NCBI GenBank assembly: GCA_045597485.1
Contig: JAZLKI010000035.1
Location: forward strand, 5,011 to 69,010
Direction of reading: 5' to 3'
DNA from: Treponema sp.
Lineage (GTDB): Bacteria > Spirochaetota > Spirochaetia > Treponematales > Treponemataceae
Length of the DNA: 64,000 nucleotides
Below the pieces are notes generated by a model that made no database searches, had not been told where the DNA came from, and saw only the letters and a list, made by a program, of their open reading frames with translations. Each line of letters starts with the position of its first letter. Within the stretch, counting starts at the first letter, position 1. The position numbers and the translations under genes were made by a program. Positions 1 to 64,000 of the stretch are shown one piece after another.

Positions 1-1
1 A

Positions 2-973
2 CCTCTTGAAGATTTGATAAATAAAACTTTAGAAAAGAAACATCAGGCTATTTTGTTTTTAAACCGCCGAGGCTTCACTCACTTTTTTAGATGTAATTCT
101 TGCGGCTTTGAACTTGTATGCAAAAACTGTTCCGTACCTTTAACATATCATAAAAAAGACAACCGCCTTAGGTGCCACTATTGCGGCTGGTCTGCAATTC
201 CACCACAAAGCTGTCCTCAATGTGGTTCCTTTGAAATTGGTGCCAGCGGATTTGGAACCGAATTTATTGAAGCAGAAACAAGGGCAAAATTTCCAAATGC
301 ACGCATAATTCGCCTGGATACAGATGCCCTTAAAAATAAAGATGAACTTCTTACATCTCTGGAAGATTTCCGCCAGGGTAAATACGATATTATGCTTGGA
401 ACCCAGATGGTTGCAAAAGGCTTGAACTTCCCTAACCTGGAATTAGTTGGTGTAATTTTAGCCGATGCAGGGCTTCATATGCCAGACTTCCGTGCCGGGG
501 AGCGAACTTTTTCATTAATTACCCAGGTTGCAGGCCGTGCAGGACGTTACTTTCCAGATGGAAAAGTTATTGTTCAAACTTATAGTCCAGGTCGTGAACC
601 GGTTTTGTATGCAGTTAAAAATCAAATTGCAAACTTTTACGATTTTGAGTTGCAGCAAAGAGAAATGCTTGATTTTCCACCTTACAGCAGATTATTGCGT
701 TTAGTATTCCGAAGTTTTAATAAAGGATTGGCAGCAGAAACTGCAAAAGATGCAGCAAAAATTTTGGAAGTTGATGCTCCACGAGGAATGGAAATAATTG
801 GTCCTGCAGAATGTCCGATTGAAAAAATCAATTCTTCCTGGCGTTACCAGATTTTATTAAAAGGAAGTTCAATAATTCCATTGCAAAACGCAGCACGTAA
901 ACTTCTTTTTGAATATACACATAATCAAAATGTTTATATTGAATATGATGTAGACCCTGTAAGTTTATTGTAA
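2..973 (+). CDS. priA: Primosomal protein N' (C-terminal part; gene starts before the window)
   Basis: FLNRRGF, four CxxC Zn-binding pairs, GTQMVAKGLNFP, QVAGRAGR and DVDP C-terminus; frame is open back to the window edge. Confidence 0.97.
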   Translation, partial: PLEDLINKTLEKKHQAILFLNRRGFTHFFRCNSCGFELVCKNCSVPLTYHKKDNRLRCHYCGWSAIPPQSCPQCGSFEIGASGFGTEFIEAETRAKFPNARIIRLDTDALKNKDELLTSLEDFRQGKYDIMLGTQMVAKGLNFPNLELVGVILADAGLHMPDFRAGERTFSLITQVAGRAGRYFPDGKVIVQTYSPGREPVLYAVKNQIANFYDFELQQREMLDFPPYSRLLRLVFRSFNKGLAAETAKDAAKILEVDAPRGMEIIGPAECPIEKINSSWRYQILLKGSSIIPLQNAARKLLFEYTHNQNVYIEYDVDPVSLL

Positions 974-974
974 A

Positions 975-1769
975 TTAAACATGACGTCTTATTCCATCGA
1001 ATTTTATTTCGTATAAAAACAAACCTGTTGGTGGCGCTGTAACACCGGCCTTTTTTCTATCTTTTGCTTCAAGAATTTTTTTAAGTGAATCTTCAGGTTT
1101 ATTTTCTTTATCAAGATTTACAATTGTTCCTGTAAGAGTACGAACCATTTTCCAAAGAAAGGCATTTGCTTCAATCTGAAAAACAAGTAAATCATTTCCC
1201 CAAATATCCTTTTGCATAAAAAAATGTGCATCGTCTAAATAGCGGCAGGTTGAAACACTAAGGTCACCGCTGGCAGCAAAAGAGGCGCAATCAATTTCGC
1301 CACGTAAACATTCACAATATTTATTCAAACGTTCAAGATTTGGAGTGTAATTTTTTACGTGCCATGTAAAACGGGTATTATTTGCAGGAATTGCATCTCC
1401 AAAAGAAATAAAATATCTGTAAACCCGGCTTGTAGCAGACTTACGTGAATTAAACTCTTCTGGAACTTCACAAGCATCAAGAATTCTTACATCTTCTGGT
1501 AAAAAAGCATTTAATGCACGAATATAATTTTTAGCAGGCATAGAATCTACAGGAGAATAAAAATTGGCAGCCTGCCCTAGTCCATGGACACCGCTATCCG
1601 TTCTCCCAGAACCATAAAGTTGAGTTTTCTGTTTATGAATTTTTTCTAAAGCTTTTTCAATTTCACCTTGTACAGTACGTTCAGCTTCACCACCATTTAC
1701 ATCATCCTGGCGCTGCCAACCGCAAAAATCTGTTCCATCATATGAAATTGTCAGTAAAATATTTCGCAT
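975..1769 (-). CDS. truA: tRNA pseudouridine(38-40) synthase
   Basis: YDGTDFCGWQRQ, GRTDSGVH, AFLWKMVR, TAPPTGL motifs. Confidence 0.97.
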   Translation of the reverse strand: MRNILLTISYDGTDFCGWQRQDDVNGGEAERTVQGEIEKALEKIHKQKTQLYGSGRTDSGVHGLGQAANFYSPVDSMPAKNYIRALNAFLPEDVRILDACEVPEEFNSRKSATSRVYRYFISFGDAIPANNTRFTWHVKNYTPNLERLNKYCECLRGEIDCASFAASGDLSVSTCRYLDDAHFFMQKDIWGNDLLVFQIEANAFLWKMVRTLTGTIVNLDKENKPEDSLKKILEAKDRKKAGVTAPPTGLFLYEIKFDGIRRHV

Positions 1770-1781
1770 AAAAATCTCGTA

Positions 1782-2657
1782 TTAAAAATCTTCATCACTT
1801 ACAAGTTTTGAAAGATTATCATACAAGTTACGTGCATGTTCCAATAAAGGACCTGGCTTATTTTTGGAAGATTTACCAAGACCAAAAATACGGGCAATTG
1901 CAGTTTTTGATTCATTAAGTTTCTTTAAGCGAAGCTGAATATCTTCCTGCTGGCCATATTTATATTCAAGTAGTCCGCAAAGGTAAATAACTCCATCCCA
2001 TCCATAATTTTTATCCATATCAGGGCCCATATTTGGTAAAGTTGAACTTTTTTCCTGTTTATTAGATTCATTTATAACAGCCTGCTGATAGAAGAATAAA
2101 GCTTTTCGGTAGAACATCTGAGCTACAACATCATAATTGTGACCATCACAACGCTGATTTATTTCATCACAAAGCCATGCAAGACGAAGTGTAATAATTG
2201 CCTTTTTCATGGTTGGAATTGTATAAGTCCCCATATCGTCGTAAGTCATTAATGCTAGATAGTACATTGCAGTTCCATCAAACAATGAACGTTCATGGCG
2301 TAAATTAAAATATGGAAATATTTCTTCGCAGGCTTTTTTACGTTTATCTGCTGTCATGAAAAGTTTATCTGAATCATCCTGTGTAATTTTTTCTTTAAAA
2401 TCGCTCCAGAATAAAGCTGTATAACAATTAGGACAACAACCAATTTCATAGATAAGAGGATATACTCTACCATATTTTGCAGATGGTTCAAAAATACGAT
2501 GCAATTCTTCTGTAAGACCACCGGCAATCATACGTCCATTTCCACTACGCATAATTTCGTGTTCAAATGGTTTATTACATACAGGACAAGTAATTTTATC
2601 TTTTGACCAGTACGAAATAGCAGTCTTTTTTTCACTATCTTTTTTAGTAGTTGCCAT
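1782..2657 (-). CDS. DUF2225-like Zn-ribbon/helical-repeat protein
   Basis: CPVC...CPNCY Zn ribbon, LRLAWL motif, TPR-like C-terminus. Confidence 0.7.
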   Translation of the reverse strand: MATTKKDSEKKTAISYWSKDKITCPVCNKPFEHEIMRSGNGRMIAGGLTEELHRIFEPSAKYGRVYPLIYEIGCCPNCYTALFWSDFKEKITQDDSDKLFMTADKRKKACEEIFPYFNLRHERSLFDGTAMYYLALMTYDDMGTYTIPTMKKAIITLRLAWLCDEINQRCDGHNYDVVAQMFYRKALFFYQQAVINESNKQEKSSTLPNMGPDMDKNYGWDGVIYLCGLLEYKYGQQEDIQLRLKKLNESKTAIARIFGLGKSSKNKPGPLLEHARNLYDNLSKLVSDEDF

Positions 2658-2666
2658 AATATCCCC

Positions 2667-3041
2667 TTACTTACTTTCTATTATAACAAAAGCTGTAGCG
2701 TATTCTTTTTCATGACTTAGAGAGACATGTAGTATACAGTCTCCGTAAAGTTCTCTTACTTTTTTTTCGGCAGTTTTTTCAACTTTCAAGAATGGTTTTC
2801 CATCTTCATTATTCTGAATAAATACATCTTTTAATTCAAAACCAACAAATCCTGTTCCTAATGCTTTGGCAAAGGCCTCTTTTGCAGCAAAACGAGCTGC
2901 ATAGTGTTCACATAAATGAGCCTTAGAACCAGAATTTTTTATTTCAATCGGATTAAAAAAACGCTGTATCATTTCAGGATTATCAACCCATTTTTCAAAG
3001 CGACTAACCTTACTTATATCAGTACCAATGCCTAAAATCAT
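2667..3041 (-). CDS. acpS: Holo-ACP synthase
   Basis: GIGTDI, ARFAAKEAFAKALGTG, SLSHEKEYA. Confidence 0.97.
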   Translation of the reverse strand: MILGIGTDISKVSRFEKWVDNPEMIQRFFNPIEIKNSGSKAHLCEHYAARFAAKEAFAKALGTGFVGFELKDVFIQNNEDGKPFLKVEKTAEKKVRELYGDCILHVSLSHEKEYATAFVIIESK

Positions 3042-3043
3042 TC

Positions 3044-4018
3044 TTATTCCACTATAACTTTATCTTTTTCTTCAGCAGAAGTTTTATCAACAATTTCCAA
3101 AGTCACAGTTTCAGAAGATTTTTCTATTATCTCCAAATTGTTTGGAAAATATAATCGTAGAGGAAGTTCATAAGTTCCTTCTTCTAAAATATCTCCGGCA
3201 TATACTTGAATTGATCTTTTTGGAACATGGTAATCTTCAAGATAATTCATAGTACCAGCAAGTTTTATAGTTACAACAGGACTTCCATTTTTTAAATCTA
3301 ATGAAGATTTAAGATTCATAACATCAACAGGAACAATAAATTCCTTTTCTATAATTACGGGAGTTACAAATACTGATGCTATATATTCAGATTCATCTTC
3401 TATTTCTATAAGCTTGCTTACAGTTTGAAGTTCTACATTATTTGAAAAAGAAACTTCAGCATTAGAAACATTTAGACGTGATGTATAAACTGTATCAACA
3501 GCACTCAACATTGTTTCAGGACCAGAAATCTTAACAGTTGATGGTGTAATTGCAATATTTTCTACCTGATACCCTTGTGCTACATCACCTACCACAGAAG
3601 CCTGAATTGGAACATATTTAAAAGATTTTTTATCAACTTCAATAATGACTTTATCATCCTTTAATCGAATTTCAAGCGGATCAAGGACTTTAATATTATC
3701 AGAAATATTAATTCGAATCGGCATATCATAAACACCATTTTCAACAATAGTGTCCAGATTTACAGTAGCATTAATATCACTTACAGAAATAAGCTTCATA
3801 TTATCTGTACTAGTTCTTACAACAACACTAACAGAATTAGGAACAGAACCAACATGCATAACTAATCCATTTTCTTGAATAGTAAGAGGAACAGTAAAGG
3901 TCTTTTTATCTATGAGCGAAACCTGATGAAATACATAAATAAAAATTGCAATAATAAGACAGATAACCTTTGCAGGCCACTGATGAAGAATTTTATCAAT
4001 TGATTGCTTTAGATTCAT
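3044..4018 (-). CDS. cdaR: YbbR-repeat regulator of diadenylate cyclase (CdaR)
   Basis: N-terminal TM helix, repeated P.SVSV/PSTVKISGP YbbR segments, overlaps cdaA. Confidence 0.85.
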   Translation of the reverse strand: MNLKQSIDKILHQWPAKVICLIIAIFIYVFHQVSLIDKKTFTVPLTIQENGLVMHVGSVPNSVSVVVRTSTDNMKLISVSDINATVNLDTIVENGVYDMPIRINISDNIKVLDPLEIRLKDDKVIIEVDKKSFKYVPIQASVVGDVAQGYQVENIAITPSTVKISGPETMLSAVDTVYTSRLNVSNAEVSFSNNVELQTVSKLIEIEDESEYIASVFVTPVIIEKEFIVPVDVMNLKSSLDLKNGSPVVTIKLAGTMNYLEDYHVPKRSIQVYAGDILEEGTYELPLRLYFPNNLEIIEKSSETVTLEIVDKTSAEEKDKVIVE

Positions 4019-4811
4019 CTACAGTGTCCTCCATAACCTGCTGGTCTGATGTAATATCAAGAAGATTTTCAAGTACTTTACGAACTTCATCAACTGAAAG
4101 GTCATAATTTAATTTAGCATCATAAGCCAGACTTAAAGCACCAGTTTCTTCTGATACAACTAAAACAACCGCATCAGATACTTCAGAAAGCCCTAATGCA
4201 GCACGGTGACGTGTACCAAAAGTCTTTTTGATTGTGTAGTTATCTGATGTAGGAAGAAAACAGCCAGCTGCAATAAGTTTGCCTCCCTGAATAAAACAGG
4301 CTCCATCGTGCAAAGATGTATCTTTTCCGAAAATTGTCATTAATAAACTTGAAGACAAATCAGCATTAAGACGTGTACCAGTCTGCATGATATTTTCCAT
4401 TTGAGTGTGCCTAAGAAAAACAGCAAGCATACCTCGGCGCTGTTTTGAAAGCATATCTGCAGCAATTAATACAGCATCTACATAAGTATGTTTAGAACGT
4501 TTACCAAAGGCAAACCATCCGTTTTGACCGATTCGAATAAAAAGTTTACGAATTTCTGGCTGGAAAATAAGGGCAAAAGCAATAACCATTGCAGGTGCAA
4601 CAATATTCAAAATCCAAAGCAATGTCTGCAGATTCAAAAGTACCGCAATACCATAAGTAATAGCAAGAATGAACAACGACTTTAGCATCTGAACACCGTT
4701 AGTTTTAGAAATAAAGTCATATGCTTTGTAAAGGATAAAAGTTAATGCAGCAATATCAAGAAATGGCCTGATAAAGTCGTATATATATAAAATTCTCTCA
4801 AAACCAACCAT
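3996..4811 (-). CDS. cdaA: Diadenylate cyclase (c-di-AMP synthase)
   Basis: Three N-terminal TMs, FQPEIR, HDGA and GTRHRAA catalytic motifs, VSEETG. Confidence 0.96.
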   Translation of the reverse strand: MVGFERILYIYDFIRPFLDIAALTFILYKAYDFISKTNGVQMLKSLFILAITYGIAVLLNLQTLLWILNIVAPAMVIAFALIFQPEIRKLFIRIGQNGWFAFGKRSKHTYVDAVLIAADMLSKQRRGMLAVFLRHTQMENIMQTGTRLNADLSSSLLMTIFGKDTSLHDGACFIQGGKLIAAGCFLPTSDNYTIKKTFGTRHRAALGLSEVSDAVVLVVSEETGALSLAYDAKLNYDLSVDEVRKVLENLLDITSDQQVMEDTVDESKAIN

Positions 4812-4851
4812 GATTATATAATACTACAATATTGAAGATATTTCATTAGTT

Positions 4852-6738
4852 TTAGTCTTGATTTAGTTCTACAATTGATTTTTTTATGTGAAGAGGTGAA
4901 AGCCCTGCCATTTCAAGAACTTCGGCTCTGCTTCCGTGAGAATAGTATTTATCTTCAAAACCAAGAACTTTTGTTTTTACAGAAGTTTTAATTGCAAGAA
5001 GACCAGAAAGATATTCGCCGATTCCACCAGTAATAACTCCATCTTCCACAAACAGAACACTGTCATATTTTTTTGCAAGTTCAATAAAATAAGTTTCATC
5101 AAGAGGTTTTATAAAACGTAATAAATACAAATCAACATCATAATTTTCCATAAGGGCATTACGCATTGCAACCTGAACTTCGGCAAACATACCACCAGTA
5201 GCAACAACCAGAGTATGCTTTTTCGAATTTGGAATATCAAGCAGGAATTCGGAACCAGGAATAAAGATTCCACGACCTAATTCTACAGGTGTGGCAAACT
5301 GAGGCAATTCTGTAGGACAAGTTAGTTTTGGATACCTTATAACTACAGAAGTACCTTTTTCTACAGCCCAATTGAAACACAATTCAAGATCTTTAGCACT
5401 GGCAACTGTAAGTAATTCAAGTTCTGGAATAGGACGGAACAAGGCAATATCAAAAACGCCCTGATGAGTTACACCATCTGCAGGAACAGCTCCTGCTCTA
5501 TCAAGCATAAATACAACATGAGATTTTTGAAGTGTAATATCGTGAATAATCTGATCTACCGAACGCTGAATAAAAGTAGAATAAATACAAACAACAGGAA
5601 CCTTTCCACCTTTGGCAAGACCACTGGCAAAAGTTACAGCATGCTCTTCTGTAATACCTACATCAAAAAAACGGTCTGGAAACTGATGTGAAAAAGGTGT
5701 TAAACCTGTTCCTTTGGCCATAGCAGCTGTAATTGCTACAATATCTTTATTCTTTTCTGCAACATTACAGATTAACTGACCAAAAGATTCTGTAAAACTT
5801 GTTTTATCAAATTTTTCGACAGTACCGTCGCTAATCTGGAAAGGTCCAATTCCATGGAATAATTCAGGATTATTTTCTGCAGGACTATAGCCTTTTCCTT
5901 TTTTTGTAACAACATGAACAACAACAGGACGATGAAGTTTACTTACTCTACGAAAAACCTTTTCCATCTCTGCTTCGTTATGCCCATCTAATGGTCCAAC
6001 ATATTCAAAGCCTAAATCTGTAAAAAGATTATTCGTAAGGAACATACCTTTTAACGATCTTTTTAAGCGGAAAATGAATTTTTCAAGAAATCTTCCAAGA
6101 TATGGAATTTTATCTATAGCTTTATCAACACGATAACGGAAAGACTGATAGCTACCAGACATTGTAAGTCTACTTAAATAACGAGAAACCGCTCCGGTAT
6201 TATGATCTATAGACATTTGATTGTCGTTTAATATAACAATTAGATTTTTACAGAGCTGACCTGCATGACATAAACCTTCATATGCCATTCCGCCAGTTAA
6301 TGCACCGTCTCCAATTACAGCTACAACTTTACCTGTATCGCCATTAAGTTCACGGGCAGTAAGCAATCCTAAAGCAGATGAAATAGATGTTGAAGAATGA
6401 CCGTTTATAAAATAATCATGAACACTTTCATTTTTGTTTGTAAAACCAGAAATTCCATCTTTCTGACGAAGAGTTGAAAAACCTTCATAACGTCCAGTAA
6501 GAAGTTTATGAGTATAACACTGATGGCTTACATCCCAAATAAAAGCATCTTTAGGACTGTTAAAAACTCTATGAAGGGCAATTGTTAATTCTACTACGCC
6601 AAGATTACTTGCAAGGTGTCCTCCGTTTTTGCCAACAACTTCGATAATGGTTTTGCGAAGTTCTTCAGCAAGTTGAGTTACCTGTTTTTGAGAAAGTTTC
6701 TTAACATCATCAGGTGAATGAATCTTGGAAAGTAAAAT
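4852..6738 (-). CDS. dxs: 1-deoxy-D-xylulose-5-phosphate synthase (~628 aa; probable ATT start)
   Basis: The frame continues 124 codons upstream of the ORF-track start (6366) and encodes IHSPDDVKKL, GGHLASNLGVVELTIALH and WDVSHQCYTHKLLTGR; also GDGALTGG and VGITEEHA. An in-frame TGA at 6762-6760 bounds it. The start position is inferred. Confidence 0.93.
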   Translation of the reverse strand: MLLSKIHSPDDVKKLSQKQVTQLAEELRKTIIEVVGKNGGHLASNLGVVELTIALHRVFNSPKDAFIWDVSHQCYTHKLLTGRYEGFSTLRQKDGISGFTNKNESVHDYFINGHSSTSISSALGLLTARELNGDTGKVVAVIGDGALTGGMAYEGLCHAGQLCKNLIVILNDNQMSIDHNTGAVSRYLSRLTMSGSYQSFRYRVDKAIDKIPYLGRFLEKFIFRLKRSLKGMFLTNNLFTDLGFEYVGPLDGHNEAEMEKVFRRVSKLHRPVVVHVVTKKGKGYSPAENNPELFHGIGPFQISDGTVEKFDKTSFTESFGQLICNVAEKNKDIVAITAAMAKGTGLTPFSHQFPDRFFDVGITEEHAVTFASGLAKGGKVPVVCIYSTFIQRSVDQIIHDITLQKSHVVFMLDRAGAVPADGVTHQGVFDIALFRPIPELELLTVASAKDLELCFNWAVEKGTSVVIRYPKLTCPTELPQFATPVELGRGIFIPGSEFLLDIPNSKKHTLVVATGGMFAEVQVAMRNALMENYDVDLYLLRFIKPLDETYFIELAKKYDSVLFVEDGVITGGIGEYLSGLLAIKTSVKTKVLGFEDKYYSHGSRAEVLEMAGLSPLHIKKSIVELNQD

Positions 6739-6768
6739 TTTGAATACCCCTACTTTAAGTCAAAAATT

Positions 6769-6808
6769 TAAAAAAAAGACCGCGTAAAACGTTAGTCGTT
6801 ACGCGGTC
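6769..6808 (-). terminator. Intrinsic terminator after the small basic ORF
   Basis: GACCGCGTAA/TTACGCGGTC 10-bp stem followed by a T run on the minus strand. Confidence 0.8.
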
Positions 6809-6835
6809 TATGGACACATAGTTTCGACCTAAAAA

Positions 6836-6925
6836 CTACTTGCTCTTATGTCGATTACGTCTAAGCATCTTCTTTCGCTTATGTGTCGCCATCTTCTGGC
6901 GCTTTCTTTTCTTTCCACAAGGCAT
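6836..6925 (-). CDS. 29-aa basic protein, AURKAIP1/COX24-domain (bS22/mS38-like small ribosomal protein)
   Basis: MPCGKKRKRQKMATHKRKKMLRRNRHKSK*, with AGGAG RBS, its own promoter and terminator; absent from the ORF track because it is too short. Confidence 0.88.
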   Translation of the reverse strand: MPCGKKRKRQKMATHKRKKMLRRNRHKSK

Positions 6926-6957
6926 GAGGTGGCACTCCTACTTTATAAAGTGTTGTT

Positions 6958-6986
6958 ATTATCACAGAAAAAGATAATTTAGTCAA
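6958..6986 (-). promoter_or_regulatory. sigma70-type promoter of the 29-aa ORF
   Basis: TTGACT-N17-GATAAT on the minus strand. Confidence 0.6.
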
Positions 6987-7049
6987 GATATATATAAATT
7001 AAACATAAATTAAAACTAAGTGAAATTCCTACAAACGTATTCCGCTCTC

Positions 7050-7139
7050 GGTAAAAATTATCTCAAAAAAGGCTGTGCTCGCGGGCACCCGTATTTAGGG
7101 CCGTACTGCGCGCAGAATTTTTTTGAGATAATTTTTACC
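7050..7139. repeat. 90-bp REP/MITE-like element with perfect 21-bp terminal inverted repeats
   Basis: GGTAAAAATTATCTCAAAAAA (7050-7070) and its exact reverse complement (7119-7139) enclose a GC-rich self-complementary core. Confidence 0.75.
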
Positions 7140-8088
7140 TACGCTGCATACTTTTTATAATATTACTTACCCTTATAATATCTTCTTCTGTTCCTTTATA
7201 TTCAATTACGGTACTGTCTGGAATATCACGAATATAGGTAAACTGTTTTTTTGCATATTTACGACTGTGATGCTTTATTTCTTCACGAATAGTTTCTTTA
7301 TCTGAATATTCAAACCATTCACTATAACCGATAGCTTTAAGTCCGGGAGAATCCTGATTATAGCCAAGTTTAAGAAGATTTTGAATTTCCTTTTCAAGGC
7401 CTAAGTCAAACATTACATCTACACGTTGATTTATTCTTTCATAAAGAAGATCGCGAGGAGGCTCTAGAACAATGAAAAGAAAATCGTATTCATCACGGAA
7501 TTTAGGTTCTACCTTATAACTTGAACGGGTATTTCCAGTAAGGTAATAAACCTCCAGGGCACGGCAAATACGATAATCATCATTTACATGGATCTTAGCG
7601 GCACTTTCAGGGTCAATTTTTTTTAATTCATCATAAAGAGACTGATTACCCTCTTTTAGAATACGTTCCTTAAGTTGATTGCGTATTTTATCATCGGACA
7701 TAGGAGTTTTAGGAACTCCATACAAAAAGTTACGGATATAATAACCGGTTCCACCACAAACAACGGGAATCTTACCTCTGGAATAAATATCTTTACAACA
7801 GGCATCGGCAGCATCTATAAAATCGGAAACATTACACTGCTGGTCGGGAGTATAAATATCTACAAGATGATGAGGAATTTCGGCGCAAATTTGGGAATCT
7901 GGCTTTGCTGTACCAATGTCCATATATTTATAAACAGCCTGGGAATCTGCACTTACAATTTCTGCATTTAAAATAAAATGACTGCCCTGTGGCGAAAATA
8001 ATTCCCTGGTCAAGGCAGTCTTTCCTGAAGCTGTTGGAGCAAAAATTACTATAACAGGAATTTTTGCTGAACTAGTCTTTCTGTTCAA
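7135..8088 (-). CDS. miaA: tRNA dimethylallyltransferase
   Basis: APTASGKT, SADSQAVYKYMDIGTAKP, GGTGYY, KAIGYSE, YAKKQFT. Confidence 0.97.
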   Translation of the reverse strand: MNRKTSSAKIPVIVIFAPTASGKTALTRELFSPQGSHFILNAEIVSADSQAVYKYMDIGTAKPDSQICAEIPHHLVDIYTPDQQCNVSDFIDAADACCKDIYSRGKIPVVCGGTGYYIRNFLYGVPKTPMSDDKIRNQLKERILKEGNQSLYDELKKIDPESAAKIHVNDDYRICRALEVYYLTGNTRSSYKVEPKFRDEYDFLFIVLEPPRDLLYERINQRVDVMFDLGLEKEIQNLLKLGYNQDSPGLKAIGYSEWFEYSDKETIREEIKHHSRKYAKKQFTYIRDIPDSTVIEYKGTEEDIIRVSNIIKSMQRR

Positions 8089-8269
8089 TACGATAAGTTA
8101 CCTTATTTGTAAAAAGCTGTTTAGCAGCAGCACAAACAACCTTATCATGGTTTGCTTCTATTTCTGGATCATTTACTTTTGCCATCTGATAAGCACGAAG
8201 ACTTGCGGCAACTGTAATTTCATAAATGTTATCGTTAAATTCTACTAACTGTTCCAATGGGAAAACCAT
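8072..8269 (-). CDS. rpoZ: RNA polymerase omega subunit
   Basis: 65 aa with NIYEITVAASLRAYQ omega-like motif; directly upstream of miaA. Confidence 0.8.
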   Translation of the reverse strand: MVFPLEQLVEFNDNIYEITVAASLRAYQMAKVNDPEIEANHDKVVCAAAKQLFTNKVTYRIEQKD

Positions 8270-8296
8270 TCTGCACCCCTTTAATATGAATATTTC

Positions 8297-8325
8297 ATTT
8301 TAACAATATATATAAAACGTGTCAA
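8297..8325 (-). promoter_or_regulatory. sigma70 promoter of rpoZ-miaA
   Basis: TTGACA-N17-TAAAAT on the minus strand. Confidence 0.7.
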
Positions 8326-9534
8326 TTAAAGGGAACTGTAAATAATATTCTTAATTTTGCGGGTTGCACTTACAGTACCAGAATCGCAGCGCTGCATTGT
8401 AATTACAAAAGTAAGATTATTTTTACAGTCAACAGAAAGATAAGGACCTAGCCAGCCATCCCAGCCAAATTCTTCATAATCAGATAAATACTTACATCTG
8501 CCTGGTTCAAATGCAATTCGCAGGAAATTACAGTAAGTATAACCGCTTAGATGAGGCATATTGTTGTTGAAGCATTTCTGAAGATTTTCTGAGAGACGAG
8601 CACCAGTCATAAAATCTACAGTTCGCTTTTGAAGGATTCTAATACCGTTTAATTCACCACCGTTTACCAGCATATTGGCAAATTTCATATAATCTTCAAC
8701 GGTTGAACAAAGGCCGGCTCCACCACTTTCAAAGGCAGGTTCGTGATCCATTTTATCCTGAATACCAAGATTTGGATTTGTAAAAAGTTCAAGGTGATTT
8801 TTGCCATCAACTTCCAAAGAACGGTAAACTTTACTTAAGCGAGGCTGCTTTTCTTCTGGAACGTAGAAAGCTGTATCATTCATTCCAAGGGGAGTAAAAA
8901 TCTTCTTTTTAAGGAACTGGCTGAACTTCATGCCGGAGATTTTTTCTATAAGGGCACCTACAATATCTGCAGAAAAACCGTAGTTATAATCTGTTCCAGG
9001 TTCAAAAATTAAAGGGATTTTTGAAAGACGGTCTGCAACCATTTGGGTAGTGATTTTATTTTCGCCAGTAACGTCTTTATTTAAATCATCTATTAAATCT
9101 GAAGTAAGGTGCATTCCAGGTGGACATTCTGGGCCCCAAGCCCCATAAGGGTAACCGCTGGTCATATTCATAAGGTCCTGAACAAGGATAGGACGAGTTG
9201 CTTTGTGTGGTGTGGCATTACGGCCTTTATCAGAACAAACCTGCACATTCCAGAATTGAGGCATATATTTTCCAAGTTCGTCTGCCAGGTCAAGTTTGCC
9301 CTCTTCTACAAGAATCATAGCAGCAACGGAAGTTACAGTTTTTGACATGGAATACATACGGCAAATAGTATCACGGGAATATTTTTTATTATTTTCAATA
9401 TCCGCCTTGCCGGCTTCCCAATAGCCAATTTCTTTACCATCCTTGCAGATAAGAAGATTCATACCAGCAAGTTCATTATTTTCAACAGCGGCATCCATCA
9501 CAGCCTGAATTTTGTTTAAGTGATTTAAGTTCAT
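8326..9534 (-). CDS. Beta-lactamase-fold serine hydrolase (family VIII esterase-like), cytoplasmic
   Basis: SMSK (SxxK), FEPGTDYNYG, SGGAGL, FGWDG; no signal peptide. Confidence 0.88.
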   Translation of the reverse strand: MNLNHLNKIQAVMDAAVENNELAGMNLLICKDGKEIGYWEAGKADIENNKKYSRDTICRMYSMSKTVTSVAAMILVEEGKLDLADELGKYMPQFWNVQVCSDKGRNATPHKATRPILVQDLMNMTSGYPYGAWGPECPPGMHLTSDLIDDLNKDVTGENKITTQMVADRLSKIPLIFEPGTDYNYGFSADIVGALIEKISGMKFSQFLKKKIFTPLGMNDTAFYVPEEKQPRLSKVYRSLEVDGKNHLELFTNPNLGIQDKMDHEPAFESGGAGLCSTVEDYMKFANMLVNGGELNGIRILQKRTVDFMTGARLSENLQKCFNNNMPHLSGYTYCNFLRIAFEPGRCKYLSDYEEFGWDGWLGPYLSVDCKNNLTFVITMQRCDSGTVSATRKIKNIIYSSL

Positions 9535-9570
9535 ATTTATAGTTTATGACAGTTTTGGGGGATTAACAAG

Positions 9571-9665
9571 AGAGGACAGTCAACTAACGTTAGGGGACAG
9601 TCAACTAACGTTAGGGGACTGTCAATTAACGTTGGGTGACAGTCAATTAACGTTAGGGGTCTGTC
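9571..9665. repeat. 4.5 tandem copies of a 21-bp unit (AGGGGACAGTCAAYTAACGTT)
   Basis: Units start at 9571, 9592, 9613, 9634 and 9655 (partial). Confidence 0.92.
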
Positions 9666-9719
9666 TGTTTTGTGTTGTTTTTAAATGACGATTCCGGTAT
9701 TTTCAACTATATTTACTAT

Positions 9720-12656
9720 ATGATTACAAAACCTTTATACCCTGAAAATATTTCTTCCATTTTTGTGAAGCATCTTCCTGAACCTAATACTGTTTTTGTT
9801 TTTCCGACAGACACGGTTATGAATTCCTGGATTGACTGGATTGTCACTAACCCTGACAAGTCGGGATTTGATGCTGTGCCCTTCGAACGTTTTATTGCCT
9901 GGGACAATTTTAAAGGTTCTTATTTAAGTGCTGAAAAGGAAGGAACAACTGTAATTCCAACTTTATTGAAACAGCTTTTTGTTCACGACCTTATTCAAAA
10001 AAATGCTGAAAAACCTGAAGACCAAAGACTAAAGGTTGTTATAAACCACCAGGACGAATTCGCCAGCAGCGCTGACTCGTTTGCAGATTGGATTACCAAA
10101 AATCTGTCTTCCCTTCATTTCTGGAAAAAACGATTGGACATGTACCTGAGCGAGTATGGAAATCTTGATGAGGAAGATCAGGATTATTTATTCATCTATA
10201 ATGAATATAAGAAATTTCTTGCAGCTAATAATTTATTTGAACCTGCATGGATAGAAAATATCGAACTTCACGATACTAAAACTCAATTTATAATCCTGTA
10301 CCCTGAACTTCTTCAGGACTTTGCTGATTTTACAGACACCCTTTCCAAAAGTGAAAATATAACTATATATACTTTCCCAAAGGATATTCCAGTACCTAAG
10401 GCTTATCTTTATTCAGATTCAAGAAAAGAACTTCGCCAGACTATGCTGCAGATTATAAACCTTGTAAAAGAAGGTAAAGCAGACTGGTCTGAAATTGCCT
10501 TAAGCATCCCAGATTTAGATACTTACCGTCCATATATAGAACGAGAATTCAATCTTTATAAAATCCCTTATGTAATTAAAGCCGGCACAAAACTTACTAA
10601 AAACAGTGCAGGCCGAATCTTCCGTGAAATATATAATTGTTACAATTCAAATTTCACTTTCGACAGTGTACGAACTCTCCTTTTGGATGAATGTGTTCCT
10701 TGGAAAAAAGAAATTCTGCAGAAGAAAGAAGATTTAATTCGTGAAGGAAACAAAATGCACTGTATCTGTTCTCCTTTCGAAACAGATATCTGGCTTAGTG
10801 CCTTAAATTCTAAAATCGCAAGATTAGAAAAACAGGAAGATTCAGCAGAAAAATTAGGATATTTTAATGAACTAAAAAAATTCTATGAATCTGTAAAGCA
10901 CAGCATAAATAATTTTTTCAGCGAAGAATTTAATACTTTTTCAAATATTCGCCGCAGCTGGATGGAATTTAAAACCAAATTTCTGCAGAATGATAAAGAT
11001 TTTTCTGAAACCGCCAACAACATTCTAAGTCGTTGTATAAAAGAACTGGACGAAATTATTGCCATCGAAAAAAATTATGCTCACTGCAACCTGCAGCTAA
11101 AATCTCCATTTGATTTTTACCTTGGAATTATTGATGATAAAACTTACACTCCTCAAACAAAACTAACTGGTGTAAATATTTATAAATATAAGCTTTCCGC
11201 TGCAGCAAATGTAAAATATCAGTTTGTAATTGATGGTTCGCAAAAAAATCTTGAGATTTCTTACAAACGTCTTACTTTCTTAAATTCAACTAAACGAAGT
11301 AAACTCCATCTTCTGGAAGACGACAAAACCTTAAATGCCACAGAAGTTTTTATGAAGCTTTACGCCAAAAATACAGAAACTGCTGACCAAAATTTTATTC
11401 ATTTTTCTGCAGCAACAGATTCATTTGCAGGCTTTGCAATTCCACACAGTTTGCTTAATTACACAGAAGAAGTTCCAAATCTAGATTCACAGGATTATAT
11501 AAAAAATGAAGAAGCCTTTATTAATTCAAAAGGTAAATCTAAAAATCTGATTGAAAAACTTACTGCCGACCAGCTGCAAATGTTTGAAAACTGGAAAGCA
11601 ACTTCCCTTTATTCAGCTGACGAATATAATATTTCTGATAAGTTAAATGCTTTGCTTTCCCGCAAATACCATTCAGAAAACGGCAACATAAATGTTTCTG
11701 CCCGTGGAGATTTGGAAAAGTTTTTCCCTTGTCCAAGAAAGTGGCTTTTAAGTTCTGTTTTAAAGCTTCACGACGATACTTTAGACACCAGCTTAATGCA
11801 AAGCTACGACATGGGTAATTTAAATCACAAAATCCTTGAATTATTTATGGAAAATTTTCAGGATAAAAAACTTCCATTTTATAATCCCGAAAACGACAGC
11901 TTTATTATAAACATACTTGCAGAAGGGGGGTTAAATGGAAATGACAAAGACTTTACGGAAGAGCTTAAATCCCTTCTTTTTACTGAGCTTGTTCCTAAAG
12001 CTATTAAGGCCAAATCTGATTTTAGAGACAGCCCTTTAGTTATTAAAACTTTACAAAATCAGAATAATTCCATTGCTCAGGTGATTTTGACATTCCTCCA
12101 GACTCTCCTGCTTCCTTTCCCACAGGGGTTAGGAAACTGTACAGTAAAAGGATTGGAGCAAGCCTTCACCACCGCCAAGGAAACCTTTAATTATTATGGA
12201 AGAATCGACTCCCTTTTGCAGACTCCAGAAGGTGACCTTATTATTGTGGATTATAAAAACTCCAGCACATCAATTCCTGCTGCAAAATTCATTCGTGTAG
12301 ACGAAGACGGTAACCTTCACGATTTCCAGATGCCACTTTACAATCATCTAGTTTCTTCTAATTTTAATAAAGAAATTTTTGGAATGTACTACTATGCAAT
12401 TAAAGACGGAACAAAACGTACAGCCCTGGAAATGGAAAATCCTAAGGCAACTCCAGAAGATTATAAAGAAACACTTAAAACCCTTGATATTTATGCCAAT
12501 CTTTTTGCAGATCAGGTAAATTCTGGTCAGCTGGTTCCAGTTCAAACAAAGGATTCAAAATCGAAGCTGAATGTAAAATCTTATGAAGATTGTGCTAAGT
12601 GCACTTTTAAATCTATTTGCAGAACAACTTATTCTATCGGAGGGAAAGAACTTTAA
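9720..12656 (+). CDS. addB: AddB/RexB-like subunit: inactive helicase fold plus PD-(D/E)xK nuclease with Fe-S cysteines
   Basis: CPRKW...GRIDSL..IVDYK...FQMPLY...CAKCTFKSIC; adjacent to the AddA-like gene; ATG at 9720. Confidence 0.8.
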   Translation: MITKPLYPENISSIFVKHLPEPNTVFVFPTDTVMNSWIDWIVTNPDKSGFDAVPFERFIAWDNFKGSYLSAEKEGTTVIPTLLKQLFVHDLIQKNAEKPEDQRLKVVINHQDEFASSADSFADWITKNLSSLHFWKKRLDMYLSEYGNLDEEDQDYLFIYNEYKKFLAANNLFEPAWIENIELHDTKTQFIILYPELLQDFADFTDTLSKSENITIYTFPKDIPVPKAYLYSDSRKELRQTMLQIINLVKEGKADWSEIALSIPDLDTYRPYIEREFNLYKIPYVIKAGTKLTKNSAGRIFREIYNCYNSNFTFDSVRTLLLDECVPWKKEILQKKEDLIREGNKMHCICSPFETDIWLSALNSKIARLEKQEDSAEKLGYFNELKKFYESVKHSINNFFSEEFNTFSNIRRSWMEFKTKFLQNDKDFSETANNILSRCIKELDEIIAIEKNYAHCNLQLKSPFDFYLGIIDDKTYTPQTKLTGVNIYKYKLSAAANVKYQFVIDGSQKNLEISYKRLTFLNSTKRSKLHLLEDDKTLNATEVFMKLYAKNTETADQNFIHFSAATDSFAGFAIPHSLLNYTEEVPNLDSQDYIKNEEAFINSKGKSKNLIEKLTADQLQMFENWKATSLYSADEYNISDKLNALLSRKYHSENGNINVSARGDLEKFFPCPRKWLLSSVLKLHDDTLDTSLMQSYDMGNLNHKILELFMENFQDKKLPFYNPENDSFIINILAEGGLNGNDKDFTEELKSLLFTELVPKAIKAKSDFRDSPLVIKTLQNQNNSIAQVILTFLQTLLLPFPQGLGNCTVKGLEQAFTTAKETFNYYGRIDSLLQTPEGDLIIVDYKNSSTSIPAAKFIRVDEDGNLHDFQMPLYNHLVSSNFNKEIFGMYYYAIKDGTKRTALEMENPKATPEDYKETLKTLDIYANLFADQVNSGQLVPVQTKDSKSKLNVKSYEDCAKCTFKSICRTTYSIGGKEL

Positions 12657-12657
12657 T

Positions 12658-15600
12658 ATGGCAAACTACAACGATTCATTTTTAAACTTACTTAAACGTC
12701 CTCTGGATAAATATCAGTCAGTGGCTCTTAAAACTGAAAGAAACTCTGTAATTGCGGCAGGGGCTGGTTCTGGAAAAACACAGGTTCTGGCAACTCGTTT
12801 CGCATGGCTTGTAATGACTAAACAGGCAAAAGCAGATGAAATTCTTACTCTTACTTTTACAAATAAAGCCGCTGCAGAAATGTATCAGCGTATTTATGAA
12901 ACTCTTTATAAATTTGCAAATATGGAAATTTGTGAAGATTTGAACGCGGAACATAAACAGCTGGCAATACAGGCCCTGGAAGATTTTGCAAATGTTCATA
13001 TTCAAACACTGGACTCTTATTGTTCTGCAATTGTAAGACAGTGTGCAAATCGTTACGGAATTAAACCTGATTTTTCTACAGGTTCAGCTGACGGTTCCCG
13101 TGATATTAAAGATAAAGCCTTAGTTTTTCTTATGCAGCGCATGGATACTCTGGCTGTTAAAACTTTTGTTCAGCCAGGGCAGATTCAATATTTTTCCGAA
13201 AAGGTTTTTGCCGAAATAATCAGTGAATGTACAAGTCTTGCAACGCCAAGTGGTTATTTTAAAGAAAAATTGCAGGTTCAGTGTGGGGAAATTGCAAAAG
13301 CCTGGAATAAACTTGTTATTGGCCGGGAAGTTGGTTCAGTGGCAAGTTACGTTGACGGTTTGAAAGATGCTTATTTAACTTGTACTAAAAAAGATGATCC
13401 TTCAAAGGCCAACTATATTAAACTTATTACAAATCTTATAGAAGGCCTCGATTTACTTACAGATTTACCTCCACTTTCTGCAGAAGATATTCTTAGTGAA
13501 TCTGAAATTGTAAAAATAAATCTTGAAGCTTACGAAAAATTTAAAATTCTGGCAGCAAGTGCTAAGGTTCGTTCTGGATATATTCAGGAGCTTCGCAGTT
13601 TTGTAACTCAAATCAATAACGAAGCCATACCATATTACGATTCAATTTCCGCTTTTATATATCAATTTAAATCTATTGAATCCTTAAATCTTCTACTTGA
13701 TGAATTTCTGGAACAAATTAACAGTTCAAAACGCAACTCAGGAAATCTTACCTTTGCCGATGTTACTGAACTGGCATTAAACGTTCTTTTAGAAAATGAA
13801 GATATCCGCAATCAGGAAAAATCAGCTTATAAAAAAATAATGATTGATGAATTCCAGGATAATAATGGTAAAAACCGCGATTTGCTTTATCTTCTTTCTA
13901 TAAAAAATGGGGAATTTGTAGATCAGGGTAAATGCAAAATCATAATTCCGGAAAATAAAACCCTCCATGATTTAATTATAATTAAAGATGGGGAAGGAAA
14001 TATTCTGGAAGATAAGCGTGACCCTAACAAACTGTTCTTTGTAGGCGACGAAAAACAGTCAATTTATAAATTCCGTGGTGCCGATGTTTCAGTTTTTAAT
14101 GAACTTACCAGTGCAGATGAAAATGCCTTAATTCCAATGACTTACAACTACCGTTCTGATAAAGAACTTTTGTCTGGCTTTAATATGCTTTTTAAAAATG
14201 GAAACGGTATTTTTGACAGCTACGTTAATAATGAATGTAAAATAGATTATGAAGCCTATTACGAAAAGGAAGTTGAAAAAAAAGATACTGTTCTCCCAGT
14301 TATTACTGCAGAAAATTCCCGAATCCATATAGCGGCATTAAACGAAGATGATATGAAGCTTCCTGCTGAAGATGTTCAATATTTACCTTCAAAAGATCAG
14401 CTGGCATTTTTTATAGCTAAAAAGATTGCAGAAGCTGGTTCAACAGAAAAAAACTGGAACGATTTTGCAATTTTAACTAAATCTCGTACCGACTATTCTG
14501 TACTTACAAAATATCTTAATCGCTTTGGAATTCCATATCAGGTTGATGCCCAGAAAAATCTTTTTGCTGAAGCTGTTGTAAATGATTTTTATAATTTCCT
14601 TCGAATCTGCGTATATCCTTCTGATATAAATGCTTATGCCGCCTATCTTTGTTCTCCGCTGGTAGGTTTAAATGAAGCGGATGTGGAAAAAATCCTTTCT
14701 CACTTAAATGACGGCTCTGCAAATAAGGAAGACTTTACTTTTAATCCATTTGCAGATTTCGACAAAGAAATTCAAAAAGATTTAGAAGCATCTGCATTTG
14801 AAAAATACCTGGCAGGAAAAAATTTCTTTAATGAAAATAAAAGCTTAGTTTTACAGCAGAAACTTACAACTACCCTTTCCTTTTTATGGCATAACAAGGG
14901 CTATAAATATGAAACTATGCTTTCTCCAAAAACTCAATTAAGTGCAGAACATTTTGATATGCTTTTTGAACTTGCCCGCCAGGCCGACGAAAATGATAAA
15001 ACTGTTTCCTGGTTTATTGACCAGTTAGATTTGTTAAAAAACACATTTGCCTCATCTGATGCTGATATTGAAGGTGATGTTTCCTACCCATTGGAAAGAA
15101 AAGCTGCCGTTAGAATTATGACAATTCACAAAAGTAAAGGTTTGGAATTTAATCATGTATTTTTATACGGTTGTTTTGGTGTTGTTAATAAATCCGATAA
15201 CAATCTTTACTATTATGATGAAAAAACTGGAGTTTCAGTTAAGCCTGAAATTGGTACAGCAAACTACTTTGTAATAAAACAGGCAGAAAAAGCTAAACAA
15301 ATGGAGCTGGCAGAATTCCGTCGTCTTATTTACGTTGGAATTACTCGTGCTATTAAAGATATTTATATTGTTGGAAGTTATAATATTCCTAAAAATGAAA
15401 GCGCCAATATTTTCCGTCTTTTTGAAAATCTTATTACAAGATATTACCTTCCAGATGAAAATGGAAATTATACTTTCAATCCAGAAGCTGGTTTTGACTA
15501 TCTTCAAATTGAACCTATTGATTATGAAGATTTATTTAAATCTGATATTTCAAGTTCCACTTCGGAAAGCAAACTTTCTCCTGACGAATTACGAGCAAAA

Positions 15601-16251
15601 ATTATTGAAGAAGCTGAACAATCTTATAAAACTGCCTCAAAAATTGAATATGAATGTCACCCTGTTCCAAGAAGCACCCCTAGTTCTCTGGAACCTGCTT
15701 TTGAAGCTTCAATTGCAGAAGATGGAGATTCAGCTACAAAATATGAACAGCCAGAAGATTTGCTTACCCATAGTGGATTTACAGCTGCTGATTTTGGTAC
15801 TTTAGTTCACTCTTACCTTGAAATGCAGGCAAATGGTATTTCTCCAGAAGATTATGAACCTGAACCAAAACTTCTTAAAAATCTTTCTGAAAAAGAAATT
15901 GAAGAGAATAAAAAACTTTGTAGTAAAATGTGCAAGGAATTTGAACAATCTGAAGCTGGAATTGCACTTTCTGAAGCTAAAAAGGCAGGCCGTTTTTACA
16001 GGGCTGAATGGGGCTTTAGAATGTTTTACGATGGCACAATTTTTACTGGTTCCATAGACTTAATTTTCCAGAATAGTGACGGTACCTACTCTATTGTAGA
16101 TTACAAATCTGACAATCAGATAATGAGCGAAAAATATCTGGAGCAGCAAAAGTGTTATAAAATTGCTGCCAGCAAAATGCTTAAGATTTCTGATGATAAA
16201 ATCAATTGCTATCTTTATTTCTTAAAGCATAAAGAAATTGTAAAAATTTAA
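12658..16251 (+). CDS. addA: AddA-like UvrD helicase-nuclease
   Basis: AGAGSGKT, DEFQD, VGDEKQSIYKFRGAD, TIHKSKGLEF, YVGITRA, C-terminal GSIDL..IVDYKS nuclease; ATG at 12658. Confidence 0.88.
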   Translation: MANYNDSFLNLLKRPLDKYQSVALKTERNSVIAAGAGSGKTQVLATRFAWLVMTKQAKADEILTLTFTNKAAAEMYQRIYETLYKFANMEICEDLNAEHKQLAIQALEDFANVHIQTLDSYCSAIVRQCANRYGIKPDFSTGSADGSRDIKDKALVFLMQRMDTLAVKTFVQPGQIQYFSEKVFAEIISECTSLATPSGYFKEKLQVQCGEIAKAWNKLVIGREVGSVASYVDGLKDAYLTCTKKDDPSKANYIKLITNLIEGLDLLTDLPPLSAEDILSESEIVKINLEAYEKFKILAASAKVRSGYIQELRSFVTQINNEAIPYYDSISAFIYQFKSIESLNLLLDEFLEQINSSKRNSGNLTFADVTELALNVLLENEDIRNQEKSAYKKIMIDEFQDNNGKNRDLLYLLSIKNGEFVDQGKCKIIIPENKTLHDLIIIKDGEGNILEDKRDPNKLFFVGDEKQSIYKFRGADVSVFNELTSADENALIPMTYNYRSDKELLSGFNMLFKNGNGIFDSYVNNECKIDYEAYYEKEVEKKDTVLPVITAENSRIHIAALNEDDMKLPAEDVQYLPSKDQLAFFIAKKIAEAGSTEKNWNDFAILTKSRTDYSVLTKYLNRFGIPYQVDAQKNLFAEAVVNDFYNFLRICVYPSDINAYAAYLCSPLVGLNEADVEKILSHLNDGSANKEDFTFNPFADFDKEIQKDLEASAFEKYLAGKNFFNENKSLVLQQKLTTTLSFLWHNKGYKYETMLSPKTQLSAEHFDMLFELARQADENDKTVSWFIDQLDLLKNTFASSDADIEGDVSYPLERKAAVRIMTIHKSKGLEFNHVFLYGCFGVVNKSDNNLYYYDEKTGVSVKPEIGTANYFVIKQAEKAKQMELAEFRRLIYVGITRAIKDIYIVGSYNIPKNESANIFRLFENLITRYYLPDENGNYTFNPEAGFDYLQIEPIDYEDLFKSDISSSTSESKLSPDELRAKIIEEAEQSYKTASKIEYECHPVPRSTPSSLEPAFEASIAEDGDSATKYEQPEDLLTHSGFTAADFGTLVHSYLEMQANGISPEDYEPEPKLLKNLSEKEIEENKKLCSKMCKEFEQSEAGIALSEAKKAGRFYRAEWGFRMFYDGTIFTGSIDLIFQNSDGTYSIVDYKSDNQIMSEKYLEQQKCYKIAASKMLKISDDKINCYLYFLKHKEIVKI

Positions 16252-16324
16252 ACATTATTCAGTAAATTTTTCCATTGTTAAAAAAAGCAATGAAAACTAT
16301 AATTTCGTTAAAGGATTAACTAAG

Positions 16325-17926
16325 ATGGATAATAAAGAACTTATTTCTAGCGGAAACGCTGTATTAGGAATTGAATTTGGTTCAACACGTATTAAGGCTG
16401 TGTTGATTAATGAAAAATATGAACCAATTGCCGGTGGTTCTTACACTTGGGAAAACTCTCTGGATAACGGAATCTGGACTTACCCACTTTCACAGATTCA
16501 TGAAGGTCTTCAGTCTTGTTATGCTGATTTGAAAAAAGACGTTCAGGAAAAATATGGTGTAAAACTTACAAAATTCCGCGCTGGTGGTATTTCTGCCATG
16601 ATGCACGGTTATCTTGCTTTTGATAAAGATGATAATTTGCTTGTTCCATTCAGAACATGGCGTAATACAATTACTGGAGAAGCTTCTTCTAAGCTTTCTG
16701 AAATGTTCAACTACCCTGTTCCAGAACGCTGGAGTGCTTCCCACTTCTATCAGGCAATTTTGAATAAAGAAGAACATGTTGCTAAGATTCAGAATGTTTA
16801 CACTTTGGCTGGATACATTCACTACATGCTTACAGGCGAAAAAGTTCTTGGTGTTGGGGACGCTTCTGGTATGTTCCCAGTTAAGCTTTCTGCAGACGGA
16901 AAATCAGCTGATTATAATTCGGACTTTGCAGCAAAATTTGAAGCTTTACCTGAAGTAAAAGCATTCGAATTCAAGCTTTCTTCTGTGTTCCCTAAGGTTT
17001 TAATGGCAGGCGAAGCTGCAGGAACTTTAACTGCTGATGGTGCAAAATTCCTCGACCCAACAGGTGAACTTGAAGCTGGTATTCCATTCTGTCCTCCAGA
17101 AGGAGATGCAGGAACTGGTATGGCAGCAACAAATGCTGTTGCAGTAAAAACTGGTAACATTTCTGCTGGTACTTCTGTATTCAGTATGGTTGTTCTGGAA
17201 AAAGATTTGGAAAAAGTATACCCAGGAATTATTGACGTTGTAACAACTCCAGATGGACGTCCTGTTGCAATGGTTCACTGTAACAACTGTACTGGCGAAC
17301 ACAATTATTGGGTAAATCTTTTTAAAGAAGTTGTTGATACAATTGTTCCTGGAAATGATGCTTCTATTGGCAGCTACTACGATAAATTGATTATGAAATC
17401 TTTGGAAGCTGATAAAGATTGTGGTGGTCTTTTGGCTTACAACTATCTTTCTGGTGAAACAGTAACAGGCTTTAATTCTGGCCGTCCATTGTTTGCCCGC
17501 GCTGAAAACGCAAACTTTAGTATTGCAAACTTTATGCGTGTTCAGATGTTTACTTCGCTAGGTGCTTTGCGTGCTGGTATGAACATTCTTTATGATGAAG
17601 GTGTTCCTGTAGAATCAATGTACGGTGCTGGTGGCTACTTCAAAACTGATGCTGGACTTAAATACATGGCAGCTGCAATGAAATGTACTGTAAGTGCTAT
17701 GGAAACTGCTGGTGAAGGTGGTCCATGGGGTATGGCTATTCTTGCTGCTTACTGTGCAAATGATGCTAAAGATGCATTGCCAAACTTCTTGAATAAGGAA
17801 GTATTTGGTTCATGCAAGACAGTATCTGCAAAACCAGAAAAAGACATTTGCGAATCTTTTGAAATCTTCTTTGAAAGATACATGAAAGGTTTGGCTATTG
17901 AAAAAGCCGCTGTTGAAAATCTATAA
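16325..17926 (+). CDS. FGGY-family pentulose kinase (probable L-ribulokinase)
   Basis: GIEFGSTRIKAV, SAMMHGY, PEGDAGTGM, SAGTS; upstream of araD. Confidence 0.85.
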   Translation: MDNKELISSGNAVLGIEFGSTRIKAVLINEKYEPIAGGSYTWENSLDNGIWTYPLSQIHEGLQSCYADLKKDVQEKYGVKLTKFRAGGISAMMHGYLAFDKDDNLLVPFRTWRNTITGEASSKLSEMFNYPVPERWSASHFYQAILNKEEHVAKIQNVYTLAGYIHYMLTGEKVLGVGDASGMFPVKLSADGKSADYNSDFAAKFEALPEVKAFEFKLSSVFPKVLMAGEAAGTLTADGAKFLDPTGELEAGIPFCPPEGDAGTGMAATNAVAVKTGNISAGTSVFSMVVLEKDLEKVYPGIIDVVTTPDGRPVAMVHCNNCTGEHNYWVNLFKEVVDTIVPGNDASIGSYYDKLIMKSLEADKDCGGLLAYNYLSGETVTGFNSGRPLFARAENANFSIANFMRVQMFTSLGALRAGMNILYDEGVPVESMYGAGGYFKTDAGLKYMAAAMKCTVSAMETAGEGGPWGMAILAAYCANDAKDALPNFLNKEVFGSCKTVSAKPEKDICESFEIFFERYMKGLAIEKAAVENL

Positions 17927-18085
17927 TGTGTAAGCGCGCCGGTCAGAGCGCGCGGTGTTTAATAGCAAAGCGTTAAAAAAATTTGCGATTCAGCAATTTT
18001 TTAGCTTTACCATATATGAGGATAAAAAAATGAAAAATCGTTAGATTTTTCGAATCCGTGTGACAATAAAAATGAAGGAAAAATT

Positions 18086-18802
18086 ATGAAATTTGAATCT
18101 TTAAGAAATGAAGCTTATGAAGCTAATATGAAGATACCAGAAAATCACCTTGCTCTTTATACTTGGGGAAACGTGTCTGCTTTTGATAAAGATAAAGGAG
18201 TTTTCGCAATTAAACCTAGTGGAGTTCCTTATCCAGATTTAACTCCAGGATCTATGGTAATTATTGATTTGGATGGAAACAAAGTTGACGGATCTATGAA
18301 TCCTTCTTCTGATACTCCAACTCATGCAATTTTGTATAAGAAATTCGGTATGGAACAGGGTGCAGAAATTGGTGGTGTTATTCATACACACTCAACTTTT
18401 GCTGTAAGCTGGGCACAGGCAGTACGTTCAGTTCCATTGTTCGGAACAACCCACGCAGACCACATTCAGAAAGCAGTTCCATGTACACCTTACCTTTCAA
18501 AAGAAGCTGTAGAAGCTGATTATGAAAAAGAAACAGGTCTTTTGATTGTAAAACACTTTGCAGATTTAGGACTTAATCCTAGCGAAGTAAACATGGTATT
18601 GTGCGGTGGTCACGGCCCATTTGCCTGGGGAAAAAATGCAGACAAAGCAGTTTACAACGGAACAGTTTTGGAAGAAATCTGTAAAATGGCTTTAAACACA
18701 TTAGCATTGAACCCAGAACAGGCTCCACTCCCAGAATGGATTGTAAACAAGCATTACATGAGAAAACATGGACCTAATGCATACTACGGTCAGGGAAAGT
18801 AA
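18086..18802 (+). CDS. araD: L-ribulose-5-phosphate 4-epimerase
   Basis: TWGNVS, IKPSGV, PSSDTPTH, HTHS, GTTHADH, KHGPNAYYGQ. Confidence 0.96.
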   Translation: MKFESLRNEAYEANMKIPENHLALYTWGNVSAFDKDKGVFAIKPSGVPYPDLTPGSMVIIDLDGNKVDGSMNPSSDTPTHAILYKKFGMEQGAEIGGVIHTHSTFAVSWAQAVRSVPLFGTTHADHIQKAVPCTPYLSKEAVEADYEKETGLLIVKHFADLGLNPSEVNMVLCGGHGPFAWGKNADKAVYNGTVLEEICKMALNTLALNPEQAPLPEWIVNKHYMRKHGPNAYYGQGK

Positions 18803-18825
18803 ATTTTAGTGTAGCGAATAAATAG

Positions 18826-18890
18826 CCACAGATGGGACACAGATTAGTCACAGATATAAAGATATACTGTGTAATCTGTGTCTTTTTTTT
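18826..18890 (+). terminator. Hairpin/terminator built from CACAGAT repeats
   Basis: CACAGAT x3 at 11-bp period; GACACAGATTA/TAATCTGTGTC stem followed by T8. Confidence 0.7.
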
Positions 18891-18949
18891 TAACTTTTTT
18901 CCCAAATTCATTTCCTAAAATCATCACATTTAGTCTATATTATATATAT

Positions 18950-19726
18950 ATGAATCGTTCCACTAATTCTCCTGCTATAGTACTTAATCTTAAACCTCTG
19001 GGAGAAAACAATAGTCAAGTTACTCTACTCACTCCAGATGCAGGCATTGTATATGCAACTTTGTATGGTGGTCCAAAATCTAAATTACGTTCATTAGTCT
19101 CTCAATGGAACAGCGGAAACGTTTGGCTTTACGAAGTGCCCGAAAAGAATCAAATTAAGATAAGCGATTTTGAGGTTAAAAATTATCATAGTACATTCAG
19201 TGAAAATCTTTTTAAAATGTACGCCGCATCACTGGCTGCCGAACTTGCCATAAAAACACGATGCGGTGGCAGCAACGAAGAAGCTTTTACTTTAGTCTGC
19301 GGATTTTTTGATGGAATGGAATTATGTAACGAAGAACAAAGTCGTGTAGGATTACTTCGCTTTTTATGGCGTTACATTGAACTTTTGGGTATACAACCAG
19401 AAACTCATATTTGTGCATCGTGTGGCAAATCTTTTTTAGATACACAGTTTGCACCTGATGATGTTTCATATTATAATAGTATAAGCAATTCTTTTATTTG
19501 TTCTGATTGTCAATCTCAGGATTACAGTAAGAATCTTTATATGGAACTTAAAGGAAGTGCTGTTCAGTATCTTTCTGCCGTTACTTTTTTGAAACCTGCA
19601 GAAGTACGAAAGCTTCAAATAGACAAAGAAGCTTATGATCAGTTAAAACAATTAATTTTTTTCCTTATTGAAAGCAATATTGAACAAAAATTAAATACTA
19701 TAGAAATTGGTGTGGGAATTTTATAA
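18950..19726 (+). CDS. recO: DNA repair protein RecO
   Basis: GENNSQVTLLT OB-fold start, CASC...CSDC Zn finger, upstream of recJ; ATG at 18950. Confidence 0.88.
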   Translation: MNRSTNSPAIVLNLKPLGENNSQVTLLTPDAGIVYATLYGGPKSKLRSLVSQWNSGNVWLYEVPEKNQIKISDFEVKNYHSTFSENLFKMYAASLAAELAIKTRCGGSNEEAFTLVCGFFDGMELCNEEQSRVGLLRFLWRYIELLGIQPETHICASCGKSFLDTQFAPDDVSYYNSISNSFICSDCQSQDYSKNLYMELKGSAVQYLSAVTFLKPAEVRKLQIDKEAYDQLKQLIFFLIESNIEQKLNTIEIGVGIL

Positions 19727-19728
19727 TT

Positions 19729-21906
19729 TTGGATACTTCTAAATGGTACAAAGAGCCTGTTACTAAACAGCAGATTATGCCTCTTTGTGAAAAATATAAT
19801 TTTAATCTTTTTAAATCGGAATTTGCAAAACAAATTCTGGCTTCAATTCTTGTACGTCGTAAAGTAACTACTGGCGATGATATTTTATTTTATCTTGAAA
19901 ATGACCTTCGTTTTCAGCATAGTCCGTTCTGCTTTTCAAATATGGAAGATGCTGTAGAACGTATTTTACAGGCTAAAGAGGAAGGTGAAAAAGTGCTTAT
20001 TTTTGGCGATTCTGATGTAGATGGAATTACTAGCACTGCAATTCTTTATGAATATCTTGTTTCAATTGGTCTTGATGTACAATGGCGTCTTCCTTTAGCA
20101 GATGATGCATACGGTCTTTCAATTGATGCAATAGATGACTTTGCAAAGCAGGACGGTTCTTTAATAATTACTGTAGACTGTGGTATTTCAAATTACGATG
20201 AAATAGACCACGCTAATAATCTTGGAATTGAAGTTATTATTACAGATCATCATAATCCACCTGAACAATTGCCTGCCGCTATTATAGTTATAGATCCAAA
20301 AACAGATGATTCTAACTACCCTTTCCCAGATATATCAGGCGCTGCGGTAGCTTACAAGTTAGTTTCGGCACTTCGCTTCGCTCAGTCCGATTTTTACAAT
20401 GCCGAAATTTGTCTGTTTAATATTACAGCAGATGAAACTACCGGCTCTTACACAGTAGACTGTTTAAAAATCCGTAATCTTGTAAAGGTAAAAGAGTTAC
20501 ACGAAACTATTATTCCTGGTAAAACTACAATATATGATTTGAAACTTCCTTATTTTTTACAGGGGCAACTTATTTATGTATGGGATGCAAAAGAATGTTC
20601 AAATCTTTTGACACAGATTTTTGGTTCAGGAGTGCAGTTTAATTTATATGATTTAAAATCTGAAGTTTCTAACGTAATACCATCTCTACGGTCAAAATCT
20701 GCAGCTCAATTACAGGGGTTATCATTAATTGGAAAATATTGCGAAGATCAGAACAATGTAATTAATAGTCTTTTCAATCTTTATGTAACTTACTGTAAAA
20801 AGATTATTGCAATAAAACATCCAGAATTTGCAGAAGCAGAAAAAAAAGATTTGCAACTTGTAGCTCTTGCCGCTTTAGCAGATATTATGCCAATGAAAAA
20901 TGAAAACCGTCTTTTTGTAAAAAACGGTATTATTTCCATTAAGCAAGACAGACCTCGTCCAGGGTTAGCAGAATTATTCAATAAATTAAACATTAATATT
21001 GATGCCATTACTTCAACCGATTTATCATGGTCTGTAATTCCTTCTTTAAACGCTGCAGGAAGAATGGGGAAATCTAATCTTTCACTTCAACTGCTAATTT
21101 CACAAGATCCAAAAGAACGGGAAATTCTGGCTAATACAATTTACGATTTAAATGAAGAACGCAAAAATCTTGTTAATCAGGCCCTATTTAAAGTCGAAGA
21201 AGAAGCAAGAAATAGTGTTCAAAAATATCAGAATAAACTTTGTATAATTATAGATGAATCAATAAATAAAGGGGTCACAGGAATTGTTGCTGCCCGTCTT
21301 ATGCAGGACTTCAACGTACCTACTATGGCAATAACAATTAACGACAATATTTGTACAGGTTCAATGCGAAGTTGCCGAGGTCTTGTTGCAACAACCTTCC
21401 TTGATAACCTTGGTGACATTTTCATTAATCATGGTGGCCATAATTACGCAGCCGGCTTTAGTTTTTATAAAGAAAACTTGAATCTCTTTTTGGAAAATAT
21501 CGCCAAACAGGCTGCATCAATAGAATTAAATGAAGAAAATGAACAAATTATTGTAGATTCTGAAATTCCACCTCAATACCTGGAACCAGAACTATTTTCT
21601 CTTCTTGACGTATTCGAACCTTATGGCTCAGAAAACGGAGAACTCTTATTTATTACAAACAACTTTAAACTTGTAGATACAATGGTTGTAGGAAAAAAAG
21701 AGCCACAACATTTAAAACTAACTTTTGATACTGGTAAATACAAAATACCTGCAATGTTCTGGGGTCAGGCAGACAGATTAAAACAAGACATTCAAATTGG
21801 TAATACTTATGATATACTTTACAATATGAGCAGAAACTATTTTAACGGAGTTTCTACAAATCAATTAATAATAAAAGAATTAAAACCTTCTGGAGGTAAT
21901 AACTAA
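19729..21906 (+). CDS. recJ: ssDNA exonuclease RecJ (with internal insertion)
   Basis: GDSDVDGITS, TVDCGIS, ITDHH, LNAAGRM, GGHNYAAG, FEPYG. Confidence 0.95.
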   Translation: MDTSKWYKEPVTKQQIMPLCEKYNFNLFKSEFAKQILASILVRRKVTTGDDILFYLENDLRFQHSPFCFSNMEDAVERILQAKEEGEKVLIFGDSDVDGITSTAILYEYLVSIGLDVQWRLPLADDAYGLSIDAIDDFAKQDGSLIITVDCGISNYDEIDHANNLGIEVIITDHHNPPEQLPAAIIVIDPKTDDSNYPFPDISGAAVAYKLVSALRFAQSDFYNAEICLFNITADETTGSYTVDCLKIRNLVKVKELHETIIPGKTTIYDLKLPYFLQGQLIYVWDAKECSNLLTQIFGSGVQFNLYDLKSEVSNVIPSLRSKSAAQLQGLSLIGKYCEDQNNVINSLFNLYVTYCKKIIAIKHPEFAEAEKKDLQLVALAALADIMPMKNENRLFVKNGIISIKQDRPRPGLAELFNKLNINIDAITSTDLSWSVIPSLNAAGRMGKSNLSLQLLISQDPKEREILANTIYDLNEERKNLVNQALFKVEEEARNSVQKYQNKLCIIIDESINKGVTGIVAARLMQDFNVPTMAITINDNICTGSMRSCRGLVATTFLDNLGDIFINHGGHNYAAGFSFYKENLNLFLENIAKQAASIELNEENEQIIVDSEIPPQYLEPELFSLLDVFEPYGSENGELLFITNNFKLVDTMVVGKKEPQHLKLTFDTGKYKIPAMFWGQADRLKQDIQIGNTYDILYNMSRNYFNGVSTNQLIIKELKPSGGNN

Positions 21907-22880
21907 TGAAAAAACTGATTTTTGCTTTTCTTTGTCTTATAAATATTTCAATTCTTTGTGCTGCAAATGCTAAATATTTAAGTGAAGATTATAATCTTTA
22001 TGTCAGCTATAACGACATTATTACTCCAGGAGATGCTGTTTTTGTCCGAATGACAATAACTAATCCTAAAAATCACAAAAAAACAAAGCCTGAAACAGAA
22101 AGAAAGGCAACTCTTCAGCTTTTACAGGATAAGAAAGTTATTGAACGTGCAAGTTTTTACCAGATTAATAAAAAGAAATCTGGAACTTCAACAGAAATGC
22201 TTTGCGGTATTCCAGTCTCTTTGTGGCTCCGAGATGGTAACTATTCTATAAAAGTTATTTTTGAAAACTCCGAAGCAGATGTAAAGGAATTTATTTTGCC
22301 TTCTACTTTGAAAATGAAGACTTTCCCTACCGAAGTTATTCCTTTAGATGAAAAAAATACTGAAATTAAAACCGATAACAGTCCTGAACGTGCAGCACAA
22401 ATTGAAAAATTGAACAATATTCTTTTTACAAGCATGCCTTCTGATGTTTACACTCTCAAAAAATTTGCTTCTCCAACAGATTCACAACGTTATACTGCTC
22501 ATTTTGGAGATGCAAGAACTTATACTTACACTAATGGAAAAAGTTCTTCCAGTTCTCATTATGGAAACGACTATGGTGTTCCAACAGGAACAGAAGTAAA
22601 AGCTGCAAATGATGGTCGTGTAGTAATGGCCGAAACTCGTATTTCTACAGGCTGGAGTGTTGTAATTGAACACTTACCTGGTTTGTACAGTCTTTATTAT
22701 CATATGAATGAATTAAATGTAAAAGAAGGTGATATGGTAAAAGCCGGCGACTTGATTGGAAAATCTGGTGCAACAGGTTTGGCAACTGGTCCTCACCTAC
22801 ACTGGGAAATGCGATTGAATGGTAGTGCTGTTAGACCGGAATTTTTCCTTGAAAATTATACTTTTGAACCAGAATATTAA
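21906..22880 (+). CDS. Secreted M23 metallopeptidase
   Basis: Signal peptide; HYGND (HxxxD), TGPHLHWE (HxH). Confidence 0.92.
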   Translation: MKKLIFAFLCLINISILCAANAKYLSEDYNLYVSYNDIITPGDAVFVRMTITNPKNHKKTKPETERKATLQLLQDKKVIERASFYQINKKKSGTSTEMLCGIPVSLWLRDGNYSIKVIFENSEADVKEFILPSTLKMKTFPTEVIPLDEKNTEIKTDNSPERAAQIEKLNNILFTSMPSDVYTLKKFASPTDSQRYTAHFGDARTYTYTNGKSSSSSHYGNDYGVPTGTEVKAANDGRVVMAETRISTGWSVVIEHLPGLYSLYYHMNELNVKEGDMVKAGDLIGKSGATGLATGPHLHWEMRLNGSAVRPEFFLENYTFEPEY

Positions 22881-22881
22881 A

Positions 22882-23502
22882 TTATAATTCTGAAACTACA
22901 AGATCTCCATTTTCTGTAGAACTGATTGAATAATAATGACCAGTTCTACAGCCAGAAAGATCAAGACTTAAAGTTGTGGTTTTCTTAAAAAAATCAAATA
23001 CTGGGTATTTTCCTAGAGTAAAATTTGCAATTTTATACATGGCTTTTCGCTGCTTAAGATACGAACCATATCCTAACAACATACACTGCCCGTTTTCATT
23101 ATAGTACCGTGACAAATCTGTGCCTTTGCGCTCACTTTTTTTAATATCAAATATTCTGTTTTTACCAAAAATTGTACCAGGAAAAATATAATAATTATTA
23201 TTAAACCTACTTTGTGAAAAATCTACAGCTAAATAAGCGCCACTCCAGGAACGTTCTACAACAGCAATTTCATTTCCATTTGAATCAATTATGGAAACTG
23301 TACCACTAACAGTATTTCCTTCATCTGTAGTAGAAGAGCCATAAATCTTTATTCTCAACAATTCCTGATCTGCATTTCCATTACAGTGTTTTGAGCTATT
23401 AAATAATGAAAGATATAAGGCAGCAGAAAAAACTAAATCAACAAAAACGAGAATAAGAAGGATTCGAAATAAATATCTTAAAATAGCAGTCTTATTTTTC
23501 AT
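22882..23502 (-). CDS. Hypothetical membrane-anchored protein
   Basis: 206-aa ORF with N-terminal TM, directly downstream of ligA. Confidence 0.75.
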   Translation of the reverse strand: MKNKTAILRYLFRILLILVFVDLVFSAALYLSLFNSSKHCNGNADQELLRIKIYGSSTTDEGNTVSGTVSIIDSNGNEIAVVERSWSGAYLAVDFSQSRFNNNYYIFPGTIFGKNRIFDIKKSERKGTDLSRYYNENGQCMLLGYGSYLKQRKAMYKIANFTLGKYPVFDFFKKTTTLSLDLSGCRTGHYYSISSTENGDLVVSEL

Positions 23503-23505
23503 AAA

Positions 23506-25425
23506 CTATTGAATAAATGAAAGAAACTGTTTTTCATCAATAATTGGTATACCAAGTTTCTGTGCTTTTACATTTTTAGATGAGCCACTTTCTGTGTCAT
23601 TTGTAACCAAATATGTAAGATCTTTTGTAACAGAAGATTTTATAGTTCCACCATTTTTCTTAACAAGCTGTTCTGCATCTGCACGCTTCATTGTTAACAG
23701 TTCACCTGTAAAGCAGAAGGATTTTCCGGCAAATACACCTTCAGTTTCAGATGCTAAAGTAATTATCCCGTTGGAAACAAGATTTCGCATTTCTTCCGCA
23801 TTTTCTGTAAGTCCTTCTACTATTGTATGGGCCATAATTTCTGCAAAACCATGAACCATTGAAATTTCAGTTTCATTAGCAGACAATAATTTTTCCAAAG
23901 TGTTATAACCGGCAGCAACAAGTTTTTCTGCAGAAGTTTCACCTATTCCTTCAATATCAAATGCACCTACAAAGGTTGAAAGCTTCATATTTCTGTGCGA
24001 CTGTATAGATTTGTAGACTTTTTCTGCACCAAGAGATTTCTTATCTGCTTCCATACTTTCTTCATTCAAAAAATATGGGACTAAATCTTCAACCTGCAAT
24101 GAATATATATCTGAAATAGACTTTAATTTTTTATCATTAAACAAATCGGTAATAAGAGTTACACCTAAATCGCGGATATCAACTACCTGCTGATATTTTA
24201 AAAGCTGATGCAATACACGTTTAGAACATTCCTTATTTGGACAATAAAGTCGACTGCCTTCATCTACGAGCTTTGTACCGCAAACTTCACAATTGCAAGG
24301 GTAAATAATATCAGTAGTAGTTGTATCTTCCTTATGTTGAACTACTCCTTCAATCTTTGGAATAATTTCTCCACGTTTTACAACAACAACATGGCTTCCA
24401 ATCTTTACACCAAGTTTTCTGATTGTATCTGGGTTTGCGAGACTTGCCCGCTGCACCTTTGTTCCGTTTAATTCAACTTCATCAAAAATTGCAACTGGAG
24501 TATATGTTCCACCACTAATGCTCCACTCTACTTCACGTAAAACAGAAACAGCTTCTTCCAGATTAAACTTAAAGGCTATCTGACGGTCTGGACGATCGCG
24601 ACTTGCATCACTTAAATTAATTTCATTTTCTTTAACAACAAGGCCATCAATATCGTATGGAATAACAGTTTTACGTTCTTCCATAACTTTTGCACGATAG
24701 TCAATAACCCGTTCTGGGGTTTTACAAATTACAAGTTTAACAACATTAAAACCACAGTCCATCAACCAGCGGATTTTTTCTTTTTCATTAGAAAAGTAAA
24801 CTGTACCATCTGTTGAAAGCGCATCATAAGTTACAAGGGTCAAATATTCAGAACCAGTGCCATCTTTACGCTTCATAAGGCCGTTTGCCGCATTACGACA
24901 GTTAGCTTTATCCGAAAAATGTTCTTTATGAACCTGATGAGTCATTATAACTTCACCACGAATGCCACCTGTAAAAGGAATTAAAACCCCATCTTTATAG
25001 ATTGCAGCATTAACCCCCTGCATTTTTTTTGCATTGGCGGTAATATCATCACCAATAGAACCGTCACCTCTGGTAACTGCGTGTACCAGATAACCGTTTT
25101 CATACTGCAGTTCAAGGGAAGCTCCGTCAAGTTTATATTCAACTAAATATTCATCATAAACATGTTTCGCTGCCCAAGCCAAAAACTGTTCAGGGTTGGC
25201 AGCTTTTTCCTGACTTCCCATTGGCATTACGTGATGAATTTTTGCAAAATTTCCAGAATCATCTGCTCCAACTTTATGTAAAATTGGATTTTCAGGGTCA
25301 ATTTCTTTTAATTCATCCCAAAGTTTATCGAATTCAGCATCAGAAATAATTCCTTCACCATCATAATAAGCTTTCTGATATTTTAAAATTAACTCTTCAA
25401 GTTCAGATATTCTGCTTTTTGCCAT
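23506..25425 (-). CDS. ligA: NAD-dependent DNA ligase
   Basis: EYKLDG, TRGDG, RGEV, DIDGLV, Zn finger, C-terminal BRCT (FCFTG, SSVTK, SSKNVKA). Confidence 0.97.
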   Translation of the reverse strand: MAKSRISELEELILKYQKAYYDGEGIISDAEFDKLWDELKEIDPENPILHKVGADDSGNFAKIHHVMPMGSQEKAANPEQFLAWAAKHVYDEYLVEYKLDGASLELQYENGYLVHAVTRGDGSIGDDITANAKKMQGVNAAIYKDGVLIPFTGGIRGEVIMTHQVHKEHFSDKANCRNAANGLMKRKDGTGSEYLTLVTYDALSTDGTVYFSNEKEKIRWLMDCGFNVVKLVICKTPERVIDYRAKVMEERKTVIPYDIDGLVVKENEINLSDASRDRPDRQIAFKFNLEEAVSVLREVEWSISGGTYTPVAIFDEVELNGTKVQRASLANPDTIRKLGVKIGSHVVVVKRGEIIPKIEGVVQHKEDTTTTDIIYPCNCEVCGTKLVDEGSRLYCPNKECSKRVLHQLLKYQQVVDIRDLGVTLITDLFNDKKLKSISDIYSLQVEDLVPYFLNEESMEADKKSLGAEKVYKSIQSHRNMKLSTFVGAFDIEGIGETSAEKLVAAGYNTLEKLLSANETEISMVHGFAEIMAHTIVEGLTENAEEMRNLVSNGIITLASETEGVFAGKSFCFTGELLTMKRADAEQLVKKNGGTIKSSVTKDLTYLVTNDTESGSSKNVKAQKLGIPIIDEKQFLSFIQ

Positions 25426-26153
25426 TATATAACCTTATTCTTTTCAAAAAAGATTTCTGTAATCTGACGGTCAGCATTCAAACCTTTACGTTCAAATTTT
25501 GTTTGAACACGCCAAGGCTGAGGTTCAGCAAAACCTTCGTATTTATTTGTAAGACCTTCTGTAAGATTTAATTCTTCAAGAGCAAATTCTGCGTATTCTA
25601 TAATGTCTGTTACAAAGTAGAGGTAACCGCCCGGGGCAAGTTTTTGAGCAAAAAGGTTTGTTCTTGGGCGCTGAACCATTCTACGTTTGTGATGACGTTT
25701 CTTTGGCCATGGATCAGGGAAGAAAATGTGGAAACCGTTTACAGAATTGTCTCCAATCATTTCATTCAATACTTCGAGCGCATCATATTCAATTAAATAA
25801 AGATTTTTAAGATTTCTTCTTTTGATTTCAGAAAGAACTTTTCCAACACCTGGAGTATGAACTTCAATTCCCAAATAGTTTACATCAGGATTTGCTTCTG
25901 CAAGAGCTACAGTTGCATCCCCCATTCCAAAACCAATTTCAATAACAATAGGGTTTGTATTTCCAAAAATATCAACAAAATTAAGTTTTTTGTTTTCAAA
26001 TGGAATACACCAGTGAGGAGCCAGCTCATTATAAGCCTTTTCCTGAGCAGCTGTCATACGACCTGCTCTTAATACATAAGTTTTAATTTCCCGTCTAAAA
26101 CTCGAGGGTGAAGGTTCACTCTGCTCATTTGCAGTGTTTGTTTCTTTGTCCAT
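25425..26153 (-). CDS. trmB: tRNA (guanine-N7)-methyltransferase
   Basis: EIGFGMG, FPDPWPKKRHHKRR, TKFERKG. Confidence 0.97.
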   Translation of the reverse strand: MDKETNTANEQSEPSPSSFRREIKTYVLRAGRMTAAQEKAYNELAPHWCIPFENKKLNFVDIFGNTNPIVIEIGFGMGDATVALAEANPDVNYLGIEVHTPGVGKVLSEIKRRNLKNLYLIEYDALEVLNEMIGDNSVNGFHIFFPDPWPKKRHHKRRMVQRPRTNLFAQKLAPGGYLYFVTDIIEYAEFALEELNLTEGLTNKYEGFAEPQPWRVQTKFERKGLNADRQITEIFFEKNKVI

Positions 26154-26173
26154 ATATTTCCTTTTATTAAAGC

Positions 26174-26839
26174 CTATTTTTCAGGCGCAACATTATGCGC
26201 AGAAGAAATACAAATAACAGTATTTGAAGATGTACTTAAAATATCCTGATAATATTCTGCATTTCTATAATAATTCCATATGTCCCTGTCTGTCTGTAAA
26301 TTTTCAGTTCTTGGTCCATAGTAAATAATTGAATTTTCTTTATCGTAAATAGCAATTTTTTTTATGCCATTTTTTTTCATAATAAAGTCTTCAATATCAT
26401 TTTCTTTCATTTCATATAATGCTTCATCATATGAAACTGAAATTCTTAATTCCGATTCTTTTTCATCTGCATTTACGCAGGTAATAACATATGCACCAGT
26501 AGGAATTACTTCATTTTCTGGAACAATAAGATTTGTAGCACCTGCATACTGAATACCGTCAATTTCGATTTTTTTTATATCATCAAAATCCCACACATAA
26601 CCGGTTTCTATAGATTTAACAATTATGCGTTCAAAACGACGTACATCACTGTCTGATTCAACAAAAATACTTAATCTTGCATCTGGAACTGCCTGTGCAG
26701 AATCATACTCAAACACAACAGAATAATTTGAATTACGCAATTCTGGTGTAACTTGAGTACAAGATTCAAATATTACAAACAATGAAAGTATAAATGAACA
26801 AACGAGAAGTTTATTTAGCTTTTGTAAATGACTACCCAT
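26174..26839 (-). CDS. Putative lipoprotein
   Basis: Hydrophobic N-terminus ending in FESC (spirochaetal lipobox-like). Confidence 0.6.
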   Translation of the reverse strand: MGSHLQKLNKLLVCSFILSLFVIFESCTQVTPELRNSNYSVVFEYDSAQAVPDARLSIFVESDSDVRRFERIIVKSIETGYVWDFDDIKKIEIDGIQYAGATNLIVPENEVIPTGAYVITCVNADEKESELRISVSYDEALYEMKENDIEDFIMKKNGIKKIAIYDKENSIIYYGPRTENLQTDRDIWNYYRNAEYYQDILSTSSNTVICISSAHNVAPEK

Positions 26840-26842
26840 AAA

Positions 26843-28009
26843 TTAGAAGTTAAAGTTCAAGTTGATGACTGTAAGGTCACTGGCAGAGAACTGATTTACC
26901 AAAGATTCAAACTTAATGTTTACTTTCTTACAAGCATCATCAAGATAAGAAAGATAGTACAAACCAAGATCTGTACCTTCCTGTCCTTCTGGCAATTCTC
27001 GATAGAAGTCAATCAACGACTTTTTATTTGTATTTGAAGATTTTGCAGATTCAATATTTTCCTTAACTTCCTGGAACTCATCATCTTTATTATACAATGT
27101 AATAGAAAGACGCCCCTGTTTACCGATAGAAGAAGAACCTCCACCAAGTTTCCAGCTAAGGAATACCAATTCATGTTTACGCTGTAATTCCTGAACAATC
27201 TTACCACGAACTTCAGGATCAAAAATCAAAGCATCAATATCATCAATTCCGTGGTACATATTTCTTGCTTCTTTACGAATATTTGTATTTTCGTTGTTCA
27301 AAGCAAGTTCCATTACCATTACCGAAATATATTCTGCTACTTTTGATTTTTCCATATAAGAATTCAAAAGATTTCTGATAGCAACATACATTTCGTTTGC
27401 ACCTTCATTTTTTGCAAACATAGTAATAATGTACCAGTTCATAAGACCAAGACGATTCATAAATTTTTCAGACATTAAGAGATAGATATTTCTTTCTTCA
27501 GAAGAATAATCTCTGTTAGTCATAATCCCTTTCCAGATAGGATCAAGGATTGCTCGTCTTGTATTTGTAATTACGCTTTCTTTACTTTGCAATGTAGAAC
27601 GAAGCTGACGTTCTGACATTTTAGTTCTTTCATCAATAAGATGAGAAGGATTTGCTCTGTTGTGCTTTCTTACACAATCACACTGAATCAATGCAGAATA
27701 TACATCACGGTCAAACTGTTTATACAAAAGTGAAAAAACAATAACCTTTGAAAGATCCATTACTTCCTGACGTGAAGAAACAAATTCTGACATTGAAATT
27801 TCAATTTTGGAAATATAATCCAAAAGAATCATACTCTGAACTGATTGTGGAGAAAATTTTGTTAATGAAATACCATATTCTTCAACATTATCAGCCAGCT
27901 TGAAACGCATTAATTTCTTATTATGACTGATAAAATTTGATGCACCGTCTTCGGTTAAGACAACTTTAAGAGGAAGTTCAAGAATAAATTTTTTATCACC
28001 CGAGCCCAT
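26843..28009 (-). CDS. Hypothetical protein with possible degenerate GHKL/HATPase C-terminal domain
   Basis: 388-aa ORF; MELALN (N-box-like) and TDLGLYYL (G-box-like). Confidence 0.7.
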   Translation of the reverse strand: MGSGDKKFILELPLKVVLTEDGASNFISHNKKLMRFKLADNVEEYGISLTKFSPQSVQSMILLDYISKIEISMSEFVSSRQEVMDLSKVIVFSLLYKQFDRDVYSALIQCDCVRKHNRANPSHLIDERTKMSERQLRSTLQSKESVITNTRRAILDPIWKGIMTNRDYSSEERNIYLLMSEKFMNRLGLMNWYIITMFAKNEGANEMYVAIRNLLNSYMEKSKVAEYISVMVMELALNNENTNIRKEARNMYHGIDDIDALIFDPEVRGKIVQELQRKHELVFLSWKLGGGSSSIGKQGRLSITLYNKDDEFQEVKENIESAKSSNTNKKSLIDFYRELPEGQEGTDLGLYYLSYLDDACKKVNIKFESLVNQFSASDLTVINLNFNF

Positions 28010-28099
28010 ATAACCTACATTTAATCATAACTTTTTGTTTTATACCATTATATACTTAAGGTATTGCAATGTAAACTAGAAAAACATACACTAAAACTA

Positions 28100-30046
28100 A
28101 TGAATTTAATCAAACGCCTTGCGTCAGTCTTTCTAATTATTTCCTCTCTCACCTTTTCATTATCGGCTAAGACAGATGATATCTCCACTTTAAAAGGCGT
28201 AAATCTTAGTAATGAAGTATACAATTTTTTAAAGGCAGAAAAGTATACTCCACTTACACAAACCCTTGTAACTAATGGAAATAATATATTCCCTTATAAC
28301 GTTTATTTAAAATTTAATTCACAAAAGATTACAGATAAAAATCTTCTGCTCATAATCCACCAGGAACAGATGATTGAAAACAAAAATGTAGTTTTGGAAA
28401 TTCTTTCTTTTATAAAAAATCTGGAATGTGATTCCAATATTTCAGTTCTATTTTCCTATGGAGACAAGCAGATAATTCAGAAGCAGGTAATGATTTATGG
28501 TTCTGAAGTTTTTATAAACACTCTGAATTCAAACGAAGAAAATACTGCCATTATTTTAGATTTAAATAATGAAAACAATAAGATTATAACCAGTTGTAAC
28601 GGCCAAAGTTCTCCATCCTGGTTAATTCAAAATGAATTTAACTTATACCTAAAGGAAAACTTATACAGTAACCTTCCCTTTTACTATGTAAGTCAAATTT
28701 ATAAGATGAAGTTCTTCGAAGATAAAGAACTTGAAACTCTTTTCCAGCATGAAATACCAGGCATAAAATTATGTTTTAATAAAGCTAACTGTGAAAACGG
28801 AAAAGCTGCAAATATTATAAAAGACTCAATTTCTAATTATCTGAATATTCAGAATAACAACTGGGAACATCACTTTTTGCTCTTCAGACTTTTTGACCGT
28901 TACATAAATATTGATGAAGCAGCAATTATTCGAATTATTATTTTTATTATATTTTTATTGTTGCTATTTGTTTTCCTTCTTGGTTTTGCAAATATACGAA
29001 TTAAAAATAGGCCGAATTTTAAACTTGGCAAAGTATGGTACAGCGTTCCACTTACTCTGATTTTATCTTACATTTCATTTATTTGTGGTAGAGGATTATT
29101 CAATCCTTTTGCGAACAAGGTTACCACCTTAGGTTCTATCTATTTTTGTTTAACTTTGCAAATCAGCATTGCTCTTTTATTAGTAACCCTTTTTTATATC
29201 CTTATTTTAATGATGAATTACAACATTACAGAAAAGACCATCGACTTTCTTGTTTTAATTTCGTGTTTCATAAATCAGTCTTTATTTATTCTTTTTGATA
29301 TTTCATTATTCCCGCTTTTTCTGGTAATTTTTATTTTAGCAGTTGTTGCATATTATATTAAAAATAATGGAATACACATCTGCATATTTTTACTTATGAT
29401 TCTTGCATTGGTTCCTTATTGCAATACGTTAGTTACAAAAGGAAACCCTGCAACAATCCAACAGTATGTTCTGCGAAATTCAATAACGCCAATTACTATA
29501 TCTCTTGTTCTATACCCTATTTTTATGATGCATCTAAGAATTCTTACTTCATATAAAAATAAATTTTCTAAAACAAGAAGTTTTATAATTTTTACAATCT
29601 GTTCCTTCGTTTTTATCAGCAGCGCTCTTATTATCTTCTCTGCTATAAGAACAAAACGAATTAACAATACTTTTGCTAAAACACAGGAATACAAAATTTC
29701 TGAAATAACAGACAATAAAATTTCTGTAAAATACACTGATAAAGCCATATTTACTGATATAATAAGAACTATAGATATTGATTTGGAAGGCACTCCGGAA
29801 GTATGCGATGTTCGTATTAACTCTGCAACTTCAACACCTGTACTATATTCCGACAATGACTACGAAGCTATTACACAAAATTCTGTAATCTTCAAAATAC
29901 CTGAGTATCCTTCAGAGCACTTAACTTTTAGTTATGGGGCAAATAAGGAACCTTGTGTAATTGTTATTTCTGCAATATACATGGAAAATGATTTTAACAA
30001 TCTTTATACTCTGGTAACCAAAGCAGTTTCTATAGGAGATTTGTAA
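28100..30046 (+). CDS. Integral membrane protein: exported N-terminal domain, ~8-9 TMs and a C-terminal beta domain
   Basis: Signal peptide ending SLSA, long hydrophobic stretches in the middle third; stop abuts the dinB start; ATG at 28100. Confidence 0.8.
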   Translation: MNLIKRLASVFLIISSLTFSLSAKTDDISTLKGVNLSNEVYNFLKAEKYTPLTQTLVTNGNNIFPYNVYLKFNSQKITDKNLLLIIHQEQMIENKNVVLEILSFIKNLECDSNISVLFSYGDKQIIQKQVMIYGSEVFINTLNSNEENTAIILDLNNENNKIITSCNGQSSPSWLIQNEFNLYLKENLYSNLPFYYVSQIYKMKFFEDKELETLFQHEIPGIKLCFNKANCENGKAANIIKDSISNYLNIQNNNWEHHFLLFRLFDRYINIDEAAIIRIIIFIIFLLLLFVFLLGFANIRIKNRPNFKLGKVWYSVPLTLILSYISFICGRGLFNPFANKVTTLGSIYFCLTLQISIALLLVTLFYILILMMNYNITEKTIDFLVLISCFINQSLFILFDISLFPLFLVIFILAVVAYYIKNNGIHICIFLLMILALVPYCNTLVTKGNPATIQQYVLRNSITPITISLVLYPIFMMHLRILTSYKNKFSKTRSFIIFTICSFVFISSALIIFSAIRTKRINNTFAKTQEYKISEITDNKISVKYTDKAIFTDIIRTIDIDLEGTPEVCDVRINSATSTPVLYSDNDYEAITQNSVIFKIPEYPSEHLTFSYGANKEPCVIVISAIYMENDFNNLYTLVTKAVSIGDL

Positions 30047-33000
30047 TTGGCGCAACTTGAACGCTGGTTTTTACATGTAGATTTAGACGCTTTTTTTGCC
30101 TCCGTAGAACAGCTGGACCATCCTGAATATCGTGGTAAACCTGTAATAGTTGGGGGAAAACCAGAAGACCGCCGAAGTGTTGTATCTACAGCTTCCTACG
30201 AAGCCAGAAAATACGGAGTTCATTCTGCAATGCCAACTTTCCAGGCATACCGGCTTTGCCCTAACGGAATTTATGTCCACGGCAGAATGGAACGTTATTC
30301 TGAACTTTCCTACCAGATAATGAATATCTTCCGCAATTATTCTCCAGATGTAGATCAAATGTCCATTGATGAAGCGTTTATAGACATTACAGGAACAGAA
30401 AAATTATTTGGCCCACCTTTAGAAACTGCAAAAAAAATTAAAGCCGAAGTAAAAGAAAAAACAGGTCTTACAGTTTCCATAGGAATTGCGCCTACAAAAT
30501 ATCTTGCAAAAATTGCTTCAGGCTTTCAAAAGCCAGACGGAATTACTTTTATAGACCAGGGGCAGGAAGAAAATTTTATGCTGAATCTGCCCTTAAATAA
30601 AGTTTGGGGACTTGGTCCCAAATCTCTTGAACTTATTAATTCTAAAGGAATAAAAACAACCCGTGACATTTACGAAATGCCCATAGAAAATCTTCAATTT
30701 CTGTTTGGTAAAAATATGGGCACTTACCTATATGAAGTTGTGCGTGGGAACGAAAAAGCCACATTTAGTCGTGAAGCTAAAAATCATTCTATAAGTTCTG
30801 AATCAACTTACCCTTACGACCTTACCGATTTATATGCAATTGAAACAGAATTACTTGAACTTTGCCATGGTGTATTTTTCAGATTATTAAAGGAAAACGG
30901 ATACTCAAGAACAGCTTTTGTCAAAATCCGTTATGATGATTTTTCAACCTGCTCAATACAAGAAACTTTAGACAGAAATATTATTACACTGGACACTTAT
31001 TACGAAACTATAAAAAAATTATTTGAAAAAAAATATGAAAAAGGCAGAGGAATCCGACTGCTTGGTGTAGGTTTTGAAAATATAGATACCGAAGAAAAAC
31101 CTTACCAGCAGGATTTATTCGAAAATAAAGATGAAAAAAAACAAGCTGTAGAAAAAGCCATTCTTACACTAGAAAAAAAACATCCTGAAATTAAAGTACG
31201 AAAAGCCCGTACCTTCCGTGCAATACTTTTATTATCATTGCTGGCCTTTGCTCCTTCCAAGCTTAAAGCCCAGGAAAATGAAAAACTAACTTATGATATT
31301 TCTGGTTTCTACAAAGCAGATTTTACAACTGGTTTTTCAAAAAATGCTTTTGAGGCCCCAGTTTTCAAGCAGGAAGTTGATATAACCGCATCTCTTTTAT
31401 ACAACCAGCACTGGTATTTTAAAACCGCCTTTGCCGACAATTTTGAAAGGAATACTTTTACAATTGGTTATAAAGCCCCATTAATTGATGCAAAAATCTC
31501 CAACAGAAATGTATTGTTTCCGTCTGGCTATTCTTCTGCACTGTTCGGCTATTCACCTATGGGGGGCATAAACGAAGCACCAGGTATTTCTGTAAATCTT
31601 ACAGCTCCAGATAATAAATGGGCAGCAGATTTCCTTTTACGCTACGACATGACAAGTTCCCATTCTGCAACCTTTTATGGCAACAATAAAGTAACCGATA
31701 CCTTTTTAAGCCCCGCAAATTTTACTTATGGCTTAAGTTTTAATTTTCCAGAAAACACAGAAGAAGATATTTCTCAAATAGCAAATATTTTTATAGAAAC
31801 TGAAAACGGTACCCACATTGACGCTAATGGCAAACACTATAAACAACTTTCAAAATCCGATTACACAATCCTTATAAATAAACGCCAGCTTTATATTTCT
31901 AACAATGCAGGAGGAAATAAAAAAGATGGTAAAATTCCAACTATACTTGTAACTTTTACTTCAAATTCCTGTGCATTGAATATTAAAACAAAAACTGGCA
32001 GTTATTCAGATTCAACTTCCTTTGCAGGAAAAATTAATCAGCTTTTTGGAGAAGATATAAATTTAGACAAATACAAATATGAAACTCTTAGTGTTATAGA
32101 AAATTCCAATGCACTTGTAATTCAAAATTCCATTGGCTTTTCACCTTATCTTAATACAAATTTGTATGACACAGGTAGTAACACAGAAAGTGAATGTTAT
32201 GTAGTTTCAAAAAACTCTGATTCAATTATAAAAGAATTCAATATTTCCCCATGGGATGATATTTACAACAATCTTACAGAAGATTTATTTTTTCAGACAA
32301 AAGGATTTATTCAGATAAGCTACAATACAGAAGACCGTTACCCTTTTGTAAAAACTGCTCCCGAAATATATTTAAGCCTTGAACAAAACAATGACTATTC
32401 TATTCGTGTAAGAAAATACTCTACAGTTTCAGAACTTTCTATTGGGAAAAAAGCTGTAGCAGGAACTGTGCAGGTGTATAAAAATGGTTTACTCGATAAC
32501 AGTGCTGTATATGATGCAGAAAAAGGAATTGTTAATCTTTCTTCACCTGTAACAAATACAGATAAAATATTTATTTTGTGGCAGGAAGAAGCAAATAACT
32601 ATAATTATGGAGCTGTAACTACTGCTGCTGGTTATAAAATCAATTTTACCGAAAAACTTTCTTCAGATATTTCTTTATCTGCCTTCTGGCCTCTTTACAG
32701 TTTTTTTGACAGTTCTAACTACTCTACTATAGATACCGCTAACAGGGGCTACAGTGCCCTTACAGCAGGCTTAAAATACAAAGATGATAATTTATATATC
32801 TATGATGCTATAAACGTTGCTGTAACAAAGGAAAACGTAGCAGACAAACTTTTAGTATATTCCCATGAACATAACGTTACACAAACTACTTACCTTAACG
32901 AAACCAGCGGCTATAACACAAATACAGCTCCTTCATTAAATACTCCTGAAGGAAGCACCCGTTCACTAAAAGACATCGATAATTTTACTACCGGTACCCA

Positions 33001-35566
33001 TAAAGGTATAAAGTCTTCTCAATTCAAAGGTTATATACTACCATTAAGCTGGACATTCTCGAATACACAAACTTCTGTACCTTGGGCAGCAGTAGATATA
33101 AAACTGGCATCTGGTACAATTTCTAAAAATCTTTCAACTTTTGATATTTACCTTAAACCAGATATTCCTCAAGAAGATTTTGATAATTACGATTTTTACA
33201 TTCAACTTGGTATAAAAGCATCAGAAGTTTTTACGGGAGAAGATAAAACTCTTATACCTACATGGAAACTTCCCCTTCAGCAAGATTCAGACTTTCAGCT
33301 TATTACTATAAGCCTTTCCGATTCCGATAGAACAAAACTTACAGCAAACTCAGATGCCAGAATTATTGTTGTTCCAAAAGCTGGTAAAGAAACTATCGAA
33401 GCTAGCGGTTCTATTTATACAGGTCCTTATAAGGCAAATAATAAACCTATGTATCTTACCCATACAGAAGATTATTCAGTAATATCATCTCCTATAGTTT
33501 ACGGCTCTGGGAATTACGGTACTTTTATAAAATGGAATTATGCCGGAGGAGCTTCAAATGAAACCCCAATAGAGGCAAAAACATTTTTTACTTCTACAAG
33601 TTTTTCTAATTACAAAAAAGTCTCTTTTGATTTTGCAGCAGAAAATACAAAATCTTTTAAGTTCCTTTTAAGGAACTATAAACACACTGCTCTGGAATTT
33701 ACTCTCCTAGATCTTACCACATATGGAACAGGTGAAAATCTTTACCACCACATAGAAATTAATCTGGAAGATAATACAGTTTACCTAGATAACATCCGCC
33801 TTTCACCAGCAGAATATACTCTCGCAATAAATAAAACAGTAGCACCGTCAACTCAGATTTTCGAAATTAATTCAGACACAGACGGTAGTTTTACATGCGG
33901 AAACCTTTTTTATAACGAAACAGACATTATTGCTGATGCAAAAAATTATACATTAGTAGAATACAATAAAAGATTTGGAACCATAGATTTGAAAGCGACT
34001 GCCGTATCTACACAAGCAACAGGAAGCTTTACAGATCCACAATTCTATATTAATTCCAACGGTAAGGTTGAAGCTTCTGGTACATACGTTTACGGTAAAA
34101 CTGATATAGCGTTAGACCAGCAGTATATAACTAACGCAGGGCATTTACTAAAAACAAACAAACCTTTATTTAATGTAATCACTGCTACCGAAGATTACAG
34201 ATTCAATAAAGCTGAAAAGTCTCTTTTAAAAGCTAATAACCTTACTCTGGATTTTAATGGCATAAATATTCCTGTAAAACTAAATTTTACTACTTCTGCA
34301 CAGGACTTTAATTATAACCAGAATCAGAAGATTGGCTTAGATACCCTTACAGAAATAAAGAAAGATGGTTATTCATTAGGATTTTCGTTGAAAGGTAATG
34401 GAAGCCAGTTTATAAATACTACAGCCGCCCCACAGGAAGGTTTTGATAAGGAAAACTATTTTGTGGGCTGGAAAGATATTTCTGCTCTGGCATTCTCACA
34501 CGGTAATTCAAATGCAAATGAACGAATTGTAGATTTAGGAACAAAACTTTATGGTTCTATTCCTTTTGGCAAACTTTCACCAGCCCTTACATACTCACTA
34601 AATGGCCGTTTCCAGAATAATTCAATTACAAGTTATACCGACAAAGAATCACTACAGTTATCTGTACCATTTTCTTTAGCTTCAAATCACAACTTAACAA
34701 TAAATATTTCCCGTAATGGTAGCGGTATAACTGAAGCTGAAACTCCATTTACTGCAGAATATTTCTCCGACACAGAAAAGTTATTCAATCTGCAGTCACA
34801 AAGAACCTGGTTTTATACTGCTATTCCAATATATGAGCTTTTTTCTGCTAATCTAAAAGATACAGTTACAGCCAATTATTCAGCTAAATACGAAGCCTTG
34901 TACTCTAGAAAACTTTTTAATTCTTACTATGATTTATTTATTCCTTCAGCAGTAAGCATTTCTGTTATTCGTGATATAAAAGCCAATGATATTTCAAAAG
35001 ATGTTTACCAGTACAAAGCCGTAATTTCCAATACTTCATTGAATAATTTTGGGGCGCAAAGTAAAAATCAAACATTCAAATGGTTCAAACAGGAAGAAAT
35101 ACTTTCAAATATTACAGGAATAGTAAAAGTCCCTGTAGATTCACCTGAAAATACAACATACCAGCTCTCGGCTTTTTTACAGACCTTATTTTATATAAGT
35201 GATGTTTCAAATCTCACAATAACTTTAAACGGCACTTTTGAAACAAATGAAAATTTCAATTTAAGCAGCAGTTCAGTTTACACCAGAGCATCAAGTATTA
35301 GTCCTATAAAAAGTCTTGCGCAATTAATAGTGCCTTATCTTAAAAATATAGATTTTGGCATTACCAGAAAAGATTCATTAACTATTCAGATTGGAAACAC
35401 AAATAATACTAACAAACAGACTTATACATATCTTCATAATGTAGACCACAAAATACTGGAACATTATTCTTTTACAATAGGATTAAGTACATCAATCACT
35501 AATATCGAAAATGAGTCTACTTATATGGATTTCTTTATAAATCTTGGGTTTAAGGCCGAATTCTAA
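30047..35566 (+). CDS. dinB: DNA polymerase IV (DinB, aa ~1-390) in frame with a signal-peptide-bearing ~1430-aa outer-membrane-like protein
   Basis: HVDLDAFFASVE, YEARKYGV, SIDEAF, IRLLGV, QQDLF clamp motif; then KVRKARTFRAILLLSLLAFAPSKLKA|QE; ends FFINLGFKAEF. Confidence 0.88.
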   Translation: MAQLERWFLHVDLDAFFASVEQLDHPEYRGKPVIVGGKPEDRRSVVSTASYEARKYGVHSAMPTFQAYRLCPNGIYVHGRMERYSELSYQIMNIFRNYSPDVDQMSIDEAFIDITGTEKLFGPPLETAKKIKAEVKEKTGLTVSIGIAPTKYLAKIASGFQKPDGITFIDQGQEENFMLNLPLNKVWGLGPKSLELINSKGIKTTRDIYEMPIENLQFLFGKNMGTYLYEVVRGNEKATFSREAKNHSISSESTYPYDLTDLYAIETELLELCHGVFFRLLKENGYSRTAFVKIRYDDFSTCSIQETLDRNIITLDTYYETIKKLFEKKYEKGRGIRLLGVGFENIDTEEKPYQQDLFENKDEKKQAVEKAILTLEKKHPEIKVRKARTFRAILLLSLLAFAPSKLKAQENEKLTYDISGFYKADFTTGFSKNAFEAPVFKQEVDITASLLYNQHWYFKTAFADNFERNTFTIGYKAPLIDAKISNRNVLFPSGYSSALFGYSPMGGINEAPGISVNLTAPDNKWAADFLLRYDMTSSHSATFYGNNKVTDTFLSPANFTYGLSFNFPENTEEDISQIANIFIETENGTHIDANGKHYKQLSKSDYTILINKRQLYISNNAGGNKKDGKIPTILVTFTSNSCALNIKTKTGSYSDSTSFAGKINQLFGEDINLDKYKYETLSVIENSNALVIQNSIGFSPYLNTNLYDTGSNTESECYVVSKNSDSIIKEFNISPWDDIYNNLTEDLFFQTKGFIQISYNTEDRYPFVKTAPEIYLSLEQNNDYSIRVRKYSTVSELSIGKKAVAGTVQVYKNGLLDNSAVYDAEKGIVNLSSPVTNTDKIFILWQEEANNYNYGAVTTAAGYKINFTEKLSSDISLSAFWPLYSFFDSSNYSTIDTANRGYSALTAGLKYKDDNLYIYDAINVAVTKENVADKLLVYSHEHNVTQTTYLNETSGYNTNTAPSLNTPEGSTRSLKDIDNFTTGTHKGIKSSQFKGYILPLSWTFSNTQTSVPWAAVDIKLASGTISKNLSTFDIYLKPDIPQEDFDNYDFYIQLGIKASEVFTGEDKTLIPTWKLPLQQDSDFQLITISLSDSDRTKLTANSDARIIVVPKAGKETIEASGSIYTGPYKANNKPMYLTHTEDYSVISSPIVYGSGNYGTFIKWNYAGGASNETPIEAKTFFTSTSFSNYKKVSFDFAAENTKSFKFLLRNYKHTALEFTLLDLTTYGTGENLYHHIEINLEDNTVYLDNIRLSPAEYTLAINKTVAPSTQIFEINSDTDGSFTCGNLFYNETDIIADAKNYTLVEYNKRFGTIDLKATAVSTQATGSFTDPQFYINSNGKVEASGTYVYGKTDIALDQQYITNAGHLLKTNKPLFNVITATEDYRFNKAEKSLLKANNLTLDFNGINIPVKLNFTTSAQDFNYNQNQKIGLDTLTEIKKDGYSLGFSLKGNGSQFINTTAAPQEGFDKENYFVGWKDISALAFSHGNSNANERIVDLGTKLYGSIPFGKLSPALTYSLNGRFQNNSITSYTDKESLQLSVPFSLASNHNLTINISRNGSGITEAETPFTAEYFSDTEKLFNLQSQRTWFYTAIPIYELFSANLKDTVTANYSAKYEALYSRKLFNSYYDLFIPSAVSISVIRDIKANDISKDVYQYKAVISNTSLNNFGAQSKNQTFKWFKQEEILSNITGIVKVPVDSPENTTYQLSAFLQTLFYISDVSNLTITLNGTFETNENFNLSSSSVYTRASSISPIKSLAQLIVPYLKNIDFGITRKDSLTIQIGNTNNTNKQTYTYLHNVDHKILEHYSFTIGLSTSITNIENESTYMDFFINLGFKAEF

Positions 35567-35568
35567 AT

Positions 35569-37632
35569 CTACTCTAATGGAGCAAAATAGCCGGTTTCAT
35601 CACGACCACTTCTGTTCAAAAGATAAACTTCACTTTCAAGTGGAAGATATTTTGTTCCAAAATTTGTCTGCAAAGAAGATGTATAAGACAGCTGGTAAAC
35701 TCCCTGTGGAAGTTCAATAATATCTTTTACAACATCGCCTAAGCCCTGTGGACGGAAGATATAATATTCTTCGCCAGGAGTATTATCTATTACATAAGCA
35801 AGTTCTTCTGGCAAAGCAGTCTGATTAAGCACAATACAAGAACATGCAATTGAATTGTTAGATAAATACGAAGTAAGCCCTGTAAGGTTATATTTTTCGA
35901 ATGAAATGCTGTTTTCATTTCCTGGTGTAATAATAACAATTGCACGTTTTTTTGCAGCATTAATTAAATCATTTGCAGCAAGTCTTAAAGCCAAATCAAG
36001 AGATACCTGATTTGCAGCAGCATTTCTTAAAGCATCAACTTTAAAGTCGCCTAAAGCATCTGGAGAACCGGTATATTCAGTTACAGGAATAGAACCTGCA
36101 GTAACAATTCTCAAAACACCTTTCCCATTCATTGAAGCAGCAACTTCTTTTACTGCCGTTTCAATTTCGCTCTTATACATTTCTGAAGTCTTTGATCTGT
36201 CAATTACAAGAGTAATATCTGCTTCTGTATTGTTTGAAGCTGCACCTAAGAATTTAAGATTAGATACAGGACGTTTGTTTTCGGTAAGGTAAAAGTTTTC
36301 TTCCTGCAAACCAACTACCGGCTGACGATGTCGGTTTTCGACTTTTAATTCAACTGTAACATGAGGGAACGCTGAAGCATCAAGCTGTTCAATCTGAACA
36401 AAAAGACCTCCTACAAGTTCCTGAATGTTTGACATTACATAAACTTCGTTTGCAGTAAAATCTGAAACAATAACATTACCATTTACATCAGGATTAGCGA
36501 CAGTAACTCTTGAAGGTGCATTACCGGTGCGGGCATATTCAAATAAAGCACCAGTATCCGCATCAACAGAAATAATACGGTTCAAGTCACAAACAATTAA
36601 ACTACCGTTCCAGAATTTAAGACCTTCTGGTTTATTCAAAGTGCCAGCTTCAACAAGTTCCCGTATATAGTTACCGGCACGGTCAAATTCATAAACAGCA
36701 CCAGTCTGATCATCTGCAACGTAAACTCTTTCATCTACAACAGCAATACCAGTAGGTCCTTTCAAACCTTTAAAACCGCCCTGTTTTCCACCAAAATAGA
36801 AAACTGGTTCTCCATCTTTATCAAAAACATCTACACGGCGGTTACCGTAATCTGTTACGTAAATTCTTTCAAGATAATCTTGAGCAAGATACAAAGGTCC
36901 AACCATCTGTCCATTTTTGCGGCCTTTAGTACCAATGTATTTTTCGAATCTTCCTTTTTCATTAAGGAGTGCAAGTCTGTCTCCGGCATTTTCACTAACA
37001 AGTAACTTGCCACTATGTAACTTAATAATATCTGCCGGACGGTCAAAACCATTTACAGGACCTTCAATACGTTCAATAACTTTACCATTTTGATTCAAAA
37101 GTAATAATTCGTTTGAGTTATAAGCCACAATCCACATTGTTCCGTCGTAATTTGGCTGAACAGAAACAGGACCGCTATATATCATATTGCCATTAAAAAC
37201 ACCAGGAAAAGCTCCAGCTTCAGACAATCGCAAAGTTTTATCTGTAGAATCGCCAGTAACACGACGTTCACGAATAACTTCAATTTTGCTCTGCAAGAGC
37301 ATTCCGCCATAACCATTTTCACTTGCAGTATTCCAGTAATTTAATGCGGAACCTTCAAGACCTGTTTTGTAATATGTTTTTCCAAGCCAATCAAGAATAA
37401 GATTATCATCTGGAAGATAAGCAAGAGCCTTTTCAAACTGAACAATAGCTTCGTTAAATGCACCTTTGTAATATGCCTGTACACCACGGCGAAATTCTTC
37501 AGAAGCAAAACCTTCGTTACTATTTCTTATTCTGTCTTCGGGAGTTACAAGTCCTGCATTATTAGTTGTCTGTGCAAAAGTGAAAGATAAACAAGTACAT
37601 ACAATTAAAAGATATGCGGTTAGTTTTTTCAT
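35569..37632 (-). CDS. Exported TPR + NHL beta-propeller + vWA-like protein
   Basis: Signal peptide, TPR pair, NHL repeats (IYVTDYGNRRV, GPTGIAV), DRSKTS vWA-like region. Confidence 0.85.
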   Translation of the reverse strand: MKKLTAYLLIVCTCLSFTFAQTTNNAGLVTPEDRIRNSNEGFASEEFRRGVQAYYKGAFNEAIVQFEKALAYLPDDNLILDWLGKTYYKTGLEGSALNYWNTASENGYGGMLLQSKIEVIRERRVTGDSTDKTLRLSEAGAFPGVFNGNMIYSGPVSVQPNYDGTMWIVAYNSNELLLLNQNGKVIERIEGPVNGFDRPADIIKLHSGKLLVSENAGDRLALLNEKGRFEKYIGTKGRKNGQMVGPLYLAQDYLERIYVTDYGNRRVDVFDKDGEPVFYFGGKQGGFKGLKGPTGIAVVDERVYVADDQTGAVYEFDRAGNYIRELVEAGTLNKPEGLKFWNGSLIVCDLNRIISVDADTGALFEYARTGNAPSRVTVANPDVNGNVIVSDFTANEVYVMSNIQELVGGLFVQIEQLDASAFPHVTVELKVENRHRQPVVGLQEENFYLTENKRPVSNLKFLGAASNNTEADITLVIDRSKTSEMYKSEIETAVKEVAASMNGKGVLRIVTAGSIPVTEYTGSPDALGDFKVDALRNAAANQVSLDLALRLAANDLINAAKKRAIVIITPGNENSISFEKYNLTGLTSYLSNNSIACSCIVLNQTALPEELAYVIDNTPGEEYYIFRPQGLGDVVKDIIELPQGVYQLSYTSSLQTNFGTKYLPLESEVYLLNRSGRDETGYFAPLE

Positions 37633-38315
37633 TAGTGCCCTACCTTTTCCTGTACAGCTTTTATATGATTTGCAATTTCTTCACTTTCAGTATCAATTAA
37701 TTCGGCTTCATGCAAATACTGCAAAGCATCTTTATATAGACCAAGCTTATAATATACAAAACCAAGGGAATCCAGACATGCAGCAGATTTTGGAGCAGAC
37801 TTTACAGCTTTTTTACAAAGACTCAAAGCCCGAGTTAAATCTTTTTCTTCTGTAGCAAGGATATAACCAAGTCCATTCAAAGAAGTAATATTGTCAGGAT
37901 CTTTTTCAAGAGATTGTTCGTAATATTTTAAACAACGTTCAGTATCTTTCTGTTCCCATGCGACATAAGCAATAGCGGCATAAACAGAAGCAGACATATA
38001 ACCAGTATCAAGTAATTTATTTAATTCAAAATCTGCAAGGCGACGGCGACCAGACAATGCATAAATAACAGCCAGCAAGAAACGGCACTGCAAAATTCTT
38101 TCAAGTTGAGTTCCAGAAGTTACAACCTGTTCAAGATATAAAAGAGCATCATCGTATTTTTCGAGTTTTGTATAACAAAGACCAAGGTAATAAGAGATTT
38201 CTACTTTATCTGCATCAGCATCTGATGGAAGACCTAAGAAAAAAGCCAAGGCACCGCTATAGTTGCCTTTAGAATATAATTGTATACCTTCTTTTAAAAC
38301 AGAATTATCCTGCAT
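37632..38315 (-). CDS. TPR protein
   Basis: YYLGLCY, LNGLGYIL, LDSLGFVYYKLG repeats. Confidence 0.9.
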   Translation of the reverse strand: MQDNSVLKEGIQLYSKGNYSGALAFFLGLPSDADADKVEISYYLGLCYTKLEKYDDALLYLEQVVTSGTQLERILQCRFLLAVIYALSGRRRLADFELNKLLDTGYMSASVYAAIAYVAWEQKDTERCLKYYEQSLEKDPDNITSLNGLGYILATEEKDLTRALSLCKKAVKSAPKSAACLDSLGFVYYKLGLYKDALQYLHEAELIDTESEEIANHIKAVQEKVGH

Positions 38316-38342
38316 TCCCCACCCATTTTCCCTATGATTATA

Positions 38343-39107
38343 TTACAATTTAAACTCCAAATCGTCCACAGGTCCAGCGCACATTGGATCAACATAAACT
38401 CTCGAAACAGAAATATAATTTCTGGCAACAACAGCAGCATCACAATCAGGATCGTAATTCTTAATAGGATTACCACCCATTACATATTCAGCCAGTTTTT
38501 CACCATTTTTATCTACAATATTAATGCTGTCGCCATATTCTCTTACGCATAATTTATCTGTATATTTAACACCAGCATAAGAATCAACAGAAGCCCCGTT
38601 TACATTTACAAACATTCTTGGGTAATCAAGCTTTGCAAGCGACACCAGCTGCTCAAGATTTTTTGCAATAAAATCAGCAATAGCGAAATATTTCCAGCCT
38701 TCTGTTTTAACTTTTTTCCAGTCAGAAGGATTCACACTTACAGCAATACCAGGAATTCCATCCAGAACAGCCTGACGAGCCGCAGCACAAGTTCCAGAAT
38801 AAATAATATCTGTACCCATATTACCACCAGCATTTATACCGGAAATAACAACGTCAATTTTTTTATCAAAAAGATTACTTCTTCCACCAATAAAAGCACA
38901 ATCTGCTGGAAACCCTGAAGAAGCCCACTGATTTTCTTTATAAGCTGTCAATTTGGTTGATGCAAACATAGACAAATGATGAGAGACAGCAGAACGGTTA
39001 CCATCAGGAGCAACAACAAAAACATTATTTTCTTTTGATAATCTTTCAGCTAAAACCTGAATTCCTTCACATTTTATGCCATCATCATTTGCGAGCAAAA
39101 TATTCAT
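38343..39107 (-). CDS. surE: 5'/3'-nucleotidase SurE
   Basis: LANDDG, VVAPDGNRS, GFPADC, SGINAGGN, YSGT. Confidence 0.96.
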   Translation of the reverse strand: MNILLANDDGIKCEGIQVLAERLSKENNVFVVAPDGNRSAVSHHLSMFASTKLTAYKENQWASSGFPADCAFIGGRSNLFDKKIDVVISGINAGGNMGTDIIYSGTCAAARQAVLDGIPGIAVSVNPSDWKKVKTEGWKYFAIADFIAKNLEQLVSLAKLDYPRMFVNVNGASVDSYAGVKYTDKLCVREYGDSINIVDKNGEKLAEYVMGGNPIKNYDPDCDAAVVARNYISVSRVYVDPMCAGPVDDLEFKL

Positions 39108-39123
39108 TAAAACAACCTATTAA

Positions 39124-40305
39124 TTAGTCTATTACAACCGATGCACCGTCAGAAGCTTCAACTTCATAAACTTCTGGGTGGAATCCGAAAATCTTTTCAA
39201 ACTCTGCAATTTTTGCTTTAAAAGCGTCAACATCACATTCACGCATAAAAGCATACAAACAGCGCCCATAACCTTTACCAGTAATACGGCCACAAGTTAC
39301 AGGGTTTCGTACAAAATCAAGATTTGGTTCCAGTTCACTTACACGTTTCAAAATCCAGTCAATTTCAGGACAAGATGTATTAAATAAATCTCTCATTGTT
39401 GCATGACTGTGGTTTACAGCACGTGCGAACTTAAAGAAATCTTTCTTTTCAATTCCATCTTTTGCAGCAAGAACATCAGCGTGTTCATATAAAATTGAAA
39501 GCATCTTTCTGCGTTCATCTTCACTTACAACAGAAAGTTCTTCATTAATGTCAGTTACATCGTCTATATACTGCCAGCCGCCATATACATTGTTTTTATT
39601 TTCTCTTAAGTCTCCTAAAAGAAGAACATATTGTGGCTGGAAAATAGTTTCCTCGTTCCAGATATTTACCCTTGGAACTTTTGTATCAACAATAAATATT
39701 TTTTTATCTTCAAAAGGATTAGGAATATAATCCCAGGAATTTTTAAAGTGATCAGTGATTATGAAATTTCCCTTTTTTGAAAACAAAGCCGAAAAATTGT
39801 CTGAAAGGTAGTTAGTCTGCTTAAGGAAACGTCTGTTACCCCGTTCAATTACCTGAAGCATTTCTGCATCAGAACAATTAAGATTAAAAAGATTTTTTAT
39901 AGCTAACGCTGCAGCAACTTTAATACCAGTTGTAATTCCAAAACCTGCAGAAGGCTGAATTTCGCTAAATACTGTAAAGTTCATTCCACCAACAGAAAAA
40001 CCTGCCGAAGTAAACCCATAAACCATAGCCTTAATAGCGTTAGCCCAACGGTCTTCCTTTTTTACCTTCAAAGAAGTTAAAGTTGTCTTTTTTCTTTCAT
40101 TTATCTGGTGATAATAAAATTTTAAAGATGAGTCATCACGTTTTGAAACTGCAACGTAGACAGGAAGATTTACAGCAAGAGATAAAGTTTTATCTCTAAA
40201 AAACCATGAATGCTCCCCTATAAGATGAAATCTCCCAGGAGCTTTAGTAACAATTTCAGGTTTACATTCATATTCCTGAAAATGAGCATCATTAACTGCT
40301 TTCAT
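39124..40305 (-). CDS. Galactokinase-like GHMP-family protein (divergent motifs)
   Basis: APGRFHLIGEH, SHATMRDLFNTSCPEID, GRITGKGYG. Confidence 0.8.
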   Translation of the reverse strand: MKAVNDAHFQEYECKPEIVTKAPGRFHLIGEHSWFFRDKTLSLAVNLPVYVAVSKRDDSSLKFYYHQINERKKTTLTSLKVKKEDRWANAIKAMVYGFTSAGFSVGGMNFTVFSEIQPSAGFGITTGIKVAAALAIKNLFNLNCSDAEMLQVIERGNRRFLKQTNYLSDNFSALFSKKGNFIITDHFKNSWDYIPNPFEDKKIFIVDTKVPRVNIWNEETIFQPQYVLLLGDLRENKNNVYGGWQYIDDVTDINEELSVVSEDERRKMLSILYEHADVLAAKDGIEKKDFFKFARAVNHSHATMRDLFNTSCPEIDWILKRVSELEPNLDFVRNPVTCGRITGKGYGRCLYAFMRECDVDAFKAKIAEFEKIFGFHPEVYEVEASDGASVVID

Positions 40306-40379
40306 TTTTGCCCCTCCCCTTTTTTTAATTCATATAACTTGACTTTTTTACAAATTATACCGATTAATATAGTAATCTA

Positions 40380-42179
40380 ATGGAAGTGATTTTGCAAATT
40401 TTTTATTCAGTTTTTTCAGGTGCTCTCCTTGCTACAGCAATTCCAAATGAAATTTATTTATTTGGCTGCCCAATTATTACCCTTGTAGCACTTGCACCAT
40501 ACTATGCAGTTCTAAAAAAAATAAAAGATTTCAAAACAGCATTTATTATTGGATTCATTCAAGGAATTACTACACATCTTATTTCCAGTTTCTGGCTTGC
40601 TTATTTTAAAGATTTTGCAATTTTCACATTAGGAGCCTCTGCCCTTGGTACAGGTATAATAAGCGGTTTTTTTGCACTTTTTATGTTTCTTCCATACGCA
40701 GAAACAAAGTCTAAAAATCTTCTTTTAAATAATTCCTTTAGTTTAGATTTTAAAGATTCTGTTTCCTTCAGAATCATTTATTTTGCATCAATGTACACAG
40801 TTTATGAATGGGCAAAATCTTCCGGCTTTTTGGGCTACCCATGGGGAACTGTTTCTTCTGCAATGTTCAAATGGCCAATTTTAATGCAACTGGCCTCTGT
40901 AACAGGAACTTATGGCATAACATTCCTAGTAGCACTTTTTAATGCACTTTTATTTGAAACTTACGAATACTATTACGACAATAACCAATATAAAAAGAAA
41001 ACTTCACATTATTTTCTTCTTAAACAGACAGGTACATTATTATATGCATTAATGATTCCTGTCTTACTTCACGGTATATACCAATATGGATTAACAAGAA
41101 AACCAGTAAAAACAATAAATACAATAATTGTTCAGCAAAATAGTGATCCATGGAAAGAAGATACAGATGCAGATTCTATAATTTTGTCGGAAAAATTAAC
41201 TCAGAAAAAAATTGAGGAACTAAAAGTTGAAGATAAAAAACCTGAACTTGCAGTCTGGAGCGAAGGTGTACTTAAATACAGCTTCCCTGGAGCAAAAAGA
41301 ACTTACACTTACTACCCAGATGAAAATCCACTCATGGAATATATAAAATCTGCAGAAACACCTTTTATTATTGGCGGATCATTTATAAGAAACAAAAAAC
41401 AGCATAAATATTTTAATGCAGCCATTCTATTTGATGAAAGTGGTAACTATCGTGGAGTATACGGAAAAAATCATCTGGTACCATTTGCAGAAGCATTGCC
41501 ATTTATGGAAATACCCGCATTCCGCAATTTTATAATGAAGGCTGTAGGCATTTCTGCAGGCTGGACTCCCGGCGACCAGTATGTTTATTTTGAGGTCCCA
41601 TGCTCTAAAACCGAAGATTATATATACCCTACTGTAAAAACTATTGACTTAAACCAGCACTATGCAGATTTTCTAAAAGATGAAGAAAAACCTGTAACTG
41701 TAAAAATTGCTACACCAATCTGTTTTGATGATGCATTTACAGATATAATGCGACCGCTGTTCAAAAATGGTGCCGAACTTTTTGTAAACATTACAGATGA
41801 TTCCTGGTCATTAAAAAAATCAAGTGAAATACAGCATTTCTGTATAGCAGCATATAAAGCAATAGAATATAGAACTACAATGGTTCGTTCTGCAAATGCT
41901 GGTTATTCAGTTGTAATAGATCCTGCAGGCAACATACTTGCAGACCTGCCATTATTTGAACAGGCTTCTTTAAGTTACAACGTTCCAATTTATAAAAGAA
42001 CAATGACAACTTATGCAAGATTCGGAAACTGGCTTCCATATCTTTTAATAATACTTTTTATTCTTTTCTGCCTTTATTCATACTTTACATTTGAGAATTC
42101 AGATTACATTCCATCGGAACGCATCTTAAAAAAGAAATCGAAAAAGCACAGTAAAAAAACTTCAAAACACAAGAAGTAA
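40380..42179 (+). CDS. lnt: Apolipoprotein N-acyltransferase
   Basis: TMs, GYPWG, VWSE, KNHLVPFAE, ICFDD, RSANAGYS. Confidence 0.95.
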   Translation: MEVILQIFYSVFSGALLATAIPNEIYLFGCPIITLVALAPYYAVLKKIKDFKTAFIIGFIQGITTHLISSFWLAYFKDFAIFTLGASALGTGIISGFFALFMFLPYAETKSKNLLLNNSFSLDFKDSVSFRIIYFASMYTVYEWAKSSGFLGYPWGTVSSAMFKWPILMQLASVTGTYGITFLVALFNALLFETYEYYYDNNQYKKKTSHYFLLKQTGTLLYALMIPVLLHGIYQYGLTRKPVKTINTIIVQQNSDPWKEDTDADSIILSEKLTQKKIEELKVEDKKPELAVWSEGVLKYSFPGAKRTYTYYPDENPLMEYIKSAETPFIIGGSFIRNKKQHKYFNAAILFDESGNYRGVYGKNHLVPFAEALPFMEIPAFRNFIMKAVGISAGWTPGDQYVYFEVPCSKTEDYIYPTVKTIDLNQHYADFLKDEEKPVTVKIATPICFDDAFTDIMRPLFKNGAELFVNITDDSWSLKKSSEIQHFCIAAYKAIEYRTTMVRSANAGYSVVIDPAGNILADLPLFEQASLSYNVPIYKRTMTTYARFGNWLPYLLIILFILFCLYSYFTFENSDYIPSERILKKKSKKHSKKTSKHKK

Positions 42180-42244
42180 AACCTTTTTTTGTCAAGAAAA
42201 ATAGTTTTCAAAATTTAAACTTTTTCTCCCAAATTCATCTTGTT

Positions 42245-42302
42245 CATCCACAGGTAGTGTTATATCATATAAATAAATTTACGCGTACACTATGTATGTG
42301 TA
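42245..42302 (+). promoter_or_regulatory. Two degenerate candidate NrdR boxes, 42 bp apart
   Basis: CATCCACAGGTAGTGT (42245) and ACACTATGTATGTGTA (42287) partially match acaCwAtATaTwGtgt upstream of nrdR-nrdD. Confidence 0.35.
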
Positions 42303-42319
42303 ATGGGTATGAGGGGAAA

Positions 42320-42793
42320 ATGCGCTGTCCAAATTGTGGAAATTTAGATGATAAAGTTCTTGAATCCAGAACAATGGTAAATGGTGAAAGTATTCGCCGA
42401 AGACGTGAATGTATTGCCTGCGGCTACAGATTTACCAGTTATGAGCGCATTGATGAAAAACCTTTTATGGTTGTAAAGCGAGATGAACGTCGCCAGCCTT
42501 TTGATAGAGTTAAACTTGAAAAAGGAATTGAACGTGCTCTTGAAAAACGTCCTTTCTCAATCGGAATGGTTGAACAAATTTCCAACGACATTGAAGATGA
42601 AGCAATTAAATTAGGCCGAGAAACAAGAGAAATTTCTACCAGCCAGCTTGGTGAATTAGTTTTGGAAAAGCTTTATTCAATTGATAAAGTTGCTTACATT
42701 CGTTTTGCCTCTGTATATCGCCATTTTGAAAATCTTGATGAATTTATTACTGAAGTTAAAAATATAGAGAAGAGAGGAAAAAAGCATGAGTGA
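42320..42793 (+). CDS. nrdR: Transcriptional repressor NrdR
   Basis: MRCPNC, RRRRECIAC, RFTSYE, ATP cone, VAYIRFASVY; ATG at 42320 after GAGGGG. Confidence 0.97.
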   Translation: MRCPNCGNLDDKVLESRTMVNGESIRRRRECIACGYRFTSYERIDEKPFMVVKRDERRQPFDRVKLEKGIERALEKRPFSIGMVEQISNDIEDEAIKLGRETREISTSQLGELVLEKLYSIDKVAYIRFASVYRHFENLDEFITEVKNIEKRGKKHE

Positions 42794-44897
42794 TCAGTCT
42801 ATCTTCCCTGAATGGAGAAGTTTTTTAGGAACCAGTCAAGACAGCGAAACACAGGGCTTTATAAAATCGGTAGTTAAACGTTCTGGAGAAATAGCTCCTT
42901 ATGACAGAACAAAAATTGAAAATGCCATAGGAAAAGCTATTGAAGCAGTTCAGAATTTTAAAGACCCAGATAAAGCAATTGCATTAACTGACCTTGTAGA
43001 AGAAAAACTTCGTCTCCAGATGGCAGGTAGCCGTGCTCACTCAATTCCCGCAATTGAAGAAATTCAAGATATTGTAGAAACAGTCCTTATTGAAAATAAA
43101 GAAGTTGAAATTGCAAAATCATATATTCTTTACCGTGCTCGCCATGAAGCAACCCGTGATACTAAAAAGCTTATGCTTGATATTAACAGCACAATGGACG
43201 GTTACCTTGCTCAAAGCGACTGGCGTGTAAATGAAAATGCCAACGTAAACTTTTCTCTTGGTGGACTTATTCTCCACAACTCAGGAACAATTACAGCCAA
43301 TTACTGGTTAAATAATATTTACTCAAAAGAAGTTGCAGAGGCTCATAAAACTGCCGCTTTCCACTTGCATGATCTTTCAATGTTTTCTGGTTATTGTGCA
43401 GGCTGGTCTTTACGTCAGCTGATTGCAGAAGGTCTTGGTGGAGTTCCAGATAAAATTACTTCAAAGCCAGCAAGTCATCTTTCTACTTTGGTGAATCAAA
43501 TTGTAAATTTCCTTGGAATTATGCAGAACGAATGGGCTGGTGCTCAAGCTTTTTCTTCCTTCGACACTTACCTTGCTCCATTTGTAAAAGTTGATAACCT
43601 TACAGAAAAACAGGTTTACCAGTGTATTCAAAGCTATGTTTACGGAGTTAATACTCCAAGTCGCTGGGGATCCCAAGCTCCATTTACAAATATTACTATG
43701 GATTTAGTTTGTCCAGAGGACCTTAAAAATAAAAAAGCCATTGTTGGTGGAAAAGAACAGAATTTTACTTACGGCGACTGTCAAAAAGAAATGGATATGA
43801 TTAATAAAATATTCATTGAAATTATGATTGAAGGTGATGCAGAAGGCCGTGGTTTTGCTTACCCTATTCCAACTTACAATATTACAAAAGATTTTGACTG
43901 GAATTCAGAAATCTCAAAACTACTTTTTACAATGACAGCACAATTTGGAACTCCAAATTTCCAGAACTTTGTTAACTCAGATTTAAATCCAAGTGACGTT
44001 CGTTCTATGTGCTGCCGTCTTCAGTTAGACAAACGTGAACTTCGCCGCCGTGGTGGTGGCCTTTTTGGTGCAGATGAATTTACAGGCTCTTTAGGAGTTG
44101 TAACAATTAATCTTCCACAAATCGGTTATCTTGCTAAAAACGAAGAACAATTTTTCAAACGCCTGGATTACCTTATGGATTTGGCAAAAGAAAGTCTTTG
44201 TACAAAACGTAAAGTTATTCAGAAATTATATGATGGTGGACTTTTCCCTTACACAAAACGTTACCTTCATACTCTTGTAAACCATTTTAATACAATTGGT
44301 CTTTGCGGTATGAACGAATGCTGCTTAAACTTCCTTGGTGTTGATATTTCTGACCCTAAAGGAAAAGCTTTTGCAGAAAAAGTTTTAGTTCATATGCGGG
44401 AGAGAATGCAGGATTATCAGGAAGAAACTGGAGATCTTTTCAATCTGGAAGCAACACCTGCAGAATCTACCTCTTATCGTCTTGCACGTCATGATAAGCA
44501 GCAGTTCCCAGATATTATTACCAGTGGTAAAGAGGAACCATTCTACACTAACTCATCTCAGTTACCTGTAGATTATACAGCCGATGTTTTCGAAGCTTTA
44601 GACCATCAGGAATCTTTGCAGACAAAATATACTGGCGGTACAATGTTCCACGTATATATGGGTGAAGCAATTAAGGATTGGAAATCTTGTGCAGAACTTG
44701 TAAAAACAATTTCTAATAAATATAGAATTCCTTTCTTTACAATTTCGCCTACATATTCAATCTGTAAAATTCACGGTTATTTAATTGGCCAGCAGTTTGA
44801 ATGTCCAAAATGTAAAGCAGAAAAAGAAAAAGCATTAAAAGAAAAATTAAAAGAGCTACAGGCAGAAAAAGAAGCTATATTAAAATCAGTTAAGTAA
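42786..44897 (+). CDS. nrdD: Class III (anaerobic) ribonucleotide reductase catalytic subunit lacking the glycyl-radical loop
   Basis: ATP cone, HLHDL, YCAGW, SMCCRL finger loop, EATPAES, CKIH...CPKC Zn site; no RxxGY before the stop. Confidence 0.93.
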   Translation: MSDQSIFPEWRSFLGTSQDSETQGFIKSVVKRSGEIAPYDRTKIENAIGKAIEAVQNFKDPDKAIALTDLVEEKLRLQMAGSRAHSIPAIEEIQDIVETVLIENKEVEIAKSYILYRARHEATRDTKKLMLDINSTMDGYLAQSDWRVNENANVNFSLGGLILHNSGTITANYWLNNIYSKEVAEAHKTAAFHLHDLSMFSGYCAGWSLRQLIAEGLGGVPDKITSKPASHLSTLVNQIVNFLGIMQNEWAGAQAFSSFDTYLAPFVKVDNLTEKQVYQCIQSYVYGVNTPSRWGSQAPFTNITMDLVCPEDLKNKKAIVGGKEQNFTYGDCQKEMDMINKIFIEIMIEGDAEGRGFAYPIPTYNITKDFDWNSEISKLLFTMTAQFGTPNFQNFVNSDLNPSDVRSMCCRLQLDKRELRRRGGGLFGADEFTGSLGVVTINLPQIGYLAKNEEQFFKRLDYLMDLAKESLCTKRKVIQKLYDGGLFPYTKRYLHTLVNHFNTIGLCGMNECCLNFLGVDISDPKGKAFAEKVLVHMRERMQDYQEETGDLFNLEATPAESTSYRLARHDKQQFPDIITSGKEEPFYTNSSQLPVDYTADVFEALDHQESLQTKYTGGTMFHVYMGEAIKDWKSCAELVKTISNKYRIPFFTISPTYSICKIHGYLIGQQFECPKCKAEKEKALKEKLKELQAEKEAILKSVK

Positions 44898-44920
44898 AAA
44901 AACGGGAGGAGATATAAAAA

Positions 44921-45433
44921 ATGAGAACATTAGAAGAAGTTGAAAAAGAGATTGCAGAAACACAGGCTGCATTAAAAGATGTACACGGAACTGAAACAGA
45001 AGTTTATGCTCGTATTGTAGGCTACTATCGTGCTGTAAACCACTGGAATAAAGGCAAACGTGACGAATATGATTTGCGTAAAATGTTTGTGTGGGATTCT
45101 ACTTCTGTAGAAGATATAAAAACATCACAGCCTGTTTTATTCGAAGAAGAAAATGTGCAGCCTGTAATGAATAGCGAAACTGTAACTTACGAAATGTATA
45201 CTCGTAAAACTTGTCCTAACTGCCCTCCTGTAAAAGATTTTATGTCTAAATTAGATATGCCAGGACGTTCTATTGACGTTGATACAGAAGAAGGTCTTGC
45301 TGAAGCAGCTAAAAAAGGAATCTTTGCTTCTCCAACAGTAATTTTCTACAACAATGCAGGAATTGAAACTGCCCGCTGCCACAACGTAGAAGAACTTGAA
45401 GCTGTATTCAATAAGGTTTCGGTAATTGCATAA
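44921..45433 (+). CDS. Stand-alone NrdD glycyl-radical domain fused to a glutaredoxin-like CxxC domain
   Basis: EVYARIVGYYRAVNHWNKGKRDEY followed by YTRKTCPNCPPVK...SPTV; own GGGAGG RBS. Confidence 0.9.
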   Translation: MRTLEEVEKEIAETQAALKDVHGTETEVYARIVGYYRAVNHWNKGKRDEYDLRKMFVWDSTSVEDIKTSQPVLFEEENVQPVMNSETVTYEMYTRKTCPNCPPVKDFMSKLDMPGRSIDVDTEEGLAEAAKKGIFASPTVIFYNNAGIETARCHNVEELEAVFNKVSVIA

Positions 45434-45434
45434 T

Positions 45435-46181
45435 ATGGCTGCATTAGCCTTAAACGAACCTGCTGGTGTCCTTGTAAAAACTACTTGCGTAGATTATCCG
45501 GGCCATGTTGCAGGTTCTTTTTTTCTAAAAGGATGTAATCTACGCTGTCCTTATTGTTATAACGCTGGTCTTATTCATAAAGATTCAAATATCCAACTTT
45601 CCACTATGGAAGAGCTTTTTTCCCATCTGGAAAAACGTCAGGGCATTCTTACAGGACTTACAATCAGCGGTGGGGAACCTTTACTTAATCCTTATACTCC
45701 AGTAATCATTAAAAAAGCAAAGGCTTTAGGCTACAAAGTAAAACTTGATACAAATGGAACTTTACCTGCCGAACTGGAGTATTTTCTTACATCGACTGAA
45801 TTAAAACCTGACTTTATAGCCATGGATATTAAAACCAGCCCTGCCCGTTACGGAACAGAAATCTCAAATCCCCAATCTAAGTTTTTTGGAAATTTCCTTT
45901 ATTTTGAAAAACTTATTAAAAAATCTGCTGATTTAATTGCAGCCCTACCAACCGCCGCAAGAGAATACCGAACAGTTTTAGTACCAGGCCTAATAACAAA
46001 AGAAGACATTAAAAATATTGCAGAAATACTTCCAAAAGATGCCAGCTGGCAATTTGCACAATTCCAGAATAAAAACTGCCTTAATCCAGCCTACAATGAT
46101 TTAACACCCTACACAGATGCAGAAATTAATGAATTAATTGATTATGCAAAAACCCTTATTCCAAACAGTGCCTTACGATAA
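45435..46181 (+). CDS. nrdG: Anaerobic RNR activating enzyme (radical SAM)
   Basis: GCNLRCPYCYN, SGGEP, KLDTNG, AMDIK, EYRTV. Confidence 0.93.
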   Translation: MAALALNEPAGVLVKTTCVDYPGHVAGSFFLKGCNLRCPYCYNAGLIHKDSNIQLSTMEELFSHLEKRQGILTGLTISGGEPLLNPYTPVIIKKAKALGYKVKLDTNGTLPAELEYFLTSTELKPDFIAMDIKTSPARYGTEISNPQSKFFGNFLYFEKLIKKSADLIAALPTAAREYRTVLVPGLITKEDIKNIAEILPKDASWQFAQFQNKNCLNPAYNDLTPYTDAEINELIDYAKTLIPNSALR

Positions 46182-46220
46182 AACAGCTTTAACAAATTAA
46201 AACTAGGCTTAAAATAAATC

Positions 46221-47207
46221 CTACATCACTCTTGCAAATTCTTTCACCACTTGTGGAATTAATGTTTCTACTCTTCCTACACAGCTCATTCCACTGGCAT
46301 TTTTGTGACCGCCACCGCCAAATTTTGCAGCAACTGCAGAAACGTCAATTTTATCTTGGGAACGGAAGCCCCCTGTACAAGTTGTTGGTGTGTCCTGACG
46401 TAAGAAAACTACAGCTTCAACACCTTTTGCAGAAAGCAGCAACTGATACAAAGAATCTGAATCTCTTCCATCTAGTCCCCATTTTTTTGTATCTTCAAGT
46501 GATTCATAGGTAATTACAAGGCGTCCATCAAGGTAAGTTTCGGCCTTTCCAAGTAAAACACCAAGTAATTTTCGTGTAGAATATGGTTTTCCAGAATTAA
46601 TGTCGTTATAAGTTTCACGAGGATCTGCACCATAAGAAACAAGACGTGAAGCAGCCATAAAAATTGGTGCAGAAGTTCCTGTTAAAAAGCGGAAAAAGCC
46701 TGTATCTGTACACAATCCAAAGAACAAGATTTTAGCAATATCCGCAGGAATTGAACCAAAAAGTTGTTCATAAAAAAGCTGTACTAAAAATGCACAGGCT
46801 GGAGATTCTGAATTAATATAACCCGTAGCACCTTCAGGTAAATTCCCAGTTTTGTGATGATCAATTACAAATGTATCAAGATGGGTCAAATCACCATCAA
46901 TTTCGCCAAGACGAAATAATTCACAGCAATCTAGAATAATAAGTCCTGTATGAGCTCTTTCTTCTGCATCCTGAAAATCCATTGTATCAGAAAATCTGTC
47001 TGCCCAGCGAATAACTTCATTTCTTTTAAAAGGTCCAGCCGAAAGTAACTGGTAAGGTTTATTATAGTTATCAAGAATAGATGCAATACCTAAACAAGAA
47101 GATACACAATCTCCATCCGGTTCTTTATGACCAATAATAAAAAAGAATGAATGATCATCTATAAATTTTTTAAAACTTTCTGTGTCTTCTTTTGTAACTT
47201 CTAACAT
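46221..47207 (-). CDS. DHH/DHHA1 phosphoesterase (NrnA-like, possibly c-di-AMP/pApA)
   Basis: GHKEPDGD, IDHH, TDTGFF, GGGGHKNASG. Confidence 0.92.
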   Translation of the reverse strand: MLEVTKEDTESFKKFIDDHSFFFIIGHKEPDGDCVSSCLGIASILDNYNKPYQLLSAGPFKRNEVIRWADRFSDTMDFQDAEERAHTGLIILDCCELFRLGEIDGDLTHLDTFVIDHHKTGNLPEGATGYINSESPACAFLVQLFYEQLFGSIPADIAKILFFGLCTDTGFFRFLTGTSAPIFMAASRLVSYGADPRETYNDINSGKPYSTRKLLGVLLGKAETYLDGRLVITYESLEDTKKWGLDGRDSDSLYQLLLSAKGVEAVVFLRQDTPTTCTGGFRSQDKIDVSAVAAKFGGGGHKNASGMSCVGRVETLIPQVVKEFARVM

Positions 47208-47222
47208 AAAAATCCTTTAAAT

Positions 47223-47251
47223 AAAAAAAAGAGGGTTTTTAAAACCCTCTT
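47223..47251 (-). terminator. Intrinsic terminator
   Basis: AAGAGGGTTTT/AAAACCCTCTT stem with a T run on the minus strand. Confidence 0.65.
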
Positions 47252-47278
47252 CATAATACAGAATTTTTAATTATAATT

Positions 47279-47722
47279 CTATAATGTAATATCACTTAAA
47301 TCTTCTTTATCAACATCAAGTTCTTTTCCTGAACCAACAACCCCCCAAAGGCCGCTGTTTTTATTCATAGGAATAGAAAGAATTACGCGTTTGAATTCAC
47401 CTTCTTTCTGAACAATTGTCATGTAAGCAGAATTATTCTTTTTTACATTTCTGAATTTAAGTTTTCTTGGATTATCAGGTGTACCTTTTGCCCAAGACTT
47501 TGGAACTACTGTACTTCCAGTTCCTACTTTATTCTTCTGATAAATAACTACATAACCTTCTTTACCTTCAAGAATCTTTACTACAGGAACATTTACATAA
47601 GATAATGTTGTCCATTTTGATTCATCTTTTTCAAAATTTGATTGAGGTTTTGTATTATCTGCAGCAAAAACCTTCAGTGTGAAAACTGAAAATAAAGCCA
47701 ATATCAACAATATTTTTTTCAT
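47279..47722 (-). CDS. Exported hypothetical protein
   Basis: MKKILLILALFSVFTLKVFA signal peptide; GGAG RBS. Confidence 0.8.
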   Translation of the reverse strand: MKKILLILALFSVFTLKVFAADNTKPQSNFEKDESKWTTLSYVNVPVVKILEGKEGYVVIYQKNKVGTGSTVVPKSWAKGTPDNPRKLKFRNVKKNNSAYMTIVQKEGEFKRVILSIPMNKNSGLWGVVGSGKELDVDKEDLSDITL

Positions 47723-47933
47723 AAAAAACTCCGTCTATAAATAAATTGAGAATTATTATTAAATTATAAACTGTTTATATATTTTTAACAACAATTTTAT
47801 TTTCAATAAATATAACTCTAGAATTGCATTAAATTAATTAATAGTGTTAATTAATTTAACAATTTATTAACCAAGCATAACAATAAGATTTTTTTTCTGT
47901 TTAAGAAGTCTATTCACTTAAAAATTTTATTTA

Positions 47934-47971
47934 TAAAAAAAAAGACTTTCTGTAAAACCAGAAAGTCTTTT
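47934..47971 (-). terminator. Terminator of tRNA-Met
   Basis: AAAGACTTTCTG/CAGAAAGTCTTT stem plus a T run. Confidence 0.8.
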
Positions 47972-47976
47972 ATTAG

Positions 47977-48049
47977 TAGCGACCAATGGGATTGAACCAT
48001 TGACAACACGGATATGAGCCGTGTGCTCTACCAACTGAGCTAGGTCGCC
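47977..48049 (-). tRNA. tRNA-Met(CAT), elongator type
   Basis: GGCGACCTAGCTCAGTTGGTAGAGCACACGGCT-CAT-ATCCGTG...GGTTCAATCCC...GGTCGCTA; TTGACA-N17-TATATT promoter at 48091-48063. Confidence 0.93.
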
Positions 48050-48150
48050 ATAAGTGAGTATTAATATATTAAAAATTATTAAACGTGTCAATACAAGAAT
48101 ATTTAATTTTAATATTTTTTTTACCACATAATTTTAATTTTTTTCTAGGT

Positions 48151-48166
48151 TGGCACAGAAATTGCA
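48151..48166 (+). promoter_or_regulatory. sigma54 (RpoN) -24/-12 promoter
   Basis: TGGCAC-AGAAA-TTGCA, exact consensus, 56 bp upstream of the ATG at 48223. Confidence 0.8.
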
Positions 48167-48222
48167 CTATATATAGTAGGAGGCAGTTTTCTAACATTTA
48201 TGATAAAAGGAGAAATTAAAAA

Positions 48223-49158
48223 ATGGAACAGCATGACATAAACAACATGCCTGAAAAAATGATTAACGGAGAACTATCTTGCGATGATACTGTCAAGATG
48301 ATTGGAAGCTTTATTGCAAAAAACTACAGGATCTTTAATCTTCAAAAATATGATGAAGATTTTAGAAGTGAAATTATTATTACATTTCTGGAAAATGGAA
48401 ATAAATTCCTGACAACCTATAATCCAGATCTTGGAGATTTCTTTTCATTTCTCTACTGCTTTGTGAATAGTATTGCAAATACAAAAATGCGTTCACTAAT
48501 CCAAAAGAAGATGAAAGATTCACTAACAATTGCAGAAGGCATAAACACAATTGAAGAAATAGAATATAACTATTCTAAAATAAATCATCATATTCAGGAA
48601 ATTCCCAAAGTTCCTTATTCCTATAAAACACCAAATATTGAAGAATTAAAAAAGATATTTGAAAAGTTACGTGACGACAATACAGACAAAAGAATTCTGG
48701 TACTTGCTATAAAATCATCTTTCTATCTTTCTGACTCTCAAATAAAAAAAATATGCAAACTTTATAATCTTAAAGAAGAAGATTTATATACCGTTATTCA
48801 GTACTTCAAAAATTCTCTTCTTTATAAAAATGAAAAAAGAATTAAGGCAGAAGAACGAAGAAATTTTGCTTACTATCATCACAAAAGATATAAATTCCAG
48901 CTTGAAAAAATGAATGAAAATGGTGAAACAAATGTGTGCAATTACACAACCAGTAAAATTATAACTAAAGAAAAAAAACATAAGAATAACTGGAACAAAA
49001 TGAATAAAAAACTGGAAGACGGTTTTCTATATCTACGACCTACTTCAAAATCGGTAGCAGAGGTTTTAGGCATTTGTGAAAGACAGGTAACCTACTATAT
49101 AAATTGTGCAAAAAAGGAAGTATTAGAAAAAGAAAGTAAAAAAGATAAAGTAAATTAA
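48223..49158 (+). CDS. Divergent sigma70-like protein (region 2-like segment and C-terminal HTH)
   Basis: KFLTTYNPDLGDFFSFLYCFV resembles sigma region 2.2-2.3; PTSKSVAEVLGICERQVTYYINCAKK resembles the region 4.2 HTH; AAGGAG RBS. Confidence 0.6.
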   Translation: MEQHDINNMPEKMINGELSCDDTVKMIGSFIAKNYRIFNLQKYDEDFRSEIIITFLENGNKFLTTYNPDLGDFFSFLYCFVNSIANTKMRSLIQKKMKDSLTIAEGINTIEEIEYNYSKINHHIQEIPKVPYSYKTPNIEELKKIFEKLRDDNTDKRILVLAIKSSFYLSDSQIKKICKLYNLKEEDLYTVIQYFKNSLLYKNEKRIKAEERRNFAYYHHKRYKFQLEKMNENGETNVCNYTTSKIITKEKKHKNNWNKMNKKLEDGFLYLRPTSKSVAEVLGICERQVTYYINCAKKEVLEKESKKDKVN

Positions 49159-49193
49159 TTGTTTTAGTTTTTTGTTTTCATTATAGTTTAATC

Positions 49194-49847
49194 ATGAAGA
49201 TTTATTTAGCAACCGGAAACAAAAATAAGAAAAGAGAGATGTGTGAACTTTTACCAGAACACACAATTTTAATTCCTTCAGATGAAGGTATAGATTTTGA
49301 CCCTGATGAAACAGGTACTACATTCTACGAAAACAGTCTCATTAAAGCCCGTACTCTTTATGAATTAGTACACTGCCCTGTTATTGCAGATGATTCAGGT
49401 ATTTGTGTCGATGCTTTGGGTGGAGCACCTGGCATTTTTTCTTCACGATACGCAGGCCCTTCTTTTATGCAGGGTAAACCAGACGGTACAAAAATTTCAC
49501 AGGAAGAACAGAATATATTCCTTATTCAGCAGCTCAACGATGCAATTGCAAAAGGAATTCTTCCAAAAGGTGAATATCTCCACGGAGAACGTTCCTGCCA
49601 TTACACTTGTGCAATGGTAATGTACTGTGGTACAGACAGACTTTATGTAGCACAGGAAACTTTCGAAGGAACCCTTATTAATGATATTAAAGACCAGGCT
49701 GGCGAAGGCGGATTTGGATACGACCCTATAGTCTTTTTACCAGAATACGGAAAAACTGTTGCACAAATTACAGCAGATGAAAAGAATGCCATATCCCATA
49801 GAGGCAAGGCTGTACGTGCATTACAAAAAATAATTAATAATTTTTAA
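49194..49847 (+). CDS. rdgB: Non-canonical purine NTP pyrophosphatase
   Basis: ATGNKNK, ENSLIKA, ADDSG, GFGYDP, KNAISHRGKA. Confidence 0.95.
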   Translation: MKIYLATGNKNKKREMCELLPEHTILIPSDEGIDFDPDETGTTFYENSLIKARTLYELVHCPVIADDSGICVDALGGAPGIFSSRYAGPSFMQGKPDGTKISQEEQNIFLIQQLNDAIAKGILPKGEYLHGERSCHYTCAMVMYCGTDRLYVAQETFEGTLINDIKDQAGEGGFGYDPIVFLPEYGKTVAQITADEKNAISHRGKAVRALQKIINNF

Positions 49848-49866
49848 TAAAAATCATATTTTCCTC

Positions 49867-49894
49867 TAAAGTTTTAGATTAAGATTGCCGACAT
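49867..49894 (+). promoter_or_regulatory. sigma28 (FliA) promoter of the first flagellin
   Basis: TAAA-N16-GCCGACAT about 160 bp upstream of flaB. Confidence 0.75.
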
Positions 49895-50009
49895 TAAAAG
49901 TAGAAATGTTATGACTGTCTCAACTTCGTAGAAGCAGCTGTCAGGCAATTCTTGCAAAAATGTGTAGATGTAGCCTTGTAAACAACATTTACGCATTTTT
50001 GCGTTTTTT

Positions 50010-50049
50010 CAGAAGAAAGGATTCTTCTGTTTACATTCCAAGGAGGAAT
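50010..50049 (+). promoter_or_regulatory. Two GGA-loop hairpins (candidate CsrA sites), the second overlapping the RBS
   Basis: CAGAAGAA-AGGA-TTCTTCTG and ATTCC-AAGGA-GGAAT. Confidence 0.65.
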
Positions 50050-50052
50050 ATT

Positions 50053-50913
50053 ATGGTTATCAACCACAACATGTCAGCAATTTTTGCTAACCGTCAGCTC
50101 GGAGTAACAGGCTTATCTTTAGACAAAGATATGGAAAAATTGTCTTCAGGTATGAGAATCAATCGCGCAGGCGATGACGCTTCAGGACTTGCAGTATCTG
50201 AAAAGATGCGCAGCCAGATCCGTGGTTTGAATCAGGCATCACAGAATGCTGAAAATGGTATCAGTTTCATTCAGACAACTGAAGGTTACCTTCAGGAAAC
50301 AACTGACATCATGCAGCGTATTCGTGAATTGGCTGTTCAGTCATCAAACGGAATCTATTCTGAAGAAGATCGTATGCAGATTCAGGTTGAAATCTCTGCT
50401 CTCGTTTCAGAAGTTGACCGCGTAGCAAGTTCTGCACAGTTCAACGGCATGAATATGCTTACTGGACGTTTCGCACAGCCAACTGGTGAAAACGTTGTAA
50501 CAGCTTCTATGTGGTTCCACATTGGATCAAACATGGATCAGCGTGTACAGGTATTCATTGGTACTATGTCAGCAATGGCACTTGGTATCCGCGAAATTGG
50601 TACAGAAGAAAAACTTTCACTTGCCACACCGGAAGATGCCAACCGCGCAATCGGTACTATCGACGAAGCATTGAAAAAGATCAACAAACAGCGTGCTGAT
50701 CTCGGTGCTTACCAGAACCGTCTTGAAATGACTGTAAAAGGATTGGATATCGGAGCTGAAAATCTTCAGGCTTCTGAATCTCGCATCCGTGATACAGACA
50801 TGGCTTCACAGATGGTTGAGTTCACAAAGAACTCAGTATTACAGCAGGCTGGAACTGCTATGTTGGCTCAGGCTAACTCACAGTCTCAGAACGTGTTGTC
50901 TTTACTTAGATAG
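50053..50913 (+). CDS. flaB: Periplasmic flagellar filament core flagellin FlaB
   Basis: [60 protein letters not shown]; ATG at 50053. Confidence 0.97.
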
Positions 50914-50919
50914 TTAGCT

Positions 50920-50985
50920 ATAATTAGTTTGTGAGGATTGTTTTATGCAATCTTCACAACTAATTATCGCGGTGTTTTTTTTTTC
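50920..50985 (+). terminator. Long hairpin plus T run after the first flaB
   Basis: ATAATTAGTTTGTGAGGATTG/CAATCTTCACAACTAATTAT followed by a poly-T run. Confidence 0.65.
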
Positions 50986-51294
50986 TGCTTTACTCTTTCT
51001 TTTTACTCAAAAACATCGTACAATTAGTAGTGAAACTAAGATATTTAGCGTAACTAATTTCCGTATTTAACGGAAATGACATATACCCTTTCAGAGGTAT
51101 ATTGTTCTTTGACATATGTTTCCATGTTCAGTGGGTGACAGCAAGAACAGTCAGTTTAACTCACACTTTAGACTGACTATTCCTGCTGTATAGGTCTGAA
51201 ACTAGAATAGAGGCGCAACACTACTCTAGCCTTTCACCTGCAGGACGAAAAGCATGAGGCTTTTTGTTTTATAAGTAAACATGGAGGCAAAATT

Positions 51295-52143
51295 ATGATT
51301 ATTAATCACAATATGAGTTCTCTCTATGCAGACCGTGTATTGAACATTTCTAATGATTCAATCATGAAGAACATGGAGAAACTTTCTTCTGGTGAACGCA
51401 TCAATCGTGCCGGAGATGATGCTTCAGGACTCGCAGTATCAGAAAAAATGCGTAGTCAGATTCGCGGATTGAACCAGGCTTCAAAGAACATTATGAATGG
51501 AGTTTCTTTCATTCAGACAACAGAAGGTTATTTGCAGGAAACTACAGATATTCTTCAGCGTGTTCGTGAACTTGCTGTACAGTCTGCTAACGGTATCTAC
51601 AGCGATGAAGATCGTATGCAGATTCAGGTTGAAGTTTCACAGCTCGTTGCTGAAGTTGACCGCGTTGCTAGTCAGGCTCAGTTCAACGGTATGAATATGT
51701 TGACTGGACGTTTCGCTGCTGAAGGCGATGCTGTAATGCAGTTCCAGATTGGTGCTAATGTTGACCAGAACACACGTGTATTCATCGGTACAATGACAGC
51801 TACAGCTCTTGGTCTCAAGGGTGCTCAGGGTAGCGATGAACAGATTTCTATTTCATCTCCAGATGAAGCAAATATGACACTTGCTGCTGTTGACGCTGCT
51901 TTGACAAACGTTAACAAACAGAGAGCTGATCTTGGTGCTTATCAGAACAGATTTGAAATGGCTGCTGCTGGTGTAAATATTGCTGCTGAAAACACACAGG
52001 CTTCAGAATCACGTATCCGTGATACAGATATGGCTTCTGAAATCGTTGAATTCACAAAGAACCAGATTCTCACACAGGCTGGTACAGCAATGCTTTCACA
52101 GGCTAATTCACAGTCACAGACTGTATTGGCTTTGTTGCAGTAG
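51295..52143 (+). CDS. flaB: Second flagellin FlaB paralogue
   Basis: MIINHNMSS, conserved N- and C-terminal flagellin helices. Confidence 0.97.
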
Positions 52144-52218
52144 AATTCACGTTAGGAAACTAACCAAAAAAAAATAAAGAGATTTCTGGATGTCGTCTTT
52201 TTATTTTTTTGATTAAAC

Positions 52219-52252
52219 GGAAGGGGTTGCGCCCCCCTTCCTTCCTTTTTTT
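52219..52252 (+). terminator. Terminator/attenuator between flaB and flaG
   Basis: GGAAGGGG-TTGCGC-CCCCTTCC then TTCCTTTTTTT. Confidence 0.6.
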
Positions 52253-52271
52253 GCAACTAAGGAGGAGAACT

Positions 52272-52658
52272 ATGAATACGATTACTCAAAATTCTATGGT
52301 TCATGTGGCAATGGATGGCCAGTCTCTTTACACAAATAGCACAAAGGCAACAACTAAGCCTGCAGAAAAACAGTCAGTTGTTGAATCCATAACTCCCACA
52401 GGAGCCCAGGTAGCTCAGAACATTGAGGCTTCAATGTCAGAAATTAAAGCCGATTCTCAAGAGCTACAAAAAATGTCTGAAATGGTAGCTGGTAATAAGC
52501 TCCAGTTCAATGTAAACAAAGAACTTGGTAGTGTTGTAGTAACAGTTGTTGATTCTGCAACAAATCAGGTTGTAAAACAGATTCCTTCAGAGGATATGTT
52601 AAATTTAAAACTACGTATTAGAAAAGCTATAGGAAACGTATTTAACGAAGTAATCTAA
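52272..52658 (+). CDS. flaG: Flagellar protein FlaG
   Basis: KLQFNVNKELGSVVVTVVDSATNQVVKQIPSE; between flaB and fliD; AAGGAGG RBS. Confidence 0.9.
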   Translation: MNTITQNSMVHVAMDGQSLYTNSTKATTKPAEKQSVVESITPTGAQVAQNIEASMSEIKADSQELQKMSEMVAGNKLQFNVNKELGSVVVTVVDSATNQVVKQIPSEDMLNLKLRIRKAIGNVFNEVI

Positions 52659-52661
52659 AGT

Positions 52662-54722
52662 ATGGCTGGAATTAGTATACCAGGCGTTACTGACAAGTAT
52701 AACACCAACGACACCGTTGAAAAGTTAATGAAGGTTGAAAGAATTCCTTTAACAAGGGAACAAAGTCAGCTGGAGACTTACAAAACTCAGAGGGACGCCT
52801 GGAGAGACATCAATACAAAACTCTCAAATCTTAGAGACAAAACAAAGACTCTCTACTCTTTTGAAAATCCTTTTAACAATAAATTAACAACCTCAACAGA
52901 AGAAAATGCTATTACTGCCGAAGCAAATCGTGGTGCATCTATTCAATCATTTAAAGTAGATGTAATTCAGCCAGCTACTGCAGACCGTTTTCTTTCATCT
53001 GAATTGGAAAATAATTTTAAAGTACCAGTTGGTACATATACATATAAAGTTGGTGAAAAACAAATTTCTTTCAACTGGAAAGGTGGTTCACTTAAAGATT
53101 TCACTGCAGCAATAAATAAACGAGGCAACAATGTAATTAAAGCTTCTGTAATTGGTGCCAGCAGCGGTTCTAAATCTTTATTAATCGAAGCAATTCCTAC
53201 AGGAAAAGAAAACCGACTTATTTTTGAAGACGATGCAAAAACTTTTGCTTTTGATTCAAAAATGATTGTAAAACTTAAATCGGAATCTCAAACTTTCGGT
53301 GAAACACAAAACGAAATTGCACCTGTCCATGAAGTTGAATACGACGAATCTCAGTACTTACCAGCTCTTTCTCTTACAAAAACAAAACTCACCGATGAAT
53401 CAATGATAGTTGAACCTCGTGGTGGTTACCAGGTGTCTATTCCATCTAAAATAGCATCAAATTCCGATTTACATATTCAGTTTACAATTAAAGCTTCTGA
53501 AACAGAAGATATTACTCCAGAGATTAACCGTTCTCTTTTACAACCAGAAATTCCAGATGCAGGCTTTGCAGAATACGCTGGTATTGTTATTAACAATATG
53601 AATTCCGATACAAATCTTGATTTACCAGCAGTTCCACCAGAGCCATTAGATCCAGTTCAAGATGAATCAGTATTATTTGCAATTATGGAAGATGGTACCG
53701 AAAAAGAAATTTTAACTCCTAACCTTTTAGCTGGTGAAACTTTAGATATGGACTTAAGCCTTAAGGAATTCCAGGGAATTAAAGCTATAGCAGTTAGAAA
53801 CAGAAATACTGGAACAACACTTGAAGTATCATCTTTTTCTGCTACAGATCCATTAAAAGATTTGGGATACGGTCCTTCAAACGCAATTACTGTTGCAGAC
53901 GATGCAATTATCAAATACGAAGGTATTACAATTACACGTCCTTCAAATAAAATAGACGATGTAGTTCCTGAAATTACACTTAATCTTCACGATAAAACAG
54001 ACAAAACTGCAACTATTGCCGTTAAGCCAGACGTAGATGCTTCAAAAGATGCAATTATCGCTTTTGTTGGACAGTACAATCAGACAGTAGCAGAATTAAA
54101 CATTCTTTCTCAAAACAAAACTGCTATAGTAGATGAATTAGATTACCTTACAAAAGATGAAAAAGATGAAGAAAAGAAAAAACTTGGCATGTTCCAGACT
54201 GACTTTTCTTTAACAAGCATTAAGTCAAATATGGCTTCTGCTATTTCTGCAAATTATAATTTTTCTGATAATGCAGAAATTACAATGCTTTCGCAGTTAG
54301 GAATTGCAACAAATGCCAGCGGTTTTTCCGGCGGATATTCAGAAACAAAACTTCGCGGCTATCTTGAAATTGATGAAAAGAAATTAGATTCTGCACTTGA
54401 AAATCACCTTGATGATATCCGACAATTATTTGGTTATGATTCAGATGGTGACTTAATTGTAGATTCTGGAATTGCATATAAATTAGACAAAGAAATTGCT
54501 GCATACACACAAACCGGCGGAATTCTTTCTATGAAAACTTCCAGTCTTGATACAAAAATTAAATCTTCGGAACAGAAGATTGCAAGACTTGAAACTCAAA
54601 TGGAAAGTAAAGAAGCAGATTTGAGAAACAAATATAGTCAAATGGAAGGATCTTTAAACAGTCTTGAAGCTCAACAAACAACAATTTCTAATTTTACAAG
54701 ACGGAACAATTCTAATAACTAA
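52662..54722 (+). CDS. fliD: Flagellar filament cap protein (long spirochaete form)
   Basis: VEKLMKVERIPL N-terminus, ITRPSNKIDDVVPEITL, LEIDEKKL, coiled-coil C-terminus. Confidence 0.93.
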   Translation: MAGISIPGVTDKYNTNDTVEKLMKVERIPLTREQSQLETYKTQRDAWRDINTKLSNLRDKTKTLYSFENPFNNKLTTSTEENAITAEANRGASIQSFKVDVIQPATADRFLSSELENNFKVPVGTYTYKVGEKQISFNWKGGSLKDFTAAINKRGNNVIKASVIGASSGSKSLLIEAIPTGKENRLIFEDDAKTFAFDSKMIVKLKSESQTFGETQNEIAPVHEVEYDESQYLPALSLTKTKLTDESMIVEPRGGYQVSIPSKIASNSDLHIQFTIKASETEDITPEINRSLLQPEIPDAGFAEYAGIVINNMNSDTNLDLPAVPPEPLDPVQDESVLFAIMEDGTEKEILTPNLLAGETLDMDLSLKEFQGIKAIAVRNRNTGTTLEVSSFSATDPLKDLGYGPSNAITVADDAIIKYEGITITRPSNKIDDVVPEITLNLHDKTDKTATIAVKPDVDASKDAIIAFVGQYNQTVAELNILSQNKTAIVDELDYLTKDEKDEEKKKLGMFQTDFSLTSIKSNMASAISANYNFSDNAEITMLSQLGIATNASGFSGGYSETKLRGYLEIDEKKLDSALENHLDDIRQLFGYDSDGDLIVDSGIAYKLDKEIAAYTQTGGILSMKTSSLDTKIKSSEQKIARLETQMESKEADLRNKYSQMEGSLNSLEAQQTTISNFTRRNNSNN

Positions 54723-54732
54723 GGAATAAATT

Positions 54733-55326
54733 ATGATTGAATTTTACATAAACGGACAAAAGGTAGATGCTCAGATAGAAGATGAACAGACTGTAGGAGA
54801 TGTTCTTAAATCTTTTGAAATGACTTGTGAAGAAAATGAAGCTGCAGTAATTGGCATTTATGTAGATGACAAACAGATTACAGCAGAAACCTTCGATGAA
54901 GAATCTGTAAAACCTATTGGAAAAGATACAAAATTTGATTTTTCAATCGTTACTAAAAATGATATTAAAGCTTCTTTTGCAAAATTGTCAGAACTTTTTA
55001 ATCAGCTGGCTGTAGAAATGGAACAGGTTCCTGTTTCTCTCCAGAATGGTAAAAATCTTGAAGTCAGCAATTCAATTAAAACTTTGGCAGACAGCATTGA
55101 TCAGTTCTGCCATGTTGCTACATTGGCTACACTATTCCCAGAAACCTTTAATAACACAACAATAAACAGTGTTAATTTTAATGACTTCTTTGCGGAATTC
55201 TCTCCTATTCTTAAAGATTTTGAACAGGCATTACAGAATAATGATTCCGTAATGATTGGCGATTTGTCTGAATATGAAATTTGTCCTAGACTCCAGGAAA
55301 TTTCTAAGGCACTTAAAAATATGTAG
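54733..55326 (+). CDS. Hypothetical protein in the flagellar operon
   Basis: 197-aa ORF with RBS, C-terminal GDLSEYEICP helix motif. Confidence 0.75.
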   Translation: MIEFYINGQKVDAQIEDEQTVGDVLKSFEMTCEENEAAVIGIYVDDKQITAETFDEESVKPIGKDTKFDFSIVTKNDIKASFAKLSELFNQLAVEMEQVPVSLQNGKNLEVSNSIKTLADSIDQFCHVATLATLFPETFNNTTINSVNFNDFFAEFSPILKDFEQALQNNDSVMIGDLSEYEICPRLQEISKALKNM

Positions 55327-55346
55327 ATTTACAAAGGGGAAAGCTT

Positions 55347-56438
55347 ATGTTTGGAAAATATGCAGGAGGTTCTGGTTCACCTATAGAAGCAAGAAGTACT
55401 GCTCCTATTTTATTAATCATTATTATCTTAGCTGCAATTTCGGCATTTTTATTTATCCTCTATGTAATTGTTAAGAAAATTACAGATTATAAAAAATCTG
55501 ACGTATATCACGACAAAGAAGTAAACAGAAAAACTAAATATTCTGATGTAACAAAATTTGTAAAAGATAACAACCTGTCTTCTGCCGATGCAAAACTTCT
55601 TTGGGATGTAAGCAACATAACAGAAGCATTAAACATCAACTATTTATTAAAAAGCAATGCAGCGGTAAATGATTTATTTAGAACTGCTTATTATAAATTT
55701 AAAGAAAGCAACTATTTTACAGACAAAAAACTTAATGATTTTTTTATTTGTCTGTACAGAATTGAAACTGCAGTTGCGCAATTAAGAACACTTTCTTCAA
55801 CTCGTCAGATTCCAGAAAACTCTATTATTTTTTATATTGCAGATTCTGGTGAACAGTATCCTTTTACAGTTATTAATAATAATAAAGATTTTTTTATTGT
55901 TGAAATTCCAGACTTTATGGCTACTAACGAAAGAAAGCCTAAAACTCTTATAAGAAGCAGATTCACTTTTAAAACTAGTGATGGACTTTCATACAATTTA
56001 ATTTCCAGAATCATACGTTATGATGTTTCAAAAGAGGGGAAAAATCTTATGATTATTTCCCATACAGATCAGTTGGAATGTCAGGCACAGCGAAACTTTA
56101 AACGTGAATTTTTCCAGGAAATCTGTTTGTTCTCGTCAGTTAAATCTGAAAATAAAAATAATGAAAAAGTTTATATAGAATCAGAAAAAAAGTACAAGGG
56201 AAAACTTACAAACATTTCTGCAGGTGGTTGTTGTATAAATACAACTTTACCAATCAAAGAAAATCAGCTTATAGGAATTAACCTTCCTGAGCATGGAATT
56301 GATGAAACTATTGTTGGTGTAATTCGACGTACAAGAAAATTACCTAATATGACTTTCGCACTCCATATTCAGTTTATTAAGCTTTCTCTTAAAACAAAAA
56401 ACCAGATTTATACAATGGTTTACAAGTATGAATTGTAA
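55347..56438 (+). CDS. Membrane-anchored PilZ-domain (c-di-GMP receptor / flagellar brake-like) protein
   Basis: N-terminal TM; RNFKR (RxxxR) and NISAGG ([D/N]xSxxG). Confidence 0.85.
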   Translation: MFGKYAGGSGSPIEARSTAPILLIIIILAAISAFLFILYVIVKKITDYKKSDVYHDKEVNRKTKYSDVTKFVKDNNLSSADAKLLWDVSNITEALNINYLLKSNAAVNDLFRTAYYKFKESNYFTDKKLNDFFICLYRIETAVAQLRTLSSTRQIPENSIIFYIADSGEQYPFTVINNNKDFFIVEIPDFMATNERKPKTLIRSRFTFKTSDGLSYNLISRIIRYDVSKEGKNLMIISHTDQLECQAQRNFKREFFQEICLFSSVKSENKNNEKVYIESEKKYKGKLTNISAGGCCINTTLPIKENQLIGINLPEHGIDETIVGVIRRTRKLPNMTFALHIQFIKLSLKTKNQIYTMVYKYEL

Positions 56439-56486
56439 TATGTCATACTTGATATCACATTTGATTTAAGGTATTCTTTTTAAACT

Positions 56487-56750
56487 ATGAAAGTAATTGA
56501 GCTTAAAGACGTTCAGAGAGAGGAAGGTCAAATTTTTTACAGAAGAAAGTACACTTGTAATGCAGTTCTTGAATTGCCTACAAATGACGAGACCGTTCCT
56601 ATACAATTTATCATAGACATGGATCCATTAGGACGAAAAACTCTGGAATTTTCATTTCCTCAACCAATCAGTTACCCTTTGATGCCTGTAAAAAAAGCTT
56701 TAACAGAATATATTCTTACCGAAGATACAGAAGGTCGCTTACCTTGTTAA
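56487..56750 (+). CDS. Small hypothetical protein
   Basis: 87-aa ORF overlapping the tsaE start. Confidence 0.7.
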   Translation: MKVIELKDVQREEGQIFYRRKYTCNAVLELPTNDETVPIQFIIDMDPLGRKTLEFSFPQPISYPLMPVKKALTEYILTEDTEGRLPC

Positions 56751-57175
56751 CTTTCATTACAAATTCCCCAGAAGAAACAATAGCTCTTGGACAGCGCATT
56801 GGAAACAAACTCAAAAAAGGCGATGTAATTGCAATGCAGGGCACCTTAGCTGCTGGGAAAACAACAATTACAAAGGGAATCGCACAAGCGTTAGGAATTT
56901 CTGACACTATAACAAGCCCTACTTTTTGTTTAATAAGCGAATATTATGGCAAAATGCCTCTTTACCATATGGACGTATACCGCCTTGACGGTGGTGAAGA
57001 TTTTATAAATCTTGGTACTGACGATATGATTTACGGAGACGGAGTTTCAATTATTGAATGGTCAGAAAAAATCATGGAAGAACTTCCAAAAAAGACTATT
57101 ATTCTTCGTATAACTCCAAATGAAGACGGCAGCAGAAAAATTGAAATAGAAAACTGGCAGAATGGAGATATATAA
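56744..57175 (+). CDS. tsaE: t6A biosynthesis ATPase TsaE
   Basis: GTLAAGKTT, TSPTF, YHMDVYRL, IIEW. Confidence 0.96.
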   Translation: MLTFITNSPEETIALGQRIGNKLKKGDVIAMQGTLAAGKTTITKGIAQALGISDTITSPTFCLISEYYGKMPLYHMDVYRLDGGEDFINLGTDDMIYGDGVSIIEWSEKIMEELPKKTIILRITPNEDGSRKIEIENWQNGDI

Positions 57176-57852
57176 TGAATATTTTAGTTTTAGATTGTGC
57201 AGTAACAAAACTTTCAATCGGAGTTAAAACAGATTCAAAATTTATTTCTACAACTTATGATATTGGAATGCGCCAGTCAGAAATTCTTGTTCCAGCCATT
57301 GATGATATTTTAAAAAAGGCTGAAATTACCACTGCCGAATTAAACTTCACCGCCCTTACAGTTGGCCCCGGCAGTTTTACAGGCTTACGACTTGGCATTT
57401 CTGCATTAAAAGCAATTGAACTTGCATATAATGTTCCAGTTTACGGAATTTCTTCTCTTAAATTATACGAATATCCATTTACAGATTCACAGTTCCCTAT
57501 TATCAGTTGTATTGATGCAAATAAAGACAAATTTTATGCACGTATCTCTGAAGCAGGAACTGTTTTACTGGAAGACGGAGATTACGAAATCTCTACTATT
57601 ATTGATACAGTAAAGAACTTTGAAAAGATTTTTATTTGCGGACCTGATGCATTAAAACTAAAAGAAAGAATTGGCGAAGAAAACAAAGATTTTGAATTAA
57701 TTGCTCCTAAAGTTCAGCCAATTACAACTGAATCATTAGTAAAAATCACAGAAGAAATGATTGCAAATGGCGAACCTACTCTTAAAGATTTCGACGGACC
57801 TGTTTATCTTAGAGCAAGTGAAGCTGAAATTGCATTAAAAAATAAAGAGTAA
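57175..57852 (+). CDS. tsaB: t6A biosynthesis protein TsaB
   Basis: VGPGSFTGLRLG, IDA, PVYLR. Confidence 0.95.
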   Translation: MNILVLDCAVTKLSIGVKTDSKFISTTYDIGMRQSEILVPAIDDILKKAEITTAELNFTALTVGPGSFTGLRLGISALKAIELAYNVPVYGISSLKLYEYPFTDSQFPIISCIDANKDKFYARISEAGTVLLEDGDYEISTIIDTVKNFEKIFICGPDALKLKERIGEENKDFELIAPKVQPITTESLVKITEEMIANGEPTLKDFDGPVYLRASEAEIALKNKE

Positions 57853-57860
57853 TTCCAGTT

Positions 57861-58106
57861 TTATTTTTTAAGTAACTTACTGATTGCACGAACCGCACTT
57901 AATGAACTTTCAGATTCTTTAGATTCAACTAAAGCAGCTTTATTTTCAATCTGAATAGCATCAAATACTTCCTGGCGGAATACTTTTACATTTTTTGGAG
58001 CTTCAACACCAATTTTAACCTGATCTCCGTGAACATCAATCAAAGTAATTGTAATATCGTCTCCGATCTTTATTTTTTCATCAATTTTACGAGAAAGAAT
58101 TAACAT
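57861..58106 (-). CDS. csrA: Carbon storage regulator
   Basis: [24 protein letters not shown]. Confidence 0.97.
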
Positions 58107-58555
58107 TAGCACTCTCCTTTTGAATTGTTTTTGAGAGCTTCTACAATGTTAACTTTTGTAGACCAGCGGTTATCATTCAAAATAACCTGCATACATTCTT
58201 TATTAATTTTATTTATTACAAGAGGTCCCTGGAAGTTAGCAGTAATTGCACTTCCGTCGTGAGGAATTGTAACAATAGTCATAATGATAATATCTTCAGG
58301 TTTTTTAATGCCAATTTTACCTAAAGATTCATCATCAATATCAGTTTCATATTCTGAACAAATTAAAAAAGGATCAACAATTAAAAATGCAACGTTTGGA
58401 TCATCACAAGACTGAAGCCAAATAAATGGATCATAATCAGAATCAACCAAAGCATAATTTTTTAAATCTTCGAAACCAAAAAGACCTTCTGGAATTGTGA
58501 GCAGACAGTCTTCCGAGATTTCAATTTTTCCTTTTGCTTTTGTAATAATTTCCAT
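58106..58555 (-). CDS. fliW: Flagellar assembly factor FliW
   Basis: [25 protein letters not shown]; coupled to csrA. Confidence 0.96.
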
Positions 58556-58614
58556 TTGTTAGTTTACTCCTGTTATACAGATTTTGTTTACTTATATGCT
58601 AACTTTTTTAATCT

Positions 58615-59859
58615 TTATTTCATGTAGTTCAATAATGTTGAACTGTACATTTTTCCAGCCTGACTTAAAGTTGCCTGATTTGTATAATCAAGCATTTTCA
58701 AATCTGTAATTGCTTTTGTAAAATCAAGGTCACCTTCACGGCTTACCATTCCAGTAACATCAAGTGCCAATTTACTGCTGCGAGTTGCATTCAACTGAGC
58801 ACGTTCATATTCAGAGCCAGATTTTGCAATTCTAGTTACAAGACTATCAATTCCCTGATCAAGACTACCTAATACACGGCCACCAATTGTTTCAGAATCA
58901 CCGGCAAGTAAAGCATTACGAAAAGCAATAACAGTATCAAACATACTTCCGCCACTTACACGAGTGCCAGTTCCAATATTATACGGAGGCAACTGTGAAG
59001 AATCTTTTATAATTCCAAGTTCTTCCAATGCACCTCCTTCAATATCCTGCAACCAAAGCTGACGGGCATCTGTAGTAGCAAGATTTAATCCATGACGAAC
59101 AGGATCAATAGAAGCTTTTACAGCAGCCCCAGAATTATTGATTTTTGCAGCAACAGCATAAACATTGTCGCCCTGACTAATATTAATTTTTACACCGTCA
59201 ACAGAAATTACAGTATCTGAACTTGCCTGCCATGTAGAAGCATCACGTCCACCAAACAACTGCTGATTTTCAGCCCAGAAAGTTTTTACTCCCGCATTAT
59301 CATTTTCTATATATTTACCTTCATCAACTTCAATGCGATTTACATCAATATTTCCGTTATAGCGAACATTCTGAATTAAAGGTACACCACTACCTTCAAC
59401 ATTACCCATTTCAATATCAAAAGCTACAGCCTTAGTATTAGTACCTGCAAAAATAGATTTTCCATCTGGTCCAACTGCATTTGCATTCTGAACAAGAGCT
59501 TTCAAAAGTTCATCGACTTCTGTAGCCATATTTTTCATATCTTCTGGAGAATAAATACCGTTTGCACCAGTTACAGCAAGTTCACGAACTCTCTGCATAA
59601 TATCAAGAGAATCTGTCATATAACCTTCACGAACCGTAAATTCGTCAGATAAAGTCAATGCATTTTTTTCAAACTGATTAACACGTCCAAGGTAAGACTG
59701 ATAACGTACTAAATGACCAGCAGCAATAGGATCATCTCGTAACTGCTGAATACGATGCTGTGAACCAATCTGATTATTAGCACGATTCAAACGAGATTCC
59801 TGTAAACGCAAACTGCTCTGAGTATTGCTATTATTCATCTGACTACTGATTCTCTGCAT
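58615..59859 (-). CDS. flgL: Hook-associated protein 3
   Basis: [19 protein letters not shown]-terminal STLLNYM. Confidence 0.95.
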   Translation of the reverse strand: MQRISSQMNNSNTQSSLRLQESRLNRANNQIGSQHRIQQLRDDPIAAGHLVRYQSYLGRVNQFEKNALTLSDEFTVREGYMTDSLDIMQRVRELAVTGANGIYSPEDMKNMATEVDELLKALVQNANAVGPDGKSIFAGTNTKAVAFDIEMGNVEGSGVPLIQNVRYNGNIDVNRIEVDEGKYIENDNAGVKTFWAENQQLFGGRDASTWQASSDTVISVDGVKINISQGDNVYAVAAKINNSGAAVKASIDPVRHGLNLATTDARQLWLQDIEGGALEELGIIKDSSQLPPYNIGTGTRVSGGSMFDTVIAFRNALLAGDSETIGGRVLGSLDQGIDSLVTRIAKSGSEYERAQLNATRSSKLALDVTGMVSREGDLDFTKAITDLKMLDYTNQATLSQAGKMYSSTLLNYMK

Positions 59860-59884
59860 ATTTTATTCCTCCAAAGGACCTTTA

Positions 59885-61759
59885 TTAAACTCCAAGTCTA
59901 TTAATTACAGTATCGACTAAATTATCCCAAACTGTAATAAACTTAGCTGCGGCGTTATAACCATGCTGGAATTTCATAATTTCAGCCAGTTCTTCATCAA
60001 TATTTACACCGCTGATTGAATCACGAAGATTTCTTAAATCATCCATAATTGCATTCTGACTTAAAAGATTTGTTTCTGCCTGTTCACCTTTAAGACCAAC
60101 ATTTGTAACTGTATCAGCAAAGTAATCATCAAAGGTTTTCATACTTCCAACCATAACACTTGAATTACGAATTGAAGCAATTTCAACTGCCGCTCTTCCA
60201 TCTCCAGTAGGAGCATTTCCAGCAGCATCCATATAACCAGCAGCAACACTCATTACATCATTACGAATAGCTTCATTAACTTCGATGTAAGCAGAAGGAT
60301 TAAATACAGGGCTTACAGCAAACTGAGTTCCACTTGCAAGAGCATTAACAGCATCTGCCTGGGCAAAATCATAAGCACCAGCTTCACCACTCTCTGCAAG
60401 AACTCCTGCATATCCACTTAAGAAATATCCTGAATCTTCTACATGACGAATTACAAAATCTGGATTTTCAGCATTCTGAGCTGTTGTTCCTTTCAAAACA
60501 AGATGATTGTTTTTATCAAGATAAGCTTTTACTTCACTTGTGCTGTTATTAATACGTGAAATTACAGTTTCCACAGTATCAGTATGGAAATATGGAACTT
60601 CAACATTACCGTTAGTACCACTAAGAGTCATTACACCTTCAATACCCACTTGCTGCTGCATATCAAGTTCATTTTTACCAGAAAAACGGAATACATAAGA
60701 AGTATCAAGTTCTCCGTCTCCATTGCGATCAAAGTTACCGTTAGCATTTTCAACAAACGAGTGCTGAGTAAAGAAATCAAGACCAGTAACTTTATTAGCA
60801 CCAGTAGCATTACGGTGAACATCGTTTACAAGGTCAGCAAAGTTCATTGTCATTGTATTTAATGACTGAATTTCATTACGAATATCTACATCGCGAAGTT
60901 CAACTAAAGCACCAAGCTGTCCACCAGAGAATTTTGCATCATTACCAGTATCAGCCCAAATAAGTTTATTCTGTCCAGAATCATCATCTTTCAACTGGAA
61001 ACCAATTTCGCGAGAAATACTTCCCTGAACAAGAACTTTTCCATCAACATGAACCATAAATTCATCGCTATCACGCTGATCAGTAGTTACATTTACAAGA
61101 GTTGAAAGTTTATCTACCAAAAGGTCACGGCGATCTAACAAATCATTAGGATTATCTCCCATTGCACGGCTACGAACAATTTCAGCATTTACATTTGCAA
61201 TCTGACGTGCATATGAGTTTACCTGTTTAACAGTAGCTTCAATATCCCCTTCAATAAGATTTCCAATTCCACTTAAAGATTCCCAACGCTGCTTAATAGA
61301 ATCTGTGAGAGTTTCACCACGAGTTACAACAGCCTGACGTGCAGCTCTACTTTCAGGATTAATAGAAAGTTCCTGCCAGCTTGTCCAGAATTTATCCATA
61401 TTAGTGCGAACTGAAATATCATCTGGTTCATTGTAAATCTGTTCAATCATTGTGTAATATTTAGAACGAGTATCCCAATAAGATTCCTGATTAGCCTGAG
61501 CTACAATACGAGTATCCAAAAGTTCATCACGAATACGGTTGATTGACTGAGCATCAATTCCCTGACCAATCATACCTGCACGTTCGGCACGTTCCAAATC
61601 AGGTTTATATAAAGGATCAAATTCCTTCATCTGAACTCGCTGACGGCTATAACCTTCTGTATTAGCATTAGAAATGTTATGACCTGCAGTTGTAATGGCA
61701 TCTGTGTGAGCCATAATACTGCGTTTACCTAATTCAATTCCCGAAAATGTTGATCCCAT
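59885..61759 (-). CDS. flgK: Hook-associated protein 1
   Basis: GHNISNANTEGYSRQR, PNDLLDRRD, SGVNIDEE. Confidence 0.97.
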   Translation of the reverse strand: MGSTFSGIELGKRSIMAHTDAITTAGHNISNANTEGYSRQRVQMKEFDPLYKPDLERAERAGMIGQGIDAQSINRIRDELLDTRIVAQANQESYWDTRSKYYTMIEQIYNEPDDISVRTNMDKFWTSWQELSINPESRAARQAVVTRGETLTDSIKQRWESLSGIGNLIEGDIEATVKQVNSYARQIANVNAEIVRSRAMGDNPNDLLDRRDLLVDKLSTLVNVTTDQRDSDEFMVHVDGKVLVQGSISREIGFQLKDDDSGQNKLIWADTGNDAKFSGGQLGALVELRDVDIRNEIQSLNTMTMNFADLVNDVHRNATGANKVTGLDFFTQHSFVENANGNFDRNGDGELDTSYVFRFSGKNELDMQQQVGIEGVMTLSGTNGNVEVPYFHTDTVETVISRINNSTSEVKAYLDKNNHLVLKGTTAQNAENPDFVIRHVEDSGYFLSGYAGVLAESGEAGAYDFAQADAVNALASGTQFAVSPVFNPSAYIEVNEAIRNDVMSVAAGYMDAAGNAPTGDGRAAVEIASIRNSSVMVGSMKTFDDYFADTVTNVGLKGEQAETNLLSQNAIMDDLRNLRDSISGVNIDEELAEIMKFQHGYNAAAKFITVWDNLVDTVINRLGV

Positions 61760-61761
61760 AA

Positions 61762-62199
61762 TTAACCTCTTACATCTACCAATACACTGGAAGTCTGTGG
61801 CTGAGTGATTGTTCCAAATTTTGTGTAGTTTTTATTTCTAGTTTGTGGCAAAGCCTTTTCTACAACTTCTGAAATAAACTGTCTTGTTACGTTTACATAG
61901 TTTGATATAACCTGATTTTCTACCTTACATTTAAGAAGTTTTGTTCTTAATACAGAAAGTTTTTCAAGATAAGGTTTTAATTCATCTGTTTTAAGCTGAT
62001 TTTGAATTTCATCACGACGAGTATCAGCAGTTTGGAAAGTTTCAGAAAGATTGTTTACTTCACTAATTAAGTCAACTAACACAGTCCAGTCTTTATCTAT
62101 AATCGCCTTTCTTAAAACAATCTGTTTTTCAGAAAGATTATCAAGAATCGATTCTTCAGTTTTTAATAATTCAGAAAATTCAATCAATAACTCTTCCAT
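61762..62199 (-). CDS. flgN: FlgN-like export chaperone
   Basis: Helical ~145-aa protein directly upstream of flgK; ATG at 62199 after GAGG. Confidence 0.7.
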   Translation of the reverse strand: MEELLIEFSELLKTEESILDNLSEKQIVLRKAIIDKDWTVLVDLISEVNNLSETFQTADTRRDEIQNQLKTDELKPYLEKLSVLRTKLLKCKVENQVISNYVNVTRQFISEVVEKALPQTRNKNYTKFGTITQPQTSSVLVDVRG

Positions 62200-62243
62200 A
62201 AATAAACCTCGCAAAAAAAAATAATTAGGGTATATCAATTTCA

Positions 62244-62270
62244 ATATCGGAGAATGGAAAAATTTGTTTA
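62244..62270 (-). promoter_or_regulatory. sigma28 promoter of flgN-flgK-flgL-fliW-csrA
   Basis: TAAA-N15-TCCGATAT on the minus strand. Confidence 0.8.
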
Positions 62271-62375
62271 GATTTTTTTTAAGTTTTTTTTATTTTTTTC
62301 GTAGATTATTTTTTTTATGCTTTTAACCTGAAATAGTGAATCATTGAATAAATGAAGTATCCATAATTAACTATA

Positions 62376-62661
62376 TTTACATATAAGGTCGCGAAATCTG
62401 ACTTTTTGTAGGTAAAAATTTTTTAATATAATTTATTTAAAATCCATTGTATTACATACAAAATTTAAGAAACAAGTTCTTTGTGTGTAAAGAAAATTAT
62501 AATTTGATTAAAGATTTCAAATAAAATAGTTATTATTTACATACAAAAACTATGGTTTTATCATCCTGTATGTAAAAACACAATTTAATATAAAAAAAAA
62601 GAATATTTTTCAACAAATTAAATACATACAAAAAGTTTAGATGAAGTGTTATGTAAGCAAT
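62376..62661. repeat. Array of four spaced inverted repeats TACATACA-N21-TGTATGTA
   Basis: Left arms at 62378, 62453, 62538 and 62623; each right arm starts exactly 29 bp later. Confidence 0.75.
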
Positions 62662-62683
62662 ATTAAAAAAAATTGAATGCGGA

Positions 62684-63057
62684 GAGCTCCCGTTCAGGTT
62701 AAATAAAAAAACTCCACACGATGTTCGCATGGAGCTTATTGGTAATGCGTCTGACACGATTCGAACATGCTCTTATCTACTGCACGACAGTGCAGTTTCC
62801 TCTAAGCAGGGGGCAACGGGGGCGGCGAGCTCCCGTTCAGGTTAAATAAAAAAACTCCACACGATGTTCGCATGGAGCTTAACGAAAATGCGTCTGACAC
62901 GATTCGAACATGCTCTTATCTATTGCACGACAGTGCAGTTTCCTCTAAGCAGGGGGCAACGGGGGCGGCGAGCTCCCGTTCAAGTTAAATAAAAAAACTC
63001 CACACGATGTTCGCATGGAGCTTAACGAAAATGCGTCTGACACGATTCGAACGTGCT
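62684..63057 (-). repeat. ~2.6 tandem copies of a 143-bp unit containing the tRNA-Arg 3' end, its terminator and a GC-rich hairpin
   Basis: GAGCTCCCGTTCA at 62684, 62827 and 62970; TGCGTCTGACACGATTCGAAC at 62746, 62889 and 63032. Confidence 0.93.
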
Positions 63058-63105
63058 ACCTACGGATTCGAAGTCCGTTGCTCTATCCAGATGAGCTACA
63101 AACGC
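63032..63105 (-). tRNA. tRNA-Arg(TCG)
   Basis: GCGTTTGTAGCTCATCTGGATAGAGCAACGGACT-TCG-AATCCGT...GTTCGAATCGTGTCAGACGCA. Confidence 0.95.
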
Positions 63106-63148
63106 ATATAAAACAAAAAAGGTGCAAAGAACTAACTTTGCACCTTCG

Positions 63149-63221
63149 GGTGCCTAGTGGGATTTGAACCCACGACAACCAGATCCACAATCTGGCGCTC
63201 TACCCCTGAACTATAGGCACC
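63149..63221 (-). tRNA. tRNA-His(GTG) with encoded G-1
   Basis: GGTGCCTATAGTTCAGGGGTAGAGCGCCAGATT-GTG-GATCTGG...GGTTCAAATCCCACTAGGCACC. Confidence 0.95.
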
Positions 63222-63258
63222 ATACTAAAAAAAAACTCCTTGTTTTAGCAAGAAGTTT

Positions 63259-63331
63259 TGAGCCATGCAAGGATCGAACTTGCGACCCACAGATTAAGAG
63301 TCTGTTGCTCTACCAGCTGAGCTAATGGCCC
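63259..63331 (-). tRNA. tRNA-Lys(CTT)
   Basis: GGGCCATTAGCTCAGCTGGTAGAGCAACAGACT-CTT-AATCTGT...GTTCGATCCTTGCATGGCTCA. Confidence 0.95.
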
Positions 63332-63448
63332 GAAGTCAAAACGACTTAATGATGAAAATATATATGAAACTAAAAAAATTATCAACCCATTTAATCATAT
63401 TTTTCTGATTTTTTTTTAACATTTTTTCAATTTCGGTTTCATAACCTA

Positions 63449-63477
63449 TTGACAATAAACCGTCTTTTTTCTATATT
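63449..63477 (+). promoter_or_regulatory. sigma70 promoter of the tRNA-Leu-Gly-Gly operon
   Basis: TTGACA-N17-TATATT. Confidence 0.75.
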
Positions 63478-63508
63478 ATTTCTCACATAGCTTACATTGC
63501 TAAGTCTT

Positions 63509-63588
63509 GCGGGAGTGGTGGAATTGGCAGACACGCTAGACTTAGGATCTAGTGCTTCGGCGTGAGGGTTCAAGTCCCTCCCCCCGCA
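63509..63588 (+). tRNA. tRNA-Leu(TAG)
   Basis: GCGGGAGTGGTGGAATTGGCAGACACGCTAGACT-TAG-GATCTAG, variable arm, GGTTCAAGTCC. Confidence 0.95.
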
Positions 63589-63611
63589 TAAAATGTAAAC
63601 TTGTAATATTT

Positions 63612-63683
63612 GCGGAAATAGCTCAGTGGTAGAGCGCCACCTTGCCAAGGTGGATGTCGCGGGTCCGACTCCCGTTTTCCGCT
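63612..63683 (+). tRNA. tRNA-Gly(GCC)
   Basis: GCGGAAATAGCTCAGTGGTAGAGCGCCACCTT-GCC-AAGGTGG...TTTTCCGCT. Confidence 0.95.
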
Positions 63684-63713
63684 CTAAGGCGTTTGCCTGT
63701 AAAATTAAATTAT

Positions 63714-63785
63714 GCGGAAATAGCTCAGTGGTAGAGCGCCACCTTGCCAAGGTGGATGTCGCGGGTCCGACTCCCGTTTTCCGCT
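63714..63785 (+). tRNA. tRNA-Gly(GCC), identical second copy
   Basis: Identical to 63612-63683. Confidence 0.95.
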
Positions 63786-63794
63786 CGAACTTAC

Positions 63795-63829
63795 AATAGA
63801 GACGCAAAAACTTGTGTCTCTATTTTTTT
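63795..63829 (+). terminator. Terminator after the tRNA operon
   Basis: AATAGAGACGCAA/TTGTGTCTCTATT stem plus a T run. Confidence 0.75.
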
Positions 63830-63849
63830 ATCACATAAGGAGTCACAAA

Positions 63850-64000
63850 TTGAAACTTACAAAAGAATTCAAAGAACTTGAAAAATCAGCAGTAGAATTA
63901 ACTGTTACAATTTCTAAAAAAGATGTTGAAGAAGCATACAAATCAACAATGAACAGCTATGTTAAAAATGCTCAGATTCCTGGTTTCCGCAAGGGCCATG
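63850..64000 (+). CDS. tig: Trigger factor (N-terminal part; runs off the window)
   Basis: TTG after AAGGAG; MKLTKEFKELEKSAVELTVTI...QIPGFRKG ribosome-binding loop. Confidence 0.93.
   Translation, partial: MKLTKEFKELEKSAVELTVTISKKDVEEAYKSTMNSYVKNAQIPGFRKGH

Follow-up and report, generated by a model that had tools for sequence, protein, structure and literature searches.

The window, a 64,000-nucleotide stretch of a Treponema sp. contig, contains a ribonucleotide reductase (RNR) operon. A gene for the repressor NrdR (TIGR00244, 171 bits against a cut-off of 124.65; Pfam Zn_ribbon_NrdR and ATP-cone) lies upstream of nrdD, and nrdD is followed by a small open reading frame (ORF), which adjoins the gene of a cognate NrdG activase scoring above its TIGR02495 cut-off. 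The initial annotation had described the small ORF as a separate gene with its own GGGAGG ribosome-binding site, in a different frame from nrdD and followed by nrdG; coordinates and frame are as it claimed. The features are:

42257..42793, + strand: nrdR, repressor of RNR genes; likely start ATG at 42320
42786..44897, + strand: nrdD large chain, 703 aa, with ATP cone, catalytic barrel and Zn site, without Gly loop
44814..44894, + strand: predicted NrdD C-terminal docking helix, residues 677-703 (63 pairs, model helix, interface residues)
44898..44920, + strand: 23-nt spacer between nrdD and the small ORF; ribosome-binding site GGGAGG at 44904-44909
44921..45433, + strand: small chain, 170 aa, with docking helix, Gly-radical loop and helix, variable linker and thioredoxin-fold domain
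44921..44986, + strand: predicted small-chain N-terminal docking helix, residues 1-22 (structure model, 63 pairs, interface residues)
45020..45022, + strand: Gly34 codon, predicted glycyl-radical site in RIVGY (invariant column; NRDD 532-562)
45182..45427, + strand: glutaredoxin/thioredoxin-like domain, C98-P-N-C101 and P138 (PF00462; thioredoxin fold matches)
45426..46181, + strand: nrdG activase (radical SAM); TIGR02495 NrdG2, 134.5 bits, cut-off 131.15

The spacer between nrdD and the small ORF contains no NrdR-like box. Scanning the whole window with 3 mismatches for what we take to be the NrdR box consensus gave 38 matches, against 38.4 expected, and none at the operon.

The large chain is a class III RNR (NF006126, 1071.6 bits, cut-off 548). 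Its model matches class III RNR structures with Z scores of 27.5-32.8, and its 10-stranded barrel superimposes best on 8p2s (Z 32.8, rmsd 2.3, 454 aligned residues). The chain contains Y203-C204-A-G, the finger loop S407-M-C409-C410-R-L and a Zn site formed by C660-K-I-H663 and C673-P-K-C676. C409, C410, the four Zn ligands and M408, which precedes the Cys pair, are invariant in alignment A3. E555 aligns with T. maritima E495, which we take to be the proposed active-site acid.

NrdD normally carries its Gly radical in cis. Here, no R..GY motif was found in the 703-aa chain; it is located on the next ORF, as R31-I-V-G34-Y35. This is reflected by the Pfam NRDD model, of which positions 1-531 of 562 match the large ORF and positions 532-562 match residues 25-56 of the small ORF. 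Gly loop and barrel do not share one polypeptide, which makes the enzyme a two-chain variant, and both the motif search and the divided model bear out the initial claim of an NrdD whose loop is encoded by the following gene. Gly34 is invariant in 43 of 43 aligned small chains and is the predicted glycyl-radical site. The Gly_radical family PF01228 does not match the small chain at E<=0.1 and is also absent among the matches from its own genome.

The C-terminal part of the small chain adopts a predicted thioredoxin fold, with a model pLDDT of 95-98 over residues 91-160. PF00462 (glutaredoxin) matches residues 91-133, thioredoxins are matched at E ~1e-4, and the CPNC motif at 98 is followed by P138 within SPTV at 137. 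C98 and C101 are invariant in the aligned small chains. The redoxin had been presented as a feature of the split subunit. This does not hold, as the same CxxC domain occurs in 68 of 77 unsplit relatives, ruling out that it came with the split, and is absent from some split lineages. On this sequence comparison, the redoxin fusion predates the split.

Some split lineages lack the fold, as seen in the small chains that are unlinked to nrdD in genus g21, and this weakens the case for a redoxin role. We nevertheless lean towards a tethered CPNC domain that re-reduces the C204-finger-loop disulfide and is itself fed by thioredoxin reductase (TrxR), for which the genome has a gene. In the complex model described below, neither the redoxin domain nor the finger-loop cysteines are placed in confident contact; this part is uncertain and does not count as evidence. 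The SMCCRL/MCCR loop had also been read as a mark of redoxin use. Section 2.5 of PMC9669993, in the text available, describes Met-containing double-Cys NrdDs as having parts for either formate or thioredoxin, so that the loop by itself does not point to redoxin use and formate may be the reductant.

Across the genus, the head of the small chain was detected in 77 of 121 genomes, with all 79 matches lying within frames of 79-261 aa, and no match was obtained in the other 44. A second match was present in only 2 of the 77, so that extra chromosomal 'spare' copies are not a general feature. In four closed single-contig genomes (G075, G102, G125, G145), nrdD and the small gene are ~95-600 kb apart, which supports action in trans; in G075 the small gene adjoins an NrdG-like gene. 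In three further genomes (G190, G390 and G404; 97-99% complete, in 40, 1 and 2 contigs), searches with NRDD, PF02867 and TIGR02505 found the split pair as the only RNR, and the split enzyme is apparently the sole RNR in some genomes of the genus. The present genome has a second, intact NrdD with its own nrdG, so the split copy is dispensable here.

How the two chains could meet is suggested by a pair of helices inserted exactly between Zn ligand Cys676 and the conserved G-x-E-T-EVY of the single-chain enzyme. Heptad cores can be assigned to the NrdD tail (T+8, 12, 15, 19, 22) and to the small-chain head (L4, V7, I11, T14, L18, V21), and in 63 related pairs, from which 9 duplicates or loci without NrdD had been dropped beforehand, the hydrophobic core columns are 84-100% conserved at most heptad positions. 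The initial annotation had contrasted a Lys-rich tail with an acidic head; the signs are right (net charge +2 and -3), but the contrast is only modest.

Charges covary across the two genes. Among the 63 pairs, T+16/H-12 is -/+ in 39, +/- in 13 and like-charged in none; T+11/H-17 is -/+ in 40, +/- in 11 and like-charged in 3; T+4/H-10 is -/+ in 25, +/- in 11 and like-charged in 1. Comparison pairs are often like-charged (T+18/H-10 20/63, T+9/H-12 24/63, T+16/H-19 34/63). The covarying pairs sit at e-e' and g-g' positions, and charge pairing at these positions is the pattern of an antiparallel coiled coil. After correction for the tree, net tail and head charge correlate with r = -0.42 (permutation p 0.0004), while 59 core windows in the same test gave a mean r of -0.005 and a minimum of -0.26; tail and redoxin charge do not covary.

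Structure prediction of both chains together gave a complex score of 0.86 (best control 0.00), in a test where likeness to solved single-chain NrdD can let the two halves of a split gene through. The mark was reached by 116 of 157 solved pairs and 2 of 215 mismatched pairs; the runs agree in >=70% of contacts, with a partner pLDDT >=69. Solved NrdD structures contain nothing equivalent to the helices, with alignments ending mostly at model residue 552 (NrdD 677) and at most at 555. In the model, the helices pair antiparallel, strand 26-30 of the small chain lines up beside NrdD 656-660 as its paired strand, and the barrel has the Gly loop placed against it. The predicted interface includes both helix faces, all six residues of the three covarying pairs, and C676 beside G23. 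Its lowest-error contacts are strand-strand, not helix-helix.

The helices of the split type seen here (type A) are absent from 77 unsplit loci and from 13 plain unsplit spirochaete loci. One fused, tail-less relative, L034, lacks both helices and nests inside the split radiation; a tree with L034 and L132 outside the radiation is rejected (AU p 0.005), and L035 is a plain unsplit NrdD. This tree set left out 13 too-short loci and 10 duplicates or loci without NrdD, and two of three unsplit redoxin-fused loci were thinned out. A single origin for all split types was rejected with an AU p of 1e-132 on a quick tree of 52 hand-picked rows. On these trees, class III RNR was split repeatedly in independent events, at nearly identical positions. 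In virus records, a short helix-bearing chain was recognised by HMM and heptad test in 23 of 51 virus loci (L267 was unparsed in this count), and the NrdD barrel was absent from all 10 virus records searched whole.

Could the two ORFs encode one chain after all, through assembly error, a recent pseudogenising break or programmed frameshifting or read-through? The spacer is A-rich and differs by single bases in length between strains, and the intact second NrdD would relax selection on the split copy. However, contigs from 3 of 4 sequencing runs, which come from 2 studies and close strains, cross the junction with the stop preserved; the indels listed there are only single-A losses in A-runs that leave the TAA intact. 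The same stop-plus-new-ORF layout recurs in 28 of 29 relatives' loci, the remaining one being too short to show it. Over the 63 pairs, the frame offsets between nrdD and the small gene are distributed 24/15/24 with variable spacer lengths. The unlinked genes of the four closed genomes strongly contradict a single chain, and the pair is the sole RNR found in three genomes. Together, contigs, layout, offsets and unlinked genes rule out assembly error and frameshift, and we regard the one-chain explanation as a whole as extremely improbable. It is a good deal less far-fetched, but still improbable, that there are two chains whose helices are homo-oligomer zippers or spacers, with the conserved strand and loop doing the binding. 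Split types B and C manage without such helices, and the strand-strand contacts noted above would fit. Against this stand the charges swapped between the two genes, never alike in the best pair, the joint loss of both helices in the re-fused relative, and the heptad retained in virus-borne small chains. Heterodimeric coiled-coil docking is thus supported computationally by heptads, covariation and the complex model, as is a Gly loop supplied in trans by gene layout, relatives, unlinked genomes and the same model.

We therefore propose a two-gene class III RNR in which the 170-aa chain, predicted to dock on the 703-aa chain, very probably provides the glycyl radical in trans. The chains would be joined by an antiparallel coiled coil together with a β-strand that they share. 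By analogy with class III chemistry, NrdG and SAM would install the radical on Gly34, which would then generate the finger-loop thiyl radical, and the tethered CPNC domain would re-reduce the resulting disulfide. Historically, a single-chain NrdD-Gly-redoxin ancestor may have split once in this spirochaete radiation, gaining the helices, with at least one lineage re-fusing and losing them.

The purpose of the arrangement is less clear-cut. It is conceivable, though we would not favour it, that the small chain is an exchangeable cartridge: a fresh copy would displace the O2-cut stub via the coiled coil, the barrel would be reused, and phages would carry their own cartridge, a helix-bearing chain, sometimes with redoxin, that reactivates or takes over the host's barrel. 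An even chance goes to a stable, non-exchanging heterodimer, an alternative that concerns purpose only, in which having two genes is near-neutral, or helps with separate regulation or easier NrdG access, rather than with O2 repair. According to the complex model, residues 1-33 of a chain cut at Gly34, comprising the entire docking helix and the paired strand, would stay on NrdD. This retained stub favours a stable heterodimer, as do the scarcity of second copies, the occurrence of re-fusion and the lack of an NrdR-like box for the small gene here. The helix-bearing chains of viruses without a barrel, the NrdR-like spacer box in 10 of 63 relatives and the repeated splitting at almost identical points speak against it.

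The predicted enzyme would be a maker of DNA precursors, common in this spirochaete genus, with the radical glycine placed on a second, 19-kDa chain bearing a docking helix, a detachable radical part of a kind that the source texts available describe for only one other enzyme, pyruvate formate-lyase (PFL). Should the cartridge exist, it would be without precedent, both as an obligate trans glycyl-radical subunit and as a spare-part system for an enzyme other than PFL, and an 80-kDa barrel would be reused after O2 damage, suggesting a natural route to repairable oxygen-sensitive radical enzymes. Radical delivery in trans, subunit exchange after oxygen damage and the electron source are testable with three purified proteins. 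With the split, the many short ORFs annotated as 'nrdD' fragments in bacteria and viruses also find an explanation.

Single-chain NrdD/NrdG systems (T. maritima 4COI/4U3E, P. copri 8P23, phage T4 1H78) have in common with the present one the barrel, ATP cone, Zn site, double-Cys finger loop, RxxGY loop and activase gene. Here, in contrast, the Gly loop is on a separate product, docking helices are inserted behind the final Zn cysteine and the enzyme carries a redoxin domain.

PFL can use a trans-acting Gly-radical protein, GrcA/YfiD. Whereas PFL carries a loop of its own and turns to YfiD only once damaged, the large chain here never has the loop, and the PFL-type domain PF01228 of GrcA/YfiD is not matched by the small chain. 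GrcA/YfiD and phage T4 Y06I are likewise small, free-standing Gly-radical proteins acting in trans, with phage-borne copies, according to the available text of PMC8683613. That 2021 paper leaves open, in the same text, whether other glycyl-radical enzymes have spare parts, and the available part of a 2026 review (PMC13450708) names formate lyases as the only class with identified ones.

The thioredoxin-using Neisseria bacilliformis NrdD2 resembles the present NrdD in its double-Cys finger loop, βA Cys and Glu aligned to T. maritima E495, but its finger loop reads SCCR, lacking Met, and its thioredoxin is free, where we find MCCR (M408) and a tethered domain (PMC9669993, section 2.5, as available). 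In the split class II NrdJa/NrdJb of Pseudomonas aeruginosa, two genes of one operon likewise encode the enzyme, the small chain serving thiol-disulfide exchange; unlike here, it is B12-dependent and keeps the radical machinery on the large chain. In the accessible text of PMC4520616 (2015) it is called the only split RNR found outside viruses. Literature searches turned up no split class III RNR, and none appears in the available portions of PMC9669993, PMC4390871, PMC9176816, bioRxiv 2022.04.23.489257, PMC13450708, PMC8683613, PMC4520616, PMC3267527 and PMC5704485; RNRdb notes or supplements could mention it or the redoxin fusion. The placement of a redoxin on the radical-bearing subunit is shared with the glutaredoxin-fused class I β subunit, as far as the available sources describe it.

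The window encodes nrdR, nrdD, a 170-aa ORF and nrdG, as found by ORF and profile searches. Every motif that the initial annotation had assigned to nrdD and the small ORF was located in the sequence, and NrdD does lack the glycyl-radical loop: R..GY is missing from the large chain, and the Pfam NRDD model is divided: the large ORF matches its positions 1-531, and 532-562 fall on the small ORF, which also has a glutaredoxin match.

42786-44897, + strand: nrdD large chain, 703 aa (ORF reading, family profiles)
44921-45433, + strand: small chain ORF, 170 aa (ORF reading, Pfam)

A TAA and a 23-nt spacer separate the ORFs, and no reading frame bridges them. Small-chain homologues gave 1134 matches, the named ones being Treponema sp. 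and Spirochaetales assemblies.

The split in the window is real and conserved. The initial annotation had allowed for an assembly error and for relatives that are all unsplit. Contigs of close strains from three of four sequencing runs cross the junction, and, in a listing whose substitutions were the best-supported ones, the indels there all preserve the stop. The proposed survey of spirochaete relatives found the same layout in 28 of 29 loci, and 77 of 121 genomes of the genus match the first 60 residues of the small chain, all 79 matches to its head sitting within frames of 79-261 aa. Frame offsets between nrdD and the small gene are distributed 24/15/24 across 63 adjacent pairs. An assembly error or a decaying gene is contradicted by the close-strain contigs, the relatives' layout and genomes with unlinked genes. 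In four single-contig genomes of one genus (g21), nrdD bears the helical tail but no adjacent loop; the small gene lies ~95-600 kb away, and its product, 95-98 aa long, retains the helix and the Gly loop and lacks the redoxin fold. The unlinked small gene of genome G075 adjoins an NrdG-like gene.

Elsewhere, locus L042 (genome G014) holds at 3149-3959, after nrdR, a 269-codon frame with an NrdD-like start and a redoxin-domain end, seemingly what an internal deletion left of the operon. A single protein record, P0125, joins the small-chain head to a 4Fe-4S ferredoxin-like end in place of the redoxin and may be a chimeric assembly. Loci L101, L103 (at a contig end) and L127 hold NrdD without the Gly loop and no adjoining small gene within the stretch examined.

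Single-chain relatives read C-x-x-C-G-x-E/K-T-E-V-Y at the split site. The C-terminal helix of NrdD (the tail, positions T+n) begins directly after C676, and the N-terminal helix of the small chain (the head, positions H-n) stops just short of G23-T-E-T-E-V-Y. Since both border this bond, tail, stop, ribosome-binding site and head form one insertion. Across 63 pairs, the heptad core comprises T+8, 12, 15, 19 and 22 in the tail and H-23, -20, -16, -13, -9 and -6 in the head. Charges at T+16/H-12 (Q692/Q15 in the window protein) are -/+ in 39 of these pairs, +/- in 13 and alike in none, with similar swapping at T+11/H-17 and T+4/H-10. Once the tree is corrected for, T+16/H-12 shows the strongest correlation among ~500 position pairs (r -0.75), and the net charges of tail and head are anticorrelated (r -0.42, p 0.0004), exceeding all 59 control windows. 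Charge pairing at e-e' and g-g' positions signifies an antiparallel coiled coil. The co-varying pairs occupy these positions, so tail and head should pair antiparallel, and the topology demands the same. Both helices are absent from every unsplit NrdD examined (77 loci from a GTDB scan and 13 plain unsplit spirochaete loci). One unsplit, tail-less NrdD-Gly-redoxin fusion, L034, is nested within the split radiation in the tree; a clade excluding L034 and L132 gave an AU p of 0.005. L034 is most simply read as a re-fusion that deleted both helices.

Prediction of the NrdD and small-chain complex scored 0.86 versus 0.00 for the best control, although split-gene halves may pass this test through likeness to solved NrdD. 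The score mark is reached by 116/157 solved and 2/215 mismatched pairs, a calibration only roughly valid here, as own alignments and a zinc ligand were used. At least 70% of contacts agreed between runs, with partner pLDDT of at least 69. The helices are predicted to pair, as anticipated, with the heptad faces of NrdD 676-702 against matching faces of small-chain residues 1-21; C676 is placed next to G23, and strand 26-30 on NrdD 656-660. The Gly loop belongs to the confident interface; the finger-loop cysteines and the redoxin domain are not among its confident contacts. Modelled alone, the small chain forms two helices (4-19 and 39-52), separated by a loop of low confidence, and then a thioredoxin fold; the large-chain model matches class III RNRs with Z up to 32.8 and has the tail as an additional helix. 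A two-chain class III RNR with its Gly loop in trans is very probable.

The initial annotation took the SMCCRL pattern as the sign of a redoxin-dependent subtype; section 2.5 of PMC9669993, however, gives MCCR enzymes parts for formate and thioredoxin alike. M408, C204, C409/C410 and E555 are all present in the window NrdD, and the counterpart of E555 in T. maritima is E495 by alignment. Redoxin use is moderately favoured by the tethered CPNC domain and by a gene for thioredoxin reductase in the source genome. The GTDB scan covered 6 of 64 parts and found 599 loci, of which the best 80 were classified. Among these 80, 77 are unsplit and 68 of the 77 end in the same redoxin domain (64 with CPNC), so the fusion predates the split.

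The source genome (82% complete) gave no class I/II RNR match. It has a second NrdD, intact, single-Cys (MGCR) and 720 aa long, with its own nrdG (L001, G000:C11:35260-40068), and thus a formate-type plus the split enzyme. The perfect palindrome CACTATATATAGTG preceding this nrdD is likely an NrdR box. In G190, G390 and G404, drawn from a hand-picked set, profile searches for class I/II (PF02867) and monomeric class II (TIGR02505) enzymes and for an intact NrdD gave no match, so the split pair is the only RNR found there; in one set of five genomes searched, four had another RNR.

Splitting has other forms, and a tree test rejected a single origin for the window's type A and for types B and C. 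In type B (30 loci among hand-picked weaker spirochaete matches), a 50-65-aa Gly peptide follows NrdD without a helix; in L085-L128, NrdD ends C..HG..CPxxH(T/S)xEELxxYG. Six unsplit relatives, including L094, L097, L105, L109 and L130, bear a long insertion where type B is split. In type C (six loci overall: L096, L099, L111, L144, L158, L170; one Desulfuromonadaceae and one Iainarchaeota (archaeon) genome among the taxa), NrdD retains three Zn ligands and the small chain begins with a Cys, which may be the fourth ligand of a shared Zn site. Among 51 virus loci, 17 are barrel-fused and 23 (20 distinct) code for a short chain that bears the heptad helix of type A, one adjoining a split nrdD. 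The stand-alone, helix-bearing chains are L219-L232, L236, L240, L242, L246, L249 and L251-L253; L231 retains the redoxin and L219 has it as the following ORF. All ten virus records searched whole (seven at least 90% complete) hold the small piece only. W-N-x-G-K has drifted in some virus chains, so these are possible decoys or inhibitors.

If O2 cut the enzyme at Gly34, the 80-kDa chain would on geometric grounds be left intact, and the small chain could be a replaceable radical part. This is favoured by the virus-borne copies and by splits that arose more than once at almost one and the same site, as well as by NrdR-like boxes before the small gene in 10/63 relatives, which have long spacers (L005-L008, L014, L015, L017, L045, L049, L054); the boxes suggest separate regulation there. 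As a perfect palindrome, this box also stands before the other nrdD of the source genome. However, residues 1-33 (helix and strand) would remain docked after cleavage, and repair would therefore require exchange of this stub; second small-chain copies are rare (2/77 genomes), and re-fusion occurs. We regard replacement as a tentative explanation, somewhat less probable than its opposite. In the window, the box scan found no NrdR-like box at the nrdR-nrdD operon. A near-perfect one lies at 48165-48178, upstream of a 311-aa ORF (48223-49158) with no Pfam match; the gene after this ORF encodes a nucleotide pyrophosphatase of the Ham1 family (49194-49847).

In the literature surveyed, we found no split class III RNR; split NrdJa/b is a parallel case. 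Like GrcA/YfiD, the small chain would act in trans, but it does not pass the homology and partner tests for that family. By analogy, the split enzyme would work much as single-chain NrdD does.
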